From positions 768,001-832,000 of the forward strand of contig JANVYR010000001.1 in assembly GCA_030059665.1 (NCBI GenBank): a stretch of DNA of 64,000 nt, read 5' to 3'. Each line of letters begins with the position of its first letter. Within the stretch, counting starts at the first letter, position 1. Below the pieces are notes generated by a model that ran no database searches, was not told the origin of the DNA, and saw only the letters and a program-made list of their open reading frames with translations. Below are positions 1-64,000 of the stretch, in pieces. The translations under genes and the position numbers were made by a program. The DNA is from Candidatus Calditenuis fumarioli. Its GTDB lineage: Archaea > Thermoproteota > Nitrososphaeria_A > Caldarchaeales > Calditenuaceae.

Positions 1-603
1 CAGGGCGATGCAGTGCATCTCAGGAGCGTTGCACTGGTGCGGGCAGCTAGAGACGGTTATCTTGTGTTTTCTCGGGAGATTGCTGTATCTCCTGTTCCCG
101 TAGAAGTATTCCGCCAGCTCGAATAGCGTGGGCCTCACGTCGAAGAGCTCCTCAGGGTTAACGCCTGATAGGGGGCAGGAAGTGATGTTCCTTACCGTAT
201 CTCCGCAACCGGCAGCCGTGGTCAGTCCAACATCGAGCAGCCTCGAGAAGACCTCGGGTACGTCCTCTAGCCTGATCCAATGGAGCTGGACGTTCTGCCT
301 GGTAGTCAACTCTATGTATCCCCTTCCAAACGCCTCGGCAATCTCCGCAATGGCCTTTGCCTGTTCCCAGCTCAGGATTCCTCCCGGTAACTTTATCCTG
401 ACCATGAAGTACCCAAGCCTTGGCTTGTCGTGGTAAAGCCCCCACCACTGGAGCCTTACAACGTCCTCCTCAGGTATAGCTTCGTAGCCCTTGTCTATCA
501 GGCTGTATATCTCGTCCAGGACGTCCAGCGGGTGCTTCTCGAGCTTCATGCGCTCCCTGGGGTTCCTTCTCAACGCCTCCTCCATGCTGACAGACCCTGA
601 CAT
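1..603 (-). CDS. Ferredoxin-dependent sulfite/nitrite reductase, N-terminal part (runs off the window start)
   Basis: Not in the ORF track. Manual translation from ATG 603: MSGSVSMEEALRGTPRERMKLEKHPLD...RLQWWGLYHDKPRLGYFMVRIKLPGG...ELTTRQNVQLHWI...GCGDTVRNITSCP...NLPRKHKI. These are NirA/Sir motifs; the gene is divergent from sat. Confidence 0.9.
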   Translation of the reverse strand, partial: MSGSVSMEEALRRNPRERMKLEKHPLDVLDEIYSLIDKGYEAIPEEDVVRLQWWGLYHDKPRLGYFMVRIKLPGGILSWEQAKAIAEIAEAFGRGYIELTTRQNVQLHWIRLEDVPEVFSRLLDVGLTTAAGCGDTVRNITSCPLSGVNPEELFDVRPTLFELAEYFYGNRRYSNLPRKHKITVSSCPHQCNAPEMHCIAL

Positions 604-644
604 CCTCTCGTAACGCGAGATGGAGCTTTCTCAAAAATATTTGT

Positions 645-695
645 CATAATATCGCAAAATTAGTCAAGCATAATATTCAAATAGAACTATATAAG
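645..695. promoter_or_regulatory. Divergent sir/sat promoter region: CATAATAT twice (645-652, 669-676) and a TATA-like TATATAAG (688-695)
   Basis: Motifs read directly in the A/T-rich intergenic region; function inferred. Confidence 0.4.
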
Positions 696-709
696 CATGC
701 ATCCACCGA

Positions 710-1867
710 ATGAACGCGCCTTACGGCGGAAGGCTCGTCGACCGCTTGGTCAAGGGAGGTAGGGCGGAGAAGTTGAGAGAGGAGGCACGGGAGCTGCAGC
801 CGATTCGCTTGTCGGCGGAAGAGGAGCTGGACCTCGACAAGATCGCGATTGGAGCCTATAGCCCGCTCGAAGGGTTCATGACGAGGGAGGAGCTCGAGTC
901 GGTCATTTCGAAGGGGGAGCTGCCGAGTGGGCTTCCGTGGACAATCCCCATTCTCCTGGATGCCAGACGGGAGGAGGTTAGGTTCTCAGAGGGCGACGAG
1001 GTCAGGCTAGAGGGGGAGACGTTTGGCGCGCTTGGTGTCATGAGGGTAGAGGAGATCTACGAGGTGGATCAGAAGGAGGTGGCCCAAAGGGTCTATGGTA
1101 CCCTCGACCCGCGTCACCCTAACGTGCGGAGGCTGCTCACCAAGGGTGAAGGTGTAGCCATAGGAGGTAGAGTGGAGCTCATCGAAAGGCCGGCATTCAA
1201 CGGTGTCGTGGGGCCGTACGAGCTCACGCCTTCAGAGGTCAGGGCCTTGATAAGCGAAAGGGGATGGAGGACCGTGGTCGGATTCCAGTGCAGGAATCCG
1301 CCCCATCTCGGACACGAATACATACAGAGGCTAGCGATGGAGCTTTACGACGGCCTGCTGATACACCCCGTCACGGGGCTCCTGAAGGAGGACGATTATC
1401 CGCCTGAAGCTATAATCGAGGCCTACGAGGCCCTAGTCGGCAATTACTACCCGAAGGGAAAGGTCCTCCTAGCATCGCTGGGAATCGAGATGAGGTACGC
1501 CGGACCGAAGGCCGCCGTTTTCCTGGCTATCATCAGGAGGAATTACGGGTGCACTCACTTCGTCGTCGGAAGGGACCTGGCTGGCGTAGGGGGTTTCTAC
1601 GACCCCTACGAGGCTCAACAGGTCCTCAGGAGCATGAGGGACGAGTTGGGAATAGAGCCGATCTGCGTCAAAGAGGTCTACTACTGCGGGAAGTGCGGTT
1701 GGGGTGTTACCGAGAACACTTGCACCCACGTCGGATGGTCTTATAACGTCACGACGATAAGCCAGACTTACATCAGGTCCGTTCTGAGACGCGGTGGCAC
1801 AGTCCCAGCAGGAGTGCTGAGGGAGGAGGTGCTCGAAGTCCTGAGGAAGTATTACCAGCGGAACTGA
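710..1867 (+). CDS. sat: Sulfate adenylyltransferase
   Basis: PYGGRLVDRL N-terminus, FQCRNPPHLGHEY, MRYAGPKAA, RRNYGCTHFVVGRD, C-terminal CxxC Zn site. Confidence 0.96.
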   Translation: MNAPYGGRLVDRLVKGGRAEKLREEARELQPIRLSAEEELDLDKIAIGAYSPLEGFMTREELESVISKGELPSGLPWTIPILLDARREEVRFSEGDEVRLEGETFGALGVMRVEEIYEVDQKEVAQRVYGTLDPRHPNVRRLLTKGEGVAIGGRVELIERPAFNGVVGPYELTPSEVRALISERGWRTVVGFQCRNPPHLGHEYIQRLAMELYDGLLIHPVTGLLKEDDYPPEAIIEAYEALVGNYYPKGKVLLASLGIEMRYAGPKAAVFLAIIRRNYGCTHFVVGRDLAGVGGFYDPYEAQQVLRSMRDELGIEPICVKEVYYCGKCGWGVTENTCTHVGWSYNVTTISQTYIRSVLRRGGTVPAGVLREEVLEVLRKYYQRN

Positions 1868-1882
1868 GGGGAGCGGCAGACC

Positions 1883-2632
1883 ATGCTACCACATGTCTTG
1901 CCGGCATTGGGCTTCGTGGGTGGGTTCCTGTTGGGGTTAGTGGGGTTCGGTTGGGGATCCACAATCCTCCCTCTCTTGATCCTTCTGGAGGCAGATCCCA
2001 AGGTAGCCATAGGGGCCGTAGTGACGTCGAACACCGTCATGTGCCTCCTGGGCAGCCTTAGGTACGGGAACTCGAAGCTCTTCAGCTGGAGGGTCGCAGC
2101 TCCCACGGCTGCAGCCGCCATATCAGCTGCCCTAGTGGGAACCGCTTTCAGCACGCTTCTACCAGGGAAGGTGGTCGTTGCGGTCCTGGGTCTCTACCTG
2201 ACGGTGGGAGGGGTATCGCTAGCTCTCCGCCCTCCAAGCTTCAAGAGGAGCCCCGACGGAGCCACCGTTGCGCTCTGGAAGTTCGTTGCAGGAGGAGCCA
2301 TACCTGGCTTCTTCGAAGGTGCTTACGGGTCCGGAGGACCTGCTGGCATGCTTACGCTTATGATGCTTAGGGTCCCTGTGAAGGTCGCTATAGGCAGCTG
2401 GCTTACGGCATCCCTGTTGAGCCAGGGAGCGGCTTCTGTAGTATACGGGGTCCAGGGAATCGTGGACCCGGTGATGACTGGGTTACTAGTCGTTGGCGGC
2501 ATCCCTGCCATGATCTTAGGGAGCCATATCACCATAAAGAGGCTGGCTGATTCTACCATCGAAAGGGTAGCCGGTTTAGCGATCTTCCTGTTGGGCTCAA
2601 GATTGATCGCGATAAACGTGCTTCATTTCTGA
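1883..2632 (+). CDS. TauE/SafE sulfite exporter family membrane protein
   Basis: About 8 TM segments in two repeats (GLVGFGWG / GAYGSGG; DPKVAIG / PVKVAIG); follows sat. Confidence 0.85.
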   Translation: MLPHVLPALGFVGGFLLGLVGFGWGSTILPLLILLEADPKVAIGAVVTSNTVMCLLGSLRYGNSKLFSWRVAAPTAAAAISAALVGTAFSTLLPGKVVVAVLGLYLTVGGVSLALRPPSFKRSPDGATVALWKFVAGGAIPGFFEGAYGSGGPAGMLTLMMLRVPVKVAIGSWLTASLLSQGAASVVYGVQGIVDPVMTGLLVVGGIPAMILGSHITIKRLADSTIERVAGLAIFLLGSRLIAINVLHF

Positions 2633-3057
2633 CCGTCATCGGAACACCTTTGACGGAAATCAGATTTGATGTTCCTCATAATATAGCATCTAGTTCCTAA
2701 CTAGTTTGCCGAGACTTTCGTAATCAACATCGAACGCCGTGTCAATAGTTGTGGGAGGCTCCATCCTCTCTGCAACGTGAAAAGTCGTGTTTAACCCCCA
2801 AACGAACAGCCACCTTGTCCGTAGCGACTGCGCAAGAATAGGCTGCTTTCTCCTTGCTGCAGACGAAGAAGGTAACCGCTCTACGGTGTGCTGACGTGGA
2901 CGGAGATATTGGGAGACGCGCATGCGGACAAACCTAGGAGATGTGCGACAAAACTGCGAGATGAACCAGTTATCTGTCATCAACTCTAGGGTGTGAAAGA
3001 ATCTTTTTATTCCAGCCACCACGTCGCAAAATTGTGACGTTACTATCCAATCATCAA

Positions 3058-3552
3058 ATGCGATCTGGAACAATTTTAACCAACGGAAGGGGGCAGGAAA
3101 GTCCTCAACAACATGAAGCTAGGAGGGTCAACATAGTCCTGACAATCATATTAGTGATCTCGATTGTGGTAGGATTGCTCATATTAATATTCGATGGACT
3201 GCTATGGTTCGATAACCCGAAGAACGGTCATGCATATGCTCTCATAGCGTTCACCATCATACAGTTGGCCCTTCTATATGGTCTCTTCCGTAGCCCACAT
3301 AGGGCCACTAAGGCTATAAACTATTGGTCTGCAATCTATCTGGTGCTGTTACTGCTGAACCCGTTGACAGGCCCTTTCATAGGAGTCTCACCAGCCCAGT
3401 TCGCGTCATATCTCTTCGGCATCACACCGATCCCGAGCTTTAATGGCGTCAGCTGTCCGTTTCTGTGTCCTCCCTTCGCCATCAGCTACGATCTGCTGAT
3501 CGCGTGTCAGATAGCTATCTTGGTACTCGGCAGGAGGGGACTGAAAAGATAA
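3058..3552 (+). CDS. Hypothetical membrane protein (about 4 TM, CPFLCPP motif)
   Basis: ORF 3034-3552 with hydrophobic helices; ATG 3058 chosen as the likely start. Confidence 0.65.
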   Translation: MRSGTILTNGRGQESPQQHEARRVNIVLTIILVISIVVGLLILIFDGLLWFDNPKNGHAYALIAFTIIQLALLYGLFRSPHRATKAINYWSAIYLVLLLLNPLTGPFIGVSPAQFASYLFGITPIPSFNGVSCPFLCPPFAISYDLLIACQIAILVLGRRGLKR

Positions 3553-3561
3553 TGCGCAAAT

Positions 3562-4752
3562 ATGTGGCGAAATGGACCAGATAGCTTTGCCAACCGTCGT
3601 GTTCTGATGGCTGCAATTGCTGCCCAGATAGCGACCATGCCCTTCGTCTCACATGGATATGATCTACTGGTTAGCTACGTTGCGGCAAGGAACGTCTTTG
3701 ACGGTAAGAGCCCTTATCTCGGTGGCTCGCTGCCAAACCCGTCCTATCCCGCCAACGTCCAGGGCATTGGAGAAACCCCCCTTTGGCCGTTATACCTCTC
3801 GCTCTCATACGTGGTTTCCGGTGGCGAGCTGTTCCTCTTCAACGCGATTGCTAAAATCCCATTACTTCTGTCCAACATTCTGTTATATTATGTGTTCACG
3901 AAACGTGGCATTAAGGGTGCCGAGTTCTACATCTTAAATCCAATGATATTGGTGATCACGGTGTTCTGGGGGAAGCCCGACGTCGTTTCGACGTTGTTAG
4001 CCATCGCTTCTCTGCTGCTTGTCGATAGGCCCATCATCTCGGGACTTCTCATGGGCGTCTCCGTCAACGTGAAGCCATTGTCGCTGGGCACGATCCCAGC
4101 CACGCTAGCCTACCTGGGGTCCAGAAGGAGCGTCGCGTTCCTGCTCGCTTTCTTCTCCTCCTCGGCTTCGATCTTCATAATGCCCTTCGTTCTGCTGGGA
4201 TGGGACCTTTCGGTGCCATCTTCGGGAATCGTGAACTGGTTTCGGGAAGCGGGAGGTCTGAACCCTCTGAACGTCTTCGAGTTGTTCTACGGATGGAGTT
4301 ATGAGCGCGGCTACAATCCACTTGGGGAGTGGGTCAGTCTCCCTTGGATCGCTGCGGTCCTAGCAGTGACAGTTCGCATCGCGGTGAAGCGGCCTATTAG
4401 TTACCGGGAGATGGTCTGGGGAGCGATTCTGGGATCGTCGGCATTCATAGTCGGCAGGTCGAGGGTCTCTGAGCAGAACTTAATCCTTCCCATGGCGCTG
4501 ATGCACCTCTACGCTGGAAGGCCCCCTAGACCCAGATTGTGGGCAGTGCTCCTGCTATACTCGGCCCTGAACTACTCGATACCACAGCTCTTGTATCCTG
4601 TTTGGCGCAGCGTCACTGTCGACCTTCACGAGCTCACGAAACAATTTGAGGGGATTAGGATATTTAGCAGGTTCATTTCCTCAATCGCGTTCTACACGCT
4701 CTACATCCTCGAACTCAGGGAGGTCCGGAGGGGAGCGTTCAATGAGGGATGA
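3562..4752 (+). CDS. GT-C fold (GT87/PIG-M/DUF2029-like) membrane glycosyltransferase
   Basis: Multi-TM; early GYD loop, ETPLWP, LNP...WGKPD, NVKP patterns typical of lipid-phosphate-sugar dependent GT-C enzymes. Confidence 0.7.
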   Translation: MWRNGPDSFANRRVLMAAIAAQIATMPFVSHGYDLLVSYVAARNVFDGKSPYLGGSLPNPSYPANVQGIGETPLWPLYLSLSYVVSGGELFLFNAIAKIPLLLSNILLYYVFTKRGIKGAEFYILNPMILVITVFWGKPDVVSTLLAIASLLLVDRPIISGLLMGVSVNVKPLSLGTIPATLAYLGSRRSVAFLLAFFSSSASIFIMPFVLLGWDLSVPSSGIVNWFREAGGLNPLNVFELFYGWSYERGYNPLGEWVSLPWIAAVLAVTVRIAVKRPISYREMVWGAILGSSAFIVGRSRVSEQNLILPMALMHLYAGRPPRPRLWAVLLLYSALNYSIPQLLYPVWRSVTVDLHELTKQFEGIRIFSRFISSIAFYTLYILELREVRRGAFNEG

Positions 4753-5482
4753 GCTGGTGCCGTATTCCATAGCTGCGACCAGCGTCTTCTGGGGAGCGGC
4801 AGCTCTCGTTGATCCGAGAATCGGTCTACATCCGAGACTACCACCTCCAGAGATCGTCGCAGTTCTGCACTTCCTTGCAGGGCTACTGATCGTTCCAAAG
4901 AGAGTCAGATGGATAGGTTGCTTCACCGTTTTCGTAGTTACGGCGTACTATTCCGTTTGGGTGAAACCTTTTGCCCCGATCGCAGAACCCCAGACGATCG
5001 GCATATCAATGATCGCGCTCGGGTCCACTATAGAGGAGGTCTCCTCCAGAGTTGCCGCAAGGGACTACCGGGTCTCGAAGCTGGCAATCACCTTGTTGAT
5101 GCGGGGAGGCATAGCCTATCCGTTCGTTGAATGGGGTCTAGACGCCCTGAGGAACCCCAAACACTTCGTCAACTACATCTCCAGCAACGAAAGGGCATCA
5201 ACCCTTGCAAATCCAATAGGTATTGAAAACGCGGTTTTTCTGATCTTTTTGGTGGAAACGGTACTTGCAACTCTGATAGCCACCGGGTTGCTGCGTAAGC
5301 TTACTGGAATCGTTTCCGCTTTAGTCCTCACCCTGTTTTCAGCGGTTGCAGGATATCCTCTGGCTCTACCCCAGAACGTTGTCCTGATAGCAACGTCAAT
5401 TAGGTATGGGCTTGAAAGGTCCGATTTGCGGATTTCGCAGCCGCAGAAGGCAGCCGGATGTCGATGGCTTGGCGTCGTCTAA
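4742..5482 (+). CDS. DoxX-like membrane protein
   Basis: ATG 4742 overlaps the upstream stop; about 7 TM; LMRGGIAYPFVEWG and VETVLATLIATGLL resemble DoxX. Confidence 0.5.
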   Translation: MRDELVPYSIAATSVFWGAAALVDPRIGLHPRLPPPEIVAVLHFLAGLLIVPKRVRWIGCFTVFVVTAYYSVWVKPFAPIAEPQTIGISMIALGSTIEEVSSRVAARDYRVSKLAITLLMRGGIAYPFVEWGLDALRNPKHFVNYISSNERASTLANPIGIENAVFLIFLVETVLATLIATGLLRKLTGIVSALVLTLFSAVAGYPLALPQNVVLIATSIRYGLERSDLRISQPQKAAGCRWLGVV

Positions 5483-5782
5483 TTGTATGATTTGGTATGT
5501 ACTAGAATCTCAACGACCCGTGGACGGCTTCCATCGAAATAGCAAAGACGTCGAATCGCTACAGAGGAGATGCTACCGGTTCTGCCTTGAAAACAATTGG
5601 GGAAGGAACCTAGATTATTATGGGTACCGAAGCGGACTAAGAGGTTTCTCGAGAACTGGTCCACTTACAGTTGCCCCTGAAGTCTTAGAATGTAGATTAG
5701 CAAACAGGGATTTTCAAAGGGTCGCCCTCCGTCAATGGGTAGGTCAGAAATGCAAATATATCTTCCAATGGGCGGGACTTGT

Positions 5783-6289
5783 ATGAAAAGACGTCTGTTC
5801 GGAACGATCCTTATGTTGGGGATGCTGCTCGGTTTATCAATTTCGCTGTCAGCGTTTTCCGACGCATCGGCGGGTGCAAGGAACTTCACCGCAACGCTCA
5901 ACGGATGGGGTGAGGTCCCTTCACTGGTGAGCAAAGGTTTCGGGTTCGCAAGGGTTCAGATATCAGAGGACGAAAAGACCATTTACTTTGAACTAGTCTA
6001 CTATGGTCTCGTAAACGTTACGGCTGCCCACATCCACATAGGAAAGGAGGGACACGTGGGAGGAGTTGCGGTGTGGCTTTGTGGCGGACCTAGACCACCG
6101 TGTCCACCTTCAGGGACCAAGGTAACTGGGACGATAACGTCTGGTGATGTGTTGTCAATTCCAGCACAAGGTCTCACGGCAGGCGACCTGAAGTCGCTAA
6201 TAGCTGCCATAAGGAGCGGGAGTGCCTACGTCAACGTCCACACCACCAGATTTCCGGCAGGTGAGATCAGGGGTCAGCTAAGCAGCTGA
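5783..6289 (+). CDS. Secreted CHRD-domain protein
   Basis: Signal peptide MKRRLFG...ASA; FTATLNGWGEVP, TAAHIH, AYVNVHTTRFPAGEIRGQL are CHRD hallmarks. Confidence 0.92.
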   Translation: MKRRLFGTILMLGMLLGLSISLSAFSDASAGARNFTATLNGWGEVPSLVSKGFGFARVQISEDEKTIYFELVYYGLVNVTAAHIHIGKEGHVGGVAVWLCGGPRPPCPPSGTKVTGTITSGDVLSIPAQGLTAGDLKSLIAAIRSGSAYVNVHTTRFPAGEIRGQLSS

Positions 6290-6649
6290 CGGCTGAATTG
6301 GAGAAGACGGAAGTTGAACATAGCTACCCGCTTTTTGGATCATTTGGCCGGAGGGGTTGATTGCGCCTAATCTTTCGCCACTTAAAAGACGCGTTCGAGG
6401 AGCATTAACGGGCGTCGTTGTTGTTATGCGCGTTGAAGCCTAATCCTGGAGGCGGATCAATCGGGATCAGAACGAGTAATCTAGGAAACTTGGAGCAGAA
6501 AGATTGCCGGCGGATTTCATTACTAAAATGCGTTATCGCGATGGCCTCTTGGGCCCGCTTATAAGCCAGACCCAGTTTCATCTGTTCCTGTAGTTCACCT
6601 GCGCTCCAATAATGATAAGAGATGAAAAGCCGAAACGGAACGGGACGCA

Positions 6650-8017
6650 TCAGCTCATCCGTTTGAACCGCCAGTCCGTGAAGAGCTCATAGGGCTTCAG
6701 GAGGATGTAGAGCGGCCCCAACTTCCTTCTGGCCTTCCACTGGAACCTCGCCTTCCACATCCCGTACCTGAGCTTCCTCAGCGAGAAATCGTGTCTGAAG
6801 AGGAGCCTGTGGTCGTAGCCGTGCAACGGTTTCTCCCATTCGAACGTCTCCATTCTATCTTTGACCTTCTCGTAAAGCCCCGTGCCAGGAAGAGGGTATG
6901 GGATAGTCATGCTGAAGTAATCGAGCGGTAGGCTTGACGCCAGCTTTATCGTCTTCAGCATCGTCTCATTAGTCTCTCCCGGGTATCCGAGTATGAAGAA
7001 CGCGCCAACCTCGAGTCCGGCCCGCTTCGCATAGGTGACCGCGGCCCTAGACTGGGCAACTGTTATCCTCTTGTTCATCAGGTTGCTCAGCACGTAATCG
7101 TCACCGGACTCCAACCCGAAGATCACCCTATAGCAGCCGGCCTCACGCATGGCCTTAGCGACCTCGGCGTCGAAGAGGTCGACCCTCGAGAGGCACTCCC
7201 ACCCCACGTCTATCCCCCTCTTACGTATCTCCTCGCAGAGCCTAAGGACGTGCTTCTTGTTGGCTATGAAGAGTTCGTCGGCGAACCAGATCCTCTCGTA
7301 TCCCCATTTGTACCTTATCTCCTCCATCTCCTCTGCTATCTTCTCGGGGGACCTGTACCTGTAGACCCTGCCGTAATCGGGCCGCCAGCAGAAGTCACAG
7401 GAGAATGGACATCCTCGGCTCGCTATCATGGACGTCATTGTGTATCCGAAGTTCCTCCTGTAGTAGGACTGGTAGAGGTGATGGTCGTATAGGTCCCTCG
7501 CGGGGAACGGAAGCGCATCGAGGTCACGCACGAGGGGCCTGGCGCCGGTGTGCTCCACCCTGCCTCCGTTCAGGTGGGACGCCAACCATACGCCCCTCAC
7601 CCTGTGGAACTTGGGCTCTGACCGACCGTCCATTGCGTCCATCAGCTCAGCGACAGTTATCTCTCCTTCCCCCTGAACTACTGCATCGAACGCGCCCAGG
7701 AACATCGACGGGTAGGCCGACGGCATCGGTCCGCCTGCTATGACCAGCTCGCTGACCTCCTTGGCCTCTGCAGCGAGCTCCTTCGCGGTCCTGACCATCG
7801 ACAGCATGCTGTAGATTCCGACCACGCGGGCCCGCTCCCTCCTGATCCTCTCCCTTACCTCCTCCCGACTGAGGAAGGTGCAGTCCAGTATCTTGACGTT
7901 ATAACCCCTCTCCCTGACGTACGAGGCGATGTAACCTATGCCGAGCGGAGGGAACTGCCAGTGCTTTGACCTGCCGTCGAAGAAATAGGGGAAGACCAGA
8001 AGGAGGTCCGTCGTCAT
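6650..8017 (-). CDS. Cobalamin-binding radical SAM enzyme (class B)
   Basis: PPLGIGYIAS, GGPMPS, GEGE B12 domain; SRGCPFSCDFC; GLESG; GAFFILGYPGET. Start reset to ATG 8017 (MTTDLLLVFP). Confidence 0.92.
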   Translation of the reverse strand: MTTDLLLVFPYFFDGRSKHWQFPPLGIGYIASYVRERGYNVKILDCTFLSREEVRERIRRERARVVGIYSMLSMVRTAKELAAEAKEVSELVIAGGPMPSAYPSMFLGAFDAVVQGEGEITVAELMDAMDGRSEPKFHRVRGVWLASHLNGGRVEHTGARPLVRDLDALPFPARDLYDHHLYQSYYRRNFGYTMTSMIASRGCPFSCDFCWRPDYGRVYRYRSPEKIAEEMEEIRYKWGYERIWFADELFIANKKHVLRLCEEIRKRGIDVGWECLSRVDLFDAEVAKAMREAGCYRVIFGLESGDDYVLSNLMNKRITVAQSRAAVTYAKRAGLEVGAFFILGYPGETNETMLKTIKLASSLPLDYFSMTIPYPLPGTGLYEKVKDRMETFEWEKPLHGYDHRLLFRHDFSLRKLRYGMWKARFQWKARRKLGPLYILLKPYELFTDWRFKRMS

Positions 8018-8081
8018 CCTGTGTGTGACCCACGTGATTAGCTTAAGCCTTGCAGTCCTACACAAGATCAGGAGTGAGCCT

Positions 8082-8897
8082 ATGAGCAGTAGAAGGACGT
8101 GGCAGGTAGGGCCCCTCACCGCGTACCTCCTGCCGAGGGCACCTCGGTCGACGGAGATCTCCGGAGTGGCTAGGGGGCTGGGGCTGATCCACGACGGAAG
8201 AGATCTGACTGGGGAGGGCATGGGCATAGGTGGCGTCGTCCTGAGGTTGGGGGGCGTGACGTATTTCCCGCTAACCACCAGGGACTCATTGTCGGATGAT
8301 GGCGCATCCAGGACCTTCGAGCTCAACGGAGTGGCTAGGAAGATGTTGGGGCCGCTCGACGTCACCGGCCCTCACCGATTCCTGAGGGAATCCCTTTCGC
8401 CACTGTACCTTAGAGGAGGGAGGGGGGCGCTCGCCTTCAGGGGTCTGATGAGGGTTAGGTCGCTGCTGATAAGGACAGAATACAGGTCTTCGGAGCGCGT
8501 CGAGGTGTGCGTCGTCTCCTACCGATTTAACGGGTGTTGCATCGAGATTAGGGTTTCAAGGGAAACCGGAAGGGGTAAACTGATAGTTGCAAACGAACTC
8601 TCGGGGACGCTCTTCGATTCCCTCGTGGTCGGCGGTTCTCGGATCGCGTTGGGCCCTTGGGTCAGATGTCCGTCAAGGACCCCTGCACTGCTATCGAGGA
8701 CCCTCGGGATATGCGTTCGCTTCGAGCTCCCGGAGGGCGCAGAGGCGTTCGCTGGTAGGGAGGTGCTTCCGCCGAGGCTGGATTGGGCTGGGGTCGACTT
8801 GATACTGGATGAGGGCGTGCTCGCGGTCACATACGCCGTGAGAATCTGCTCCGGTCCATCAACGCCAGCGCTGGAGTCATGCAGTAGAGCGACCTAG
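8082..8897 (+). CDS. Hypothetical beta-rich soluble protein (GEGMGIGG motif), divergent from the radical SAM
   Basis: Long ORF, ATG 8082 preceded by GGAGTG; no family recognised. Confidence 0.6.
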   Translation: MSSRRTWQVGPLTAYLLPRAPRSTEISGVARGLGLIHDGRDLTGEGMGIGGVVLRLGGVTYFPLTTRDSLSDDGASRTFELNGVARKMLGPLDVTGPHRFLRESLSPLYLRGGRGALAFRGLMRVRSLLIRTEYRSSERVEVCVVSYRFNGCCIEIRVSRETGRGKLIVANELSGTLFDSLVVGGSRIALGPWVRCPSRTPALLSRTLGICVRFELPEGAEAFAGREVLPPRLDWAGVDLILDEGVLAVTYAVRICSGPSTPALESCSRAT

Positions 8898-9468
8898 TCA
8901 CGGCGTTGAACGCGTAGCCTGTGGCGTCGCCTGACTCTGGCAGCTTGTAACCGGTCAAACCCCAGAGGGCGAACGCAAGCAGCGCAAGGGACACCGACGC
9001 GATTGCGAGCATAAAGCCGTCCCTCCTGATCCACGGTAGAAGCGCGCTGACATACCCCGCCTTCACCGCGGTCCAACCCAAGTTCGGCAGGAAATGTTCC
9101 ACCAGCGCCCTCCACCCATACGCCAGATAACCGATCGACACGAAGGTCAGCTCGTATAATTCCGAGATTGCAGCGATTGAGGCCCTTCCGATCAGCGCGC
9201 CGAGTAGAGCCCCCTTCAAGCCTCCAACCCTGCGCCATACCAGGAAGGCCGTTAGGACCATACCGAACAGGGACGAAGCTATAGTGAACGGGTAAACCGT
9301 GACTCCTCCGGCCGAGAAGACGAGGTTCCCAGCTGAGTCGGTTGAGGGGTTGGTGAGCGCAGATAGAGCCGTATGGTCGTACCAGGAGAAGACCGGGATG
9401 GAGCTCAGCAGGTACACGTAGTAGACCGTCCAGAGTCGCTTCGCGTCAATCTCCTTCACCGCTTCCAC
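8827..9468 (-). CDS. Hypothetical membrane protein (about 6 TM)
   Basis: Hydrophobic ORF overlapping the end of the GT2 gene, so probably co-transcribed. Confidence 0.65.
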   Translation of the reverse strand: MEAVKEIDAKRLWTVYYVYLLSSIPVFSWYDHTALSALTNPSTDSAGNLVFSAGGVTVYPFTIASSLFGMVLTAFLVWRRVGGLKGALLGALIGRASIAAISELYELTFVSIGYLAYGWRALVEHFLPNLGWTAVKAGYVSALLPWIRRDGFMLAIASVSLALLAFALWGLTGYKLPESGDATGYAFNAVTRSLYCMTPALALMDRSRFSRRM

Positions 9469-11383
9469 CCGATTCGTTCCTGACCTTGACGTAGAGCCGG
9501 ATCAGGACGACTAGGGCGGTCAACCAGATGGCAGAGAACAGGAGCGCCTGCGGGCTAACGAAGTAGAACGCAGCGGCCTCCATGACCTGGTCCTTGATCA
9601 ACTTGAGGCTGTCCTTTATCTGGTCCACACCCTGCTGGTACGTCGGAGATCCTCTCCCCTCGTAAGCCAAGGCCTTAGCCTCCTCGCGTAGCCGAGCCAG
9701 ATCCGATCTGATCAGCGAGAAATCCGTTCTAGGTGTGGGGAAGATCCAAACTGGGTTGCCCTCGGGCGGGATGAGCTCCAGGGCGCGCTCGATGTAGCTC
9801 ACCATCTCGTTGGCATCCGAGGTCGAGGCCCCTCTGACGAGGTAGGAGCTGGCTACGTCAAGCCTGTAATAGGTTTGGGAGTAGCCGTAAACAGAGGAGA
9901 TAAGGGCGATGGCAAGCATCGAGAAGATCGCCCATCTCAGAAGCCTCATTCTCAGGTTCCTTTCGGGCGCTTTCGACTTCGGAGCGTGGACCACTGACAA
10001 CACACCAGCGTAGAGAAGGGAGACGCCAGCGATGAACGTGTAGAGGACGTAACCGTGGAGGCCCCTGAGAAACGCGAAGAACGAAGTCGCCAGGGAAACT
10101 GTGCCCAGAGACAACTCCACGTAGGACTGCAGGTCCAACGGGAGGACGTATCTCTTTCGCCTCCAATCCCCTTCTCCGAACTTAGGCGTCCGCATGAACC
10201 CCCTCCTCAGACCGATGATGGCCTCGAGGACCGCGCGGGCGTTGTTGAGCGTCATGGAGGTCACGAAGATCACCATGTCAGGGAGTTCCTTCAGTCTCCT
10301 CAGGCCCAGGGACGTCGTTACGACGAAGCCGGTGATCAGCGCCCACGAAGCTGATGCCAAGATACCGCCTGAGGGAAGGCCTAGCAGCACGGCAAGCGGT
10401 GTCAACAGGAGCGCGACCAGGAAGAGGAGGTAGGGGATGTGCCTCGTCGCGTGAAGGAGGACCTGGAGCTTTGAAGCCAAGGGCATCCGGGAACGGATCA
10501 CGTTGAGGAGGTGAGCCTTTCCAACCTCAATAGCGCCGTATGCCCATCTGTACTGTTGCCTCTTCGCGGCCTCCATCTGTGGGGGCACCTCTCCGGGGCA
10601 AGACGGTTCGGCGAGGTAAACTATCCGCCAGCCTCGCATGTAGGCGCGCACGCTCAGCTCGAGGTCCTCGGCAAGGAATTGCCTCCAGCCGCCAGACTGC
10701 TCGATGCACTGCCTCCTCCACACGCCTGCTGTGCCGTTGAAGTTGAGGAAGAGACCAGCGCACGATCTGGCCCTCTGTTCGACCTCAAAGTGAAGGTCCA
10801 GGTTCAATGCTTGTCCCCTCGTAAGCGTGGAATCGTTGCGGTTCAGGTGATCCCATCTTACCTGTACAGCGCCCACGCGTTCATCGGCGAGCAGATAGGG
10901 CAGAACCCGCTTCAGGAAGTCTCTGGGAGGGACGAAGTCCGCGTCGAAAACCGCTATGAAGTCACCTCTCGTCACCTTCAAGGCCTCCTGCAGAGCGCCA
11001 GCCTTGAACCCCTTCCTAGAAGACCTCCTCATGTGAACGAACTCTATCCCCTTATCTGGGTTGGCCTGCAGGAACTCCTCGATGATCTCCGAGGTGTCGT
11101 CGGTCGAGTCGTCGATTACTACGACCTGGATCTTCTCTCGAGGGTAATCCAAGTTGATAATAGCGTCCAACAACCTCCTAACAACGTATCTCTCGTTGTA
11201 GACCGGGACGTGTATTGACACACAAGGCCAGTCGTTCGGCTCGATCTTCCGCGGTCTCCGACCTCCGGTGACGTAGGCCAGTAACGCCAGAACTACGTAG
11301 TTGGCTAACCAGATTGAGGAAATGAAACCCAAGGTTGCTATGAGTGTCTGTAGCGCCCAATTGACCCCCAAACCATCACGCAC
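9446..11383 (-). CDS. Processive GT2 (cellulose synthase-like) glycosyltransferase with an extra C-terminal extracytoplasmic helical domain
   Basis: VPVYNE, DDSTD, GFKAGAL, FDADF, NFNGTAG, LAEDLELS, QQYRW motifs; C-terminal TM-helical-TM extension. Confidence 0.9.
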   Translation of the reverse strand: MRDGLGVNWALQTLIATLGFISSIWLANYVVLALLAYVTGGRRPRKIEPNDWPCVSIHVPVYNERYVVRRLLDAIINLDYPREKIQVVVIDDSTDDTSEIIEEFLQANPDKGIEFVHMRRSSRKGFKAGALQEALKVTRGDFIAVFDADFVPPRDFLKRVLPYLLADERVGAVQVRWDHLNRNDSTLTRGQALNLDLHFEVEQRARSCAGLFLNFNGTAGVWRRQCIEQSGGWRQFLAEDLELSVRAYMRGWRIVYLAEPSCPGEVPPQMEAAKRQQYRWAYGAIEVGKAHLLNVIRSRMPLASKLQVLLHATRHIPYLLFLVALLLTPLAVLLGLPSGGILASASWALITGFVVTTSLGLRRLKELPDMVIFVTSMTLNNARAVLEAIIGLRRGFMRTPKFGEGDWRRKRYVLPLDLQSYVELSLGTVSLATSFFAFLRGLHGYVLYTFIAGVSLLYAGVLSVVHAPKSKAPERNLRMRLLRWAIFSMLAIALISSVYGYSQTYYRLDVASSYLVRGASTSDANEMVSYIERALELIPPEGNPVWIFPTPRTDFSLIRSDLARLREEAKALAYEGRGSPTYQQGVDQIKDSLKLIKDQVMEAAAFYFVSPQALLFSAIWLTALVVLIRLYVKVRNESGGSGEGD

Positions 11384-11447
11384 GCCCTCGAATCGAATTT
11401 AAAGCTGCAGGGACGGTTCGTATGCCCTGTTCCAGAATCCACCCATG

Positions 11448-12386
11448 TCACTTGCACGTCAGGCCGAGCGCTCTGCTCACCTCGGTCAACGCGGACCGCG
11501 GGTCAGGTCCTATGGGCAGCCCTATGCAGACGTGATCCACGCCAGCCTTCGAGATCTCGCGACAACCCTCCGCGAAGTCCTCCGCCGGCCCGAAGAAGGC
11601 GAAGTTGCCGATCAGGTCCTCCAGGCGTTTGTCGGGGCGATCCCAGCTCACGTACCTCAGCTCGTCAGGACCCACACCGGCGAAGGAGAGCATCGGCGAC
11701 CGCCCCACCAGCTCCCAAAGGTACTTCCGCAGCACAGGCCCGAGGAACTCCAGCGCCCTCCTCCTGTCGTCGCATATGCAACAGAAAGGCCTCGCGATGA
11801 CTTCGAACCCTTCCCTTTCCCTGCCAGCCTCCGAGAGCGACCGGCGTATAACGTCCACCAGGAAGCGAGCGTAATCCGTGTTCCAGAGGCCGTCCACGAC
11901 GACGCCCTTCACGAAGGGCAGCTTACAGACCTCGGAGATCAGCCTCGGGCCTGAGGTGCCCACCAGGATCGCGGGCGTCCTGCGAGTCCACCAGTCCAGG
12001 CACGGTCCGGTCCTGCAGCACAGCAGATCCGCAAGCGTTCTGAGGTAGCCCACGAAGTCCCTGACCTTCGGCCTGCCAGTGCCCATCGTCTCGCTGAACG
12101 CTCCCCTCGATACCCCGATCAGGGCCCTCTCGCCTGCGAACTCCGCGAGAGACTGAACGAGTCGGGCCAACGTGAAGGGATCGTAGGCGAAGGACGGTAC
12201 GGTCACCGGCCCAACGGCCACCCTCCTCGTCCTAGACGCTATCAGGAACGCCAGCGGCCACGCGGGCCTGTTGATCATGTGCTCGTATATCTGGACCGAG
12301 TGGAAGCCGCAGTTTTCCGCGCGGACCGCGAGATCGAGGAGCTCGTCGTATCTCTTGGAACATTCCAGCGCAACGCTGAACAGCAC
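11448..12386 (-). CDS. LLM-class (luciferase-like/Mer-like) flavin- or F420-dependent oxidoreductase
   Basis: RAENCGFHSVQIYEH, LIASRTRRVAVGP, GTSGPRL, AGVDHVCIGLPIGP. Confidence 0.8.
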   Translation of the reverse strand: MLFSVALECSKRYDELLDLAVRAENCGFHSVQIYEHMINRPAWPLAFLIASRTRRVAVGPVTVPSFAYDPFTLARLVQSLAEFAGERALIGVSRGAFSETMGTGRPKVRDFVGYLRTLADLLCCRTGPCLDWWTRRTPAILVGTSGPRLISEVCKLPFVKGVVVDGLWNTDYARFLVDVIRRSLSEAGREREGFEVIARPFCCICDDRRRALEFLGPVLRKYLWELVGRSPMLSFAGVGPDELRYVSWDRPDKRLEDLIGNFAFFGPAEDFAEGCREISKAGVDHVCIGLPIGPDPRSALTEVSRALGLTCK

Positions 12387-12442
12387 GTCGCTCGTCCTCC
12401 ATGCACTCGCTTAACCGTTCACGTCACATCAGATTGAGGTTT

Positions 12443-12964
12443 TCAAAGGGCTCGGAGGTGGTTCTCGATGTTCTCAGCGAGCATCCTTGCGACCGACCGC
12501 GGGTCGAAGGGCCAGGCGTAGACCACCTTCTTCGGGGAGATCTTCTCCCTGTAACGCTCGATCACCGACGGTATCTCCTCCTCGGCGTGCTCGCCACCGC
12601 GTGTGGTCATCGTCGTCACAACCACTATCACGTCGACGTCGCTCCTCGAAGCCTCATCAAGCACCTCCTCCAGCGTAGGCGCGCAGAACTCGTTGAAGGC
12701 CACCCAGACCTCGTCGTATCTTCCGATCCGCTTCAGCTCCTCCGAAAGCACCCTCAGCGAGTGCGCGTACGGGTCGTTCGCATCGTTGCGGGGCCAGCTC
12801 ATGATGGTTTTCTCGAGGGACCTCAGCCTCTCTTCCTCCTCAGCTGACCTGCTGGCCTTGAACTTCAGGCTCAGGTACTCTCCCTTCATTTTGGGTGGGA
12901 GGTCCTTCGGCAGCTGACCGTGACCTACGAGGATCACGCCGACCTTGGGTCTGTTCTCCCTCAC
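12443..12964 (-). CDS. CbiX/SirB-type class II chelatase with an insertion after the GHG motif
   Basis: ILVGHG, VAFNEFCAPTLEE, RGGEHAEEEIP. Confidence 0.85.
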   Translation of the reverse strand: MRENRPKVGVILVGHGQLPKDLPPKMKGEYLSLKFKASRSAEEEERLRSLEKTIMSWPRNDANDPYAHSLRVLSEELKRIGRYDEVWVAFNEFCAPTLEEVLDEASRSDVDVIVVVTTMTTRGGEHAEEEIPSVIERYREKISPKKVVYAWPFDPRSVARMLAENIENHLRAL

Positions 12965-13102
12965 GGCTCGAACCCGTTCACGCAGCCTATAAATCGGAAC
13001 GGACGTTCACTTCCATGAAGATCCCGCACGTCCAGGTCGCGAGGTCACTGAGCATCGAACGAAGCTCGAGGCCCAGATCAAGAGCGATCACGAGAGCGCT
13101 TC

Positions 13103-14287
13103 TCACGGTCGAACCGGTCTCTCGTCCAACGGATCGTAGACGCAGGAGGGATCGGATTCCAGAGGATCCCCTGTGAAGGAGAAGGCTCTGGCCCTAGATC
13201 CGCCGCAGACGAGCCTGTACTCGCAGAGACCGCACCTCCCCTTGAACCTCCCCTCCCTCATCGCCAGCAGGAGCGGATGCTCCCGGTAGATCCCGACGAT
13301 GGATTGCGTCTTGACGTTTCCGAGTCGGACAGGCAGGAATCCGGACGGGTAGACGTCGCCGTTGTACGCCACGAATATCACTCCGTTGCCGTCACGCGTG
13401 GGGATGAAGGCGCTATCGGCTTCTTGCACGGGAGGCCCGAGGAGCTCGTTGAGTTCCGCCTGCAGGCGATCGAGGAGGGCCTCACCCTCACCGACAGGCC
13501 TCACCCACGAGCCCAGCTTGACCCGCCTGAAGAAGGGAGCCTCCACGGTCCTGACCTGCAACCCCCTCCTCGAGACCTCGAGCAGGAACCGCATGACGAC
13601 CTCGTACTCCCATGGTCTTATGTCGAGCTCGGCCACAGCCCTCCCCGTGACCACAAGGAAGAAGACCTCCCAGACGGTGACTCCGAGCCTCCTGAGCAAG
13701 CGTGCGATCCTCGGCAGCTCCAGAACGTTCCTCCTCCAGACCACCGTGTTGACCTGGACCCGGAGCCCCTCTTCCAGCGCCTCCCTGATCGCCTTAACCG
13801 TTGACTCGAAGGACCCGTTGACCATCCTCATGTAGTCGTGGGTCTCTGGACCAGCGCCGTCGAGGCTGACGGACATCATCTTCACTCCTGACGCCTTCAG
13901 GCGTCTCATCACCTCCCGGGTGAGGTGCGGCGAGACGGCCGGCGAGACAGCTACCGGCACGGACAGTTCGTTCGCTTTCTCGATGAGGTCGAAGAGGTCC
14001 CTCCTCTGGAGCGGGTCACCGCCAGTCAGCACCAGCAGCGGCTTGGGATCTCCGAAGCTCGCGACCTCCTCGATCAGCCTGAACCCCTCTTCCGTCGTGA
14101 GCTCTCCCGGAAGGGGGTTGGGTATGGCCATGGCCCTGCAGTGCCTGCAGGCCAGAGGACAGGCCTTAGTAGTCTCCCAGAAGACCAGTAACGGTGACCT
14201 CTTGAACCTCTCCAGCCAGGCGCCGAGCTTCTCGTCGAGGTAAGGTGGTCTTCCGCTGATCCCCTCAACGGAGTAGGTGCCCACCAC
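13103..14287 (-). CDS. ahbD: AhbD/NirJ-like radical SAM-SPASM protein (TIGR04053-like), probable Fe-coproporphyrin decarboxylase
   Basis: VFWETTKACPLACRHCRA, LTGGDPL, GDVYPSGFLP, KGRCGLCEYRLVCGGSRARA...DPSC; lies inside the hem operon. Confidence 0.75.
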   Translation of the reverse strand: MVGTYSVEGISGRPPYLDEKLGAWLERFKRSPLLVFWETTKACPLACRHCRAMAIPNPLPGELTTEEGFRLIEEVASFGDPKPLLVLTGGDPLQRRDLFDLIEKANELSVPVAVSPAVSPHLTREVMRRLKASGVKMMSVSLDGAGPETHDYMRMVNGSFESTVKAIREALEEGLRVQVNTVVWRRNVLELPRIARLLRRLGVTVWEVFFLVVTGRAVAELDIRPWEYEVVMRFLLEVSRRGLQVRTVEAPFFRRVKLGSWVRPVGEGEALLDRLQAELNELLGPPVQEADSAFIPTRDGNGVIFVAYNGDVYPSGFLPVRLGNVKTQSIVGIYREHPLLLAMREGRFKGRCGLCEYRLVCGGSRARAFSFTGDPLESDPSCVYDPLDERPVRP

Positions 14288-14293
14288 TGCGCA

Positions 14294-14776
14294 TCACCCG
14301 AACCTCAGCGCGGTTCCTAAGACCGCGAGGGCGATGGACAGGACCACGGTCGCCCACCCTACGATCACGATCCTCCTCCTGAGGGCACGAGCACCGTTTG
14401 AGTTCGCTATCCTTGCGATTGAGGCCCCCAGGGACGAATGGTACTCGACCAGGATCAGGACAGCGGTACCCAGCATCACCTTGAGCAGTACGAGGACTAC
14501 GGGCCTGTACTCGAAGGCAAACGCGAGGAGCGCTGAGAGGAACCCCCTTTGCATCGCGAGGAGAGCGCCGCTGACTATAGCAAGGTAGAGGGAGGTCCTG
14601 GTCAGAGGTCTGAGCCTTCTGCCCATCTCAGAGGATATGGCGATCGACGCAGGGCTGCCGACGAACCGTCTGACGACTCTCACGGCCAGCGAGAGCGAGA
14701 TGATCGAACCTATCCAGATGGATGCGGCGACCACGTGAACTGCCTTGATGAGCATTAGCGTGAGCAGCTCATCCAT
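14294..14776 (-). CDS. Four-TM HemJ/CopD-like membrane protein
   Basis: IKAVHVVAASIWIG, EMGRRL and LLKVML...EYH align by eye to HemJ-clan motifs; 3 nt from hemE and 6 nt from ahbD. Confidence 0.6.
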   Translation of the reverse strand: MDELLTLMLIKAVHVVAASIWIGSIISLSLAVRVVRRFVGSPASIAISSEMGRRLRPLTRTSLYLAIVSGALLAMQRGFLSALLAFAFEYRPVVLVLLKVMLGTAVLILVEYHSSLGASIARIANSNGARALRRRIVIVGWATVVLSIALAVLGTALRFG

Positions 14777-14779
14777 CTC

Positions 14780-15793
14780 TCACGCACCCCACTTCTTCAC
14801 GAACTCCACGAGCGCTCGGAGCGCATCGACCGGTGTGAGGGGATGAACGCCGTGCCCCAGACTGAAGACGTGCCCCCTCCTGCCCTCGGTCGAGACGAGG
14901 ATCCTCGTGGCCTCCTCCAGCACTAGGTGCTGGTCGCAGAGCAGCAGCGAGGGGTCGAGGTTTCCCTGGATGCCTACTGAACGGCCGATCTCAAGCCAGG
15001 CCTTCCTGATGTCAACCGTCCAGTCCACAGCGATGACGTCCGCACCCGTCGTCCCGAGGGACTTCAGCTGATGCGCTGGGAAGCGAACGCAGTATATCAC
15101 AGGCACGTTGAGGCTTTTCGCCCGGAGGACGAGGGACCTGCTGTACTGCAGCACGTGCTTCCGGAACTGTTCGTCGCTGAGGGTGTAAGCGAGGGTGTCG
15201 AAGAGGGCCACGGCCCTGGCACCTGCACGGACCTGCTCCTCGACGTAGATCCCCAGCAACTCCACCAGCGATTCCATGAGCCTCTCCCATTCGGGGCCCC
15301 TCCTCATGAGCGCCCTAACCCGAGCGGCGTCCCTCTCCTTCCCTCCCAACAGGTAGACAGAAGCAGTGTACGGTGCACCCGCGAAGCCTATGATGGGGAC
15401 CGAGTCGGAAAGGATCTTCCTCGAAAGCGACACGGTCTCGTAAACGTAGTGGACCGAGTTCGCCTCGAACCTCCCCAGAAGTCCCAGCAGCTCGGGCAGA
15501 TCGGGGACGTTGGCCAGAAACGGCCCGGAGCCGTCGTAAACCGCCCTCAGACCGGCTCCCTCGAAGGGCGTGAGGAGGTCCGCGAAGACTATGGCGGCGT
15601 CGACTCCCAGAACGCGGACCGGAAGGGCGGTGAGCTCAGCGGAGGACTCGACGTCCCTGAAGAGCTCGTCGAGCGGCCTACCCCGCCTTATCTGCTCGTA
15701 CTGTGGAAGGTACCTTCCGGCCTGTCTCATGAACCAGACGGGCCTCCTCTCGGTCTCCTCCAGCCTGCAGGCCCTAAGGAGCAGGTCGTTCAT
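14780..15793 (-). CDS. hemE: Uroporphyrinogen decarboxylase
   Basis: PVWFMRQAGRYLPQY, DAAIVFADLL, IGFAGAPYT, IQGNLDP, VFSLGHGV. Confidence 0.96.
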   Translation of the reverse strand: MNDLLLRACRLEETERRPVWFMRQAGRYLPQYEQIRRGRPLDELFRDVESSAELTALPVRVLGVDAAIVFADLLTPFEGAGLRAVYDGSGPFLANVPDLPELLGLLGRFEANSVHYVYETVSLSRKILSDSVPIIGFAGAPYTASVYLLGGKERDAARVRALMRRGPEWERLMESLVELLGIYVEEQVRAGARAVALFDTLAYTLSDEQFRKHVLQYSRSLVLRAKSLNVPVIYCVRFPAHQLKSLGTTGADVIAVDWTVDIRKAWLEIGRSVGIQGNLDPSLLLCDQHLVLEEATRILVSTEGRRGHVFSLGHGVHPLTPVDALRALVEFVKKWGA

Positions 15794-15799
15794 CGCACC

Positions 15800-17062
15800 T
15801 CAACCTCCGAGCGACCGCTCGAGCTCGGGGACGACCTCGGAGTGTGACACCGTAACGAAGGAGGCCTCGAACTGCGACGGCGGCATCAGCACACCGGACT
15901 TCAGAAGGGCATCGAAGAAGGCCCTGAACGACCCCGCGTCCGAGGACTTTGCGTCCCTGTAGTTCCTAACGCGTCTTCCGCGGGTGAAGAAGACCGTGAA
16001 CATGGAGCCGACCCTGTTCAGAACGGGGCCCTCACCGAACCCGGAGGCCAGCTTCAGCAGCGCGTCACCGACCCTCCTCCCCACGTCCTCGAGGACCTCG
16101 TACGTCCCACTGCTCAGGCTCCTGACGGTCGCAAGGCCCACGGCCATCACCAGAGGGTTGCCGGCGAAGGTGCCAGCGTGGTAGACTGGCCCCTCAGGCG
16201 CGAGGAGCCTCATCACCTCGGACCTCCCTCCCACGCATCCTATCGGCAGCCCTCCTCCCAGGACCTTCCCGAGGCACGTGAGGTCTGGCTCAACCCGGTA
16301 GAGCTCCTGGGCTCCACCCTTAGCCACCCTGAAGCCCGTAACGACCTCGTCGAAGACGAGGAGACATCCCTCTCTGTCAGCGACCTCCCTCAGCTCCTCG
16401 AGGAACCCGTCCTCGGGCGTCACGACCCCCATGTTCGCCGGTATAGGCTCGAGGAGAATGGCTGCGACCTGGCCCCTGTGACTTCTGAGCGCCCTCCTTA
16501 CGGATTCCACGTCGTTGAACGGCACCACGATTGTGTCGGCCACCACCTCGTCCGGTATCCCAGCTGAGAATGGAACACCGATCATCGATTCAGGATCGCG
16601 TGACTCCTTGACGAGGAGCGAATCGGAATGTCCGTGATAGCAGCCTTCGAAGACCAGGACCTTCTTCCTTTTGGTATAAGCCCTGGCGAGCCTGACCGCC
16701 GTCATGACGCTCTCCGTTCCGGAGTTGGTGAACCGCACGAGCTCCACAGACCTGAAGGATTTGGTGACCTCCTCCGCGAGCTCGACCTCGAGCTCACACG
16801 TCAGGCCCAGCATATGCCCCTCCCTGATCCTCTCAACCGCGGCCGCGACGACCTCATCCTGTGCGTGCCCCAAGATTATCGAGCCCCATCCGCAGATCAG
16901 ATCGATGTACCTCCTTCCGTCCTGATCGTACACGAATGGGCCCTTCGCCCTGGCGAGGACTACGGGATTGGAGCCCACCGACCGGAAGGCCCTCACAGGG
17001 CTGTTAACCCCTCCTACCAGGACCCTCTTGGCCCTCTCGAGGACGAGCGAAGAGCCCATCAC
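15800..17062 (-). CDS. hemL: Glutamate-1-semialdehyde aminomutase
   Basis: GGVNSPVRAF, FEGCYHGH, FDEVVTGFR, GKVLGGGLPIG. Confidence 0.96.
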   Translation of the reverse strand: MMGSSLVLERAKRVLVGGVNSPVRAFRSVGSNPVVLARAKGPFVYDQDGRRYIDLICGWGSIILGHAQDEVVAAAVERIREGHMLGLTCELEVELAEEVTKSFRSVELVRFTNSGTESVMTAVRLARAYTKRKKVLVFEGCYHGHSDSLLVKESRDPESMIGVPFSAGIPDEVVADTIVVPFNDVESVRRALRSHRGQVAAILLEPIPANMGVVTPEDGFLEELREVADREGCLLVFDEVVTGFRVAKGGAQELYRVEPDLTCLGKVLGGGLPIGCVGGRSEVMRLLAPEGPVYHAGTFAGNPLVMAVGLATVRSLSSGTYEVLEDVGRRVGDALLKLASGFGEGPVLNRVGSMFTVFFTRGRRVRNYRDAKSSDAGSFRAFFDALLKSGVLMPPSQFEASFVTVSHSEVVPELERSLGG

Positions 17063-18039
17063 CTACCACCCCGCAGCAGCTCCGCCACCTCCAGGGCCGA
17101 GTAGGTGATGATGACGTCAGCTCCCGCACGCCTGATCGCCATGAGCGCCTCAAGCTCCACCTGAAGGTCGTTGAGCCATCCGAGCCTGCCGGCGGCCCTG
17201 ATCATCGCGTACTCGCCGCTCACGTGGTAAGCAGCGATGGGGACGTTGAAGCGCCTCCTCACCTCAGCTATGACGTCCAGGTAGAAGAGAGCAGGCTTGA
17301 CCATGACGATGTCGGCCCCCTCAGCCACGTCCAGCTCGACCTCCCTGACGGCCTCTCTGGCGTTGGCTGGGTCCATCTGGTAAGTGGACCTGTCGCCGAA
17401 GGCTGGGGCGGATCCGGCGGCCTCCCTGAAGGGGCCGTAGAGCGAAGACGCGAACTTGGCGCTGTAGGACATGATGAGCGTGTCGGTGTAACCTTCCCTG
17501 TCGAGGGCCCTCCTGATCGCGGCCACCTGATGGTCCATCATGGCGCTGGGTGCGACGACGTCCGCTCCAGCCTCAGCGTGGCTCACCGCGGTGCGGGCCA
17601 ATAGCTCGAGCGTCTCGTCGTTCACCACCTTCCCGTTCCTCACGACTCCACAATGCCCGTGGGAGGTGTACTGGCACAGGCAGACGTCCGTCGCTATCAC
17701 GCCCCTGTACCCGCTCGCCCTGAGGGCCCTGACCGCCCTCTGGACTATCCCCTCCCTGCTGTAGGCCATCGATCCCAGCTCGTCCTTCACCGAAGGGATG
17801 CCGAAGACGAGCAGCCCGGCCACCCCCAGCTCCTCAGCCCTCGGCGCGACGTCGTTCACCAGCACGTCCACCGAGACCCTCTCCACCCCGGGAAGCGAGT
17901 TCAGGGGCTCCCTGATCCCCTCCCCCTCCCTCACGAAGACCGGGTATAGGAACCTCGAGGGCCGTAGGTCCGTCTCCCTCACCATCGACCTTATCGCCGG
18001 AGAGATCCTGAGCCTTCTGAGCCTCACCACCTCATGCAA
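17059..18039 (-). CDS. hemB: Porphobilinogen synthase (Zn type)
   Basis: DVCLCQYTSHGHCG, APSAMMDHQV, MSYSAKFAS, MVKP. Confidence 0.97.
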   Translation of the reverse strand: MHEVVRLRRLRISPAIRSMVRETDLRPSRFLYPVFVREGEGIREPLNSLPGVERVSVDVLVNDVAPRAEELGVAGLLVFGIPSVKDELGSMAYSREGIVQRAVRALRASGYRGVIATDVCLCQYTSHGHCGVVRNGKVVNDETLELLARTAVSHAEAGADVVAPSAMMDHQVAAIRRALDREGYTDTLIMSYSAKFASSLYGPFREAAGSAPAFGDRSTYQMDPANAREAVREVELDVAEGADIVMVKPALFYLDVIAEVRRRFNVPIAAYHVSGEYAMIRAAGRLGWLNDLQVELEALMAIRRAGADVIITYSALEVAELLRGGR

Positions 18040-18760
18040 CGCGCATCACCCTCCGGAGCTCCCTGACCAGGCCGTCGAGCGAGTGCTCCTCAGCAACTGC
18101 CATCACCTCCAGTCCATGTTCCCTAGCGGCCGCCGAGGTAACCGGTCCAATGCAGATCGCCGGCCTCGGTTCGCAGCCTTGTAGCTCGCAGAGCGTCCGG
18201 TAAGCCCTGGCAGCGCTCGGAGAGCCCAGAAGGACGACCGAGTGATCCCTCGGCAGCTCCACGTCCTCTCTCACCCTGACCGAATAGGCCCTAACCTGCA
18301 CGACGCTCCTAGCGCCTCTCCTCAGCAAGGCTGAAACGAGCTCGTCGCTTGCAAGGGCGGATCTGAAGGCTATCACCGATGTGCCCTCGACGTCAGGCAG
18401 TTCCTCGGCTAGAGCGGAGACCGTGTACCTCTTCGGGACGAAAACCTCACCGTCCCAGATCGCCCTTAAGGCTTCGGCGCTCGCTGGCCCGACGGCCCCG
18501 ACGCGTCTCAGACCGTCAAGCGGTCTCCTCAGCCCCACACGATCGGCGACGAGCGAGATCGACCGCACGGCGTTTACGCTGGTGAATATCCCCCAGTCGT
18601 ATTCGCGTATCGATCTGAGTGATTCGGCAACCACATTGAAGTTCGTTTCCTCTACTAACGCGTCGAGTGCTGTAAACGGGATCCCGATTCTGTTGAGGAC
18701 CGAACCGGCTCTCCTGCAGAACCCTTCCGTTCCGACGACCAGGACGTTAATAGCCCGCAT
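18032..18760 (-). CDS. hemD: Uroporphyrinogen-III synthase
   Basis: IFTSVNAV, AVGPASAEAL, LGSPSA, ICIGPVT; position in the operon. Confidence 0.88.
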   Translation of the reverse strand: MRAINVLVVGTEGFCRRAGSVLNRIGIPFTALDALVEETNFNVVAESLRSIREYDWGIFTSVNAVRSISLVADRVGLRRPLDGLRRVGAVGPASAEALRAIWDGEVFVPKRYTVSALAEELPDVEGTSVIAFRSALASDELVSALLRRGARSVVQVRAYSVRVREDVELPRDHSVVLLGSPSAARAYRTLCELQGCEPRPAICIGPVTSAAAREHGLEVMAVAEEHSLDGLVRELRRVMRVA

Positions 18761-19644
18761 CAGCCCCCACCACTCATCTCCTTCACGATTCGATCGATCA
18801 GGCGGTCAACCGAGTCCAGAGGTCCCTCGACGTTCGACCTCCTGAGCCCTCTATCGCCGGTGCTCACCGCAACGATCCTGATGCGACCGTCAGCCACCAT
18901 TGCGTTGACTCCGACTGGGACCCTGCAGCCTCCGCCGAGCAGTCGGGCGACCCTCCGCTCGACCTCCACCTCGAGCCTAGCCTTTCTGTCCTCTATGGTG
19001 CCGAAGAGCTCGACCAACTCGGCGTTCTCGGCGAGGCACTCCACTGCTATCGCTCCCTGACCCGGTGCTGGAACGAGGCGATCCACATCGAAGACCTCCG
19101 ATGCCAGATGGTCGAGTCCCAGACGCTTGAGCGCAGCATACGAGATCACCGCGGCATCGCATGCGCTGTGCTCCAGAACCTTCCTGACCCTCGTGTCGAC
19201 GTTCCCCCTCAACTCGACTATCTCGACGTCTGGCCTCAGCTCCCTCAACTGCACCGCTCGCCTCTCGCTTGACGTCCCTACCTTTGCACCGCTCCTCAGC
19301 TCGTGAAGCGACCTCCTGTCCCTCGAGACTAGGGCGTCGCGCGGGTCGTCCCGCAGGGGCACCGACGCGAGGACCAGTCCATCGGGCCCCTCCAGCGGAA
19401 GGTCCTTCAGGCTGTGCACCGCGGCGTCTATCTCGCCGTCGAGGCACTTCTGCTGCAGCGTCCTGACGAAGGCCCCCTTCCCCCAGCTCCCAGGACGCGT
19501 CGGCTGGTCCTCATCCCCCTCCGCCACCACCTTCACGATCTCTACATCGACGTCGGGATGTCTGCCCTGTAGCAAACGGGCAACCGTCTCCGCCTGCATC
19601 ACGGCCAGCCTGCTCCTCCTCGTTCCCAGCCTTACGCTCCTCAC
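18760..19644 (-). CDS. hemC: Hydroxymethylbilane synthase
   Basis: GTRRSRLA, AVHSLKDLP, GTSSERR, LRGNVDTR, LGGGCRVPVG. Confidence 0.97.
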   Translation of the reverse strand: MRSVRLGTRRSRLAVMQAETVARLLQGRHPDVDVEIVKVVAEGDEDQPTRPGSWGKGAFVRTLQQKCLDGEIDAAVHSLKDLPLEGPDGLVLASVPLRDDPRDALVSRDRRSLHELRSGAKVGTSSERRAVQLRELRPDVEIVELRGNVDTRVRKVLEHSACDAAVISYAALKRLGLDHLASEVFDVDRLVPAPGQGAIAVECLAENAELVELFGTIEDRKARLEVEVERRVARLLGGGCRVPVGVNAMVADGRIRIVAVSTGDRGLRRSNVEGPLDSVDRLIDRIVKEMSGGG

Positions 19645-20849
19645 TGCCGGACACGCCCCGCTGCTAGGACCACCTCGAGGCCGTGGGGCGAGGCAGACGC
19701 ATCAGTCACGTCACCGTTCTCGGGAATCGCCCTGATGTTCTCGGTGAGGTCGTGCAGAAGCCTGTTGGCGAGCCGCTCCAGCGCCTTCCGGAGGACGCCT
19801 TCAGGGCCGAGCCCTCGGCCCAACATGGTCATCGCGGTTGCGAGCTCCTCCTCGATCGCGCTCGCCGCCTTGGACCTGATGAGGCGTACCGTCTCCTCGG
19901 CCGAGATCCTCTCGGAGAGCCACTCGAGCGACTCCTCCACGGCCCCCTTTATCACCGATCGGGCGACCAGCAGCTCGCGTTCCGATATCCTGAACCGCTT
20001 TTCCGCAATCTCGGCCACGTCGTCCACGTTCATGTAATTTCCGCAGGCGTCGCGTACCTGAGATGGGTCGAGGGAGCGCGGGAAGGAGAGGTCCACGACG
20101 ACTTCGGGACGCTTCCCCTCGATGACCCTCCTCAGCACGTCCCCGGCCACTGGTCCCTTAGTCGCCGAAACGACGGCATCGAAACCACCTTTCCCCAGAT
20201 CGTCCAGTCGGTCCCAATGTACGGTGAATATGTGACCTACATCCCAATCGAGCTCCCTTCTGCGGGTCAACGCGTAGAGCCTGATGTCCCTGCCGGAGGA
20301 CCGCAGTGACCTCGCGACGTCGATCGCCATGCTCCCTGAGCCCACCAACAGGACCCTTGAGCCGTCGCTCAGGAACTCCGAAACCAGCTCGCCGGTGAAC
20401 GTGCCGAGCGACCTGTAAGGGACATCCAGAACGTTCCTTATCCTTCTGCCGACGGAGGAGGCCAGCCTGAGGAGTTCCCGCAGGACCGACGAGTACTTGC
20501 CCTCCCCGTACACCTCCGCGTTCTCCACCTGGTCGGCGATCTGCGGTTCGAAGGGCACCGCTGACTCGAGCCCCGAGGCGACCGAAAGCAGATGCTCGAG
20601 CGCGGAACGGCCCAGGTGAACGTAGTGCCCCTCTGTCTCCTTGAACGGGGAGGCGCCGTATTCCCCCTCCGACGGCAGCAGCGCGACCATCTCGATCCTG
20701 TGGCAGGTCTTCACCAGTGCGATCGAACGGGCCCGTACGGTCCTGAACGCTTCCCCTCCCGCGACTGCCCTGCTCAACTCGGTGTACAACACCTCCCGGG
20801 TTTGGATGGAGGCCGTTTTGTAATTGACACCAATTATACCCAGCAGCAC
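19641..20849 (-). CDS. hemA: Glutamyl-tRNA reductase
   Basis: GVNYKTA, KTCHRIE, VASGLES...EPQI, LLVGSGSMA, VDLSFPR. GTG 20849 taken as the start (track start 20900). Confidence 0.9.
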   Translation of the reverse strand: MLLGIIGVNYKTASIQTREVLYTELSRAVAGGEAFRTVRARSIALVKTCHRIEMVALLPSEGEYGASPFKETEGHYVHLGRSALEHLLSVASGLESAVPFEPQIADQVENAEVYGEGKYSSVLRELLRLASSVGRRIRNVLDVPYRSLGTFTGELVSEFLSDGSRVLLVGSGSMAIDVARSLRSSGRDIRLYALTRRRELDWDVGHIFTVHWDRLDDLGKGGFDAVVSATKGPVAGDVLRRVIEGKRPEVVVDLSFPRSLDPSQVRDACGNYMNVDDVAEIAEKRFRISERELLVARSVIKGAVEESLEWLSERISAEETVRLIRSKAASAIEEELATAMTMLGRGLGPEGVLRKALERLANRLLHDLTENIRAIPENGDVTDASASPHGLEVVLAAGRVRQ

Positions 20850-20927
20850 CTTGTGATTTTCCTTGTGATTTTCACCAAATGTTGCGCGCATTTTTGTCAA
20901 AAAAATGAAACTGGTCCTTTATATAAA
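20849..20927. promoter_or_regulatory. hem operon leader: tandem 12-bp repeat CCTTGTGATTTT x2 (20849-20872) and palindromic TATA TTTATATAAA (20918-20927)
   Basis: Read directly from the sequence; function inferred. Confidence 0.5.
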
Positions 20928-21168
20928 ATTTCCTCGGCAACGCCTGGACTACCGTGAGCGCAGATGGAAACCCAAAGAGGTCGCGTCCCTGCTCGGAGCC
21001 ATGCGAAGTGACTAGGCGGAGATCGCACCGCCATTCGAGTGAGGGTTCGATGCTCGCGCTCTGAACGCCTGTTGGGAACGGGCCACGTCGAGAGTCCCCG
21101 GCATCCCATCGATGGGGTGCCATCTTTACCATAGCAAACCTTTTGGTCCGTGACGACGGACTCGAAAT

Positions 21169-22224
21169 GTGATGCCGCCACTCGTTGACCTCCACGAGGA
21201 CATATCGCTCTACTACGTGACGCAGGGAGCTGGGCTCAGGTTCGGCGTGGCGGACTTCGGGATCGATCTGGAGGGGAGGCACTGCGACATACCCAAGTAC
21301 GAGAGGAGCAACACGAGGCTCGTCTTCGCCGCGATAGCGCCGCTGACGCCGACCATCTCTCCAAAGCGCGTCGAGAGGCTCACGAGCTTGTATGGGGCGC
21401 CCTTCGGAGGTTACAGGGTCAGGGCACCCCTCTCGGCAGCGCTGGAGCACATCACCGTCTACAGGAACCTGTTCAGGATGCACGGCGACAGGCTCTTCCC
21501 CGTCAGGACCCTCTGGGACCTGGAGAGGGTAGAGCGCGGTCAGGGCATAGGCCTGTTGCTCGCACTGGAGGGCGCCGAGCCGCTGGAGGACGTGGAGGAC
21601 CTCGAGCTGCTCTACGACCTGGGCCTGAGGTCGCTGCAGCTGACGTGGAACTTCGACAACAGGTACGGTGCCTCGTGCATGTCGAGGAAGGACTACGGCC
21701 TCACGGGCGACGGTGAGGAGCTGATAGCGCTCTGCAACAGGCTCGGCGTGATCGTGGACCTAGCCCATGCCAGCAAGAGGACGACGCTCGAGGTGATCGA
21801 GGCATCGAGGCTGCCGGTCATCGTCAGCCACGCCAACTTCAGGACCGTCAGGGATCATCCTAGGAACGTCGACGACGAGCAGCTCGAGGCACTCAACAGG
21901 AACCGCGGCGTGGTGGGAGTAACGTTCATACCGCCCACGATATCGGATCACCCCTCGGTGGAGGCGCTGGCAGATCACATAGTGTATGCTTGCGAGCGAT
22001 TCGGGCCTCAGCTGGTGGCGATCGGGACGGATTACTTCGGGCTGCTCAACATGGTCGAGCCGAGGGGGCTCGAGGAGGTCTCGAGGATTGGGAACCTCTG
22101 GCGGGAGCTGGAACGGAGAGGCCTTGGGGAGCGGGAGATCCGGATGATCGCTTACGAGAACGCGATGCGGGTCATCAGGGAGAACGCCGCCAGGTGGAGG
22201 CTCAGCTCGCTCGCGTCGACCTGA
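21169..22224 (+). CDS. Membrane dipeptidase family (peptidase M19)
   Basis: DLHED, LEGAE, LTWNFDN, VDLAH, SHAN, RNVDDEQL, IGTDY. Confidence 0.92.
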   Translation: MMPPLVDLHEDISLYYVTQGAGLRFGVADFGIDLEGRHCDIPKYERSNTRLVFAAIAPLTPTISPKRVERLTSLYGAPFGGYRVRAPLSAALEHITVYRNLFRMHGDRLFPVRTLWDLERVERGQGIGLLLALEGAEPLEDVEDLELLYDLGLRSLQLTWNFDNRYGASCMSRKDYGLTGDGEELIALCNRLGVIVDLAHASKRTTLEVIEASRLPVIVSHANFRTVRDHPRNVDDEQLEALNRNRGVVGVTFIPPTISDHPSVEALADHIVYACERFGPQLVAIGTDYFGLLNMVEPRGLEEVSRIGNLWRELERRGLGEREIRMIAYENAMRVIRENAARWRLSSLAST

Positions 22225-22296
22225 GGGGCCCTCATTTCACGCGGAGGTATGAAGGAACGGGGTTAACGTTATTGACGGGAAGGGAGCTGCTGGTGA

Positions 22297-22371
22297 GGGG
22301 CCGTAGTCTAGCATGGAGTGGACGCCCGGCTTGGGCCCGGGAGGTCGTGGGTTCAAATCCCACCGGCCCCA
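22297..22371 (+). tRNA. tRNA-Pro(TGG), intronless, CCA not encoded
   Basis: Acceptor stem GGGGCCG/CGGCCCC, anticodon arm CCCGG-CT TGG GC-CCGGG, T arm GTGGG-TTCAAAT-CCCAC. Confidence 0.96.
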
Positions 22372-22397
22372 CACCCGGTTGGATGACGTAGACCCCC

Positions 22398-22817
22398 TCA
22401 CCGACCTGATCTCCTTCCGCCTTCGCGAACCTCAACTATCCTCATGAGCGGGTACCTCAACCCCTTGACGTAGCCGAGCCTCGCCCTCACCGCACAGCCG
22501 GCATACTCCACGACGACCTCAGCCGATATGTCGCGCTGACCGATCTCGCCGTAGGAGTAGGGGCCGCGGCCGCGCCTGACCGACCTGATCCTCACCCTCA
22601 CGCTCCTCCTGAACGGCTGCGCCAGCACCGACGAAGCCACCCCCCTTGCCAGCTCCTCCCTCCCTCTGCTGGTCCTCGGCATGGGAAGCCCCACCAGCGA
22701 GTGGTAGATCGTGGCCAGCGCAATTCCCGCCTCGAAAGCCGCCCTCTCCCTCGGCGTGACGCCCTTTGCGAAGTACCTCGCAGCCGGGTCTTTGAGGGTC
22801 CTCCCCACGACGCCCAC
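22398..22817 (-). CDS. mptD: Archaeal dihydroneopterin aldolase
   Basis: RERAAFEAGIALATIYH...G, QPF, YSYGEI, YVKGLRYPLM. Confidence 0.85.
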   Translation of the reverse strand: MGVVGRTLKDPAARYFAKGVTPRERAAFEAGIALATIYHSLVGLPMPRTSRGREELARGVASSVLAQPFRRSVRVRIRSVRRGRGPYSYGEIGQRDISAEVVVEYAGCAVRARLGYVKGLRYPLMRIVEVREGGRRSGR

Positions 22818-22853
22818 GGAACAGGGCCAGAAGACGTTGAGATTATAGTTGTC

Positions 22854-23336
22854 TCAGAGCTTCGCGAGGAACCTCTCCCACTCCTCCTCGTCGTCGATCT
22901 CGTCCTCGAGGAGCTCCTCGAAGAGCTCGTGAGTTACCACGTCGGTGTTCCTGTACTTCTCGACCATCTCGTTGTAGAACCTGATGGCGCACTGCTCAGC
23001 CCTCAGCACGTCCTCGATCACCTTCCTCAGGTCTGTCGGGTCCTCTGGCGGGGCTATGTAGCCGCACCTCGACGTAGTGAGGAGCTTGGAGAAGTCCATC
23101 ACAGGCCTCCCTCCCAGCTGGATGATCCTCTGAGCCAGCTTCTCCGCGTGCTTCAGCTCGTCCATCGACTGCTTGAGGAGGACGGGCCTGAGCGTGTCGG
23201 CGTCTATCCCCCTGATCCACTGGGCAGCGAGCCAGTACTGGTAGTGGGCGAGCCACTCGTCCGCATAGGCCTGGAGCAGGTCCTTCAGGACCTCGTTCAC
23301 GTCGACCTTCAGGATTTCCCTCGCTGTCCTGCCCAT
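22854..23336 (-). CDS. DPS-like / ferritin-like di-iron protein
   Basis: AYADEWLAHYQYW, DELKHA, AEQCAIRFY, DVVTHELFEELLEDE. Confidence 0.9.
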   Translation of the reverse strand: MGRTAREILKVDVNEVLKDLLQAYADEWLAHYQYWLAAQWIRGIDADTLRPVLLKQSMDELKHAEKLAQRIIQLGGRPVMDFSKLLTTSRCGYIAPPEDPTDLRKVIEDVLRAEQCAIRFYNEMVEKYRNTDVVTHELFEELLEDEIDDEEEWERFLAKL

Positions 23337-23470
23337 TGCGGTCAACAATTCGGCTTCCGGTATTTCTGTCTTGCCAGAGGGGTCTCCGACGGGGTTGTTC
23401 GGTGACGGACGAGGCCCAAAAAGCTGCGGGTCGAGGCGTTGTCAGGTCTAAGACGTAAGCGACGACGTAC

Positions 23471-25771
23471 TTGGAGGACTCGGGATTGCTGCCTCCGTAC
23501 GTCGACCATCTGAGGCGTCTCACCGGCGCCGGTTACAGGTGCGTCGTCTACGTCGCGAAGACTCAGAACTGGTCAGGGGTGCTCAGCGAGGTGGTCTCAA
23601 CGTATCTGTCCATCCGAGGAAAGGACCGCAGGTTCCTGCTCGCGGTCCGGGATCCGGGTGACGATTCGGCCCAGACCATCAGGGGCGTCCTCGAGTCGCA
23701 CGGCGTCCCCTATTCCGTCGTCAACTACGAGGATTGCGAGAAGGCGCTGGGGAGCACGTGGGATTCGCTCGTCATGGACATCTCATACCAGTTCAGGCCG
23801 AACGATCTCGGCATATTGGTCGAGGTCGTCAGGGGAGGCGGGGTCGTGATCGTTGTGGGGCCTCCCATCGAGGGCCTTGAATACTGGGTCACCGATTTCC
23901 ACAAAAAGAGCGTCGTCCCTCCCTTCGGGATCGGGGAGCTTCGGAGGCGTTTCGAGAAAAGGATGCTGGAGATGAGCATCGGTCGTCGCGGCTTGATCTA
24001 TCTGGCCGATCGGGTCGAGTTGCCACAGATCCCCGGAGACGTCGATCTGATGAAACCGGTTCCGAGGAGGCCCTATCCAGAGGTCACGGGTCAGAGGTTC
24101 CGAAAGGAGTTGTACGAGATGTGCGCCACCTGGGAGCAGGCCGAGCTGCTGAGGGCCTTCGAGGACCTCGTTGCGCGAAAGAGGTGGGCCTTCGTGCTGA
24201 AGGCTAACCGGGGGAGGGGGAAGTCGGCGGCCATCGGCATCCTCGCTGCGGCCTTGATGTCGGATCGGAGGTTGAGGAAGAGGTTCAGGAGGATCCTCGT
24301 GACCGCACCCCACCCCGACAACGCGAGGACGCTCTTCGAGTTCGCGGTCAAAGGGCTCGAGAGGCTCGGAATCAGGTTCTTCGTAACTGAGAGGAACGGG
24401 TCCATCGTCGAGGTCCGCTGCGGCCCCTCCTCCCTGTACTACGTCAGCCCTTACATCGCGGTCAACAGGCACGCGAACCTCGTGATCGTCGACGAGGCCG
24501 CATCCGTTCCCGTGCCCATACTGATCGGTCTGGCGAAGCGCGCACGTAGGGCGATCTACTCCTCGACCGTCCACGGATACGAGGGGGCTGGGAGGGGCTT
24601 CGTCGTGAGGTTCCTCTCGAGGCTGAGGCGCGAGTTCAGGGAGTCGCTGGTGGAGTTCGAGATGTCCGAGCCCATAAGGTACCCTCCGGGAGACCCCGTG
24701 GAGGAGTGGCTCTACGACGTCCTCCTGCTCAACGCGGAGCCACCGGAGATATCGGACGACCAGATCGGTCCGGAGAACTGCAGCTACGTCAAGCTCGAGA
24801 GGGACGTCCTTTTCTCGAGAGGGGGCGAGAGCGTCCTCCGGCAGCTGGTGGGCCTCCTGGTTCTCACCCACTACAGGAACAGACCCAACGACATAGCCCT
24901 TCTGGGAAACGCACCTCACCACTTCGTGAGGGCCCTGATGCTCCCCGATGGCAGGGTCGTCAACGCCATGCACCTGTGCTACGAGGGCTTCCTGGACGAC
25001 GAGCTGATCGCGGCCATCGAGACGATGGAGAAGGGTCACATGATACCTGCGGTCGTCACAAGGTACTATCCGCCCCTCCGCGGGTTCGGAAGGCTCAAGG
25101 GCATCAGGGTGGTAAGGATCGCCACGCATCCGGCATTGTGGGGCCGGGGCCTGGGGTCATATGCGGTCCAGAGGCTCGTCGAGGAGGCAAGGGAGATGGG
25201 GATGGACTGGGTGGGTTCGGGCTTCGGTGCCACCCCACAGCTCCTCAGGTTCTGGCTCAGGAACGGCTTCCTTCCCATAGCGATAGGGCCGTACAGGAAC
25301 AGGGTCTCGGGCGAGTTCAGCGTCCTGGTCGTTCGACCCTTGACCGAGGAGGCAACGACGTTCGTGACGGAGCTCAGCAGGGAGTTCAGGTTGAGGCTCG
25401 TGACCGGCCTCTCGGATCCGTACTTCGACCTGGACCTCGAGACCGCCTGGCTCCTCCTCAGGAACGGATTGGGCCGAAGGGAGAGGGCCGAGCTGAGGGG
25501 GTTCCAGAGGGAGAGGCTGGAGAACTACCTGCGCGGGTACCTCAACTACGAGGGCGCAGCGGACGGGGTAAGGGCCCTTGCGGAGGCCCACTTCCTCACG
25601 GCGAGCGACCAGAGGCTCGAGCTGAGCGAGCTGGAGGAGAAGCTGTTGCTGGCCAAGACCCTCCAGGGTAGGCGCTGGGACCAGGTCTCCGCACTGCTGA
25701 GGGTCAAGGCGCGCGAGCTGATGGAGCTGATGCGCGACGTGACCAGTAGGCTTTACGGGCACTACGCTTGA
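23471..25771 (+). CDS. tmcA: tRNA/rRNA cytidine acetyltransferase TmcA/Nat10
   Basis: ANRGRGKSA, IVDEAA, STVHGYEGAGRGF, EPIRY, HYRNRPND, RIATHP...GRGLGS. Confidence 0.95.
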   Translation: MEDSGLLPPYVDHLRRLTGAGYRCVVYVAKTQNWSGVLSEVVSTYLSIRGKDRRFLLAVRDPGDDSAQTIRGVLESHGVPYSVVNYEDCEKALGSTWDSLVMDISYQFRPNDLGILVEVVRGGGVVIVVGPPIEGLEYWVTDFHKKSVVPPFGIGELRRRFEKRMLEMSIGRRGLIYLADRVELPQIPGDVDLMKPVPRRPYPEVTGQRFRKELYEMCATWEQAELLRAFEDLVARKRWAFVLKANRGRGKSAAIGILAAALMSDRRLRKRFRRILVTAPHPDNARTLFEFAVKGLERLGIRFFVTERNGSIVEVRCGPSSLYYVSPYIAVNRHANLVIVDEAASVPVPILIGLAKRARRAIYSSTVHGYEGAGRGFVVRFLSRLRREFRESLVEFEMSEPIRYPPGDPVEEWLYDVLLLNAEPPEISDDQIGPENCSYVKLERDVLFSRGGESVLRQLVGLLVLTHYRNRPNDIALLGNAPHHFVRALMLPDGRVVNAMHLCYEGFLDDELIAAIETMEKGHMIPAVVTRYYPPLRGFGRLKGIRVVRIATHPALWGRGLGSYAVQRLVEEAREMGMDWVGSGFGATPQLLRFWLRNGFLPIAIGPYRNRVSGEFSVLVVRPLTEEATTFVTELSREFRLRLVTGLSDPYFDLDLETAWLLLRNGLGRRERAELRGFQRERLENYLRGYLNYEGAADGVRALAEAHFLTASDQRLELSELEEKLLLAKTLQGRRWDQVSALLRVKARELMELMRDVTSRLYGHYA

Positions 25772-25822
25772 CGATCGCGTGATCCGAAACGGCGTCGTGG
25801 ACCGGGCTAGGACTGAGACGTC

Positions 25823-26377
25823 CTAAAGCGGCTCGGGCACGAACTCGTCTATCCTCAGGGCTCTGATCCCCGACTGCCCGCTCCGCTCCTCCGGGCTTCG
25901 TTTCACGTCCCCGACCCTGTAAACGTAGAAGGTGTGATATCGGTAGCTCGTGTCGGACCAGATCCTCAGGACCTCCCTTGGCGTCCATCCCCTGATCTTG
26001 TAACCGTGGGTGATCACGACCGCGTCGCGTCCCGCGGTCAGAAGCGCCGGCTTCAGGACCTCCAAAGCTTCGGTGGTGAGGTACGCGTAGACGAAGTCCA
26101 CGCCGTTGAGGTCGACGTACCGGGCGTCCCCCTCCACGAAGGCGACGTTCCTCAGACCCATCGACCTGCTGATCCTCAAGGAGTGCTCGACGAGCCTACC
26201 GTTGACCTCGACGCCCACAGCTCTCGCGCCGAAGTGCCTGGCCGCAGCTATCGGCACTCTGCCGTCACCGCTCCCCAGATCGACGAGGACCCTGTCCCTC
26301 TCGAGGCCTGCCTCGCCGAGGGCCTTTACGACGACGTCCAGAGGGGACGGAACGAAGGGGTTCAGCCTCCGTCCCAT
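25823..26377 (-). CDS. Class I SAM methyltransferase, aKMT/FAM173-like protein lysine methyltransferase
   Basis: PFVPSP, VDLGSGDGR, GVE, YAYL. Confidence 0.8.
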   Translation of the reverse strand: MGRRLNPFVPSPLDVVVKALGEAGLERDRVLVDLGSGDGRVPIAAARHFGARAVGVEVNGRLVEHSLRISRSMGLRNVAFVEGDARYVDLNGVDFVYAYLTTEALEVLKPALLTAGRDAVVITHGYKIRGWTPREVLRIWSDTSYRYHTFYVYRVGDVKRSPEERSGQSGIRALRIDEFVPEPL

Positions 26378-26444
26378 TCCCGCAGGTCACCGTCGGCACC
26401 ACGGTAAAAAGCTCAGACGAGACGACCGGCAGAGAAGCGGTCCC

Positions 26445-27107
26445 TCAGGGGTTGCGCCTGAGCAGCGGTGTGATCGTGACGTACCTCCGGATGGAGGGCA
26501 GAGCCCTCAGGACCGCGCCGTAGACGGCCATAGCCGGGATGACGCTGACGAAGACGTGGATCGCGTTGAAGACGCCGTTGAGCGTGGTCATCAAGAGCGC
26601 CAACGTGAGCTCTCCCTGAACCGAGATACCGACGCGCTGAAGGGCCCTGCTCCCGAAGGGGAGGTAGACGTTGGGGAGGAGCACGTAGTACAGCAGGAAG
26701 GTGACGAGCGACATGACCAGCGTCCTCGAGGCGACCGCGCCGACCAGACCCCACCAGATCGATCCCCTGCTCAACCGGATCCCGAGGAAGAGGCCGAGGA
26801 GCGTCGAGAGGACCGCGATCAGCTTCATCGTCTCGCCCACCCCGGGCACCAGGGCACCTCCGTTCACGATCAGCCCGTACCAGTGAGCAAGGGATGTGAC
26901 CAGTCCCCCAATCGGCCCGAAGATCAGGAAGGAGAGGACGTCGAATATCTCGGCCGCGTCGAACCTGAGGAACGGCAGCAACGGGAACGGTGTGCTAAGC
27001 CTCGCTATCCCCGCAGCTATCGCAGCACCTCCCAGCGAAGCAACACCGGCTGTCCAGAGCGACCTTGGCATGCGGTCGCTTCCGGCCATCTCACGCCAAC
27101 TTTCCAA
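26445..27107 (-). CDS. ECF transporter S component (paralog 1)
   Basis: PFLRFDAAEIFDVLSFLIFGP, 6 TM, FNAIH. Confidence 0.8.
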   Translation of the reverse strand: MESWREMAGSDRMPRSLWTAGVASLGGAAIAAGIARLSTPFPLLPFLRFDAAEIFDVLSFLIFGPIGGLVTSLAHWYGLIVNGGALVPGVGETMKLIAVLSTLLGLFLGIRLSRGSIWWGLVGAVASRTLVMSLVTFLLYYVLLPNVYLPFGSRALQRVGISVQGELTLALLMTTLNGVFNAIHVFVSVIPAMAVYGAVLRALPSIRRYVTITPLLRRNP

Positions 27108-27183
27108 ATGACGTATTTAGGACTTGTCAATGACTTGGCTGAATTGTGGTTTGAAAATCACATTTCTGCTAAGTTGTGGACGC

Positions 27184-27474
27184 TCATTTCGTGAATTGTG
27201 TTGCTATTTTCAGCAAGTCATCTAACTCCTTCTGGTGCCTGAGGGCGACGACGCGGGACCTTCCGACCTCGTGGACCGTGACTATCCCCGCCTTCCGGAG
27301 CGTGGCCACGTGACGGTAGATCGCGCTGTAGCGGACCTTGAGCGCCCTGGACAGGGCCTTGATGTGAAGTGGTCTGTCCGTCTCGGCGATGAGCTTGATG
27401 ATCCGGAGCCTGGTCCTGTTTCCGAGCGCTCCTAGGACGTCCGCCACCCTGTCGATCAGCTCGTTCTCCAGCAC
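27184..27474 (-). CDS. ArsR/SmtB-family wHTH regulator
   Basis: ALGNRTRLRII...SAIYRHVATLRKAGIV. Confidence 0.88.
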   Translation of the reverse strand: MLENELIDRVADVLGALGNRTRLRIIKLIAETDRPLHIKALSRALKVRYSAIYRHVATLRKAGIVTVHEVGRSRVVALRHQKELDDLLKIATQFTK

Positions 27475-27541
27475 ACCTTAACACTTCGAAGGCATCTATT
27501 AATCCAATTCCGAGCAAACTTCCGGTCGACGGCGGCTGAAT

Positions 27542-27557
27542 TACTCAGATCTGAGTA
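27542..27557. promoter_or_regulatory. Perfect 16-bp palindrome TACTCAGATCTGAGTA, candidate operator
   Basis: Self-complementary; lies between divergent TATA-like boxes (TATTAA ~27497, TTTAAA ~27573). Confidence 0.6.
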
Positions 27558-27597
27558 GGTACGCAGAGTTGTTTAAAACCCCAGAGGGCCGGGGGGT

Positions 27598-28212
27598 GTG
27601 GACACCAAGGAGCTCGCTGCCGGGACCTCGACCGCGGCGATCTCCGCGGCCATGGCGCTGCTTCCCCTGAGCTTCTCATACCCCCCGATACCCTACCTGA
27701 AGTTCGATCTGGCCGAGGTGCCGGTGTTCCTGGCGCTGCTGGGCTTCGGGCCGACCGCGGGCTTCCTCTCGGCGACGGTCTACCTCTTCGCGCTCCTGCT
27801 GATGGGGCAGTTCTCGCCGCTGGGGCCGTTGATGAAGTACGCCGCAGTGGTCTCGACCTTCCTCGGCATCTGGGCCGGCCTGAGGCTCATCGGCAGGTCC
27901 GGGCCCCGGGCTAAGCTCGTCCTCTCGGGGACGCTCGGCGCCGCCCTCAGGATAGCGGTGATGACCGCGCTCAACTACCTGGTGCTTGTGGTCTTCTTCC
28001 CCGATTTCCTGGGGTTCGCGGTCGGCGCGCTCTCCGCCTTCATGGGGACCAAGCTGGATCCGGGGACGGTCGGCCTGCTGCTGGTGCTGGCGCACACCGC
28101 CCTTTACAACGCACTCCACACCGTGATGAGCCTCGCGCTCTCGGTGGCGGTGCTGAAAGGCGTGATGGCCGCAGGGGCACCCAGGCCCGGCTGGAGGCCC
28201 TGGATCGTCTGA
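27598..28212 (+). CDS. ECF transporter S component (paralog 2)
   Basis: PYLKFDLAEVPVFLALLGFGP, 6 TM, YNALH. Confidence 0.82.
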   Translation: MDTKELAAGTSTAAISAAMALLPLSFSYPPIPYLKFDLAEVPVFLALLGFGPTAGFLSATVYLFALLLMGQFSPLGPLMKYAAVVSTFLGIWAGLRLIGRSGPRAKLVLSGTLGAALRIAVMTALNYLVLVVFFPDFLGFAVGALSAFMGTKLDPGTVGLLLVLAHTALYNALHTVMSLALSVAVLKGVMAAGAPRPGWRPWIV

Positions 28213-28220
28213 CGGACAGA

Positions 28221-29486
28221 TCACTCGTAACGCAGCGCCTTCACCGGATCGAGCCTCCCCGCCCTCCACGCGGGATAGATGCCGGCTAGCACGCTGATCA
28301 TCAGAGCGAACCCAAAGGCCATGAGGGTCATCTCCGGCGATATCACCGGGGTTATCTGCAGTGACGTCTGAGAGGCTCCTCCGAAAGGAGGGCCACCGAA
28401 CCCGCCTGCGCCCCTTACGGGCCCGCCAGCAGGGACCCTTGGCGCAAAGGACGTCAGCACCGACGGGAGCAGGTAGGAGCCCACAGAGCCAATCGCGATC
28501 CCCAAAAGGCCTCCGAAGACCCCGATCAGGAAAGCCTCGGTCAGGAATATCATCAGGACCTCCCTGTCCCTGTAGCCGAAGGCCTTCATCACGCCGATCT
28601 CCTTGGTCCGTTCGACCACCGAGATGACCATGATGTTGGTGATGCCGAGCCCGGCGACCGCCAGCGAGATGGCCGCCACGGAGGCCAGCAGCAACCCGAA
28701 CGAGGCGATGATCCCGCTCACCGTCTCCGACAGCGCCTGGACCGAAACGATCCTGGCGTTGTTGCCGTACATGACCGTCAGCTGGTCCACAAGGTCCTGG
28801 ACGTAGTCCACCGAGCTGGCCCTGACCAGTATCAGGTTGTAGTCCCTCCTGTTGGTGAGCGTCTTGACCGCGTCGAGCGGTAAGAAGACCGAGCCGTCGA
28901 TGGAGACGAACGCGGAGGCGCCGTACCTGTCAAGCACACCGCTGACTATGACTGTGATCCTTCGGGAGAAGGTCTGGAACCTCTGCTCGAGGATTAGGGG
29001 CTGGTTGACGAAGACCTGCCTGTTGCCTCCCGCGCTGGGCGGGAACGTCACGTCGTACCCTGCCAGACCGATGGGCGCGGTGGTGGGCGGATACGGCTGC
29101 CCCTCGATCAGCTTCAGTTCGCCCAGCAGCAAGGGGAGCTGTTCTGGCCTGACCCCGATCACTGTGAGCTCCACGTCCTGACCGGAGACGGTCATGTAGG
29201 CCCTCGTCGAAACCATTGGGATCACGGCCTCCACGTTCGGGAGCGACGAGATCATTGCCACGTCAGCGTCTGTCAGCTGCGTCCTCCCGAAGGGCGTGAT
29301 GACGATGCTCGTGGGGCCAAGAGTCTGGAGCGACCTGACAACCGATTGCTGGACGCCAGCGGTCTGGGAGGTGAGCGCTATGACCGAGGCGACGCCTATG
29401 GCTATCGCGAGCATCAGCAGGAATACCCGCAGCCTCTTCTCGCGCCAGTGCCTCAGGCTCAGGAAGAAAACGTCGCTCGCCCTCAT
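28221..29486 (-). CDS. MacB/FtsX-type ABC permease
   Basis: LAIAIGVASV, GLGITNIMVISVVERTKEIGVMKAFG, GIYPAWRA..LDPVKALRYE. Confidence 0.93.
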   Translation of the reverse strand: MRASDVFFLSLRHWREKRLRVFLLMLAIAIGVASVIALTSQTAGVQQSVVRSLQTLGPTSIVITPFGRTQLTDADVAMISSLPNVEAVIPMVSTRAYMTVSGQDVELTVIGVRPEQLPLLLGELKLIEGQPYPPTTAPIGLAGYDVTFPPSAGGNRQVFVNQPLILEQRFQTFSRRITVIVSGVLDRYGASAFVSIDGSVFLPLDAVKTLTNRRDYNLILVRASSVDYVQDLVDQLTVMYGNNARIVSVQALSETVSGIIASFGLLLASVAAISLAVAGLGITNIMVISVVERTKEIGVMKAFGYRDREVLMIFLTEAFLIGVFGGLLGIAIGSVGSYLLPSVLTSFAPRVPAGGPVRGAGGFGGPPFGGASQTSLQITPVISPEMTLMAFGFALMISVLAGIYPAWRAGRLDPVKALRYE

Positions 29487-31435
29487 CGCCTGAACCTCCT
29501 CCCCACGAAGAGGCCAACTCCTAACCCAACCACCGCCGTGATGACCGGCAGGATCAGTCCCTGCGTTTGGACTTGCTGTGTTGCCTGTGCGGTCTGGCGC
29601 GCTCCACCTCCGAACCGACCACCGAACTGCCCTGCCGACTGGCCTCCGCCGATCGGCACGGTGACCGACAGCCTCTCCGTGTGCTGCTCGCCCATCTCGT
29701 CCCTGTATGCCACCAGCAGCGGTATCTGGACGGGCCCTGGCCTGGTCGCGTTCGGAGCCACGAATGTGAAGGTCACCGAGGTCGGAGTGTTGACCGCGAC
29801 GTCTCCGAGGAAGGTCCTCGACTGTCCGAAGGACCTGACCTCAGAGCCACGATCGACGCTGACCGATGTAGCGATCGCCCTCGCGGTTCCCGTGTTCACC
29901 AGAACGAGGGTGACGGAGAAGGTCTGTCCCGGAGCCGGTCTCTCGGGCAGCACGGTGTAGTCCACGATCTCGAACTTCCTGATCCCCTTCACGAGGACGC
30001 CCAGCTGCCTCTGCTCAGACTTCTGGACGTTGTCGGGCCCGTAGTACCTCACTCCCACGTTAAGTGTCAGCGATGTCGGCGCGTCGCTGGGGACGAAGAG
30101 GCCCACCGAGAACCTCCTCTCCTCGTTCGGCTGGAGGGATTCGACAGAGAGGACCGCATCGGAGATCCAGGTGGCCGTGCCAGACTGGAGCAGCTCGACC
30201 GTCAGCGCGTTCAGGACGGATCCTCCCACGTTCCTGACGACCAGGGTCACGTTGTTCACCATTCCCGAGTAGATCACCGTCGGCGATACCCTCACGTCGA
30301 GGGGCGACAACAGCTCCCTAGGCTTCGCGGAGACGAAGAACGTGATCGACCTGGTCTCGGTCCTGAGCTGGTTGGCGTCGTCGAGGTAGCTGAGCGTCAG
30401 GGTGACCGGAACAGACGGGGCGGTCGTCTCGGCGAGGTAGAGCCTCAACGGGATCGCTACGCTCTCACCGATTTCTATCGAGTCGATGTGGAACCTCCCG
30501 TCGGATCCGATCATGATTATCGGGAGACCCACCGAGACCAGCACGGTCAGGTCCCTCACCGAGGACGTACCTGTGTTGGATAGCCTCAGGGTTACGTCGT
30601 TGACCTGCTGCATCACGAGCTCCGAGGCCGACGCCTCCACTAGCAGGTTGGGGACCTTCGGGTAATCCGCAACGAAATCGACCGTTTTCGTCACGGTCTT
30701 CTGGTTCAGGTATGGATCGAGGTAGCTCACGGATAGCGCCAGCGAGATCGACGCTCCTGCGAGGTTCGGAGGGATGTAAATCCTTACCCTCACTTTCGCA
30801 GCCTTACCCGCCTCCAGGTCGCCCAAATCTATCGTTCTGTCGAGCACGCTGATCTGCTGCTGGGAGGACACCTCGAGTCGCAAGTTGCGGGCCGTGCCGG
30901 TGCCAGCGTTCTGGACCGACAGCTCCACGGTGTTCTGCGTTCCTGCAACCACTGACGATCTCGATGCGATCACCCTCAGGTCGGTCGTCCCGAGAACCCT
31001 TACCGGCAGCGAGACGGTTCCGGAGAACGTGGTGTCGTCGGACCTCGTGCCGGTGATCAGCGCCTGGACCTGATAGGTGCCTAGCTGCAGGGCTTCTGCC
31101 AGGTTGAGCCTGAAGGTTACTGTCACCGACTGACCGGGCTGCATCGCCGGAATGTAGACTGACGGTCTGGGATCTCCATTTGCGGATTCGAACCCGTCCG
31201 GTAGGAGGAGGGTTACGGTGCCGTAACGCAGCTGGATCTTCCCCGTGTGGAGGAGCGTGATCGTCAGAGGGGCCCCAAAACTTCCAGGTCCCACCTCGAC
31301 GGGCGACCCTCCCTCGGACCATCTCACGTCGGTCACGGCGATGTCCCCGACCTCCTGCGGAAAGGCCGGGATTGGAGCAAGAGCGACTACACCTAGGATG
31401 ACCAGGGCCGCAAGGACGAACGCAGCGCCCCTCAA
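29483..31435 (-). CDS. COG1361 S-layer-like multi-Ig-domain surface protein
   Basis: Signal peptide, repeated V.N.G...A..L.V beta domains, Gly/Gln linker, C-terminal TM plus RRFRR. Confidence 0.8.
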   Translation of the reverse strand: MRGAAFVLAALVILGVVALAPIPAFPQEVGDIAVTDVRWSEGGSPVEVGPGSFGAPLTITLLHTGKIQLRYGTVTLLLPDGFESANGDPRPSVYIPAMQPGQSVTVTFRLNLAEALQLGTYQVQALITGTRSDDTTFSGTVSLPVRVLGTTDLRVIASRSSVVAGTQNTVELSVQNAGTGTARNLRLEVSSQQQISVLDRTIDLGDLEAGKAAKVRVRIYIPPNLAGASISLALSVSYLDPYLNQKTVTKTVDFVADYPKVPNLLVEASASELVMQQVNDVTLRLSNTGTSSVRDLTVLVSVGLPIIMIGSDGRFHIDSIEIGESVAIPLRLYLAETTAPSVPVTLTLSYLDDANQLRTETRSITFFVSAKPRELLSPLDVRVSPTVIYSGMVNNVTLVVRNVGGSVLNALTVELLQSGTATWISDAVLSVESLQPNEERRFSVGLFVPSDAPTSLTLNVGVRYYGPDNVQKSEQRQLGVLVKGIRKFEIVDYTVLPERPAPGQTFSVTLVLVNTGTARAIATSVSVDRGSEVRSFGQSRTFLGDVAVNTPTSVTFTFVAPNATRPGPVQIPLLVAYRDEMGEQHTERLSVTVPIGGGQSAGQFGGRFGGGARQTAQATQQVQTQGLILPVITAVVGLGVGLFVGRRFRR

Positions 31436-32112
31436 TTCCTCCTCACCTCGCTCTCCACCCTGCCATCCCTCATCCGGACGATCCTGTCTGCGTACTCCGC
31501 GATCTCGAGGTTGTGCGTCACCAGCAGTATCGTCTTCCCCTCGCGCTTGTTGATTTCCCGCAGGAGCTCGACGACGTTCTTCGCGTTGGCGGAGTCGAGG
31601 TTCCCCGTCGGCTCGTCGGCCAGTATCACCGAGGGGTTGTTGACAAGGGCCCTCGCGATGGCGACCCTCTGCTGCTCCCCTCCCGAGAGCTCCGTAGGTT
31701 TCTTCGAGGCCTTGTTCTCCATTCCCAACCTGGCCAGCATCTCGAGCGCCCTCCGCCTCCGCTCGGATCTGGGGACGCCGGCGGCGATCAGCGGTAGCTC
31801 CACGTTCTCCAGTGCCGTCAGGTGCGACAGAAGGTTGAAGGTCTGGAAGACGAATCCCAGTTCCTTCCGCCTGAGCTCGTTAAGTCCTGACCTGCCGAGC
31901 GAGGTGTAGGAGGTGCCGTTGAGGACTATGTCGCCCTTCGTGGGGAGGTCCAGCGCACCAACTAGGTTCAGCAGCGTCGTCTTCCCCGAGCCGGACGGCC
32001 CAACGACCGCCACGAACTCGCCGTCCTCGATCCTCAGGGTTACGCCCCTCAGCGCCGGATATTCGACGCTCCCGGTCCTGTAGACCTTCCAGACGTCGAT
32101 CAGTTCCAGCAT
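31432..32112 (-). CDS. ABC ATP-binding protein (LolD/MacB type)
   Basis: GPSGSGKTT, LSGGEQQRVAIARAL, ADEPTGNLD, VTH. Confidence 0.96.
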   Translation of the reverse strand: MLELIDVWKVYRTGSVEYPALRGVTLRIEDGEFVAVVGPSGSGKTTLLNLVGALDLPTKGDIVLNGTSYTSLGRSGLNELRRKELGFVFQTFNLLSHLTALENVELPLIAAGVPRSERRRRALEMLARLGMENKASKKPTELSGGEQQRVAIARALVNNPSVILADEPTGNLDSANAKNVVELLREINKREGKTILLVTHNLEIAEYADRIVRMRDGRVESEVRRN

Positions 32113-32268
32113 TTCGCGATGCTTCTTGAAAACGTTGATTTAAGCGAGATGGACGAATCGTCTAAGGGAGCTAGTGCGAACCCGCAGGCGGCCTGAGGGT
32201 TTTGCAACTCCACCGGCGACATTGGTTTAAGGGTAGGGAACCCGCAATCACCCCTGAGGCGCTCGGAT

Positions 32269-33984
32269 TTGGAGGTAATTGACTGTGATGTGGTCGTGGT
32301 CGGCTCAGGCCTCGCGGGGCTGAGGGCCGCGATAGAGGCCGCCCGCGTCGGCGGTCCCAAGCTCAGGGTCGCGGTCGTGACCAAGACGCAGCCGATGAGG
32401 TCCCACAGCGTCTCCGCCGAGGGAGGGACGGCCGCGGTGCTTTACCCGGAGGAGGGGGACTCCTTCGAGTCGCACATGTGGGACACCGTGAAGGGCAGCG
32501 ACTTCCTGGCGGACCAGGACGCGGTCGAGCTCTTCGTCAGAGAGGCTCCCAAGGAGATAATCCAGCTGGAGCACTGGGGGATGCCCTGGGCCAGGAGGGA
32601 GGACGGCAAGATAGCGCAGCGCTACTTCGGAGGCCAGTCCTATCCGAGGGCCTGCTTCGCGGAGGACAGGGTGGGCTTCTTCGAGATGAGCACGCTCTAC
32701 ACCACGTGCCTCAGGCACGACAACATCGAGTTCTACGACGAGCGCTGCGCGACCGCAATCGTCCACGAGGACGGAGGCAGGTTCGCGGGGGTGGTGGCCT
32801 ACGACATCAAAAGCGGTGACCTCGAGTACTTCAGGGCCAAAGCGGGGATCATCGCCACCGGCGGTGCCGGGAGGCTGTACCCATTCGCCTCGTTCGGTCA
32901 CAGCTCCACGCCAGACGGTCTCGCGATGGCCTTCAGGGCCGGCATACCTCTGAAGGACATGGAGTTCGTGCAGTTCCACCCTACGGGCCTCGTTCCATCG
33001 GGGATCCTCATCACGGAGGCCTCGAGGGGTGAGGGGGGAATTCTCCGCAACTCCAAGGGCGAGCGGTTCATGGAGCGCTACGCTCCGAAGATGAAGGACC
33101 TCGCACCGAGGGACATCGTCTCCAGGTCCATCATGACCGAGATCCGGGAGGGGAGGGGCTTCAAGGACGAGGAGAGCGGGTACGAGTACGTCCTGCTGGA
33201 CCTGACCGTGATAGAGCCGGAGAAGATCGTGAAGAGGCTGACCAGCATCAGGGAGATCTGCCTGAAAATGAGGGGGATCGACCCGATCAGCGAGCCGATA
33301 CCCGTGAGGCCCGTCGCCCACTACTACATGGGAGGGATAGACGTCAACATCAGCGGTGCGACCGAGATGCCGGGGCTATGGGCCGCCGGCGAGGCCGCCT
33401 GCGTCAGCATCAACGGCGCCAACCGGCTCGGCTCCAACTCAACCACCGAGTGCCTCGTTTGGGGGAGGATAACGGGCGCTGAGGCGGCGAGGTTCGCGAT
33501 GAGCCACGACGACCCGGACCCCACAATGGCGACCCTGCAGCAGGAGGAGAAGAGGATCTACGACGTCCTCCTCGGGCCGGCTCCGAGGGTGGACCCCTAC
33601 GACGTCAAGGCGGAGCTCCAGAAAACGATGGAGGAGCACTTCCACGTCTTCAGGGAGAAGGGATCGATGGAGGAGGGCCTCAGGAAGATCAGGAAGCTCA
33701 GGTCCGAGTTCGAGATGGGCGTGGTCGACAAGAGCAGGAGGTACAACACGAACCTCGTCCACGTGCTGGAGGTAGATGCGATGCTGGCAGTCTCGGAGCT
33801 GATCGGTGCGGCCGCGCTTCACAGGACCGAGAGCAGGGGAGCACACTACCGCGTTGATGCGCCGAAGAGGGACGACGCAAGCTGGCTCAAGCACATACTG
33901 CTGAGGAAAACGGCCGAGGGCTTCGCCTTCGACTACAAGCCCGTCGTCATCACGAAGTACCAGCCGCAGGAGAGGGTCTACTGA
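32269..33984 (+). CDS. sdhA: Succinate dehydrogenase/fumarate reductase flavoprotein subunit
   Basis: GSGLAG, RSHSVSAEGG, EFVQFHPT, LITEASRGEG, AHYYMGG, GANRLGSNS, RTESRGAHYR. Confidence 0.95.
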   Translation: MEVIDCDVVVVGSGLAGLRAAIEAARVGGPKLRVAVVTKTQPMRSHSVSAEGGTAAVLYPEEGDSFESHMWDTVKGSDFLADQDAVELFVREAPKEIIQLEHWGMPWARREDGKIAQRYFGGQSYPRACFAEDRVGFFEMSTLYTTCLRHDNIEFYDERCATAIVHEDGGRFAGVVAYDIKSGDLEYFRAKAGIIATGGAGRLYPFASFGHSSTPDGLAMAFRAGIPLKDMEFVQFHPTGLVPSGILITEASRGEGGILRNSKGERFMERYAPKMKDLAPRDIVSRSIMTEIREGRGFKDEESGYEYVLLDLTVIEPEKIVKRLTSIREICLKMRGIDPISEPIPVRPVAHYYMGGIDVNISGATEMPGLWAAGEAACVSINGANRLGSNSTTECLVWGRITGAEAARFAMSHDDPDPTMATLQQEEKRIYDVLLGPAPRVDPYDVKAELQKTMEEHFHVFREKGSMEEGLRKIRKLRSEFEMGVVDKSRRYNTNLVHVLEVDAMLAVSELIGAAALHRTESRGAHYRVDAPKRDDASWLKHILLRKTAEGFAFDYKPVVITKYQPQERVY

Positions 33985-34061
33985 ATAGCTGCGCCGGCGA
34001 GGTAGCGCCTTCCCGCTTCGCGTGAACTCATATACTTCTAACCATCGGTGGTGCGGGGCAC

Positions 34062-34685
34062 ATGTTCTCGGAGCTGACGAGGTGGGCGCTCGAGTTCGCC
34101 AGGAACCACCTCCTCCATTACGGCCCCCTGGGTCTCGCGGTCCTCTCCTTCTCCGAGGCCGTCTTCTTTCCCGTCCCTCCGGACGTCCTGCTGATACCTC
34201 TCGTGCTCATCGACCCAGCCAACGGTCCCCTCTACGGGCTGATCACGGTGGCCTTCTCGGTCGCCGGAGGGCTCTTCGGATACCTGCTGGGAAGGAAGGT
34301 GGGGAGGCCCCTGCTGGTCAGGTTGGTGGGAGAGAGTAGGTTGGTGCCCCTCGAGAGGTACTTCCAGCGTTACGGCGTGATGGCCGTCGGCCTCGCGGCC
34401 TTCACCCCCCTTCCCTACAAGGCCTTCACGGTCGGCGCAGGAGCGCTCGGACTCAGGGACTTGCGCGGATTCACGGTCGCGTCGCTTTTGGGCAGGGCTG
34501 GAAGGTTCGTTCCCGAGTCGGTAGTCCTCTCAGTCTACGGCGATCGGGTGATGGAGCTGCTGCTGACGTACATCGACGCCATCGGATATGCGACGCTCGT
34601 TGCGGCCGCGGTCTACCTCGCCTTCACTCTGCTTCGCCGGAGAGCTCGCGCTCGAGCGCCTTCATCTCCTCATCGACCATCTTAG
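34062..34685 (+). CDS. YqaA/DedA (VTT domain) membrane protein
   Basis: SFSEAVFFPVPPDVLL, FTPLPYKAFT. Confidence 0.9.
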   Translation: MFSELTRWALEFARNHLLHYGPLGLAVLSFSEAVFFPVPPDVLLIPLVLIDPANGPLYGLITVAFSVAGGLFGYLLGRKVGRPLLVRLVGESRLVPLERYFQRYGVMAVGLAAFTPLPYKAFTVGAGALGLRDLRGFTVASLLGRAGRFVPESVVLSVYGDRVMELLLTYIDAIGYATLVAAAVYLAFTLLRRRARARAPSSPHRPS

Positions 34686-36189
34686 CCGTCACGCCGATCG
34701 ACTTCAGAAGCGGCATCACGTCCGGAGGCTCCGTCCCTGCCACGTACGCCGAGTGCTTAGCTATCATCGGGAGGTACCTCGCGTAGACGCTGAGCCTCTT
34801 CTTCGCGGCCTCCCGCTTCTCTATCTGGCTGAGGTAGAGCCTGAGGGCCCTGGCGCACTCCCTTATGGCCATCGTCAGCTCCCTCTCTATCTCCGGCCTG
34901 TCGGAGACGGCCTCCTTTCCGACGGTCTTGTAGGGCACCTTGGGCGAACAGATGCTGGTCAGGACCAGCACCGGCATCCCCTTCTGAACCTTGTAGGAGG
35001 GCCAGTCGATCCGCTCGCTGATCACCTTCCAGGAGACGTCCGCCTTCTCGTCGTAGAGCAGCGGTATCTTGTTGGCGAACCTCAGCAGCTGTATCTCCTC
35101 CGACGGCTCTATCCCCCCTCCGTAGGCGATCGCAGCCTCGACGACGAAGGGTATGCCCGAGTAGCTGGACGGAGGCCTCTGCACCACGTGGAGGAACTCG
35201 GGCCTGTAGATCGACTTCAAACCTGCCTCGATGAACTCGACCCCGACGGGGCTGAGGGTCGAAGTCTCCGGGGCCCTGAACTTGCCGTACTGCCTGAAGG
35301 CCTCCACGAGCCTCGTGACCTCGTCGTGCGTCAGGTCCTTGACCCTCTTCTCCGGATCGATCCCGGCCAGCTTCAGCACCTCCTCGGCCGTCTTCGGACC
35401 GATCCTCTGGAACTCGTTGACCAGGAACGATCTGACGTCCCTGCTCTTGGTGTTAGCGATGAGGCGATTCACCGTCTCGACGTCCACTCCGAGCGGGTGA
35501 GGCTTCCCCTCCCTCGGAGGCTCCGGCGCCTTCTCGATCACCCTCCTGAAGACGTAGACCCTGCCCTTCGGGTCGACGAAGACTATGTTGGCGTTGGGGT
35601 TGACCACAGCGGTCATCTCGAAGTAGCTCAGGATCTTGGGCCTGCTGGTGCTGTAGTCGCCCTCCAGCGTGACCCTCACGATCGTCCCCCTCCACCTCTT
35701 CGCGTTTGGGTGGACCTTGTGCTCGATGACCTTCGGCTTGTTCTCGACGATGTCGATCATCAGCTTGTACTCGTGTATCTCCTTCCCTCCCCTGCTGGAG
35801 ATAACCGTGAAGGGCGTGTTGGTGGTGATCTGTCCGTAAAGGAGCGCCATCGTCCCTCCCACCCCGAAGGTTCCCCTCGACTGCTTGAAGCCGTACTTGC
35901 TGCCGTAGAGGACGGTGCCGAAGGCCTTCGGGATCATCGCGCCGTCGACGCCTATGCCGTTGTCCTTGACCGTGAGCGTGAAGAAGCGCTCTCCGTTCTC
36001 GTCGGCGCTCTCGAGGCTCACCCAGATGTTGGGCAGTATCCTGCCAACCTCCGTCGCGTCGAGGCTGTTCTCCACCAGCTCCCTGATGCACATGTACAGG
36101 GACCTCGCGGGGTTCGAGAAGCCCGCCAGGTCCCGATTCCGGTAGAAGAAGTCCGCTGGGCTGATCTCCTCGAACCTGACTTCGGTCAT
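34624..36189 (-). CDS. top6B: DNA topoisomerase VI subunit B
   Basis: EISPADFFYRN, ELVENSLDA, DNGIG, QSRGTFGVG, RFANKIPLLYD, YKTVGKE. ATG 36189 is the likely start. Confidence 0.97.
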   Translation of the reverse strand: MTEVRFEEISPADFFYRNRDLAGFSNPARSLYMCIRELVENSLDATEVGRILPNIWVSLESADENGERFFTLTVKDNGIGVDGAMIPKAFGTVLYGSKYGFKQSRGTFGVGGTMALLYGQITTNTPFTVISSRGGKEIHEYKLMIDIVENKPKVIEHKVHPNAKRWRGTIVRVTLEGDYSTSRPKILSYFEMTAVVNPNANIVFVDPKGRVYVFRRVIEKAPEPPREGKPHPLGVDVETVNRLIANTKSRDVRSFLVNEFQRIGPKTAEEVLKLAGIDPEKRVKDLTHDEVTRLVEAFRQYGKFRAPETSTLSPVGVEFIEAGLKSIYRPEFLHVVQRPPSSYSGIPFVVEAAIAYGGGIEPSEEIQLLRFANKIPLLYDEKADVSWKVISERIDWPSYKVQKGMPVLVLTSICSPKVPYKTVGKEAVSDRPEIERELTMAIRECARALRLYLSQIEKREAAKKRLSVYARYLPMIAKHSAYVAGTEPPDVMPLLKSIGVTAKMVDEEMKALERELSGEAE

Positions 36190-36459
36190 TTCCTTCCCGG
36201 CCCATCCCTGGAGCTGTATTTGAACCGCAATCGGGTCAGCCAAGTCAGCGGACGCGCGGTATTTCCCCTCGCTGAGTTGAGCATTGAAGTCAAGAGCCGA
36301 TGTTCCATGTGGAGGCCCGGACGCGGCGATCGAGGCAGACTAAAGCCGTGAGAGGCGAGGCGACGTGCGGACGCTACTGCCTGACGTATGAGAAGGCGTT
36401 ACATGAGGAGCGAGTTAATACGAGACGAGACCTGTTCGACGAGGACCGTGAGACCCGCG

Positions 36460-37677
36460 ATGGAGCAACGCCTCACGCAGGAGGAGGTGACAGAGCTCTC
36501 CGAGGCGCTGAGGTGCATCAGGTGCGGCTTCTGCAACTCCGTCTGCCCGACCAGCCTGATACCCGAGGCCTACAAGCCCTCGCGGACCGCTCGGGGTAGG
36601 ATGGTGCTGATCCAGTCGGCCCTGAGCGGCCTTAACCTCGACCTCTTCGACGGGGACGTGGCGGAGCTGATGGACCTCTGCTACGGCTGCAACCGGTGCC
36701 TGGCCGTCTGCCCCGCGGGCATCCCGATACCTGATTTGATTCGGAGCTACAGGCATGCCCTGTTGAAAAGGGAAGGTGAAAGGGAGCGCGTGATCGGGTT
36801 CTACACGGAGACCCTCCCGCAACTCTTCGGTCTTCCCGGACCCTTGAGGCGCCTGCTCCTCTCGATCGCTCCCAAGCGCCTGATAGCGATGTACCTGGGG
36901 CTTGCGACCGATGTGGAGCTTCCGGTCCCCGAGGGCGTGGAGGTTCGCGAGGTGATGCGGAGAACGGGCGTGCTGGGAGGTGACGATGCGGAGCTCGCCT
37001 ACTTCGCCGACACCTACTACCGATACGTGAGGCCCTCGTCGCTGGAGCCGCTCTTGCACGCGCTCCGGGAGCTCGGTCACAAACTCTCCTTCCCGAGGCA
37101 GTGGGACTCCGGCGTCCTCTTGTGGGAGTACGGCGACCGGGATGGGCTCAAAGCGCTCGCGGAGAGGAACGTGGCCTCTCTGGTCCAAGAGGTCGAGCGG
37201 GGCAGGAGGGTCCTCACCACCTCGCCGGCAGCGACGCTGATGCTAAGGGAAGTTTACCCCAGGGTCCTCAGAACTCCCGAAGCCACGTCGGTCTCGAGAG
37301 CGGTCGTCGACGTCTGCGAGCTGATGCTGGAGCTTTCAGAATCTGTGCCCGAGAGGCTGGCCGTGAGGGAGAACGCGGTAACCCTTCACTCCAGCTGCTT
37401 CTCGCAGCACCTGGGCTTGACGCCCAAGCTGATCGGAGCGCTCGAGGGCCTCGGTGTTAAGGTCGTCGCGGTGAGGGGGGAGTGCTGCGGCGTCGGCGGT
37501 CTGTGGGGACTTTTGAAGAGGAACCGGAAGACCTCCTTGCGCGTGGCGGAGCGGCTCGTATCGCACCTCGAAGGGCCCGTCGTCACCTACAGCGAGACCT
37601 GTCACCTCCAGCTCGAAGGACTCTGCGGACCTCGGGTTCGTCTGCCGTTCCAGCTCATCGCACCTCGAGGGGGTTGA
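36460..37677 (+). CDS. GlpC/GlcF-like Fe-S oxidoreductase subunit (2x4Fe-4S plus CCG domains)
   Basis: CIRCGFCNSVCP, CYGCNRCLAVCP, HSSC, ECCG; the first CCG domain lacks its cysteines. Confidence 0.85.
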   Translation: MEQRLTQEEVTELSEALRCIRCGFCNSVCPTSLIPEAYKPSRTARGRMVLIQSALSGLNLDLFDGDVAELMDLCYGCNRCLAVCPAGIPIPDLIRSYRHALLKREGERERVIGFYTETLPQLFGLPGPLRRLLLSIAPKRLIAMYLGLATDVELPVPEGVEVREVMRRTGVLGGDDAELAYFADTYYRYVRPSSLEPLLHALRELGHKLSFPRQWDSGVLLWEYGDRDGLKALAERNVASLVQEVERGRRVLTTSPAATLMLREVYPRVLRTPEATSVSRAVVDVCELMLELSESVPERLAVRENAVTLHSSCFSQHLGLTPKLIGALEGLGVKVVAVRGECCGVGGLWGLLKRNRKTSLRVAERLVSHLEGPVVTYSETCHLQLEGLCGPRVRLPFQLIAPRGG

Positions 37678-37680
37678 GCG

Positions 37681-38424
37681 TCAAGGTTCCCGCGAACACC
37701 AATCGGTATCCGGATTGTACTTCACTTTCCCCACCACAGGTTCAACAAGCTGCTCAACTTGGGAGGACTCATAGCTCGAAATGGTGCGAAACATAGCAAA
37801 CGCTCGGATGTCGACGTTCGGAACATCCTCCTTGATGCGCCATGCGCAAGCCATCACGGTATTTCCGCTGGTGATTATGTCGTCCACAAGAACCACCGTG
37901 TACCTCTTGGACCCATTGCCGAAATAACGCTTCAGCAAATCTTGATCGATGGCTATCGTTCTGTAATGGTCCGAAACGCGTCGTTGAGCGGATTTTCCCG
38001 TTCTCGCTGGAGTCACGGGCTGGGTTCTTATCAAGAGAGGAACGATTTTTGTTCCCTGAAATCGTTTAGCTACCACCGGTTTAACAATTTTCTCGCATAT
38101 CCATCTCGCAGGCCAAGCGGAATTGGCAAATTTTAACGGGCTCGAACGCGGGACAGGAACGAGGACTGTCTGGGAACCCACGAAGACGGGAACGAGTGTT
38201 CCCACGAACCCCCGTGAGAACGTATTTGTGAGGGACGAAATGACGTCATTTCGGCAATTTTTGACAGCTTTCATCAAATCCTGAGAGAGCTGAGCTGCAC
38301 GGCTCAGTCCTTCGAATCTTTGTTGACCCCTTGAACCCCTACCTACAGGGTAGTACCGGAGCACGGACCCAAAATTCAGTTCGGTGATGGGTGGTGGATT
38401 CTTCAACGGCGATGAAAAACTCAT
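37681..38424 (-). CDS. ComF-like type I phosphoribosyltransferase (ShosT-like)
   Basis: LVPVPRS, VVLVDDIITSGNT PRPP loop; A/T-richer than its flanks. Confidence 0.85.
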   Translation of the reverse strand: MSFSSPLKNPPPITELNFGSVLRYYPVGRGSRGQQRFEGLSRAAQLSQDLMKAVKNCRNDVISSLTNTFSRGFVGTLVPVFVGSQTVLVPVPRSSPLKFANSAWPARWICEKIVKPVVAKRFQGTKIVPLLIRTQPVTPARTGKSAQRRVSDHYRTIAIDQDLLKRYFGNGSKRYTVVLVDDIITSGNTVMACAWRIKEDVPNVDIRAFAMFRTISSYESSQVEQLVEPVVGKVKYNPDTDWCSREP

Positions 38425-38428
38425 ATCA

Positions 38429-39142
38429 TCAGAAATGGAGCAGCGTCAGCTGCCTCACCAGCTCCTGAGGCGACATCCACGGGAGTAGGTCGAGTAGCTC
38501 ATCCAGCTCATCGGGATCCTGCAGCACCATCGCACCGTATTTCATGAGCTCATCGACCCAAGACGGGCGCCGAGATTCAACCAAACGGGAGACGAAGAGG
38601 GGCCTGTTCAACCTGATCGACTCCCAGGCCTGGGAAATGACTCCTGACTTCTCACCGGCCTCGACGATCACCGTCGCGTTGGAGATGAGCGCCATCGTCC
38701 TGTTCCTGAGGACGAAGTTCTTTCTGGTTACCGGTGAACCGATTGGGAACTGGCTGATGACGAGGTGCTCCCGCATGAGCATCAGCTGGAGTTCCCTGTT
38801 CTCAGGCGGGTAGAACCGGTCGAGCGGCGTCCCGAGGACCGCGATCGTGCGGCCACCCTTCTCGAGCGCCGTCCTATGCGCCACCGTGTCTATTCCTCTG
38901 GCCAGACCGCTGACGATGATCACCCTTTCCCTCACCAGGTTCTCCACGAGCCTCCGCGCAAAAGCGATTCCCTCATCGGTGGGCTGACGCGTGCCGACAA
39001 CTGAGACCCTCGGGACCGGTAAAGGCACCAATTCCTGGATCTCCCCCACAACCTGAAGTCTCTTGGGCGCGTACTTGGCTTCGTACTCGTTGAGCGTCGA
39101 ACCCAAAAGGTCCTCCGGTCGCAGCTCGGTGAACTCAAACAT
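38429..39142 (-). CDS. dprA: DprA/Smf Rossmann-domain protein (ShosA-like)
   Basis: VSVVGTR, IVSGLARGIDTVAH, TIAVLGTP, NFVLRNRTM, VEAGEKSG. ATG 39142 follows GGGGAG. Confidence 0.9.
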   Translation of the reverse strand: MFEFTELRPEDLLGSTLNEYEAKYAPKRLQVVGEIQELVPLPVPRVSVVGTRQPTDEGIAFARRLVENLVRERVIIVSGLARGIDTVAHRTALEKGGRTIAVLGTPLDRFYPPENRELQLMLMREHLVISQFPIGSPVTRKNFVLRNRTMALISNATVIVEAGEKSGVISQAWESIRLNRPLFVSRLVESRRPSWVDELMKYGAMVLQDPDELDELLDLLPWMSPQELVRQLTLLHF

Positions 39143-39329
39143 CTCCCCGTTGATTTTCAGGATGGTATGACCGTGATGACGGTGAGCAGCAGTTGAAGTC
39201 ATACGCCTGTAGTATCGCCGCAATGCTCGCTTTTGGGCATTGCTGGAACCGGCCCGAAAGTGGGAACGCCTCGGCCACCCCCGCTAATCGTTCACCTTTA
39301 AAAGCGGCTTGGGAGGGTGAGGGTTCAGG

Positions 39330-39719
39330 ATGGCGACGTTCGACTGGGTCTCGGGGCTCTTCACGAAGCTGTACAACAACGAGATGGCGAGGAACAAGGA
39401 GTGCGTCCACAAGTACTCGAAGCTGGTGGTGGAGATCCTGAAGACGCTCCAGAGGCACGGCTACGTCGGGGCCATCGAGTACGTCGAGGACGGGAGGGGA
39501 GGGAAGGTGATAATTCAGCTGCTGGGCAGGATCAACAAGGCAGGTCCCATCAGACCGAGGTTCAGCGTGAGCAAGGACGGCTACGAGGAGTTCGAGAAGA
39601 GGTACCTCCCGAGCAGGGACATAGGGATACTCGTGGTGACGACCAACAGGGGCGTGATGTCGCACAGGGAGGCGATAAAGCAGGGCCTCGGCGGGAAGCT
39701 CCTCGGCTACGTCTACTGA
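39330..39719 (+). CDS. rps8: Ribosomal protein uS8
   Basis: [55 protein letters not shown]...GGKLLGYVY. Confidence 0.96.
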
Positions 39720-39787
39720 TCCTTCCACGCCTGAAAATCCTCAGGACCTTCTCCGAAGCAGTCCATCCCCTCCGTCACGGGACGACC

Positions 39788-40708
39788 TCAGACGGATTTG
39801 CCGAGCAGTTCCCTGATCACGAGCCTGGCAGCCTCTATGCCTGCCGCCCGCTGGGCCTCGTGGGTCTGGGCTCCCATGTGGGGCGTGGGTATCAGGTTGG
39901 GCAGCGAGAGGAGCTCGAGGTCGGTGGGTGGCTCCGTCTCGAAGACGTCCAGCGCAGCTCCGGCTATCCATCCCTCTCTCAGGGCCCTCTTCAGAGCAGT
40001 CTCGTCGACGACCCCTCCACGGGCCATGTTGACGAGGAAAGCGGTCCGCTTCATCTCCCTCAGCTCCCTCTCCCCGATGAGTCCCCTCGTGGACGGGTCA
40101 AGCGGCGTGTGGATCGTTACTATGTCCGACTCGCGCAGAAGGGTGAGGAGGTCCACCTGCTTCCCTTCCACCGACTCGAGGAAGTCCCTGGGGACCTCTA
40201 TCACGTCGTTCACCAGCACCCTCATCCCGAGGGCGTGGGCCATCCTCGCCACCTCCCGACCGATCCTCCCGCACCCTATGATCCCGACCGTCTTGCCGCG
40301 GAGCTCGATGCCGTGCGCCTCGGACTTCAGCCACCTCCCCTGCTTGAGCTCGGAGGCGTACCGGACTATCCCCCTCGCGAGGCAGAAGAAGAGCCCGACC
40401 GTCAGCTCAGCGACCGCCCTCGTGACGGACTCCGGAGTGTTCAGCACCTTGACGCCGAGCTTGGTGAAGCCCTCCACGTCGACGTTGTCGAGCCCCACCC
40501 CCGCCCTCACGATGACCCTCAGGTTCCCCTTTCCGCCGACCGGCCGCGCCTTGACGTTGCTCCTGATGACCACCGCGTCGTAATTGACGTACCTCCTGTC
40601 GAACTCCTGCTGCGTGATCCTCTCCTCGTAATCGACCTGAAGTCCCGCCGACCTCATCAGCTCAATCCCCTCCCTGTCGAGCCTGCAGGCGACGAGCACC
40701 CTGCTCAC
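39788..40708 (-). CDS. serA: D-3-phosphoglycerate dehydrogenase / D-2-hydroxyacid dehydrogenase
   Basis: RAGVGLDNVD, AVAE, GIIGCGRIG, HTPL, NMARGG, ALDVFETEP, TPHMGAQT. GTG 40708 is the probable start. Confidence 0.85.
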   Translation of the reverse strand: MSRVLVACRLDREGIELMRSAGLQVDYEERITQQEFDRRYVNYDAVVIRSNVKARPVGGKGNLRVIVRAGVGLDNVDVEGFTKLGVKVLNTPESVTRAVAELTVGLFFCLARGIVRYASELKQGRWLKSEAHGIELRGKTVGIIGCGRIGREVARMAHALGMRVLVNDVIEVPRDFLESVEGKQVDLLTLLRESDIVTIHTPLDPSTRGLIGERELREMKRTAFLVNMARGGVVDETALKRALREGWIAGAALDVFETEPPTDLELLSLPNLIPTPHMGAQTHEAQRAAGIEAARLVIRELLGKSV

Positions 40709-40842
40709 GTCATTAAGAGCGGCGAGCCGCATCAAATGTTTGCGCTCCTTTGTAGGTTGGGCGTCCGGCATGTCACGGCAACGCTCAGCCCCCGCATCGC
40801 ACCAGAACACCTATAATTTGGGTCTGGGGTCGTTTTGAAGGG

Positions 40843-41367
40843 TTGGAGGAGACCGAGGAGGGCCATAGCTGCCCGATCGACGTCACTCCCTCGATGATCA
40901 CGGGTCTGCTGGAGGTCCTGAGGCTCTGGAAGGGCAGGATGGACCTCAACCAGCTGGCGAGGGAGGTGGGAATGGAGCCGGGCCTGCTGCTGAGGGTGGC
41001 GGAGGTGGGGAAGTTGCTCGGTCTGCTCGAGTTCGTCGACGGCGACCTGGTCCTGACGAAGGCCGGCGAGTCCTACACCAGGAGGTCCTCCTCGGGAAAG
41101 CTCGGGATGCTGAGGGAGCTGGTGCCCAACATAGAGCCCTTCAGGTCGGTGATCGGGCTCCTCGAGCGGAACAGGTCTCCCATGACCGTCTCCGAGATCA
41201 ACGAGCACCTGAAGGTGTGCACCGATGACGAGCAGCTCGAGACCTTCAAGACCTTCCTGATCGACTGGCTCGTCGCCACGGGAATCCTCGAGTACTCGGG
41301 CGAGGAGGAGACGTTCAGGCTGAAGAGGAGGAGGGCAAGGGGCCAGGTCAGCTCAGGAGCATCATGA
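40843..41367 (+). CDS. Stand-alone AAA-associated C-terminal (NitT/TauT ATPase accessory) wHTH-like domain protein
   Basis: ITGLLEVL...DLNQLARE...LLGLLEFVDGDLVLTKAG...IDWLVATGILEY resembles the C-terminal domain of long NitT ATPases. Confidence 0.65.
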   Translation: MEETEEGHSCPIDVTPSMITGLLEVLRLWKGRMDLNQLAREVGMEPGLLLRVAEVGKLLGLLEFVDGDLVLTKAGESYTRRSSSGKLGMLRELVPNIEPFRSVIGLLERNRSPMTVSEINEHLKVCTDDEQLETFKTFLIDWLVATGILEYSGEEETFRLKRRRARGQVSSGAS

Positions 41368-42106
41368 CCTCGTCGACCAGCTTGAGGAAGGTCTCGTCCT
41401 TCCTGTTCCTCGGCCTTTCCAGATCGATCCTCACCTCGGCGACCACCGTCGCAGGCCTCCCCTTCAGCACCAGGACCCTGTCGGCAAGCTGGATCACCTC
41501 GTCGATGTTGTGGGAGACCATTACGACCGAGGCAGGAGGCAGGCTCGAGTCGAACCACATCTCCTCCAGCTCCCTCATCAGGGCAAGCGCCGTTAGGGGG
41601 TCGAGGTTGCTCATCGGCTCGTCAAGCAGGAGCAGGTCTGGCAAGACCACGAGGGCCCTGGCGAGGGCGACGCGCTGCTGCATCCCCCCGCTGAGCTCAC
41701 GGGGATAGGCCGAGGCGTACCCAGACAGCCCCACGAGGTCGAGGAACCTCATCGCCAGCTCCTCCTTCTCCTCCTCGCTCATGTCCCTCCTCGAGAGGAG
41801 CGGGAGCTTGACGTTCTCGAGGACCGTCAGCCACGGCAACAGGTTCGGCGACTGGAACATCATCGAGATCTTCGGGTGCGGGCCTTTGAGCTCCTCGCCC
41901 TTGAAGTAGACTTTCCCGTTCGTGGGTCTGAGGAGGCCGCACATCAGCCTCAGCAGGGTCGATTTGCCCGTCCCGCTGGGGCCGACGACGCCGACGAACT
42001 CGGTGTAATCGACGTGTAGGTTGATGTCCGTGAGGATCTTGGTCCTCGATCCGGGATATGCGAAGTCGACGTCCACCATCCTCAGCAGCTCCCTGCTCCC
42101 GTCCAT
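41348..42106 (-). CDS. NitT/TauT-family ABC ATP-binding protein
   Basis: GPSGTGKST, MFQSPNLLPWLTV, YPRELSGGMQQR, LDEP, IDLERPRNR. Confidence 0.93.
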   Translation of the reverse strand: MDGSRELLRMVDVDFAYPGSRTKILTDINLHVDYTEFVGVVGPSGTGKSTLLRLMCGLLRPTNGKVYFKGEELKGPHPKISMMFQSPNLLPWLTVLENVKLPLLSRRDMSEEEKEELAMRFLDLVGLSGYASAYPRELSGGMQQRVALARALVVLPDLLLLDEPMSNLDPLTALALMRELEEMWFDSSLPPASVVMVSHNIDEVIQLADRVLVLKGRPATVVAEVRIDLERPRNRKDETFLKLVDEVMMLLS

Positions 42107-42183
42107 GATCTCCGGGTCGCCTGAAACTGGGGACGTTATATGGTGAAAGGCGCGTGAGCAGGTGCAGATGGGTTGGACCGCGA

Positions 42184-42765
42184 CTACACGTGGCCCCGGG
42201 TGAACAGGAAGTATTTGTTGTTGGGATCGGAGAGCTCCTGAAGGATCCTTTTGATCACGCTAGCCCTCGAGTCCTGGATGCCGGTCCTCCTGTCTATGTC
42301 CTCGAAGCTCTCGAAGGGTTTCTTCTCCCTCTCCTCCAGGACCTTCAGCATGGTCTTCTTCCCTATACCAGGGATGACCTCGAGCGCGTGGAGCCTCGGC
42401 GTTAGCGGGCCGCAGGTGTTGAAGAACTCGACGAACTTCTTCTCTTTCTCCCGGACGATCCTCTCCACGGCCCGCTCGAGCTCCATCTTCGCCGTCTCCG
42501 GCAGGTCGTTGTAACCGATCCGCCTCACGATCCTCACCACGTCCCTCGGGACGTCCTTCCCGATGTAGAGCACGTTGCCGGGAGCCAAATTGATCTCGGG
42601 CGAGACCGCGGCCTCCAGCAGCGTGAAGTGCTCGGTCCCGAGGAGGTAGGCCCTGTTGAACTGGGATTGGTGCCCGTGCCTCGGACCCCACCTGGGAGGA
42701 GCTACGTCAAGCACTATCGCCTCGTCCTCGTAGATCTTGGGCCTGAACCTCTCCTGCTCCCGCAT
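42184..42765 (-). CDS. DUF655 HhH nucleic-acid binding protein
   Basis: GTEHFTLLE, LTPRLHALEVIPGIGKK, PFESFEDI; conserved L21e-rpo4-DUF655 order. Confidence 0.9.
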   Translation of the reverse strand: MREQERFRPKIYEDEAIVLDVAPPRWGPRHGHQSQFNRAYLLGTEHFTLLEAAVSPEINLAPGNVLYIGKDVPRDVVRIVRRIGYNDLPETAKMELERAVERIVREKEKKFVEFFNTCGPLTPRLHALEVIPGIGKKTMLKVLEEREKKPFESFEDIDRRTGIQDSRASVIKRILQELSDPNNKYFLFTRGHV

Positions 42766-42775
42766 GCCCTACTCC

Positions 42776-43120
42776 TCAACCGCTCCCTTCGGAGCTGGAC
42801 TCGACGTATTTCCTAACGGTCTCCGCGATGCCCCTCATCTTCTCCTCATCCGCAAGCACCGTCAGCAGCAACCTCCTGTAACCGGAGAGCACCGTCCTCA
42901 CCTCCTCCACGGTCCTCGGGCAGATGTTGACCACCTGCACCGCCTCGATCTCCTCGAGCCCGAACTTCTCCATCAGCTCCTCCTTCAGCCTCCTCGCGGA
43001 GTCCGCGTCGAGCTTCGAGAAGGCAGTGACGTAGCTCAGTATCCTCTGGGCCACTGGCGAGGCCGATTGCGCCCTGCTCTCGAGGATCTCCTTCACCTCA
43101 GGAAGGGAGACCGGCTTCAT
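42776..43120 (-). CDS. rpo4: RNA polymerase subunit Rpo4 (F)
   Basis: VSLPEVKEIL, FSKLD, AVQVVNICPRTVEEVR. Confidence 0.9.
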   Translation of the reverse strand: MKPVSLPEVKEILESRAQSASPVAQRILSYVTAFSKLDADSARRLKEELMEKFGLEEIEAVQVVNICPRTVEEVRTVLSGYRRLLLTVLADEEKMRGIAETVRKYVESSSEGSG

Positions 43121-43156
43121 CGACAGCGTCCTCCTCGGCAGCTCCCCTCTACCCCC

Positions 43157-43459
43157 TCACGCGTTGTGAGGTCTTATGTGATCGGGAAGGACGTAGAGGA
43201 TTTTCCTCTTCGAGCCGAGGTAGACCTCGACCTCGTAACCCCTTCCCCTCCTTCCTAGGACGACCCCGACCTTGCCGTGATACCGTTTGTGCGGCATCCC
43301 CTTCTGGACAGATGGGTCTGCGACGACGACCACCTTGCTCCCCACCGGATACTCCACCAGATACACGTCGGGCCTCGGCCCCATCCTCGATCCGGCGGGC
43401 TTGGTCATCAGGGTCCTCGTCCTGCTCCGGTAACCGTGATGTCTCGCCAAACCCAGCAT
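43157..43459 (-). CDS. rpl21e: Ribosomal protein eL21
   Basis: GYRSRTR, DPSVQKGMPHKRYHGKVG, VLPDHIR. Confidence 0.96.
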   Translation of the reverse strand: MLGLARHHGYRSRTRTLMTKPAGSRMGPRPDVYLVEYPVGSKVVVVADPSVQKGMPHKRYHGKVGVVLGRRGRGYEVEVYLGSKRKILYVLPDHIRPHNA

Positions 43460-43725
43460 CCCGTGACCCGCGCAGGGCTATTAAACGTATCGGTGGCATG
43501 GGTGGCGACTGTCGAGTGCCGGCGCTCACCTGCTCGGGTGGATGGCAGAGGTGCGGTTGGTGGAGATCGAGCGGTTGAAGTCGAAGTCGGGGAGAAGCGG
43601 TGCGGAAACGGGTTGCGAAAGTGGATCGAGGACCTGCGAGATGAAACGTCCACTGAAGGGCGCGCACGTCTCGTTTCCTCGTTTCAAATAATTTGATATT
43701 GAGGTCCACCAGCAGATGCGGCGAG

Positions 43726-44964
43726 GTGGGAGCGCTAACCGGAGCGATCTCGCTGGTCTGCCGGGAATGCGGCAAGGACCACGGCCACGTGCTGGCCTAC
43801 GCCTGTGACGAGTGCCTCGGAGCCCTCGAGGTGAAAATCGATTTCGACAGGGTTCAGGTGACGAGGACCAAGATCTCGTCGAGGAACAAGGACCTCTGGA
43901 GGTACAGGGAGTTCCTGCCGGTAATCGACGACTCGTGTGTCGTGAACCTCGGAACCGGCTTCACACCGCTGCTCAGGGCCGATTCGCTCGCCAAGGCCAT
44001 AGGCGTCAGGAGGCTCTACATCAAGAACGACACGGTCAACCCGACGTTCAGCTTCAAGGACAGGCCTGCGGGCATCGCGGTCTCAAAGGCGAGGGAGTTC
44101 CGGATGGCCGCGGTCGGATGCGCCTCCACGGGAAACCTCGCGGGTTCCACGGCGGCCCACGCCTCCGCTGCGGGTCTGAAGTCGTTCGTCTTCATGCCAT
44201 CCACGGTAGAGGACCCGAAGGTCTTCCACGCCTCAATCTACGGGTCGACGGTGATCCTCGTGGACGGCACGTACGACGACGTGAACAGGATGGCAGCCCT
44301 CGCCGCGGACAGGTTCAACATCGGCGTGGTCAACGTCAACCTCAGGCCCTACTATGTCGAGGGGTCGAAGACGATGGGGCTCGAGATAGCCGAGCAGCTC
44401 GGGTGGAGGCTCCCTGACAGGATCGTCGTGCCCTGCGCCAGCGGAGCTCTTCTCTCCGCGATACACAAGGGGATAGCCGAGGCCCACGAAGCAGGCCTTA
44501 TCGAGGACGACAGCGTCGCGATGACCTGCGCCCAGCCGGAGGGTTGCTCTCCGATCGTCTCGGCCTTCAGGAGAGGGCTCGAGAGGGTGGAGCCGGTGAG
44601 GAACCCCAAGACCCTGGTCCAGAGCCTAGCCATCGGAGAGCCGGGCGACGGGCTCCAGGCGCTGCGGGTCATCAGGAAGACCGGCGGGACAGCGGGCGCG
44701 GTCAGCGATCAAGAGGCGATCGATGCGGTTTACCTGCTAGCGAAAGAGACGGGGATCTTCGCGGAGCCGGGCGGCGCCATCTCGGTGGCCGTGCTGAAGA
44801 GGCTCGTCGAGGAGGGCGAGGTGGGAAGGGACGAGGAGGTGGTGTGCTGCGTGACGGGCACTGGGTTCAAGACGCTCGAGGTCTTCCCTCCGCCGGAGAA
44901 CCAGATCAGGATACCTGCCAGCTTCCAGGCGCTGAGCGCCGCGATAGGGCCGCTCCTCCGCTGA
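43726..44964 (+). CDS. thrC: Threonine synthase-family PLP enzyme with an N-terminal Zn ribbon
   Basis: CRECG...CDECLG, LGTGFTPL, NPTFSFKDR, ASTGNLA, YVEGSKT, EPGG, VTGTGFK. Confidence 0.88.
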   Translation: MGALTGAISLVCRECGKDHGHVLAYACDECLGALEVKIDFDRVQVTRTKISSRNKDLWRYREFLPVIDDSCVVNLGTGFTPLLRADSLAKAIGVRRLYIKNDTVNPTFSFKDRPAGIAVSKAREFRMAAVGCASTGNLAGSTAAHASAAGLKSFVFMPSTVEDPKVFHASIYGSTVILVDGTYDDVNRMAALAADRFNIGVVNVNLRPYYVEGSKTMGLEIAEQLGWRLPDRIVVPCASGALLSAIHKGIAEAHEAGLIEDDSVAMTCAQPEGCSPIVSAFRRGLERVEPVRNPKTLVQSLAIGEPGDGLQALRVIRKTGGTAGAVSDQEAIDAVYLLAKETGIFAEPGGAISVAVLKRLVEEGEVGRDEEVVCCVTGTGFKTLEVFPPPENQIRIPASFQALSAAIGPLLR

Positions 44965-45013
44965 CGGGTGTGTGGATCAAGCTTAATTTGCTCAAGTCAG
45001 ACCAACAGCACGG

Positions 45014-45286
45014 TTGAGGGTCAGGACGCTCTACTTCGCCAGGCTCAGGGAGCTGACGGGAAGGGAAGAGGAGGAGCTGGACGTTCCCGAGAACGCGACC
45101 TGTGCCGACGTCGTCAGGTTCATCGCGGATCGGTACGGAGACGCCCTCCGCCGCTACCTCTTCGACGAGTCCGGATCCCTCAGGCGTGGTCTGGCGATTG
45201 CCCTCAACGGGGAGAAGGTCAGCCCCGAGACGCCGGTTCGCGAGGGCGACACGGTAGTGGTCATCCCTCCGATCTCGGGTGGCTGA
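45014..45286 (+). CDS. MoaD/ThiS/SAMP ubiquitin-like sulfur carrier
   Basis: YFARLRE, ALNG, GDTVVVIPPISGG C-terminus. Confidence 0.93.
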   Translation: MRVRTLYFARLRELTGREEEELDVPENATCADVVRFIADRYGDALRRYLFDESGSLRRGLAIALNGEKVSPETPVREGDTVVVIPPISGG

Positions 45287-45601
45287 TCAGCGCCTCAGTT
45301 TCCTCAGCAGGTCCACGTCGAGCGTCCCGGTCAGCCGGTAAACGTGGACGAGCAGGATCACGGCAACCGCGATCACCGCAGCCCCCACTCCGAGCGAGAG
45401 CAGGACGAAGCCCATCCCGAGGGGGTCGACGCCGAGGTCGCTGGACGTGGCGTACGTCACCAGGTTCAAGTGGGCCGCGTTGATCATCAGCTCTATCGCC
45501 ACCAGCTGCTTGATCAGGTGACGCTTCGATGCGAGCGTGTAGACTCCGAGCGCGAAGAGCAGGGCGGCGAAGACCGTGAGGATCGTGATGGGCAGTGCCA
45601 A
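45287..45601 (-). CDS. nuoK: NuoK/MnhC-like membrane subunit
   Basis: LFALGVY, LVAIELMINAAHLNLV, GTLDVDLLRKLR. Confidence 0.8.
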   Translation of the reverse strand: MALPITILTVFAALLFALGVYTLASKRHLIKQLVAIELMINAAHLNLVTYATSSDLGVDPLGMGFVLLSLGVGAAVIAVAVILLVHVYRLTGTLDVDLLRKLRR

Positions 45602-45605
45602 TCTC

Positions 45606-45872
45606 TCACCTCCTCGAGATCACCACGACTAGGCCGCCGATGCCGAGGGCAAGCGCGAGGACTACGACGAAGATCCCGATCAGTGGGAACGCGAGCCCGG
45701 ACCAGAGCAGGGAGCTGACGTCCCTCCCGAGAGCTCCCACGTCCTCCCTTACCAGCCTGTTAAGCGCGTCCCCCCAGTACCTGTAGACAGGTGGTGAGGT
45801 GGCGAGGGTGAAGAAGATCACCGCGGCCAGCAGGATCGAGGAGACCGTGCCGAAGACCTGCGTCCACCTCAT
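45606..45872 (-). CDS. NuoJ C-terminal half-like membrane protein
   Basis: TM...VGALG..L...FPLIGIFVVVLALALGIG; sits between NuoJ-N and NuoK. Confidence 0.6.
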   Translation of the reverse strand: MRWTQVFGTVSSILLAAVIFFTLATSPPVYRYWGDALNRLVREDVGALGRDVSSLLWSGLAFPLIGIFVVVLALALGIGGLVVVISRR

Positions 45873-46120
45873 GCCGTCTCATCCCTCCTCCGCGTGAACA
45901 TGACCACCAGCATCAGCAGCGCTACCGCTCCTCCCGAGTAGACCAGAATCTGGAAGATCCCGACGACAGCGGCGCCGAGCGCCACGAACAGCAGCCCGAG
46001 CGAGACCGTGAAGACCAGGAACCACATGGCCGTCCTGACGAGGCTCCTGCTCTCGATCGCGAGGATCGCGGATGCGGTGGCCAGCAGCAAAAGCGCCGCC
46101 TCGATCGTCGACGGTTCCAT
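45869..46120 (-). CDS. nuoJ: NuoJ N-terminal half
   Basis: SLVRTAMWF...LGA..VGIFQILVYSGGAVALLMLVVM. Confidence 0.8.
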   Translation of the reverse strand: MEPSTIEAALLLLATASAILAIESRSLVRTAMWFLVFTVSLGLLFVALGAAVVGIFQILVYSGGAVALLMLVVMFTRRRDETA

Positions 46121-46164
46121 CAGGCATTCAGCTCTGCAAGCATCTCTTTTACCTTCACCCGCGC

Positions 46165-47331
46165 CTAATCCGACCTGATCTCGATGACGTCGCCGTCCTG
46201 GAGCTGGTGGTCGGGGCCGACGCGCTGCCCCTGAACCTTGACCGACCTGCCCCAAACCCTCGCGTACCGGAAGTTCCTCGCAAGGTCCTTGTGGATGAGC
46301 TCGGCCAGCTCCAGGACCGTCGAGCCCTTCGGCATCAGGATCGGCCTTTTGGAGACCACCCCGTCCTTCTGGGTGTAGACCCTGATCATCTCGAGCGACG
46401 CGAAGACCTCAGCCTTCAGCGCCTCGAGCGACAATGTGTCGTTCACCGAGGCTGCGACGACCGGGATCCGGAGATGCGACCTTATCTCCTCCGCCAGCCT
46501 GTCGATCCGCGAGCGCTCCACCAGATCGGCCTTCGTCAGGACCGCAAGCGCCTTCCTGTAAACCGGCTGAAGGATGACCTGCTCCTCGATCTCGTCCAGG
46601 TCGGCGTCCCCGATCACCTTCACGATCGCGGACCTGTAGCCGTAGGACTTCAGCAGCTCGACCACCTCCTGGTAGCTGCATCGCAGGTTCCCCATCACGA
46701 CGAGCCTGAGCCCTCCCGTGTCGGTCCTCTGGATCCTGACCTCGCACGACCTCTGCCGTAGCGAAACCCCGTGATCCGAGAGGAGCTCCGTGAGCGACTT
46801 CAGCTCGGTCACAGGGTCCCTCGAGGCGTCGGCCACAAGCAAGATCAGATCGGAGTTGCGGGCAACGGCTATCGACCTCGTGGCGAGCGAGGTGGGCCTC
46901 AGGTCCTCGGTCAGAACCGATGGCAGGTCCACCAGCTGGAGCTCCGCGTCCTGGAAGAGCATCATGCCGGGGAAGGGCCTGGTGGTGGTCAGGGGGTAAT
47001 CAGCGACGGGCGACTTGGCACCGGTCAGCGCGTTGAAGAGGGATGACTTGCCGGAGTTCGCCGCCCCGAGCAGAACGATCTGGGCCCACCCCTCCTTCTC
47101 CACCGAGAACTCGTCCCTCCCCCCACCGGATCTCCTCTGCCTCCTCTCCTCCAGCTCCCTCCTGAGCTCCGCGAGCCTCCTCCTGAGCTGCCTCCTGAGC
47201 TTCTCGGTCCCCTTGTGGTCCGGTATCAGGCCGATGGCCTCCTCGAGCTTCTCGATCTTCTCCTCGAGCGTCCTCGCTGCTGAGTACTCGGCGAGCTTCG
47301 CCCTGGCCTCGGCTGGGAGGTTGGTGGGCAT
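46165..47331 (-). CDS. DRG/OBG-family GTPase with a TGS domain
   Basis: MPTNLPAEA, HKGTEKL, GAANSGKSS, YPLTT, DLPS, TKAD, ARVWGRSVK..GQRVG. Confidence 0.93.
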   Translation of the reverse strand: MPTNLPAEARAKLAEYSAARTLEEKIEKLEEAIGLIPDHKGTEKLRRQLRRRLAELRRELEERRQRRSGGGRDEFSVEKEGWAQIVLLGAANSGKSSLFNALTGAKSPVADYPLTTTRPFPGMMLFQDAELQLVDLPSVLTEDLRPTSLATRSIAVARNSDLILLVADASRDPVTELKSLTELLSDHGVSLRQRSCEVRIQRTDTGGLRLVVMGNLRCSYQEVVELLKSYGYRSAIVKVIGDADLDEIEEQVILQPVYRKALAVLTKADLVERSRIDRLAEEIRSHLRIPVVAASVNDTLSLEALKAEVFASLEMIRVYTQKDGVVSKRPILMPKGSTVLELAELIHKDLARNFRYARVWGRSVKVQGQRVGPDHQLQDGDVIEIRSD

Positions 47332-47385
47332 GGGCCCTCATCCCGCTCGGAGCGGCGCGCTTTTCACCTTTGCCGGCTCCTCGGG

Positions 47386-48180
47386 TCACCGCTTCCTGAA
47401 ATCGGTGATCTCCTTGAAGAGCTGGCCCGCCTTGTGCACCCTGACCGCTATCAGGTCCTCGATCCCCGAGGTGGCTATTTTCCTGCCGAGGACCTCCTCG
47501 ACCTGGAAGACGCCTGCCTCGTTGACGATGTGCACGTCGATCCGAAGGGGCCTGCTATCTCCCCTGTGGATCTCGACGGAGGAGATGGCGAGCGCCGAGA
47601 GCGCGTGTATGTCGGACTTCCCGTGCCGGTACGGGATCCTTGCCCTTCCCTCGCTCATGTCAGTTCCGTCGGCCACCTTCACGATCCCCGCCTCCACCGT
47701 CAGCGACTGGACGCTCTCGTCGTGGCTGAGGATGCAGTGGAGGACCTCCGTCCTGATCCTCCGCTCAATCCTCCCGCGCCCGTACACCTTTGGGAGGATC
47801 TCCGAGAGGACGCGGTCCGCGATGAAGACGCCCGTGAGGTGATGCATGGTCCTGTGCACCATGTTTCCTATGTCGTGGAGGTAGGCGCCGAGCATGGTTA
47901 TGGCCATCGCGTCCTCGTGCCTGATCCCGTCCAGGCCAACGGTGGAGAACTTGATCCCGCTGGCCCTCAGGACGTCGAATATCTCGAGCGCCGCACCGGC
48001 AACTATCCTGGCGTGCATCGGCCCGTGATCGTTGTAGAAGAGGCGCTTCACCACCATCTCGTTGCACAGCTCGAGGTAGTCCTGGACCTCCTCGCTCCCC
48101 TCCAGGAGCTCGAGGAGCGCCTCCAGCTTCTCCTTCCCCTTCACCTTCTCCTTGAGGAGCTGCGCCGAGACCCTCACCAA
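47386..48180 (-). CDS. HD-domain phosphohydrolase
   Basis: YNDHGPMHA, YLHDIGN, ILSHD, VKVADGTD. Confidence 0.88.
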   Translation of the reverse strand: MVRVSAQLLKEKVKGKEKLEALLELLEGSEEVQDYLELCNEMVVKRLFYNDHGPMHARIVAGAALEIFDVLRASGIKFSTVGLDGIRHEDAMAITMLGAYLHDIGNMVHRTMHHLTGVFIADRVLSEILPKVYGRGRIERRIRTEVLHCILSHDESVQSLTVEAGIVKVADGTDMSEGRARIPYRHGKSDIHALSALAISSVEIHRGDSRPLRIDVHIVNEAGVFQVEEVLGRKIATSGIEDLIAVRVHKAGQLFKEITDFRKR

Positions 48181-48296
48181 GCCCCCGTTACAGCAAGCGT
48201 TCGGGATAAAGGGGTTAGCGGTCGGTGGTTCCTAGGACGAACGGCCCCATCGGAGGGTCCCTGGCTCCATCACGCCGTCCGAGCTGAAGTGTACGG

Positions 48297-49769
48297 TCAC
48301 CTGACATCCGGGTAGGAAAGGGCTCGGGAAAGCCACGCCTTAAGCTCCGATACCGGAACCCTCTCCTGCCTCGTGGTGTCCCTGTCCCTGACCGTAACGG
48401 TGTCGTCCTGGAGCGTCTGGTAGTCCACGGTGACGCAGAAGGGAACCCCGATCTCGTCGAGCATCCGGTACCTCTTCCCGATCGTGTCGTCGGCCTCGTA
48501 GACCGCATCGAAGTCGATCCTGAGGGCCTCGTAGACCTCCATCGCCTTCTCCGGGAGGCCGTCCCTGTCCACCAGCGGAAGCACCGCTACCTGCACGGGT
48601 GCGAGGAATGGCGGCAGCCTCAGTACCCTTCGGCGGCCGTCGCTGGTGAGGTTGTGCTCGAGCAGGACGTAGACGCTACGGTCGACGCCCATCGAGAGCT
48701 CGAAGACGTGCGGGACGAACTTCCTTCCCCTGTTGTATGCGGTCAGGTCCTTCCCGCTGACCCTCATGTGACCCGAGAGGTCGTAGTCCCCCCTGTAGTT
48801 GCATGCCACGAGCTCGACCCAGCCCAGCGACGTCTGGACCTCCAGGTCCCACGACTCCCTGGCGTAGAAGGGCTTCTCGTCCTCGCCGAGCCTCCTCAAC
48901 CTGATCCTCGTCCTGTCTATCCCGATGATCTCGTAGAACCTCTGTATCAGCGCGAGGTAGTAGGCCTCTATCCTCATCGGCACAAGTCCCTCCCTGACCG
49001 CTTCCTCGGCCGTGATCTCCGTCACCGACTCGCCGTCGTGCGCGAGCCTGAGCCTGTGGTCCTTGAGCCTGGCCCACCTTCTTTCGTCCAGGTCGTCCTC
49101 CGGGTCGAAGAGGACCTCGACCTCTGCCTGGTAGAACTCCCTAAGCCTCAGCAGCCCCTGTCGGGGCGAGATCTCGTTCCTGAAGCTCTTGCCGAACTGG
49201 CATAGCGGCAACGGGAACCTAGACCAGCCTATCTTGTAGACCCTGAGGAAGTCGATAAAGAGGGACTGGCACGTCTCGGGTCTCAGGTAGGCCTCCGCAC
49301 CCTCCCCTCCAACGGAGACCCTGAACATCATGTTGAACCTCGTCACCTCTGAGAGCTCGCCGCCGCAGCTCGGGCACCTCACGCCCTCCCTCAGGATCAT
49401 CGCGTAGATCTCGCTGTCCGGTAGGCGCTCGGGCACGATCTTGCCGGTCTTCTCCTGGAGGAGTCTGTCGGCCCTGAACACCGAGCCGCATCGGAGGCAC
49501 CTGGTTATCGGGTCGGCGAACGACTCGAGGTGCCCGGAAGCGACGAAGACGTCCTTCGCCATGATCACCGAACCGTCGAGCTCCACCATCCCGTCGTACC
49601 TGACCACGTACCTCCTCCAAGCCTCGACGTACCTGTTCTTCAGCGCGTTCCCCAGCGGTCCGTAGTCCCAGAAGCCAGCCGGTGCACCGTCGTATATCTC
49701 GCAGGATGGGAAGTAGAACCCCCTCCGCAGCGCGAGCTCCATCACCTCGTCGTAAGCCCTTCCTGACAT
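48297..49769 (-). CDS. glyS: Glycyl-tRNA synthetase (archaeal/eukaryotic type)
   Basis: DYGPLG, SGHLESF, YLRPETCQ, GKSFRNEISPR, LRLREFYQAE, PHVFELSMGVDR, anticodon-binding domain. Confidence 0.97.
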   Translation of the reverse strand: MSGRAYDEVMELALRRGFYFPSCEIYDGAPAGFWDYGPLGNALKNRYVEAWRRYVVRYDGMVELDGSVIMAKDVFVASGHLESFADPITRCLRCGSVFRADRLLQEKTGKIVPERLPDSEIYAMILREGVRCPSCGGELSEVTRFNMMFRVSVGGEGAEAYLRPETCQSLFIDFLRVYKIGWSRFPLPLCQFGKSFRNEISPRQGLLRLREFYQAEVEVLFDPEDDLDERRWARLKDHRLRLAHDGESVTEITAEEAVREGLVPMRIEAYYLALIQRFYEIIGIDRTRIRLRRLGEDEKPFYARESWDLEVQTSLGWVELVACNYRGDYDLSGHMRVSGKDLTAYNRGRKFVPHVFELSMGVDRSVYVLLEHNLTSDGRRRVLRLPPFLAPVQVAVLPLVDRDGLPEKAMEVYEALRIDFDAVYEADDTIGKRYRMLDEIGVPFCVTVDYQTLQDDTVTVRDRDTTRQERVPVSELKAWLSRALSYPDVR

Positions 49770-49866
49770 CCCGCCACCCGTTCGTCCCCTCACCGGAGCT
49801 ATTTGAGCGTCGGTTTCGCAGGAGCGGGTTCACTCCACGGATGTCGTCTTTGCGTTGACCGTGCCT

Positions 49867-50706
49867 TCAGCCGAGTGGGGCCCCGCAGTTCGGACACCTG
49901 CCCCCTATGTCGCGCCAGGTCTCCACGCACTCCCTGTGCATTGGAGCACCGCAGGAGCCGCAGGTCTTCAGCGCGCTGGCCGGGATCTGATCGCCGCAGA
50001 TGGCGCACTCCATGCTGGCTGCTTGTGCCCTCGGAGGCTGGACGGCCTGAGGTCCAACGGCGGCCCTCTCGGCCTGCGAGTCCCTGACCTCTACTGCGGA
50101 TTCCTCCTGCCTGAGGAGCTCCTCGAAGACCTCCTCCTCCCTGCTCAGGGAGGGCTCCTCGTAGCTGGTGACCGTCCCCGTCTCGTACTCCACAGCCGGG
50201 ACCTGCGAGGGCGTGTAGGCCATTATCGGTACCTGCGAGGGAGAGGGCGAGGGCCTCAGGGCCACAAATCCTATCACAGCGGATATGAACCCTCCCCCTG
50301 CCATGGCCACGCCGGTGAAGAGCGCCGCGATCGCTCCCACCTCGGGCTTGAACTGGACCTCAAGAGACGGCAACTGGTGGAGGATGACGTACAGCGGCGA
50401 GAGGATCGCGAGCGCTGCTCCTCCGAGGGCCAGTGCCGGGACCGTGAAGCGCAGGACCTTGACGTTCGAGGAGAGGGACGCCAGCACCCCAGCGCCCCCG
50501 GCCAGTAGGCCCGCCAGGATGGAGAGGGTGAAGCTCCAGCTCAGGACGAACCCCTGGATGCCCCGGACGACGACGTTGTCGTTCAGGAGCGAGGCCCAGT
50601 CCAGCAGCAGCGTCAGGACGTGGATCGCGCCGAGCACCGCGATCAGCGATCCCACCCGGATCAGCCTCACCAGCGCGTCCCTTACGTCGGTCCCCGTGAC
50701 GAGCAT
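49867..50706 (-). CDS. Membrane protein (3-4 TM) with an acidic linker and a C-terminal C4HC3 RING-like zinc finger
   Basis: CAIC-x11-CGSC-x4-HREC-x10-CPNC at the C-terminus. Confidence 0.8.
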   Translation of the reverse strand: MLVTGTDVRDALVRLIRVGSLIAVLGAIHVLTLLLDWASLLNDNVVVRGIQGFVLSWSFTLSILAGLLAGGAGVLASLSSNVKVLRFTVPALALGGAALAILSPLYVILHQLPSLEVQFKPEVGAIAALFTGVAMAGGGFISAVIGFVALRPSPSPSQVPIMAYTPSQVPAVEYETGTVTSYEEPSLSREEEVFEELLRQEESAVEVRDSQAERAAVGPQAVQPPRAQAASMECAICGDQIPASALKTCGSCGAPMHRECVETWRDIGGRCPNCGAPLG

Positions 50707-50805
50707 GCCTGCGTGTCCACCACTCAGCTCGTATATAAGTCGGCACGGCGCATGGGATGCGGACGCTTCACGGGTAGCGCCGCCGTCCGGTAAGGGGTCG
50801 CTCGT

Positions 50806-51255
50806 TCATGGAACCTCCTTCACGGTCTCGAAGACGAAGCAGGTCTCGGTCCTGGCGACGCTCTTCATGGTCCTGAGACGGTCTATCACCAGCCTGCCCA
50901 CGTCCTCCGTCGAGGCCGCACGGACCTTCAGGATCATGTCCCACTGGCCGCTCACAAGGTGGACCTCGTAGACGTCCTCGATCCGCGCTATCTGGGAGGC
51001 CAGCTCCCGTTGCGATATCTCCTGAGCTGGAGTGAACGAGACCAGCACGAACGCGGTCGTCCCGCGTCCTATCTTGGCGTAGTCCGGTATCGCGGTGAAG
51101 CTCCTGATGTACCCGAGCTCCGTCAGCCGCCGAACGCGCTCCTGAACCGTCGTCCTCGGTATCGAGAGCTCCGCCGCGAGCTCGGTGAACGACTTCCTCG
51201 CGTCCCGCCTGAGCGCCTCCAGTATCCTCAGGTCCCTCTCGTCGATCTCCGTCAC
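50806..51255 (-). CDS. Lrp/AsnC-family regulator
   Basis: IDERDLRIL..L..DARKSF, TVQERV, HLVSGQWD. Confidence 0.93.
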   Translation of the reverse strand: MTEIDERDLRILEALRRDARKSFTELAAELSIPRTTVQERVRRLTELGYIRSFTAIPDYAKIGRGTTAFVLVSFTPAQEISQRELASQIARIEDVYEVHLVSGQWDMILKVRAASTEDVGRLVIDRLRTMKSVARTETCFVFETVKEVP

Positions 51256-51341
51256 GTTGACGGCATCCCAAGGCCCAAATATAACACTGTGACTTAAACA
51301 ACCGCCTAACACAAGCCGGATTAAGATATTTAAAGGACTTA

Positions 51342-52406
51342 GTGGAACCGGAGGTGTTGAGCCGCGTCAAGGACGTCGCGATCCTCGGCTACGGAGGGTA
51401 CGTTCCCCGATACAGGATAAGGGCCTCCGAGATAGCGCGGGTCTGGGGAAGGGACGACGACGCGCTTCCGATCAAGGAGAAGTCGGTCAACGGGATCGAC
51501 GAGGACGTGATAACCATGGCCATAGAGGCGTGCAAATACGCGCTGCGGAGGGCCGGGATAGACGTCCGGAGGATAGGCGCCGTGAACGTGGGGTCCGAGT
51601 CCCACCCATACGCGGTAAAGCCGTCGGGGACCGTCGTGGCTGAGGCGCTCGGGATACCGCCGACGCACCTCTCCGCGGACCTCGAGTTCGCCTGCAAGGC
51701 CGGCACCGAGGCGATGCAGATGATCGCGGGCCTGGTGTCTTCTGGGCTGATAGAATATGGGATAGCGGTTGGAGCTGACACAGCTCAGGGGAGGCCCTCC
51801 GATGCCCTCGAGTTCACGGCCGCAGCCGGAGCGGCAGCCTTCGTTCTGGGCAGGAGCAACGGCGACGAGGTGGCGACGATCGAGCACGTGGTGAGCTACG
51901 TCACCGACACGCCCGACTTCTGGAGGAGGGCCCACGAGAGGTATCCCCGACACGCCTCGAGGTTCACCGGCGAGCCGGCCTACTTCCACCACACGGTATC
52001 TGCCGTGAAGGCCCTTCTGGAGGAGACGGGACTGAAGGTCTCCGACATCGACTACTTCGTCTTCCATCAGCCCAACTACAAGTTCCCGTACGCCGCCGCG
52101 AAGGTCCTGCAGATACCTAAGGAGAAGGTGGATCCCGGGGTCGTGACGAACGTGATAGGCAACACCTACGCCGCCTGCTCTCCGCTGGGGCTCGTCAGGG
52201 TCCTCGACCACGCCAAGCCCGGGCAGAGGATCGTGCTGACCTCCTTCGGTTCCGGTGCGGGAAGCGACTCCTTCCTCATCGTGACGAGGGAGGGCCTGGA
52301 GAGGAAGAGGAACCTCGCTCCGCTGCTGGACACCCTGATCGCCCGTGCCAAGTACATCGACTACGCCCAGTACCTGAGGCACCGCGACAAGATCAGGACC
52401 TCGTGA
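51342..52406 (+). CDS. Hydroxymethylglutaryl-CoA synthase (archaeal)
   Basis: EDVITMA, GSESHPYAVKP, EFACKAGT, FTGEPAYF, HQPN, GNTYA, SFGSGAGSD. Confidence 0.95.
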   Translation: MEPEVLSRVKDVAILGYGGYVPRYRIRASEIARVWGRDDDALPIKEKSVNGIDEDVITMAIEACKYALRRAGIDVRRIGAVNVGSESHPYAVKPSGTVVAEALGIPPTHLSADLEFACKAGTEAMQMIAGLVSSGLIEYGIAVGADTAQGRPSDALEFTAAAGAAAFVLGRSNGDEVATIEHVVSYVTDTPDFWRRAHERYPRHASRFTGEPAYFHHTVSAVKALLEETGLKVSDIDYFVFHQPNYKFPYAAAKVLQIPKEKVDPGVVTNVIGNTYAACSPLGLVRVLDHAKPGQRIVLTSFGSGAGSDSFLIVTREGLERKRNLAPLLDTLIARAKYIDYAQYLRHRDKIRTS

Positions 52407-52412
52407 TGGTCG

Positions 52413-53579
52413 ATGAGGACGGTCTACTTGGCCGGCGTGGGGTACACGAAGGTCTCCGAGCACTGGGACCGGTCCCTGACGGAGCTGGCCGCTGAGGCGG
52501 CGCTCGCTGCGGTGAGGGATGCCGGCGTCGAGCGGGTGGACGCGATCTACTTCGCGAACGCGGCCGCAGAGATCACCTCGCACCAGATGGGGATCAGCGC
52601 GATCGTCTCAGAGGAGCTCGGTCTCTCCGGCGTTCCCTCCGTCAGGGTCGAGTGCGGTGAGGCCTCCGGGATGGCGGCGCTCTTTCAGGCACACGCGGCC
52701 GTCTCCTCGGGTTTGGCGGAGGTGGCCCTCGTAGTCGGTGCCGAAAAGCTCTCCGATCTGATGCCGGAGGAGTTCAACACGGTCTTCTCGATGACGCTCC
52801 CGTACGAGACGATGGGCTTCGCCGGCGTGACGCCCACCGCGATAGCGGCCCTGCTCTACCGCGTCTACATGGAACGCTATGAGGTCCCTCAGGAGTTCGT
52901 GGCCCAGTTCCCGGCACTGATGCACAGGAACGCGAAGGGGGTGCCCCACGCCCAGTTCCCGTTCGAGGTGAAGCTAGAGGACGTGCTCTCGTCCCCTCCC
53001 GTCGCCCCTCCTCTCAGGAGGCTAGAGTGCACCGCGCCCTGCGACGGGGCCGCAGCGGTGGTGCTCGTCTCCGAGGAGTCGGTGGGAGGAGCGAGGTCGG
53101 GGACCGTCACGAAGCTCGCAGGCGTCAGCCTGAGGACCGATTACGCCTCGCCGTTCGATCGGGAGGACCCGCTCCACCTCTCATCGGTCGCGCTCTCGGT
53201 GGAGGAGGCCCTGCTACGGTCGGGCATCGACCGCGATGAGCTGGACGTCCTCGAGCTCCACGATTCCTTCTCGATCATGGCTCCTCTGGTGCTGGAGAGC
53301 GCCGGTTTCTCTCCGAAGGGGAGGAGCGGCCTCGAGCTGAAGGAGGGGAGGTTCGAGCTCGGAGGGGAGCTTCCCATCAACACCTTCGGCGGGCTGAAGG
53401 CGAGGGGTCATCCTTTCGGGGCATCTGCGCTCTACCAGGTCGCGGAGCTCCACCTCCAGCTCACAGGGAGGGCGGGGAAGAACCAGCTGGACAGGGCCAA
53501 GAGCGGCATGGCGGTCTCCACCACCGGGTTCGGAGCCCTGTCGGGTGCGGCAGTCCTCATCGGAGGTGACAGCGCGTGA
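52413..53579 (+). CDS. Acetoacetyl-CoA thiolase (archaeal type)
   Basis: VECGEASG, VGAEK, CDGAAAVVL, ELHDSF, NTFGGLKARGHPFGA. Confidence 0.92.
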   Translation: MRTVYLAGVGYTKVSEHWDRSLTELAAEAALAAVRDAGVERVDAIYFANAAAEITSHQMGISAIVSEELGLSGVPSVRVECGEASGMAALFQAHAAVSSGLAEVALVVGAEKLSDLMPEEFNTVFSMTLPYETMGFAGVTPTAIAALLYRVYMERYEVPQEFVAQFPALMHRNAKGVPHAQFPFEVKLEDVLSSPPVAPPLRRLECTAPCDGAAAVVLVSEESVGGARSGTVTKLAGVSLRTDYASPFDREDPLHLSSVALSVEEALLRSGIDRDELDVLELHDSFSIMAPLVLESAGFSPKGRSGLELKEGRFELGGELPINTFGGLKARGHPFGASALYQVAELHLQLTGRAGKNQLDRAKSGMAVSTTGFGALSGAAVLIGGDSA

Positions 53580-53983
53580 GGCCCGGCATACGTCCCCAGG
53601 AGCACTGGCGCTCGAAGAGGTTCAGGTACATGCTGGAGGTGCTCAGGTGTGCCAACTGCGGCACCGTCAACGCCACCCGCAGGTCAGTCTGCCGTCGCTG
53701 CAGGTCCACCTCCCTCGTCCGCGAGAGGCTTCCAGAGAGGGCCAGGCTCTTGGCCTTCACGGAGGTCAAGTCCGCGACCGACGTGCACGACGAGATGGCT
53801 CCCTACCTGGTGGGCCTGCTCGAGTTCGAGGACGGCACGAGGATAGTGGCGCAGCTGACGGACGCCGACTACGAGGAGCTCAGGCCCGGCATGGAGATGG
53901 AGATGGTCGTCCGGAAGATCGCCCAGGACGGCGAGTCCGGCGTGATAGTCTACGGCTTCAAGTTCAGGCCCGTCGTCTCCTGA
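53576..53983 (+). CDS. DUF35 Zn-ribbon/OB-fold scaffold of the thiolase-HMGS complex
   Basis: CANCG...CRRC, PYLVGLLE, YGFKFRP; third gene of the known archaeal mevalonate trio. Confidence 0.92.
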   Translation: MRPGIRPQEHWRSKRFRYMLEVLRCANCGTVNATRRSVCRRCRSTSLVRERLPERARLLAFTEVKSATDVHDEMAPYLVGLLEFEDGTRIVAQLTDADYEELRPGMEMEMVVRKIAQDGESGVIVYGFKFRPVVS

Positions 53984-54065
53984 GCCACCGTCGCGGCCCT
54001 TCCGTTCTTCCGTCGCAGCGTCGCCTCGAAAGGCTCTTATCGTCAGCTGAGGGTTCGGGTAAAGA

Positions 54066-54749
54066 ATGCAGGTCCTGAAGGAGAGGGAGAGGAAGTACGT
54101 CCGGCAGCTCTTCGAGAAGGAGCTCTCGGGCGACGTCAGGCTAGTGGTCTTCACGCAGAAGTTCGAGTGCGAGGGGTGCGAGATCACCAGGAGCATCGCC
54201 GAGGAGCTGGCAGAGCTTTCGCCACACCTGAGCGTTGAGGTATACGACTTCGAGGAGAACGCAGACCTCGCGAGGAAGTGGAAAGTCGACAAGATACCGG
54301 CGCTGCTCGTCTTCGGCAAGAGGGAGTACGGCATCAGGTACTTCGGCATGCCCACAGGGTACGAGTTCTCCGCCCTCCTGGACGACATAGTGGACGTCTC
54401 GAAGGGGAGGTCCAGGCTCTCGGAGGCCACCAGGTCTAGGCTCAAGGAGATCTCTGAGCCGGTTCACATCCAGGTCTTCGTGACGCCGACGTGCCCCTAC
54501 TGCCCCAGGGCAGTCAGGACGGCCCACATGTTCGCGCTCGAGAACGAGAACTTCGTGGGCGACATGATCGAGTCGCTGGAGTTCCCCCATCTGGCTAACA
54601 AGTACAACGTGATGGCGGTCCCGAAGGTGGTGATCAACGACACCCTCGCCTTCGAGGGGGCGGTTCCGGAGCACATCTTCCTTGAATACGTCCTTCACGC
54701 CCTGGAGCACGCGAGGGAGGGCCACGGACACCACCATCACGGTCATTAG
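54066..54749 (+). CDS. Protein disulfide oxidoreductase (two thioredoxin folds) with a His-rich tail
   Basis: CEGC, RYFGMPTGYEF, TPTCPYCP, VMAVPK, tail HGHHHHGH. Confidence 0.92.
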   Translation: MQVLKERERKYVRQLFEKELSGDVRLVVFTQKFECEGCEITRSIAEELAELSPHLSVEVYDFEENADLARKWKVDKIPALLVFGKREYGIRYFGMPTGYEFSALLDDIVDVSKGRSRLSEATRSRLKEISEPVHIQVFVTPTCPYCPRAVRTAHMFALENENFVGDMIESLEFPHLANKYNVMAVPKVVINDTLAFEGAVPEHIFLEYVLHALEHAREGHGHHHHGH

Positions 54750-54773
54750 GAACGCGGTTCATTTCGGGGCAGG

Positions 54774-55427
54774 ATGGAGGCGAGGGTCCTCAGGGATGAC
54801 GGGAAGTCGATCGAGCTGGAGCTGAAGGGCGTACCGCTCTCGATAGCCAACGCGATAAGGAGGCACCTGATCAACGAGGTACCCACGATGGCGGTCGAGG
54901 AGGTGATGGTGATCGAGAACTCCTCATCGGTTTACAACGAGGTCCTAGCCCACAGGATCTCGCTCATACCCTTCAAAACCGACCTGGACAACTTCGTGCT
55001 GCCGGAGGAGTGCGACTGCGGCAACAGGCTCGGTTGCGACAGGTGCGTGGTCAGGTTCTCGCTTAGGGCGAAAGCCGTCTCGGAGGTGGTCACGGTCTAC
55101 TCGAGGGACCTGGTGAGGGAGACGGGGACGGAGGTGGTGGAGCCGGTGAGCGGGGACTTCCCGATCGTGAAGCTCGCGCCTGGTCAGGCGATCGAGATGG
55201 AGCTCTACGTCCGGCTCGGGACCGGAAAGAAGCACGCGAAGTGGATACCCGGGATAGCCACGCTCTACGACGGCCCCGACGGTTCCAGGACGCTGTACTT
55301 CGAGTCCTTCGGGTTCCTCCCCCCTGCCAGGGCGGTTCTGGAGGCGGCGAAGATATTTGAGAAGAGGACCGGCGAGCTGGAGAGGGTCCTGATGGAGGCG
55401 TTGGGGGATGCCGGGAAGGAAGCCTGA
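54774..55427 (+). CDS. rpo3: RNA polymerase subunit Rpo3 (D)
   Basis: IANAIRR, ENSSSVYNEVLAHRISLIP, CDC...CDRC, PIVKL, HAKW. Confidence 0.95.
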   Translation: MEARVLRDDGKSIELELKGVPLSIANAIRRHLINEVPTMAVEEVMVIENSSSVYNEVLAHRISLIPFKTDLDNFVLPEECDCGNRLGCDRCVVRFSLRAKAVSEVVTVYSRDLVRETGTEVVEPVSGDFPIVKLAPGQAIEMELYVRLGTGKKHAKWIPGIATLYDGPDGSRTLYFESFGFLPPARAVLEAAKIFEKRTGELERVLMEALGDAGKEA

Positions 55428-55767
55428 GCCGACGAGGTACGCGCATTTGGTCAGGGTCGTCAGCAGGCTGGCGGAGGAGAGCCCGTTCTGGGAGAGGGTG
55501 CTCGAGGAGCTGAAGAGGAGCAAGAGGTCCAGGAGGGTGGTGAACGTGGAGAAGCTCAATCGGGTCACGAGGCCGAACGAGAGGGTGCTGGTCCTCGGGA
55601 AGCTGCTCGGGACCGGCAGGCTCAACCACCCGCTCACCGTGATCGCGTTCGACTTCTCAGAGGCTTCCTACAGGAAGGTCCAGGAGGCCGGTGGCACGCC
55701 GCTCTACCTCGACCAGTTCATAGCCTCGGGCAAACCCGACGTCTCCGGCATCAGGCTGGTGGGGTGA
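55408..55767 (+). CDS. rpl18e: Ribosomal protein eL18
   Basis: RRVVNVEKLNR, VLGKLLGTG, FSEAS. Confidence 0.93.
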   Translation: MPGRKPEPTRYAHLVRVVSRLAEESPFWERVLEELKRSKRSRRVVNVEKLNRVTRPNERVLVLGKLLGTGRLNHPLTVIAFDFSEASYRKVQEAGGTPLYLDQFIASGKPDVSGIRLVG

Positions 55768-56243
55768 TGGTGGTGAGCGCGGAGGACCTGGTGGTGATAG
55801 ACGGCTCGAACCACAGGCTCGGCAGGCTCGCCTCCCGGGTGGCTAAGATGCTCCTAGAGGGGAAGAGGGTGGTGGTGCTGAACGCCGACAAGATCGTCAT
55901 CACCGGCAGCAAGTCCGCAATCCTCGCCAGGTACCAGTACCTCCTCGACAGGACGTGGCTCTCCTCGATCGAGAGGGTCCAGGTTTGGAACCCGAGGAGG
56001 CCCGACAGGATCTTCTGGTACACCGTCCGCAGGATGCTGCCGAGGAAGAAGCCGAAGGGCAGGGAGGCCCTCTCCAGGCTGAGGGTCTACAACGGCGTGC
56101 CCGAGGAGTTCTCGAACTTCAAGGCCGTCACCGTCGAGGACGCGCTGCACAGGAGCGAGATCAGCCGCTCGGGCAAGCTGATCAAGTGGATGACGCTCGG
56201 CGAGCTCTCCAAGCTCATAGGCGGGAAGGTGAGAGCGGAGTAA
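55764..56243 (+). CDS. rpl13: Ribosomal protein uL13
   Basis: LGRLASRVAK.LL.G, PRRPDRIF...VRRMLP, RLRVYNGVP. Confidence 0.95.
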   Translation: MMVVSAEDLVVIDGSNHRLGRLASRVAKMLLEGKRVVVLNADKIVITGSKSAILARYQYLLDRTWLSSIERVQVWNPRRPDRIFWYTVRRMLPRKKPKGREALSRLRVYNGVPEEFSNFKAVTVEDALHRSEISRSGKLIKWMTLGELSKLIGGKVRAE

Positions 56244-56247
56244 GGTC

Positions 56248-56646
56248 ATGCCCTCGCCAGAGCGCAATGCGATCGTGCTCCTCCTCAAGAAGAGCAGGAG
56301 GCATCTGGGACCGGATGAGGTAGTGGCGGTCCTCGGGGCCGTCGCGCAGATGGGTGAGGGGCCCTTCTCGCTGAGGGAGCTGAGGAGGTACCTCCCCGAG
56401 AGGATGGTCGCGAAACGTAACGTGATGAGGAGCGTGGGCGCTCTGCTCCAGACCCTCGTCTCCATCGGCTACCTCGAGCGCTTCAGCCAGCGGAGGTACA
56501 GGAAGAGGTACGAGAGCCTAGCGCACTACCTCATGTCGCAGGTCATGGAGCTAGCCAACCTCGAGACCTCGGCTGTCCAGCAGCCCCAGCAGGAGGAGAA
56601 GGTGCTGAGGGTTCTGGGCTCCAAGAAGGCAGGCAGATCTGGCTGA
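56248..56646 (+). CDS. Hypothetical protein, probable winged helix
   Basis: 4 nt after rpl13; FSLRELRR...LQTLVSIGYLER. Confidence 0.65.
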   Translation: MPSPERNAIVLLLKKSRRHLGPDEVVAVLGAVAQMGEGPFSLRELRRYLPERMVAKRNVMRSVGALLQTLVSIGYLERFSQRRYRKRYESLAHYLMSQVMELANLETSAVQQPQQEEKVLRVLGSKKAGRSG

Positions 56647-56767
56647 CCGGCGGGGAGCGTCGCCACAACCCTGCCGTTCGCACGTCCTCCAACCGAGCCC
56701 AGACGAGGCACGGGCCGGTACGATGCCGAGATGAGCTTTATTCCAAAGCGGACCATATCAGTGGTGA

Positions 56768-57436
56768 GTGGGGTTGGCGTTCACCGGTCGTCAGAAGCTT
56801 GAGGACGTGAGGAGGCTCGTGCTGATGCTGGCGAAGGACCACACGAGGAAGTCCCTGCTCGCGGTGAAGACCCTGGCGCAGATACTCGAGGGTATCCGTG
56901 AAGGCGTACGGGAGGAGCAGGCGTTCAGCTCGAAGTACGCCGAGATACTGAAGATCGACGACGAGTGCAAGGAGCTGAGGCTCCAGGCCGAGAGGGGGGT
57001 CCTCGAGATAGGGGCGCTCCTGGCGGAGCGGGGCGAGTACATCAGGTTCCTCGGGTGCATCGACCGGATACCTGACAGGATCGAGGGAGCGGCGTACAGG
57101 CTGCTGGCCCTGACCAAGATCTCGTATCCGAGCGGGGACGTGGTGACGGCGATCCAATCGATACTCGAGAAGGTCCGGGACTCGGTCGAGTCGCTCAACC
57201 GCGCCATCACGGCCCTCGAGATGGACTCGGGCCAGGGCCACAGGCTGCTGAGGGAGGTCTCGGAGCGCGAGAGGGAGGTCGACGAGGTCTTCAGGAGGGT
57301 GACGGTTGAGCTGCTGAGGAAGGAGCTCCCGCTGCCGCAGCTTTTGCTGGCAAGGGAGGTCATCGACATGCTCGAGTCCGTCGCGGACACCACCGAGGAG
57401 GCGGCCAACGTATTGACCGTGCTCTACCCTGCCTGA
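56768..57436 (+). CDS. DUF47 / PhoU-like helical protein
   Basis: IDDECKELR, IDRIPDRIE, EREREVDEVFR, LESVADTTEEAA. Confidence 0.8.
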   Translation: MGLAFTGRQKLEDVRRLVLMLAKDHTRKSLLAVKTLAQILEGIREGVREEQAFSSKYAEILKIDDECKELRLQAERGVLEIGALLAERGEYIRFLGCIDRIPDRIEGAAYRLLALTKISYPSGDVVTAIQSILEKVRDSVESLNRAITALEMDSGQGHRLLREVSEREREVDEVFRRVTVELLRKELPLPQLLLAREVIDMLESVADTTEEAANVLTVLYPA

Positions 57437-58008
57437 TGCCCTTGTCCGGAGGAAACCCGAGGCCGCGCTTCAGGGGCGTCTACGTCCAGGGGAGCGTGGT
57501 CGTTCTCGACCCAGATATGGCAAGGGAGCTCTACTCGCTGGGTTACTACGGGAAGCCGCTCGGCGTTCCGAAGCCGAAGGGGGCTGACTTCGAGGCTCCG
57601 CTGGTGATGGACCTCATAGAGGCCAGGTACCTCGTCGAGTCGGGTCTCCTTGAGGTCTACAGGGACGGCCGCAGGATGAGCCTGGAGGAGCTGGTGGAGC
57701 TGGGGAGGAAGCATTACAGCAGGTACGACGAGCTCTGCGCCGTCTACACCGACCTCAAGAGGAGGGGGTTCTACGTCACCAGCGGGATCAAGTTCGGCTC
57801 CGACTTCGCAGCGTACATTTACGGCCCTGGAATAGACCACGCGCCGTTCATCGTCCTGGTGAGGAGCCCAGATGACGTCCTCTCCGCGAGCGACCTGATA
57901 AGGGCCGGCAGGCTCTCGCGCTCGGTGAGGAAGAGCTTCCTGATAGCAGTGCCAGACACCTCCACGGGAAGGGTCAGGTACGTCTCCGTGAACAGGGCCG
58001 AGCTCTGA
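57436..58008 (+). CDS. endA: tRNA splicing endonuclease catalytic subunit with the crenarchaeal-type specificity loop
   Basis: GYYGKPLGVPKPK loop, LDLIEA-like MDLIEARYL, SGIKFGSDFAAY, DHAPF, SVRK. Confidence 0.93.
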   Translation: MPLSGGNPRPRFRGVYVQGSVVVLDPDMARELYSLGYYGKPLGVPKPKGADFEAPLVMDLIEARYLVESGLLEVYRDGRRMSLEELVELGRKHYSRYDELCAVYTDLKRRGFYVTSGIKFGSDFAAYIYGPGIDHAPFIVLVRSPDDVLSASDLIRAGRLSRSVRKSFLIAVPDTSTGRVRYVSVNRAEL

Positions 58009-58103
58009 GGGGGCCCTCGCCGATACCTGGGTATTCCTTCCGTATTGGCCGGTCTCCGGTCTCCTCGGAAGGCTTACCGCATGGGTTGCAGGTTGGCGGT
58101 CGG

Positions 58104-58508
58104 ATGAGGACCTTCGCCGTCTCCGTCAGGAGGGGGGAACTGGAGGTCAGGGTCGAGGGCGGATCCGCGGAGGAAGTCATCTCGGCGCTTCCTGAGCTGA
58201 GGCGGATCCTCGAGGCAGCGACGGCCGAGCTGAGGCCCCAGCCCTCACCGGGTGCCCCGACGGTCCCATCGAAGAGGAGGGGCAAGTCGGAGGCTGTACT
58301 GGCGCTCGAGATCATCGAGACGCAGCTGATACCCTCCGGCTTCTTCTCGTCGCCGAGGTCCACCAAGGAGGTCAGGGAGGAGATCCAGCGCCTCAGCGGC
58401 CTCAAACTCCAGAGCCGGAAGGTCAGCCAGGCCCTCGGGGTGCTGTACGAGAAGGGCGTCCTCAGGCGGACCGGACCGAGGGGAGACTACAGGTACTTCT
58501 CGGTCTGA
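58104..58508 (+). CDS. Hypothetical protein with a C-terminal winged helix
   Basis: GFFSSPRSTKEV...SQALGVLYEKGVLRR. Confidence 0.65.
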   Translation: MRTFAVSVRRGELEVRVEGGSAEEVISALPELRRILEAATAELRPQPSPGAPTVPSKRRGKSEAVLALEIIETQLIPSGFFSSPRSTKEVREEIQRLSGLKLQSRKVSQALGVLYEKGVLRRTGPRGDYRYFSV

Positions 58509-58574
58509 CGTGCTCCATCCGCCATCGTTCCCCGGCGAGACCGTTTTAACCAGCGAGGCGCTGGTTGAGCTGGC

Positions 58575-59372
58575 ATGTCCCTGCTGCTGAGGAAGAGGGG
58601 CTTCCCGAAGGAGGGGGAGCTGGTGGTGGCAACGGTCAAGGAGACCTTCAAGCACGGCGCCGTGGTGACGCTCGACGAGTACGGCGACCTGGAGGCCTTC
58701 GTTCACATCTCCGAGGTCTCGCTCAAGTGGGTCAGGAACATCTCCGACTACCTGAGGGTAGGTCACAAGACCGTGTTGAAGGTGATCAGGAGCGATCCCG
58801 AGAAGCTCCAGGTCGACGCCAGCCTCAGGAGGGTCTCGAAGAAAGAGCAGGCGGAGAAGATGATGGAGTGGAGCAGAAGGGTCAAGGTCTCGAAGATGAT
58901 CGAGGCCGTCATGAAGGAGACCGGGACACCGCTTGAAACTGTAGTCTCGGGCCTGATCGAGCCCGCGCTGGACAGGGGCAGGGAGGTTCACGAGCTGCTG
59001 GAGGAGGTGGCGTCCGGTGAGGAGCTCCCGAGCTGGGTGAAGCTTCCTCCGGAGTTCGCGGAGAGGCTGGTCGAGCGGGCCCGGAGGGAGCTGAAGAGGC
59101 CGACGTACGTCGTGAAGGCGGTGGTGAAGATGACCTCGAGGTTCGGTGGGGTCGAGAGGCTTAGGAAGGCCGCGGAGGAGGGCATGTCGGTCGGTAACGG
59201 TCAGGTGAGGATCACGCTGATCGGCTCACCGCGATACATGATCAGGGTCGAGGCGGGGGACCGGCAGCAGGCCGAGGAGATGCTGTCGCAGGCCATCGAG
59301 CGGATGAAGTCCGTCCTCTCCGGGCCCGGTGACGAGCTGGTGGTCGTCGAGGGGCCGGGTGGTGGCTCCTGA
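58575..59372 (+). CDS. eif2a: Translation initiation factor aIF2 alpha
   Basis: FPKEGELVVATV S1 domain, FVHISEVS, VDASLRRV, IGSPRY. Confidence 0.96.
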   Translation: MSLLLRKRGFPKEGELVVATVKETFKHGAVVTLDEYGDLEAFVHISEVSLKWVRNISDYLRVGHKTVLKVIRSDPEKLQVDASLRRVSKKEQAEKMMEWSRRVKVSKMIEAVMKETGTPLETVVSGLIEPALDRGREVHELLEEVASGEELPSWVKLPPEFAERLVERARRELKRPTYVVKAVVKMTSRFGGVERLRKAAEEGMSVGNGQVRITLIGSPRYMIRVEAGDRQQAEEMLSQAIERMKSVLSGPGDELVVVEGPGGGS

Positions 59373-59551
59373 GCGTCCTGAGGAAGTGCACCTCCTGTGG
59401 CAGGTACACGCTCCGCGACGTCTGTCCCGCCTGCGGCTCACCGACCAGGTCCGCGCATCCGCCGCCCTTCAGCGAGGGCAGCCCGAGGCTCGAGGTCCTC
59501 GTTAGGGCGCTGATCGAGGGCCGGAGGAGACCGAATCAGGGGGGATCTTGA
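59369..59551 (+). CDS. nop10: Nop10 (H/ACA RNP protein), probable CTG start
   Basis: Not in the ORF track. Manual translation LSVLRKCTSCGRYTLRDVCPACGSPTRSAHPPPFS...; conserved position after aIF2-alpha. Confidence 0.88.
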   Translation: MSVLRKCTSCGRYTLRDVCPACGSPTRSAHPPPFSEGSPRLEVLVRALIEGRRRPNQGGS

Positions 59552-60108
59552 GCGCGGGATCCTCGGGCTGGGTTTTCGACCTCTTCGCGGCCGTCGCCTC
59601 CCTGAAGGCCCTCCGCAGGAAGGGCTGGGAGCTGAGGGGCGTCAGGGACCCCGAGAGCGTCGCCGACCACTCCCTCTCGGTGGCGGTCCTTTCGGTGGCC
59701 CTCGCAGCCGCACGGGGCCTCGATCCGGGAAGGGCAGCGTTGATCGCCGTCCTGCACGACCTGGCCGAGTCGGTGACGGGCGACCTCACGCCCGCCGAGA
59801 AGGCAGAGCTCGGGTCGGAGAGGTTGGACCGGTTGGAGAGGGAGGCGCTCGACAGGGTCCTAGGAGGGGCTCCGGGAAGGGTCAGGGAGACGATCCTCAG
59901 GGCGCTGAGGGAGTACCGCGACGGTTCGAGCGAGGAGGGGAGGCTGGTGAGGGACGTGGACAAGCTGGAGATGGCCCTTCAGGCCCTCCTCTACCGGGAC
60001 CAGCTGGGAGACTCGGGCGTGGCCGAGTTCGTTTCATCCGCGCTCAGAGAGGTCTCGGATCCGGAGATCAGGTCGCTCATCGAGGAGGTGGTGGGCGATG
60101 GCCCGTGA
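59548..60108 (+). CDS. HD-domain YfbR/HDDC2-like nucleotidase
   Basis: LRRKGW, ESVADHS, LHDLAES..GD, VRDVDKLEM. Confidence 0.88.
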   Translation: MSAGSSGWVFDLFAAVASLKALRRKGWELRGVRDPESVADHSLSVAVLSVALAAARGLDPGRAALIAVLHDLAESVTGDLTPAEKAELGSERLDRLEREALDRVLGGAPGRVRETILRALREYRDGSSEEGRLVRDVDKLEMALQALLYRDQLGDSGVAEFVSSALREVSDPEIRSLIEEVVGDGP

Positions 60109-61156
60109 CGTGACGAGCTTCTACCTCAGCAGCAAGGAGTTCCTCGCGAAGTACCCCTTCCACTCGAGGGCCAGGGGGTATGTGACGCTAGCCGACCTCT
60201 CCGTGGACGAGCTGGTCAGGGGAGGTGGGGAGCTCGTGGTCGCCGAGAGGAGGATAGTTCGGGCGCTGGAGCGCGGTGAGGACGCGGGGGCCGTGATGCA
60301 CTCCGATGACCCCGACGAGGAGATCGTGAGCTTCCCGATGGCAGTTCTCCTGGCCGCTGCGGTCGGAGACAGGTGGTTGCAGAGGAGGTTGGCTCTGTAC
60401 GAGTCGAGGAGGGCCGAGGCCTTCCTCCAGTCGGACGACGACGCGGCCCTGCACGAGGTTCTCAGCGACCTGGGTATCACGGCATCGAGGTGCGGGCGTG
60501 ACGAGGAGGACAGGACCGGATATCCGTACAAGATCTCGGTCGCAGACTACCTGCGGCTGATCAGGGGACTCGACGGCGCGGAGTGGAGGCTGGTGAACAG
60601 GACCGTGTGGCGAGGCTGGGTCTTCACGACGAGGTCCGAGCTGGTGAGGCTGGTCGCCGAGGAGATAGAGTCGAGGATCCTGAGGCGGCTCGAGGAGGTC
60701 AAGGTGCCCAGGGTTCCGGAGCAAATCAGGGAGGTCGTCGAGAGGATCAGGGGGATGCTGGCGTCGAGGTACGCCAGGAGGCTGCCCTCCGCGGAGGTCT
60801 CGAGGGACGAGGCGACGTGGCCTCCCTGCATGCTGGCGCTTAAGAGCGCGCTGCTCTCGGGCTCCAAGGTCGGTCACTTCGGGAACTTCGCCTTCGCGGC
60901 CTTCCTCCTCTCCGCTGGGTACAGCGTCGAGGACGTGGTCTCCTTCTACGCCCAGAGGCCGGACTTCAACGAGAGGATCGCGCGCTACCAGGTGGAGCAC
61001 ATAGCTGGCATGAGGGGTTCGAGGACCAAGTACTCGGTGCCCTCGTGCCAGACGATGAGGGCCCACGGTCTCTGCATAGAGGACGGTAGGCTGTGCCCCA
61101 AGGGGATCAGGAACCCGAGGCAGTACGCGCGGTTGAGGGGAAGGACCACCGGGTGA
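60098..61156 (+). CDS. priL: DNA primase large subunit
   Basis: KYPF, WPPCM, HFGNF, PDFNERIARYQVEHI, YSVPSCQTM...C...C. Confidence 0.95.
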   Translation: MARDVTSFYLSSKEFLAKYPFHSRARGYVTLADLSVDELVRGGGELVVAERRIVRALERGEDAGAVMHSDDPDEEIVSFPMAVLLAAAVGDRWLQRRLALYESRRAEAFLQSDDDAALHEVLSDLGITASRCGRDEEDRTGYPYKISVADYLRLIRGLDGAEWRLVNRTVWRGWVFTTRSELVRLVAEEIESRILRRLEEVKVPRVPEQIREVVERIRGMLASRYARRLPSAEVSRDEATWPPCMLALKSALLSGSKVGHFGNFAFAAFLLSAGYSVEDVVSFYAQRPDFNERIARYQVEHIAGMRGSRTKYSVPSCQTMRAHGLCIEDGRLCPKGIRNPRQYARLRGRTTG

Positions 61157-61282
61157 GGGGCCGAGGTCGAATCCTGCAGAAGGGATCCGCTCGCTCGGTA
61201 AGGGTGAGGTGGGAGCGCGAGGCATCAGCTTTGCCGGTGCGGAACCAGGTTCATATGAGGCTCCTCGCCTTCCTTCACCGGG

Positions 61283-62455
61283 TTGGGCGCAAGGGAGCTT
61301 CCGAAGGTGGGCGAGGTGATGAGGAGGGACTTCGTCCCGATAGACGCCGATGAGCCGCTGATCAAGGCCGCGAGCCTCTTCTCCGAGACGGACGCTGACG
61401 TCCTGGTCGTCGTCTCGGGTGGAAAGGTGCTGGGCGTGCTGACCGAGAGGGCCCTGCTCAGACCCAGGGTCAACCTCGTCCAGACCAAGTGCAGGACCTT
61501 CGCCGTCCCCTCCCCGAGGATCACGCCGGATGACGCGGTCTCGAGGGCCGCGAGGCTGATGAGGGAGAACAACCTGAAGGCGGCTCCGGTCGTGAACGAG
61601 CGCGACGAGCCCGTTGGCGTCGTGGGGGTGCTCGACCTCGTGACCTCGGTCCCTGACGTCTTCTCGAGGATCAAGGTCAGGGACGTCATGACCTCTGACC
61701 CCATCACGGTCAGCGCCGACGACTCCATAGGCCGTGCCATAGCGCTGATGAGGGACGAGGGGATCTCGAGGCTCCCGGTGGTGGAGGACGGTCGGCTCGT
61801 GGGCATCCTGACGCTCCACGACGTGATAGTCAAGGTCCTCGGCCCGAGGGTTAGGGCGACGATCGGTGAGGTCTCCGGTGAGAAAATCTACACCCTCGGA
61901 AACAGGGTGAGGGAGCTGATGCATTCGCCCGTGATAACCGCGAGGAGCGACGAGCCCCTGATCGAGGCCGTTCGGAGGATGGCGCACCACGACGTCTCCT
62001 CCCTCGTGGTGGTCGACGGCGACCGGATCTCCGGCATCCTGACCAGGACCGACGTCCTCGAGCCGCTGGCAGCGCTGGACGTCAGAGAGGAGGAAGGGAT
62101 CTCTGTGCAGGTCACCTACAAGCTCACCAACGTCTCCGACCGGGACAAGGAGGAGCTGATGGAGGCGGTGAGGAGCTTCCTGAGGAGGTACAGGGAGACG
62201 ATCGGCGTCGGCACCCTCACCCTGCACTTCAAGGAGCACCGCGAGAAGCACGGAGACGTCCACCTGATCCACTGCAGGGCAAGGCTGAACACGGACTCCT
62301 GGAGGCTGGTGGCGGTCGGTGAGGGCTGGTCCCTCGCGCTTGCGGCGAAGGCCGCGCTCAGCAGGATCGAGCGCCAGCTGACCGTCAGCAAGGAGCTGGC
62401 CAGGAGTTACGAGCTCCTCAGGGAGGACCTGCTGGAGCTGGCGGAGCGTTACTGA
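61283..62455 (+). CDS. Four-CBS protein with a C-terminal HPF/RaiA-like domain (Hib-like ribosome hibernation factor)
   Basis: Four CBS repeats, then a beta-alpha-beta-beta-beta-alpha pattern ending GEGWSLALAAKAALSRIERQL. Confidence 0.7.
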   Translation: MGARELPKVGEVMRRDFVPIDADEPLIKAASLFSETDADVLVVVSGGKVLGVLTERALLRPRVNLVQTKCRTFAVPSPRITPDDAVSRAARLMRENNLKAAPVVNERDEPVGVVGVLDLVTSVPDVFSRIKVRDVMTSDPITVSADDSIGRAIALMRDEGISRLPVVEDGRLVGILTLHDVIVKVLGPRVRATIGEVSGEKIYTLGNRVRELMHSPVITARSDEPLIEAVRRMAHHDVSSLVVVDGDRISGILTRTDVLEPLAALDVREEEGISVQVTYKLTNVSDRDKEELMEAVRSFLRRYRETIGVGTLTLHFKEHREKHGDVHLIHCRARLNTDSWRLVAVGEGWSLALAAKAALSRIERQLTVSKELARSYELLREDLLELAERY

Positions 62456-62459
62456 GGTC

Positions 62460-62969
62460 TTGTCCGGTTACCCCGGTGCTCCGAGGGGAGGGCCCGACAC
62501 CGCCGCGGTCGCTGCGGTCATCGATCCCTCGAGGGCCCTGCTCGTGGTGAAGAGGTCCGAGAGGGAGGGTGACCCGTGGTCAGGTCACTGGGCCCTTCCG
62601 GGAGGGAGGTGGAGGGAGGGAGACAGGGACCTGGGGGAGACGATCCGGAGGGAGGTGCTGGAGGAGACCAGCATAGACCTCGCCGCAGGAGAGCCGATCG
62701 GGTGGTTCGGTCCCTTCTCGCCGAGCAACAGGCCCGAGCTGAGGGTGAGCGTTCTGGCGGTAACGTTCCGTACCAGGCCGGAGGTCCTCCTCGGCGACGA
62801 GCTGGTTGACCACCGCTGGGTCAGCGTCAGGTCGATGTCCCTCGAGACCAGGAGGGTGATGACGTCCTTCGGCCCCAGGGACGTAGAGGCCTTCGTCAGC
62901 GGCGACGTCCTGATCTGGGGACTGACCGCTCGGATCATCAGGGCGCTGATCGGTGCTGGCGTCCTGTAG
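62460..62969 (+). CDS. Nudix hydrolase (CoA pyrophosphatase-like)
   Basis: DPWSGHWALPGG...TIRREVLEET, LIWGLTARI. Confidence 0.88.
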   Translation: MSGYPGAPRGGPDTAAVAAVIDPSRALLVVKRSEREGDPWSGHWALPGGRWREGDRDLGETIRREVLEETSIDLAAGEPIGWFGPFSPSNRPELRVSVLAVTFRTRPEVLLGDELVDHRWVSVRSMSLETRRVMTSFGPRDVEAFVSGDVLIWGLTARIIRALIGAGVL

Positions 62970-63058
62970 GACCGCTCCTCTCCTCGGGACGTTGCGGAGT
63001 TCCTCAACGATCGCGGGTCACGCGAAATCTAATTATCGCGCATGGCTGCCGGTGAAAC

Positions 63059-64000
63059 GTGCGGGAGCTCAGGACGCTCTACTGGAAGGGGTCGAGTCTC
63101 TACCTGATCGACCAGAAGGCCCTCCCTCACCGGCTCAGGTACGTGGCCCTCACCGATTACAGGCAGGTCGCCCGGGCGATCAAGGACATGACGGTCCGCG
63201 GTGCGCCGGCGATAGGCGTCGCTGCCGCATACGGGCTCGCGCTGGCCGCGCTCAGGGCGAAGAGTTCCGATCCCCAGAAGGTTCTGGAGAAGCTGCAACG
63301 GGCCGCGGACGTCCTGAGGTCCACGAGGCCGACAGCGGTCAACCTCTTCTGGGCGATTGAGCGCGTGATGGCGAGGGCCGAGGCCGCCGCGAAGAACGGC
63401 GAGGACATCGCCCGTGCGGTGTTGGAGGAGGCCCACGCGATCGCTGAGGAGGACGTCAGGGTGAACAGGGCCATCGGCGAGCACGGCGCCAAGCTGATCA
63501 AGGACGGCGCGCGGGTGATGACGTACTGCAACGCAGGTGCCCTGGCCACGGTCGGGTACGGGACGGCGCTCGGGGTGATCAGGGCCGCGGTCGAGCAGGG
63601 GAAGAGGGTCTTCGTCTACGTGCCGGAAACGAGGCCTAAGCTCCAGGGAGCGAGGCTCACGTCCTTCGAGCTCAAGCTCGAGGGGATAGAACACAGGGTG
63701 ATACCCGACAACACGGCGGCCTACCTGATGAGCAGGGGCGAGGTGGACCTGATCGTTGTCGGCGCTGACAGGATCCTGGCCTCCTCCGGTCACGTCATCA
63801 ACAAGATCGGCACCCTATCGCTCGCGATCGCGGCCAACTACTTCAACGTCCCCTTCTACGTCGCAGCGCCCGTCAGCACGATCGACTTCAGACGGACACT
63901 CAGCGAGGTCAGGATCGAGGAGCGAGATGAGAGGGAGGTGCTCGAGGTGATGGGCAGGAGGATAGCTCCGAAGGGCGCGAGGGCGGTCAACTACGCCTTC
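63059..64000 (+). CDS. mtnA: eIF2B-alpha family sugar-phosphate isomerase (MtnA-like), runs off the window end
   Basis: Not in the ORF track. GTG 63059 after GGTGA: LIDQKALP...MTVRGAPAIGVAAAYG...TRPTAVNL...TYCNAGALAT.GYGTALG...ETRPKLQGARLT...GADRI...NKIGT. Confidence 0.9.
   Translation, partial: MRELRTLYWKGSSLYLIDQKALPHRLRYVALTDYRQVARAIKDMTVRGAPAIGVAAAYGLALAALRAKSSDPQKVLEKLQRAADVLRSTRPTAVNLFWAIERVMARAEAAAKNGEDIARAVLEEAHAIAEEDVRVNRAIGEHGAKLIKDGARVMTYCNAGALATVGYGTALGVIRAAVEQGKRVFVYVPETRPKLQGARLTSFELKLEGIEHRVIPDNTAAYLMSRGEVDLIVVGADRILASSGHVINKIGTLSLAIAANYFNVPFYVAAPVSTIDFRRTLSEVRIEERDEREVLEVMGRRIAPKGARAVNYAF

Follow-up and report, generated by a model that had tools for sequence, protein, structure and literature searches.

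A candidate coproporphyrin-type heme b operon with substitute late enzymes in a Calditenuaceae-like archaeon

The nine genes that run from hemA to a CbiX-like gene in a 64,000-nucleotide stretch of the genome of Candidatus Calditenuis fumarioli (the window) can be read as a single coproporphyrin-type heme b operon in which substitute enzymes carry out the late steps, a reading in which we place about even confidence. HemA, HemL, HemB, HemC and HemD, placed in their families by profile matches, would supply uroporphyrinogen III, which HemE, placed in the same way, would decarboxylate to coproporphyrinogen III. It is proposed that a four-transmembrane (4-TM) protein of the CopD clan then oxidises coproporphyrinogen III to coproporphyrin III, working much as HemJ does, as a membrane-bound dehydrogenase with a probable dependence on heme b; that coproheme is formed by a homodimer of a long CbiX-type class II chelatase, which inserts Fe2+; and that a TIGR04053 radical SAM enzyme, judged by its orthology, converts two propionates to vinyls, turning coproheme into heme b. 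The heme b would in turn supply the heme-copper oxidase and heme A synthase. On this reading the three usual late enzymes are replaced by a CbiX-type chelatase, a small CopD-like membrane protein and a radical SAM enzyme of the AhbD type, and the operon supplies candidates for two reactions to which no known enzyme is assigned in these archaea. A route that uses HemE and AhbD without the other Ahb enzymes has been published for Gram-positive bacteria (PMC13564367). The use of AhbD by coproporphyrin-route bacteria is already on record; the novel part here is the CbiX replacement, together with the comparative support.

Operon layout, late heme enzymes and gene order in relatives

All ten open reading frames lie on the minus strand, at the ORF coordinates of the window. 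The operon opens with a divergent glutamyl-tRNA reductase gene, as does the conserved operon in relatives (hemA, 19641-20900; matches to PF05201, PF00745 and PF01488, and 128 bits against TIGR01035, which is under the cut-off). This is followed by the genes for hydroxymethylbilane synthase (hemC, 18760-19644; TIGR00212, 286 bits, above cut-off), uroporphyrinogen-III synthase (hemD, 18032-18760; PF02602, 108 bits), porphobilinogen synthase (hemB, 17059-18039; NF006762, 471 bits), glutamate-1-semialdehyde aminomutase (hemL, 15800-17062; NF000818, 531 bits) and uroporphyrinogen decarboxylase, whose product is coproporphyrinogen III (hemE, 14780-15793; TIGR01464, 304 bits against a cut-off of 303; PF01208, 294 bits). 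The late genes encode the 4-TM CopD-clan membrane protein (14294-14776), a candidate coproporphyrinogen oxidase; the AhbD-type radical SAM/SPASM enzyme (13103-14287; TIGR04053, 497 bits), the proposed coproheme decarboxylase yielding heme b; and the CbiX-type class II chelatase of the long form (~170 aa), the proposed ferrochelatase (12443-12964; PF01903, 41 bits). The tight packing reported in the initial annotation was confirmed from the coordinates: there are four overlaps of 1-8 nt from hemA through hemL (4 nt for hemA/hemC and 1 nt for hemC/hemD), and gaps of 6, 3 and 6 nt from hemL through hemE and the 4-TM gene to the radical SAM gene. Its UroD/HemE, AhbD-like, CbiX-like and LLM family assignments are likewise upheld by Pfam and TIGRFAM profiles. 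The CbiX-like gene lies 138 nt beyond the radical SAM gene and the LLM oxidoreductase gene (11448-12386; PF00296) a further 56 nt on, so that neither of these last two genes is tightly coupled. The LLM gene is unique to the source genome and is not conserved around the operon in relatives, which puts it outside the conserved heme set; the earlier suggestion of the LLM protein as a candidate oxidase is not supported.

The source genome, that of a Calditenuaceae-like hot-spring archaeon, comprises 1.57 Mb and is 91% complete, and a search across it found none of HemH, ChdC, HemY, HemF, HemN_C, HemJ, CgoN, AhbA/B or AhbC. The absence of canonical late enzymes, first noted for the cluster, extends to this whole 91%-complete genome, and no ahbABC or hemY/hemH/hemQ set is found elsewhere in it. 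A reported lack of cysG holds for the cluster but not for the genome: SUMT (SirA) and a CysG-N/SirC-like gene lie ~14 kb from the operon, adjoining a siroheme sulfite reductase gene that spans the left end of the window. The genome also contains COX2 and CtaA, which indicates that the organism needs heme.

Relatives were surveyed in samples of 41 genomes from the order and 201 from the phylum. True HemE, scored above cut-off, occurs in 8 of the 41 and 4 of the 201, and each of the eight order members with HemE carries, in addition, hemC, one CbiX, the 4-TM protein (E<=1e-37) and TIGR04053 above cut-off; HemH is found in 0 of the 41. SUMT is missing in seven of the eight. The order hemE-4TM-rSAM-CbiX (rSAM, radical SAM) is retained in four assemblies (G000, which is the source genome, GCA_053493515.1, G206 and G215), even where 4-TM identity falls to 34%, and a ninth genome of the order (G204/L090) carries a degraded copy of this block, which decays as one unit. 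AhbA/B was detected in 66 of the 201 phylum-sample genomes and in neither the 25 sampled genomes of the order nor the source genome; across the 201, TIGR04053 co-occurs either with AhbAB or with HemE. Outside the order, hemE, the radical SAM gene and the 4-TM gene are found together with true HemH in a Thermoplasmata MAG (L155) and a Nitrososphaerota MAG (L149), where HemH (PF00762, 259 and 268 bits, respectively) occupies the place of CbiX in the set. No HemY/CgoX scored above cut-off in 13 genomes that carry the set. The mixed route combining HemE with AhbD, as put forward in the initial annotation, had been tied to two tests, the genome search and the conservation of gene order, and both came out in its favour, so that it is partly supported; the parts without support are the role of the LLM protein, a HemJ likeness closer than clan level and the lack of cysG once the whole genome is considered.

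The 4-TM protein and the radical SAM enzyme

Within the order, the 4-TM protein is strictly tied to HemE, being found in 8/8 HemE genomes and nowhere else among the 41. Its gene adjoins the radical SAM gene in every compact version of the set, and this pair forms an invariant core in six further archaeal genomes. The window's protein has no Pfam match of its own and does not match the HemJ model (PF03653), whilst members of its family match CopD, DUF4149, DUF2269 and UPF0093, the last of these (HemJ) weakly and in 9 of 23 members (best E 1.1e-5). An AF2 model of four long helices (pLDDT 94) aligns with CopD/DUF4149 clusters at a TM of 0.87. The description 'HemJ-like' is thus borne out at the level of the clan and no closer, since CopD and DUF4149 are the nearest families. 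Helix 1 contains an invariant His; a second conserved His is missing from the Thermoplasmata and Parvarchaeota copies.

It is conceivable, though we consider it unlikely, that the route from HemE to AhbD operates with a 4-TM protein that is not its oxidase: coproporphyrinogen would be oxidised non-enzymatically in hot oxic springs or by an unrecognised soluble enzyme, and the 4-TM protein would be an accessory, for example a heme-b acceptor of AhbD electrons or a protein for heme/porphyrin handling or export. AhbD does require an electron acceptor, the identity of which is not established (PMC10114771), and the pairing of the two genes would suit such a partner. The broader 4-TM family also extends beyond HemE organisms, as a homologue (~25% identity) is present in 26/26 genomes of an ammonia-oxidiser-like family that have AhbAB and no HemE, at sites distant from the heme genes. 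Against this, the homologue is mostly missing from Thermoprotei-like AhbAB families with TIGR04053 (f14, 0/15; f25, 0/6; f20, 0/2), which indicates that AhbD works without it and that the 4-TM protein tracks the HemE branch rather than AhbD. Given its confinement to HemE genomes in the order, and with no other oxidase candidate found conserved around the operon, the 4-TM protein is the best candidate for the coproporphyrinogen oxidase.

The radical SAM enzyme scores 497 bits against TIGR04053 (cut-off 395), with the AhbD model TIGR04545 second best at 257 and AhbC at 141. It carries a CX3CX2C motif, and its C-terminal Cys motif is of the AuxII-only archaeal AhbD type. It is ~60% identical to Thermoprotei TIGR04053 proteins, the genes for which adjoin ahbAB and ahbC; in one such cluster (G022), the order is TIGR04053, fused AhbA/B and an AhbC-like radical SAM gene. 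From these sequence relationships, TIGR04053 appears to be the AhbD of non-methanogenic archaea, an AhbD-side paralogue. The same four proteins could be arranged in a protoporphyrin order, with which the gene content is equally compatible: the radical SAM enzyme, behaving like HemN/CgdH, would form protoporphyrinogen IX from coproporphyrinogen III that carries no metal, the oxidation of protoporphyrinogen IX to protoporphyrin IX would fall to the 4-TM protein, much as with HemJ/PgdH2, and CbiX would add the iron. AhbD and CgdH share the chemistry of propionate-to-vinyl decarboxylation (PMC10114771), and the 4-TM protein has its clan and weak matches in common with HemJ/UPF0093. This order is nevertheless distinctly unlikely: coproheme must be the substrate of the Thermoprotei orthologues in ahbD-ahbAB-ahbC clusters, the enzyme scores far under every HemN-type model in a genome in which the HemN_C domain is absent, and the 4-TM protein is nearer to CopD/DUF4149 than to HemJ. 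In addition, the substrate's iron is proposed to serve electron transfer in AhbD, which favours coproheme, a metallated substrate (PMC10114771).

The long CbiX-type chelatase

The CbiX-like protein is the single CbiX of the source genome. His15 and His126 are invariant, and the protein is predicted to fold like CfbA/CbiXS (probability 1.00), with two inserted helices. A homodimer model scored 0.91 against 0.00 for the best control. Among proteins with a solved structure, this mark was attained by 20 of 30 same-chain pairs and 1 of 23 single chains; contacts agreed to at least 98% between runs, with pLDDT of at least 91. This pass may reflect memory of solved CbiXS/CfbA dimers. The gene directly follows the radical SAM gene in four assemblies and lies elsewhere in the genome in three relatives. 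Orthologues are kept in five relatives without hemC, hemE, the 4-TM gene or the radical SAM gene, and in a sixth, G204, which has only the decayed block. In genus g2 the gene adjoins that for topoisomerase VI B, and the Nitrospira homologues are located in photolyase clusters, not heme clusters.

The source genome requires a siroheme chelatase (SUMT, a siroheme sulfite reductase and a SirC-like gene are all encoded), the sole candidate for which is the CbiX-like protein; this protein may also serve siroheme formation for the nearby sulfite reductase. That it is SirB and nothing more, with a CopD-like copper/metal protein beside it by chance and the late heme steps either missing or carried out by genes elsewhere, is very unlikely, even though CbiX-like genes persist in relatives without heme genes and heme auxotrophy has been reported for Calditenuis and most Aigarchaeota (PMC4681859), such that heme could be scavenged as in relatives: seven of the eight HemE relatives keep the CbiX-like gene without SUMT, in four assemblies it still comes immediately behind the radical SAM gene, the block decays as a unit in G204/L090, HemH takes its place in L155 and L149, the strict 4-TM/HemE co-occurrence is hard to fit with chance placement, and a pathway from hemA to hemE plus AhbD would be pointless without the intermediate steps. 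In the seven genomes lacking SUMT, sirohydrochlorin is not a possible CbiX substrate. The earlier proposal that the CbiX-like enzyme inserts the iron gains support from these seven, and from HemH in the same position in other archaeal lineages.

Comparison with known systems

The proposed route resembles the Gram-positive coproporphyrin route with AhbD (PMC13564367) in its HemE branch point, its proposed intermediates (coproporphyrinogen III, coproporphyrin III and coproheme), a last step carried out by a radical SAM enzyme of the AhbD type and the lack of AhbA/B/C. It differs in that the genome has no CgoX, CgoN or HemH-type CpfC, in its CbiX-type chelatase and 4-TM CopD-clan oxidase candidate, and in its archaeal host. 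The siroheme-dependent Ahb pathway of archaea and sulfate reducers comprises SUMT, precorrin-2 dehydrogenase, a chelatase, AhbA/B, AhbC and AhbD. It shares with the Caldarchaeales set the TIGR04053 orthologous group as last enzyme and the use of a CbiX-type chelatase, whereas here AhbA/B and AhbC are absent, HemE is present instead, and SUMT is lacking from seven of the eight relatives with the set.

In Gram-negative bacteria and cyanobacteria, protoporphyrinogen IX is oxidised by the membrane b-heme protein HemJ/PgdH2 (UPF0093). Like it, the 4-TM protein is small, with a body plan of four or five helices, belongs to the same Pfam clan, has a conserved His in helix 1 and adjoins a porphyrinogen-making step; unlike it, the 4-TM protein has no PF03653 match, is nearer to CopD/DUF4149 and would act on coproporphyrinogen rather than protoporphyrinogen. 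CbiXS, CfbA and SirB are small class II chelatases that insert Co, Ni and Fe, respectively, into sirohydrochlorin. The long CbiX shares with them PF01903, two catalytic His residues, the fold (TM 0.72-0.78, depending on target) and a predicted homodimer, but carries two extra helices, built from ~45 additional residues, behind its first strand, as well as the subfamily-specific motifs WPR, NDPY and NEFC.P; its subfamily occurs in genomes unable to make sirohydrochlorin and also in Nitrospira photolyase clusters. A further parallel lies in the sets of Thermoplasmata (L155) and acidophilic Nitrososphaerota (L149), in which HemE, a TIGR04053-like radical SAM enzyme and a 4-TM family member are likewise adjoining: their ferrochelatase is a canonical one of the HemH type, whereas the Caldarchaeales sets, from an order with HemH in 0/41 genomes, would use the long CbiX.

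The heme operon and the late enzymes in its host genome

Ten minus-strand ORFs occupy positions 11448–20900 of the window. Five of these were assigned by Pfam and NCBIfam as hemA, hemC, hemD, hemB and hemL, and they are followed by hemE, which lies just over its family cut-off (TIGR01464, 304 bits versus 303; PF01208, 294 bits). Next on the same strand come a four-helix membrane protein (4-TM; 14294–14776, 160 aa) without a family match in Pfam or NCBIfam, a radical SAM/SPASM enzyme (rSAM; 13103–14287; TIGR04053, 497 bits versus a cut-off of 395), a 173-aa CbiX (12443–12964; PF01903, 41 bits versus 22) and a luciferase-like (LLM) oxidoreductase (11448–12386) that is Mer-like and probably F420-dependent. 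From hemA to the rSAM gene, neighbouring genes overlap by 1–8 nt or stand 3–6 nt apart, whilst the rSAM–CbiX gap is 138 nt and the CbiX–LLM gap 56 nt. ORF positions, spacing and Pfam/NCBIfam families all bear out the initial annotation of a compact hem operon with 4-TM, rSAM, CbiX-like and LLM genes. The host genome (1.57 Mb in 3 contigs, 62% G+C, 91% complete) has tRNAs with introns, and the nearest named relatives of its proteins are hot-spring Calditenuaceae (Caldarchaeales, formerly Aigarchaeota); near-identical DNA is contained in hot-spring metagenomes from 12 studies. The organism needs heme, since genes for a compact heme A synthase and for subunit II of cytochrome oxidase are present. 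The COX15/CtaA-like heme A synthase (L081:192–644, equivalent to C1:233691–234143 of the window genome, G000) is very short at only 150 aa, and an F420/NADP oxidoreductase-like gene overlaps its end.

A search of all six frames of the 91%-complete genome found none of HemH, ChdC, HemY/CgoX, HemF, HemN_C, HemJ and CgoN. The top match to the HemY/CgoX model TIGR00562 reached only 15.9 bits, the CgoN (DUF1444) model PF07285 had no match in the genome, and ChdC/HemQ (PF06778) had none there at E ≤ 0.01, the AhbD-type enzyme being present instead. HemH-type CpfC (PF00762) was found neither in the window genome nor in any other sampled genome of the order (0/41), and HemY/CgoX exceeded its cut-off in 0/13 genomes carrying the set. 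Genuine AhbA or AhbB (PF17805; NF040707, NF040708) was likewise absent from the genome and from 25 sampled genomes of the order; the sole PF17805 match, on contig 2 (29 bits), was rejected as an ordinary Lrp/AsnC regulator. For AhbC (TIGR04546) the genome held nothing beyond the operon's own rSAM, which scores 111 bits in the genome search and 141 bits in the family assignment, against a cut-off of 650, and a second NirJ-like paralogue was absent. The expectation that no ahbABC or hemY/hemH/hemQ set lies elsewhere in the genome thus withstood the six-frame search, whilst the reported lack of cysG is true of the cluster but not of the genome, where a uroporphyrinogen methyltransferase (SUMT) and a CysG-N/SirC-like gene form part of a sulfate-assimilation operon. 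We consider it highly probable that this operon takes heme synthesis from HemE through to its end at the AhbD-type enzyme with none of the canonical late enzymes.

Distribution and gene order

Gene content was compared across 41 genomes of the order, including the window genome, and 201 genomes of the phylum. Within the order, true HemE was found in 8/41 genomes, the 4-TM protein (E ≤ 1e-15) and TIGR04053 over its cut-off in nine each, hemC in 11 and CbiX in 14. All eight HemE genomes have hemC, 4-TM, rSAM and one CbiX, such that the 4-TM gene tracks HemE within the order; G204, the one further genome in which 4-TM and rSAM occur, has a decayed block. In that block (L078, on contig C74), hemE consists of its last 136 residues and CbiX, interrupted by a stop, runs through three frames; the same genome has no hemC. 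Two metagenome contigs (L090 and L091, JGI) also hold the decayed block, the rSAM gene being frameshifted in one assembly, and the hemE-4TM-rSAM-CbiX block seems to have been lost as a unit.

The full order hemA-C-D-B-L-E-4TM-rSAM-CbiX is retained in GCA_053493515.1 and G206, and G215 carries hemL-hemE-4TM-rSAM-CbiX as far as its contig end; the question of whether hemE-4TM-rSAM-CbiX is a conserved order is thereby answered positively by three relatives. The operon stops at rSAM in G098, HR02 (G166) and G205, where CbiX is found at another genomic site, and the heme genes are dispersed in G114 and G212. The entire set, hemC too, is missing from the three other genomes of the genus to which the window belongs, in keeping with the heme auxotrophy that has been reported for Calditenuis and for most Aigarchaeota (PMC4681859).

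Across the phylum, true HemE was found in 4/201 genomes, all of the window's order, and AhbA/B in 66/201 versus none sampled from that order. Amongst 80 TIGR04053-like loci from species genomes that were examined for neighbours, a 4-TM ORF directly adjoins the rSAM gene in six, all archaeal (two Thermoplasmata MAGs, one Parvarchaeota MAG, two Nitrososphaerota/Thaumarchaeota MAGs and one unclassified archaeon), and no bacterial locus had a 4-TM neighbour.

The candidate oxidase and the AhbD-type enzyme

In the best-supported mechanism, HemE yields coproporphyrinogen III, the 4-TM protein would oxidise it, a CbiX-type dimer would insert iron, and the AhbD-type enzyme, judged by orthology, would make heme b; we regard this full coproporphyrin-type chain as evenly poised between right and wrong. 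The model of the 4-TM protein (pLDDT 94) comprises four long helices and one short, and matches CopD/DUF4149 clusters at a TM score of 0.87; neither a Foldseek search of the model against the PDB (E ≤ 0.001) nor a profile search against PDB sequences gave a match. Of 23 family members, 12 match CopD and nine match HemJ/UPF0093 weakly, with DUF2269 and DUF4149 also matched, which places the link to HemJ at the level of the clan only. Indeed, the HemJ model PF03653 (UPF0093) does not match the window protein at E ≤ 10, nor anything in its genome at E ≤ 1, so that the earlier label of ‘HemJ-like’ survives as a clan relationship but not as a family assignment of this protein. Conserved positions in the family are His14, Trp21, Gly23, Lys99 and His113. 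His14 is near-invariant in the 23 members and, in a residue comparison that left out the 4-TM gene of L173, is kept in the Thermoplasmata (L155), Parvarchaeota and Nitrososphaerota copies; the most distant copies keep this first His only. A caveat to the tracking of HemE is that a homologue of ~25% identity co-occurs with AhbAB, without HemE, in the 26 genomes of an ammonia-oxidiser-like family (f5). There a 165-aa homologue is found in 26/26 genomes (for example L050, G196:C1:1590445–1590921), a second copy of the module lies within an ORF of ~926 aa, and neither copy is near heme genes. The LLM oxidoreductase, originally put forward as the other possible oxidase and hence as part of the route, was rejected: six related loci have no orthologue of it beside the operon, it stands 56 nt away from CbiX, and amongst these related operons the gene is unique to the window genome.

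The rSAM enzyme belongs to TIGR04053, a sister family of AhbD without an assigned function in NCBIfam; the AhbD model TIGR04545 is its second best match (257 bits, not passing the cut-off of 500). Its CX3CX2C motif is CPLACRHC (residues 43–50), and of the C-terminal SPASM/Twitch motif CX2CX5CX2CX17C it has C352, C355, C361 and C382, with Ser364 where the AuxI-ligand Cys would stand. AhbDs of non-methanogenic archaea have been described with such a C-terminal Cys pattern (Fix et al., PMC10452713). In one archaeal genome (G022) a single cluster holds TIGR04053 (516 bits), a fused AhbA/B and then an AhbC/NirJ1-like rSAM, which makes TIGR04053 the AhbD-side paralogue of Ahb-pathway archaea; in several other genomes TIGR04053 adjoins Ahb genes as pairs. 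It exceeds its cut-off in 35/201 phylum genomes, mainly in Thermoprotei-like families that also have AhbA/B. The main rival to an oxidase, that the 4-TM protein is a non-oxidase accessory, for instance the acceptor still missing for the electrons of AhbD, would account for its place beside rSAM; these Thermoprotei-like families are mostly without a 4-TM homologue, so AhbD does not need it, and we judge an accessory role to be rather unlikely. Somewhat less likely again is that these proteins act in a protoporphyrin-type order; HemN_C, as noted, is missing from the genome. In Streptosporangiaceae (L086/L087), the TIGR04053 gene is translationally coupled not to heme genes but to the gene of a 500-aa flavoprotein of the NMO (nitronate monooxygenase-like) family, and bacterial members may have another partner or substrate; the bacterial contexts are uninformative about the archaeal set.

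Iron insertion and comparison with known routes

The CbiX-like protein falls in a long subfamily (~170 aa) with a two-helix insertion behind the first strand and invariant His15 and His126. Its fold is that of CfbA/CbiXS (Foldseek probability 1.00), and it is modelled as a homodimer with a score of 0.91 versus 0.00 for controls, a value that may stem from dimer structures memorised by the model. The gene is the only CbiX of a genome that also has SUMT (TIGR01469, 252 bits), encoded with the CysG-N/SirC-like gene at C1:764106–765495, and it could for that reason also be the siroheme chelatase. The assimilatory sulfate-reduction locus is complete and extends across the window's left edge (window 1–2632 and C1:764106–768603): the siroheme sulfite reductase (537 aa) reaches into the first 603 nt and shares a strand with PAPS reductase, two small ORFs, the SirC-like gene and SUMT, whilst ATP sulfurylase (710–1867) and a TauE permease (1883–2632) are divergent from the sulfite reductase and SUMT genes. 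Sirohydrochlorin is thus a possible substrate in the window genome. SUMT is present in only 4/41 genomes of the order, namely the window genome and three of one other family that are without HemE; it is missing in 7/8 HemE genomes, where therefore sirohydrochlorin should not be made and CbiX would have another substrate. Indirect support for CbiX as the route's ferrochelatase is strongest in L155 and L149, two of the six archaeal loci with a 4-TM neighbour, which also have hemE, other early heme genes and a true HemH (PF00762, 259 and 268 bits) adjoining the 4-TM gene or hemE, that is, a chelatase of another family in the place of CbiX. A chance association, with CbiX serving siroheme only, is improbable given these relatives.

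Elsewhere, Nitrospira commonly have members of the long subfamily, whose genes sit there in clusters of the photolyase and LitR type rather than siroheme or B12 ones. Homologues of ~40% identity in two Nitrospira MAGs (L074, L075) neighbour a DNA photolyase, a MerR/B12-binding (LitR-like) regulator, DUF1722, an epimerase/DUF1731 protein and an amine oxidase, which is suggestive of a role under light stress, perhaps the handling of free porphyrins. In genus g2 (L064, L065, L067, L068, L072), with or without heme genes in the genome, the neighbourhood is fixed (KH-domain protein, topoisomerase VI B, CbiX, metallophosphoesterase, HTH_10 regulator, multicopper oxidase and SCO1), and these neighbours gave no functional hint for CbiX.

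The archaea of this order that carry the operon retain the genes from hemA through hemE together with one for an AhbD-type enzyme but have two steps without a known enzyme, coproporphyrinogen oxidation and iron insertion, and the comparative data supply one candidate for each in a compact four-gene block. Our tentative proposal, which we hold with somewhat less than even confidence, is that the 4-TM protein is an unrecognised membrane coproporphyrinogen III oxidase and the long CbiX a ferrochelatase for coproporphyrin, a true porphyrin, which together with the AhbD-type enzyme would form an archaeal coproporphyrin route that has only HemE in common with the bacterial one and occurs, with HemH or CbiX, across Caldarchaeales, Thermoplasmata, acidophilic Nitrososphaerota and DPANN. 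If true, this would define a new porphyrinogen oxidase family and a new substrate class of CbiX-type chelatases, and the route would have arisen by mixing bacterial-type HemE with the archaea's own AhbD. For cultivation, the window lineage appears heme self-sufficient, in contrast to most Calditenuaceae, which are auxotrophic (PMC4681859). AhbD in Gram-positive bacteria that use the coproporphyrin route without other Ahb enzymes has already been published (PMC13564367; PMC10114771), and a 2026 review holds that the enzymes of three described routes cover all known heme makers (PMC13564367). The searchable literature yielded nothing on TIGR04053, no link of DUF4149/CopD with coproporphyrinogen oxidation, and neither a CopD-clan oxidase candidate nor a CbiX-type chelatase in the coproporphyrin route; what the window adds is the replacement by CbiX, with the argument from SUMT that backs it.

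Compared with the bacterial coproporphyrin route, the window genome shares HemE but is missing CgoX/CgoN, HemH-type CpfC and ChdC/HemQ; compared with the siroheme-dependent Ahb pathway, it has SUMT and the CysG-N-like gene but is missing AhbA/B and AhbC. In HemJ/PgdH2 a first-helix His is a heme ligand, and His14 of the 4-TM protein is, by sequence, the putative equivalent. The small class II chelatases CbiX/SirB/CfbA share with the window protein the PF01903 domain, the catalytic His pair, the fold and a modelled homodimer, and the rSAM enzyme matches the AhbD of non-methanogenic archaea (PMC10452713) both in its C-terminal Cys pattern and in the Ser at the AuxI position.
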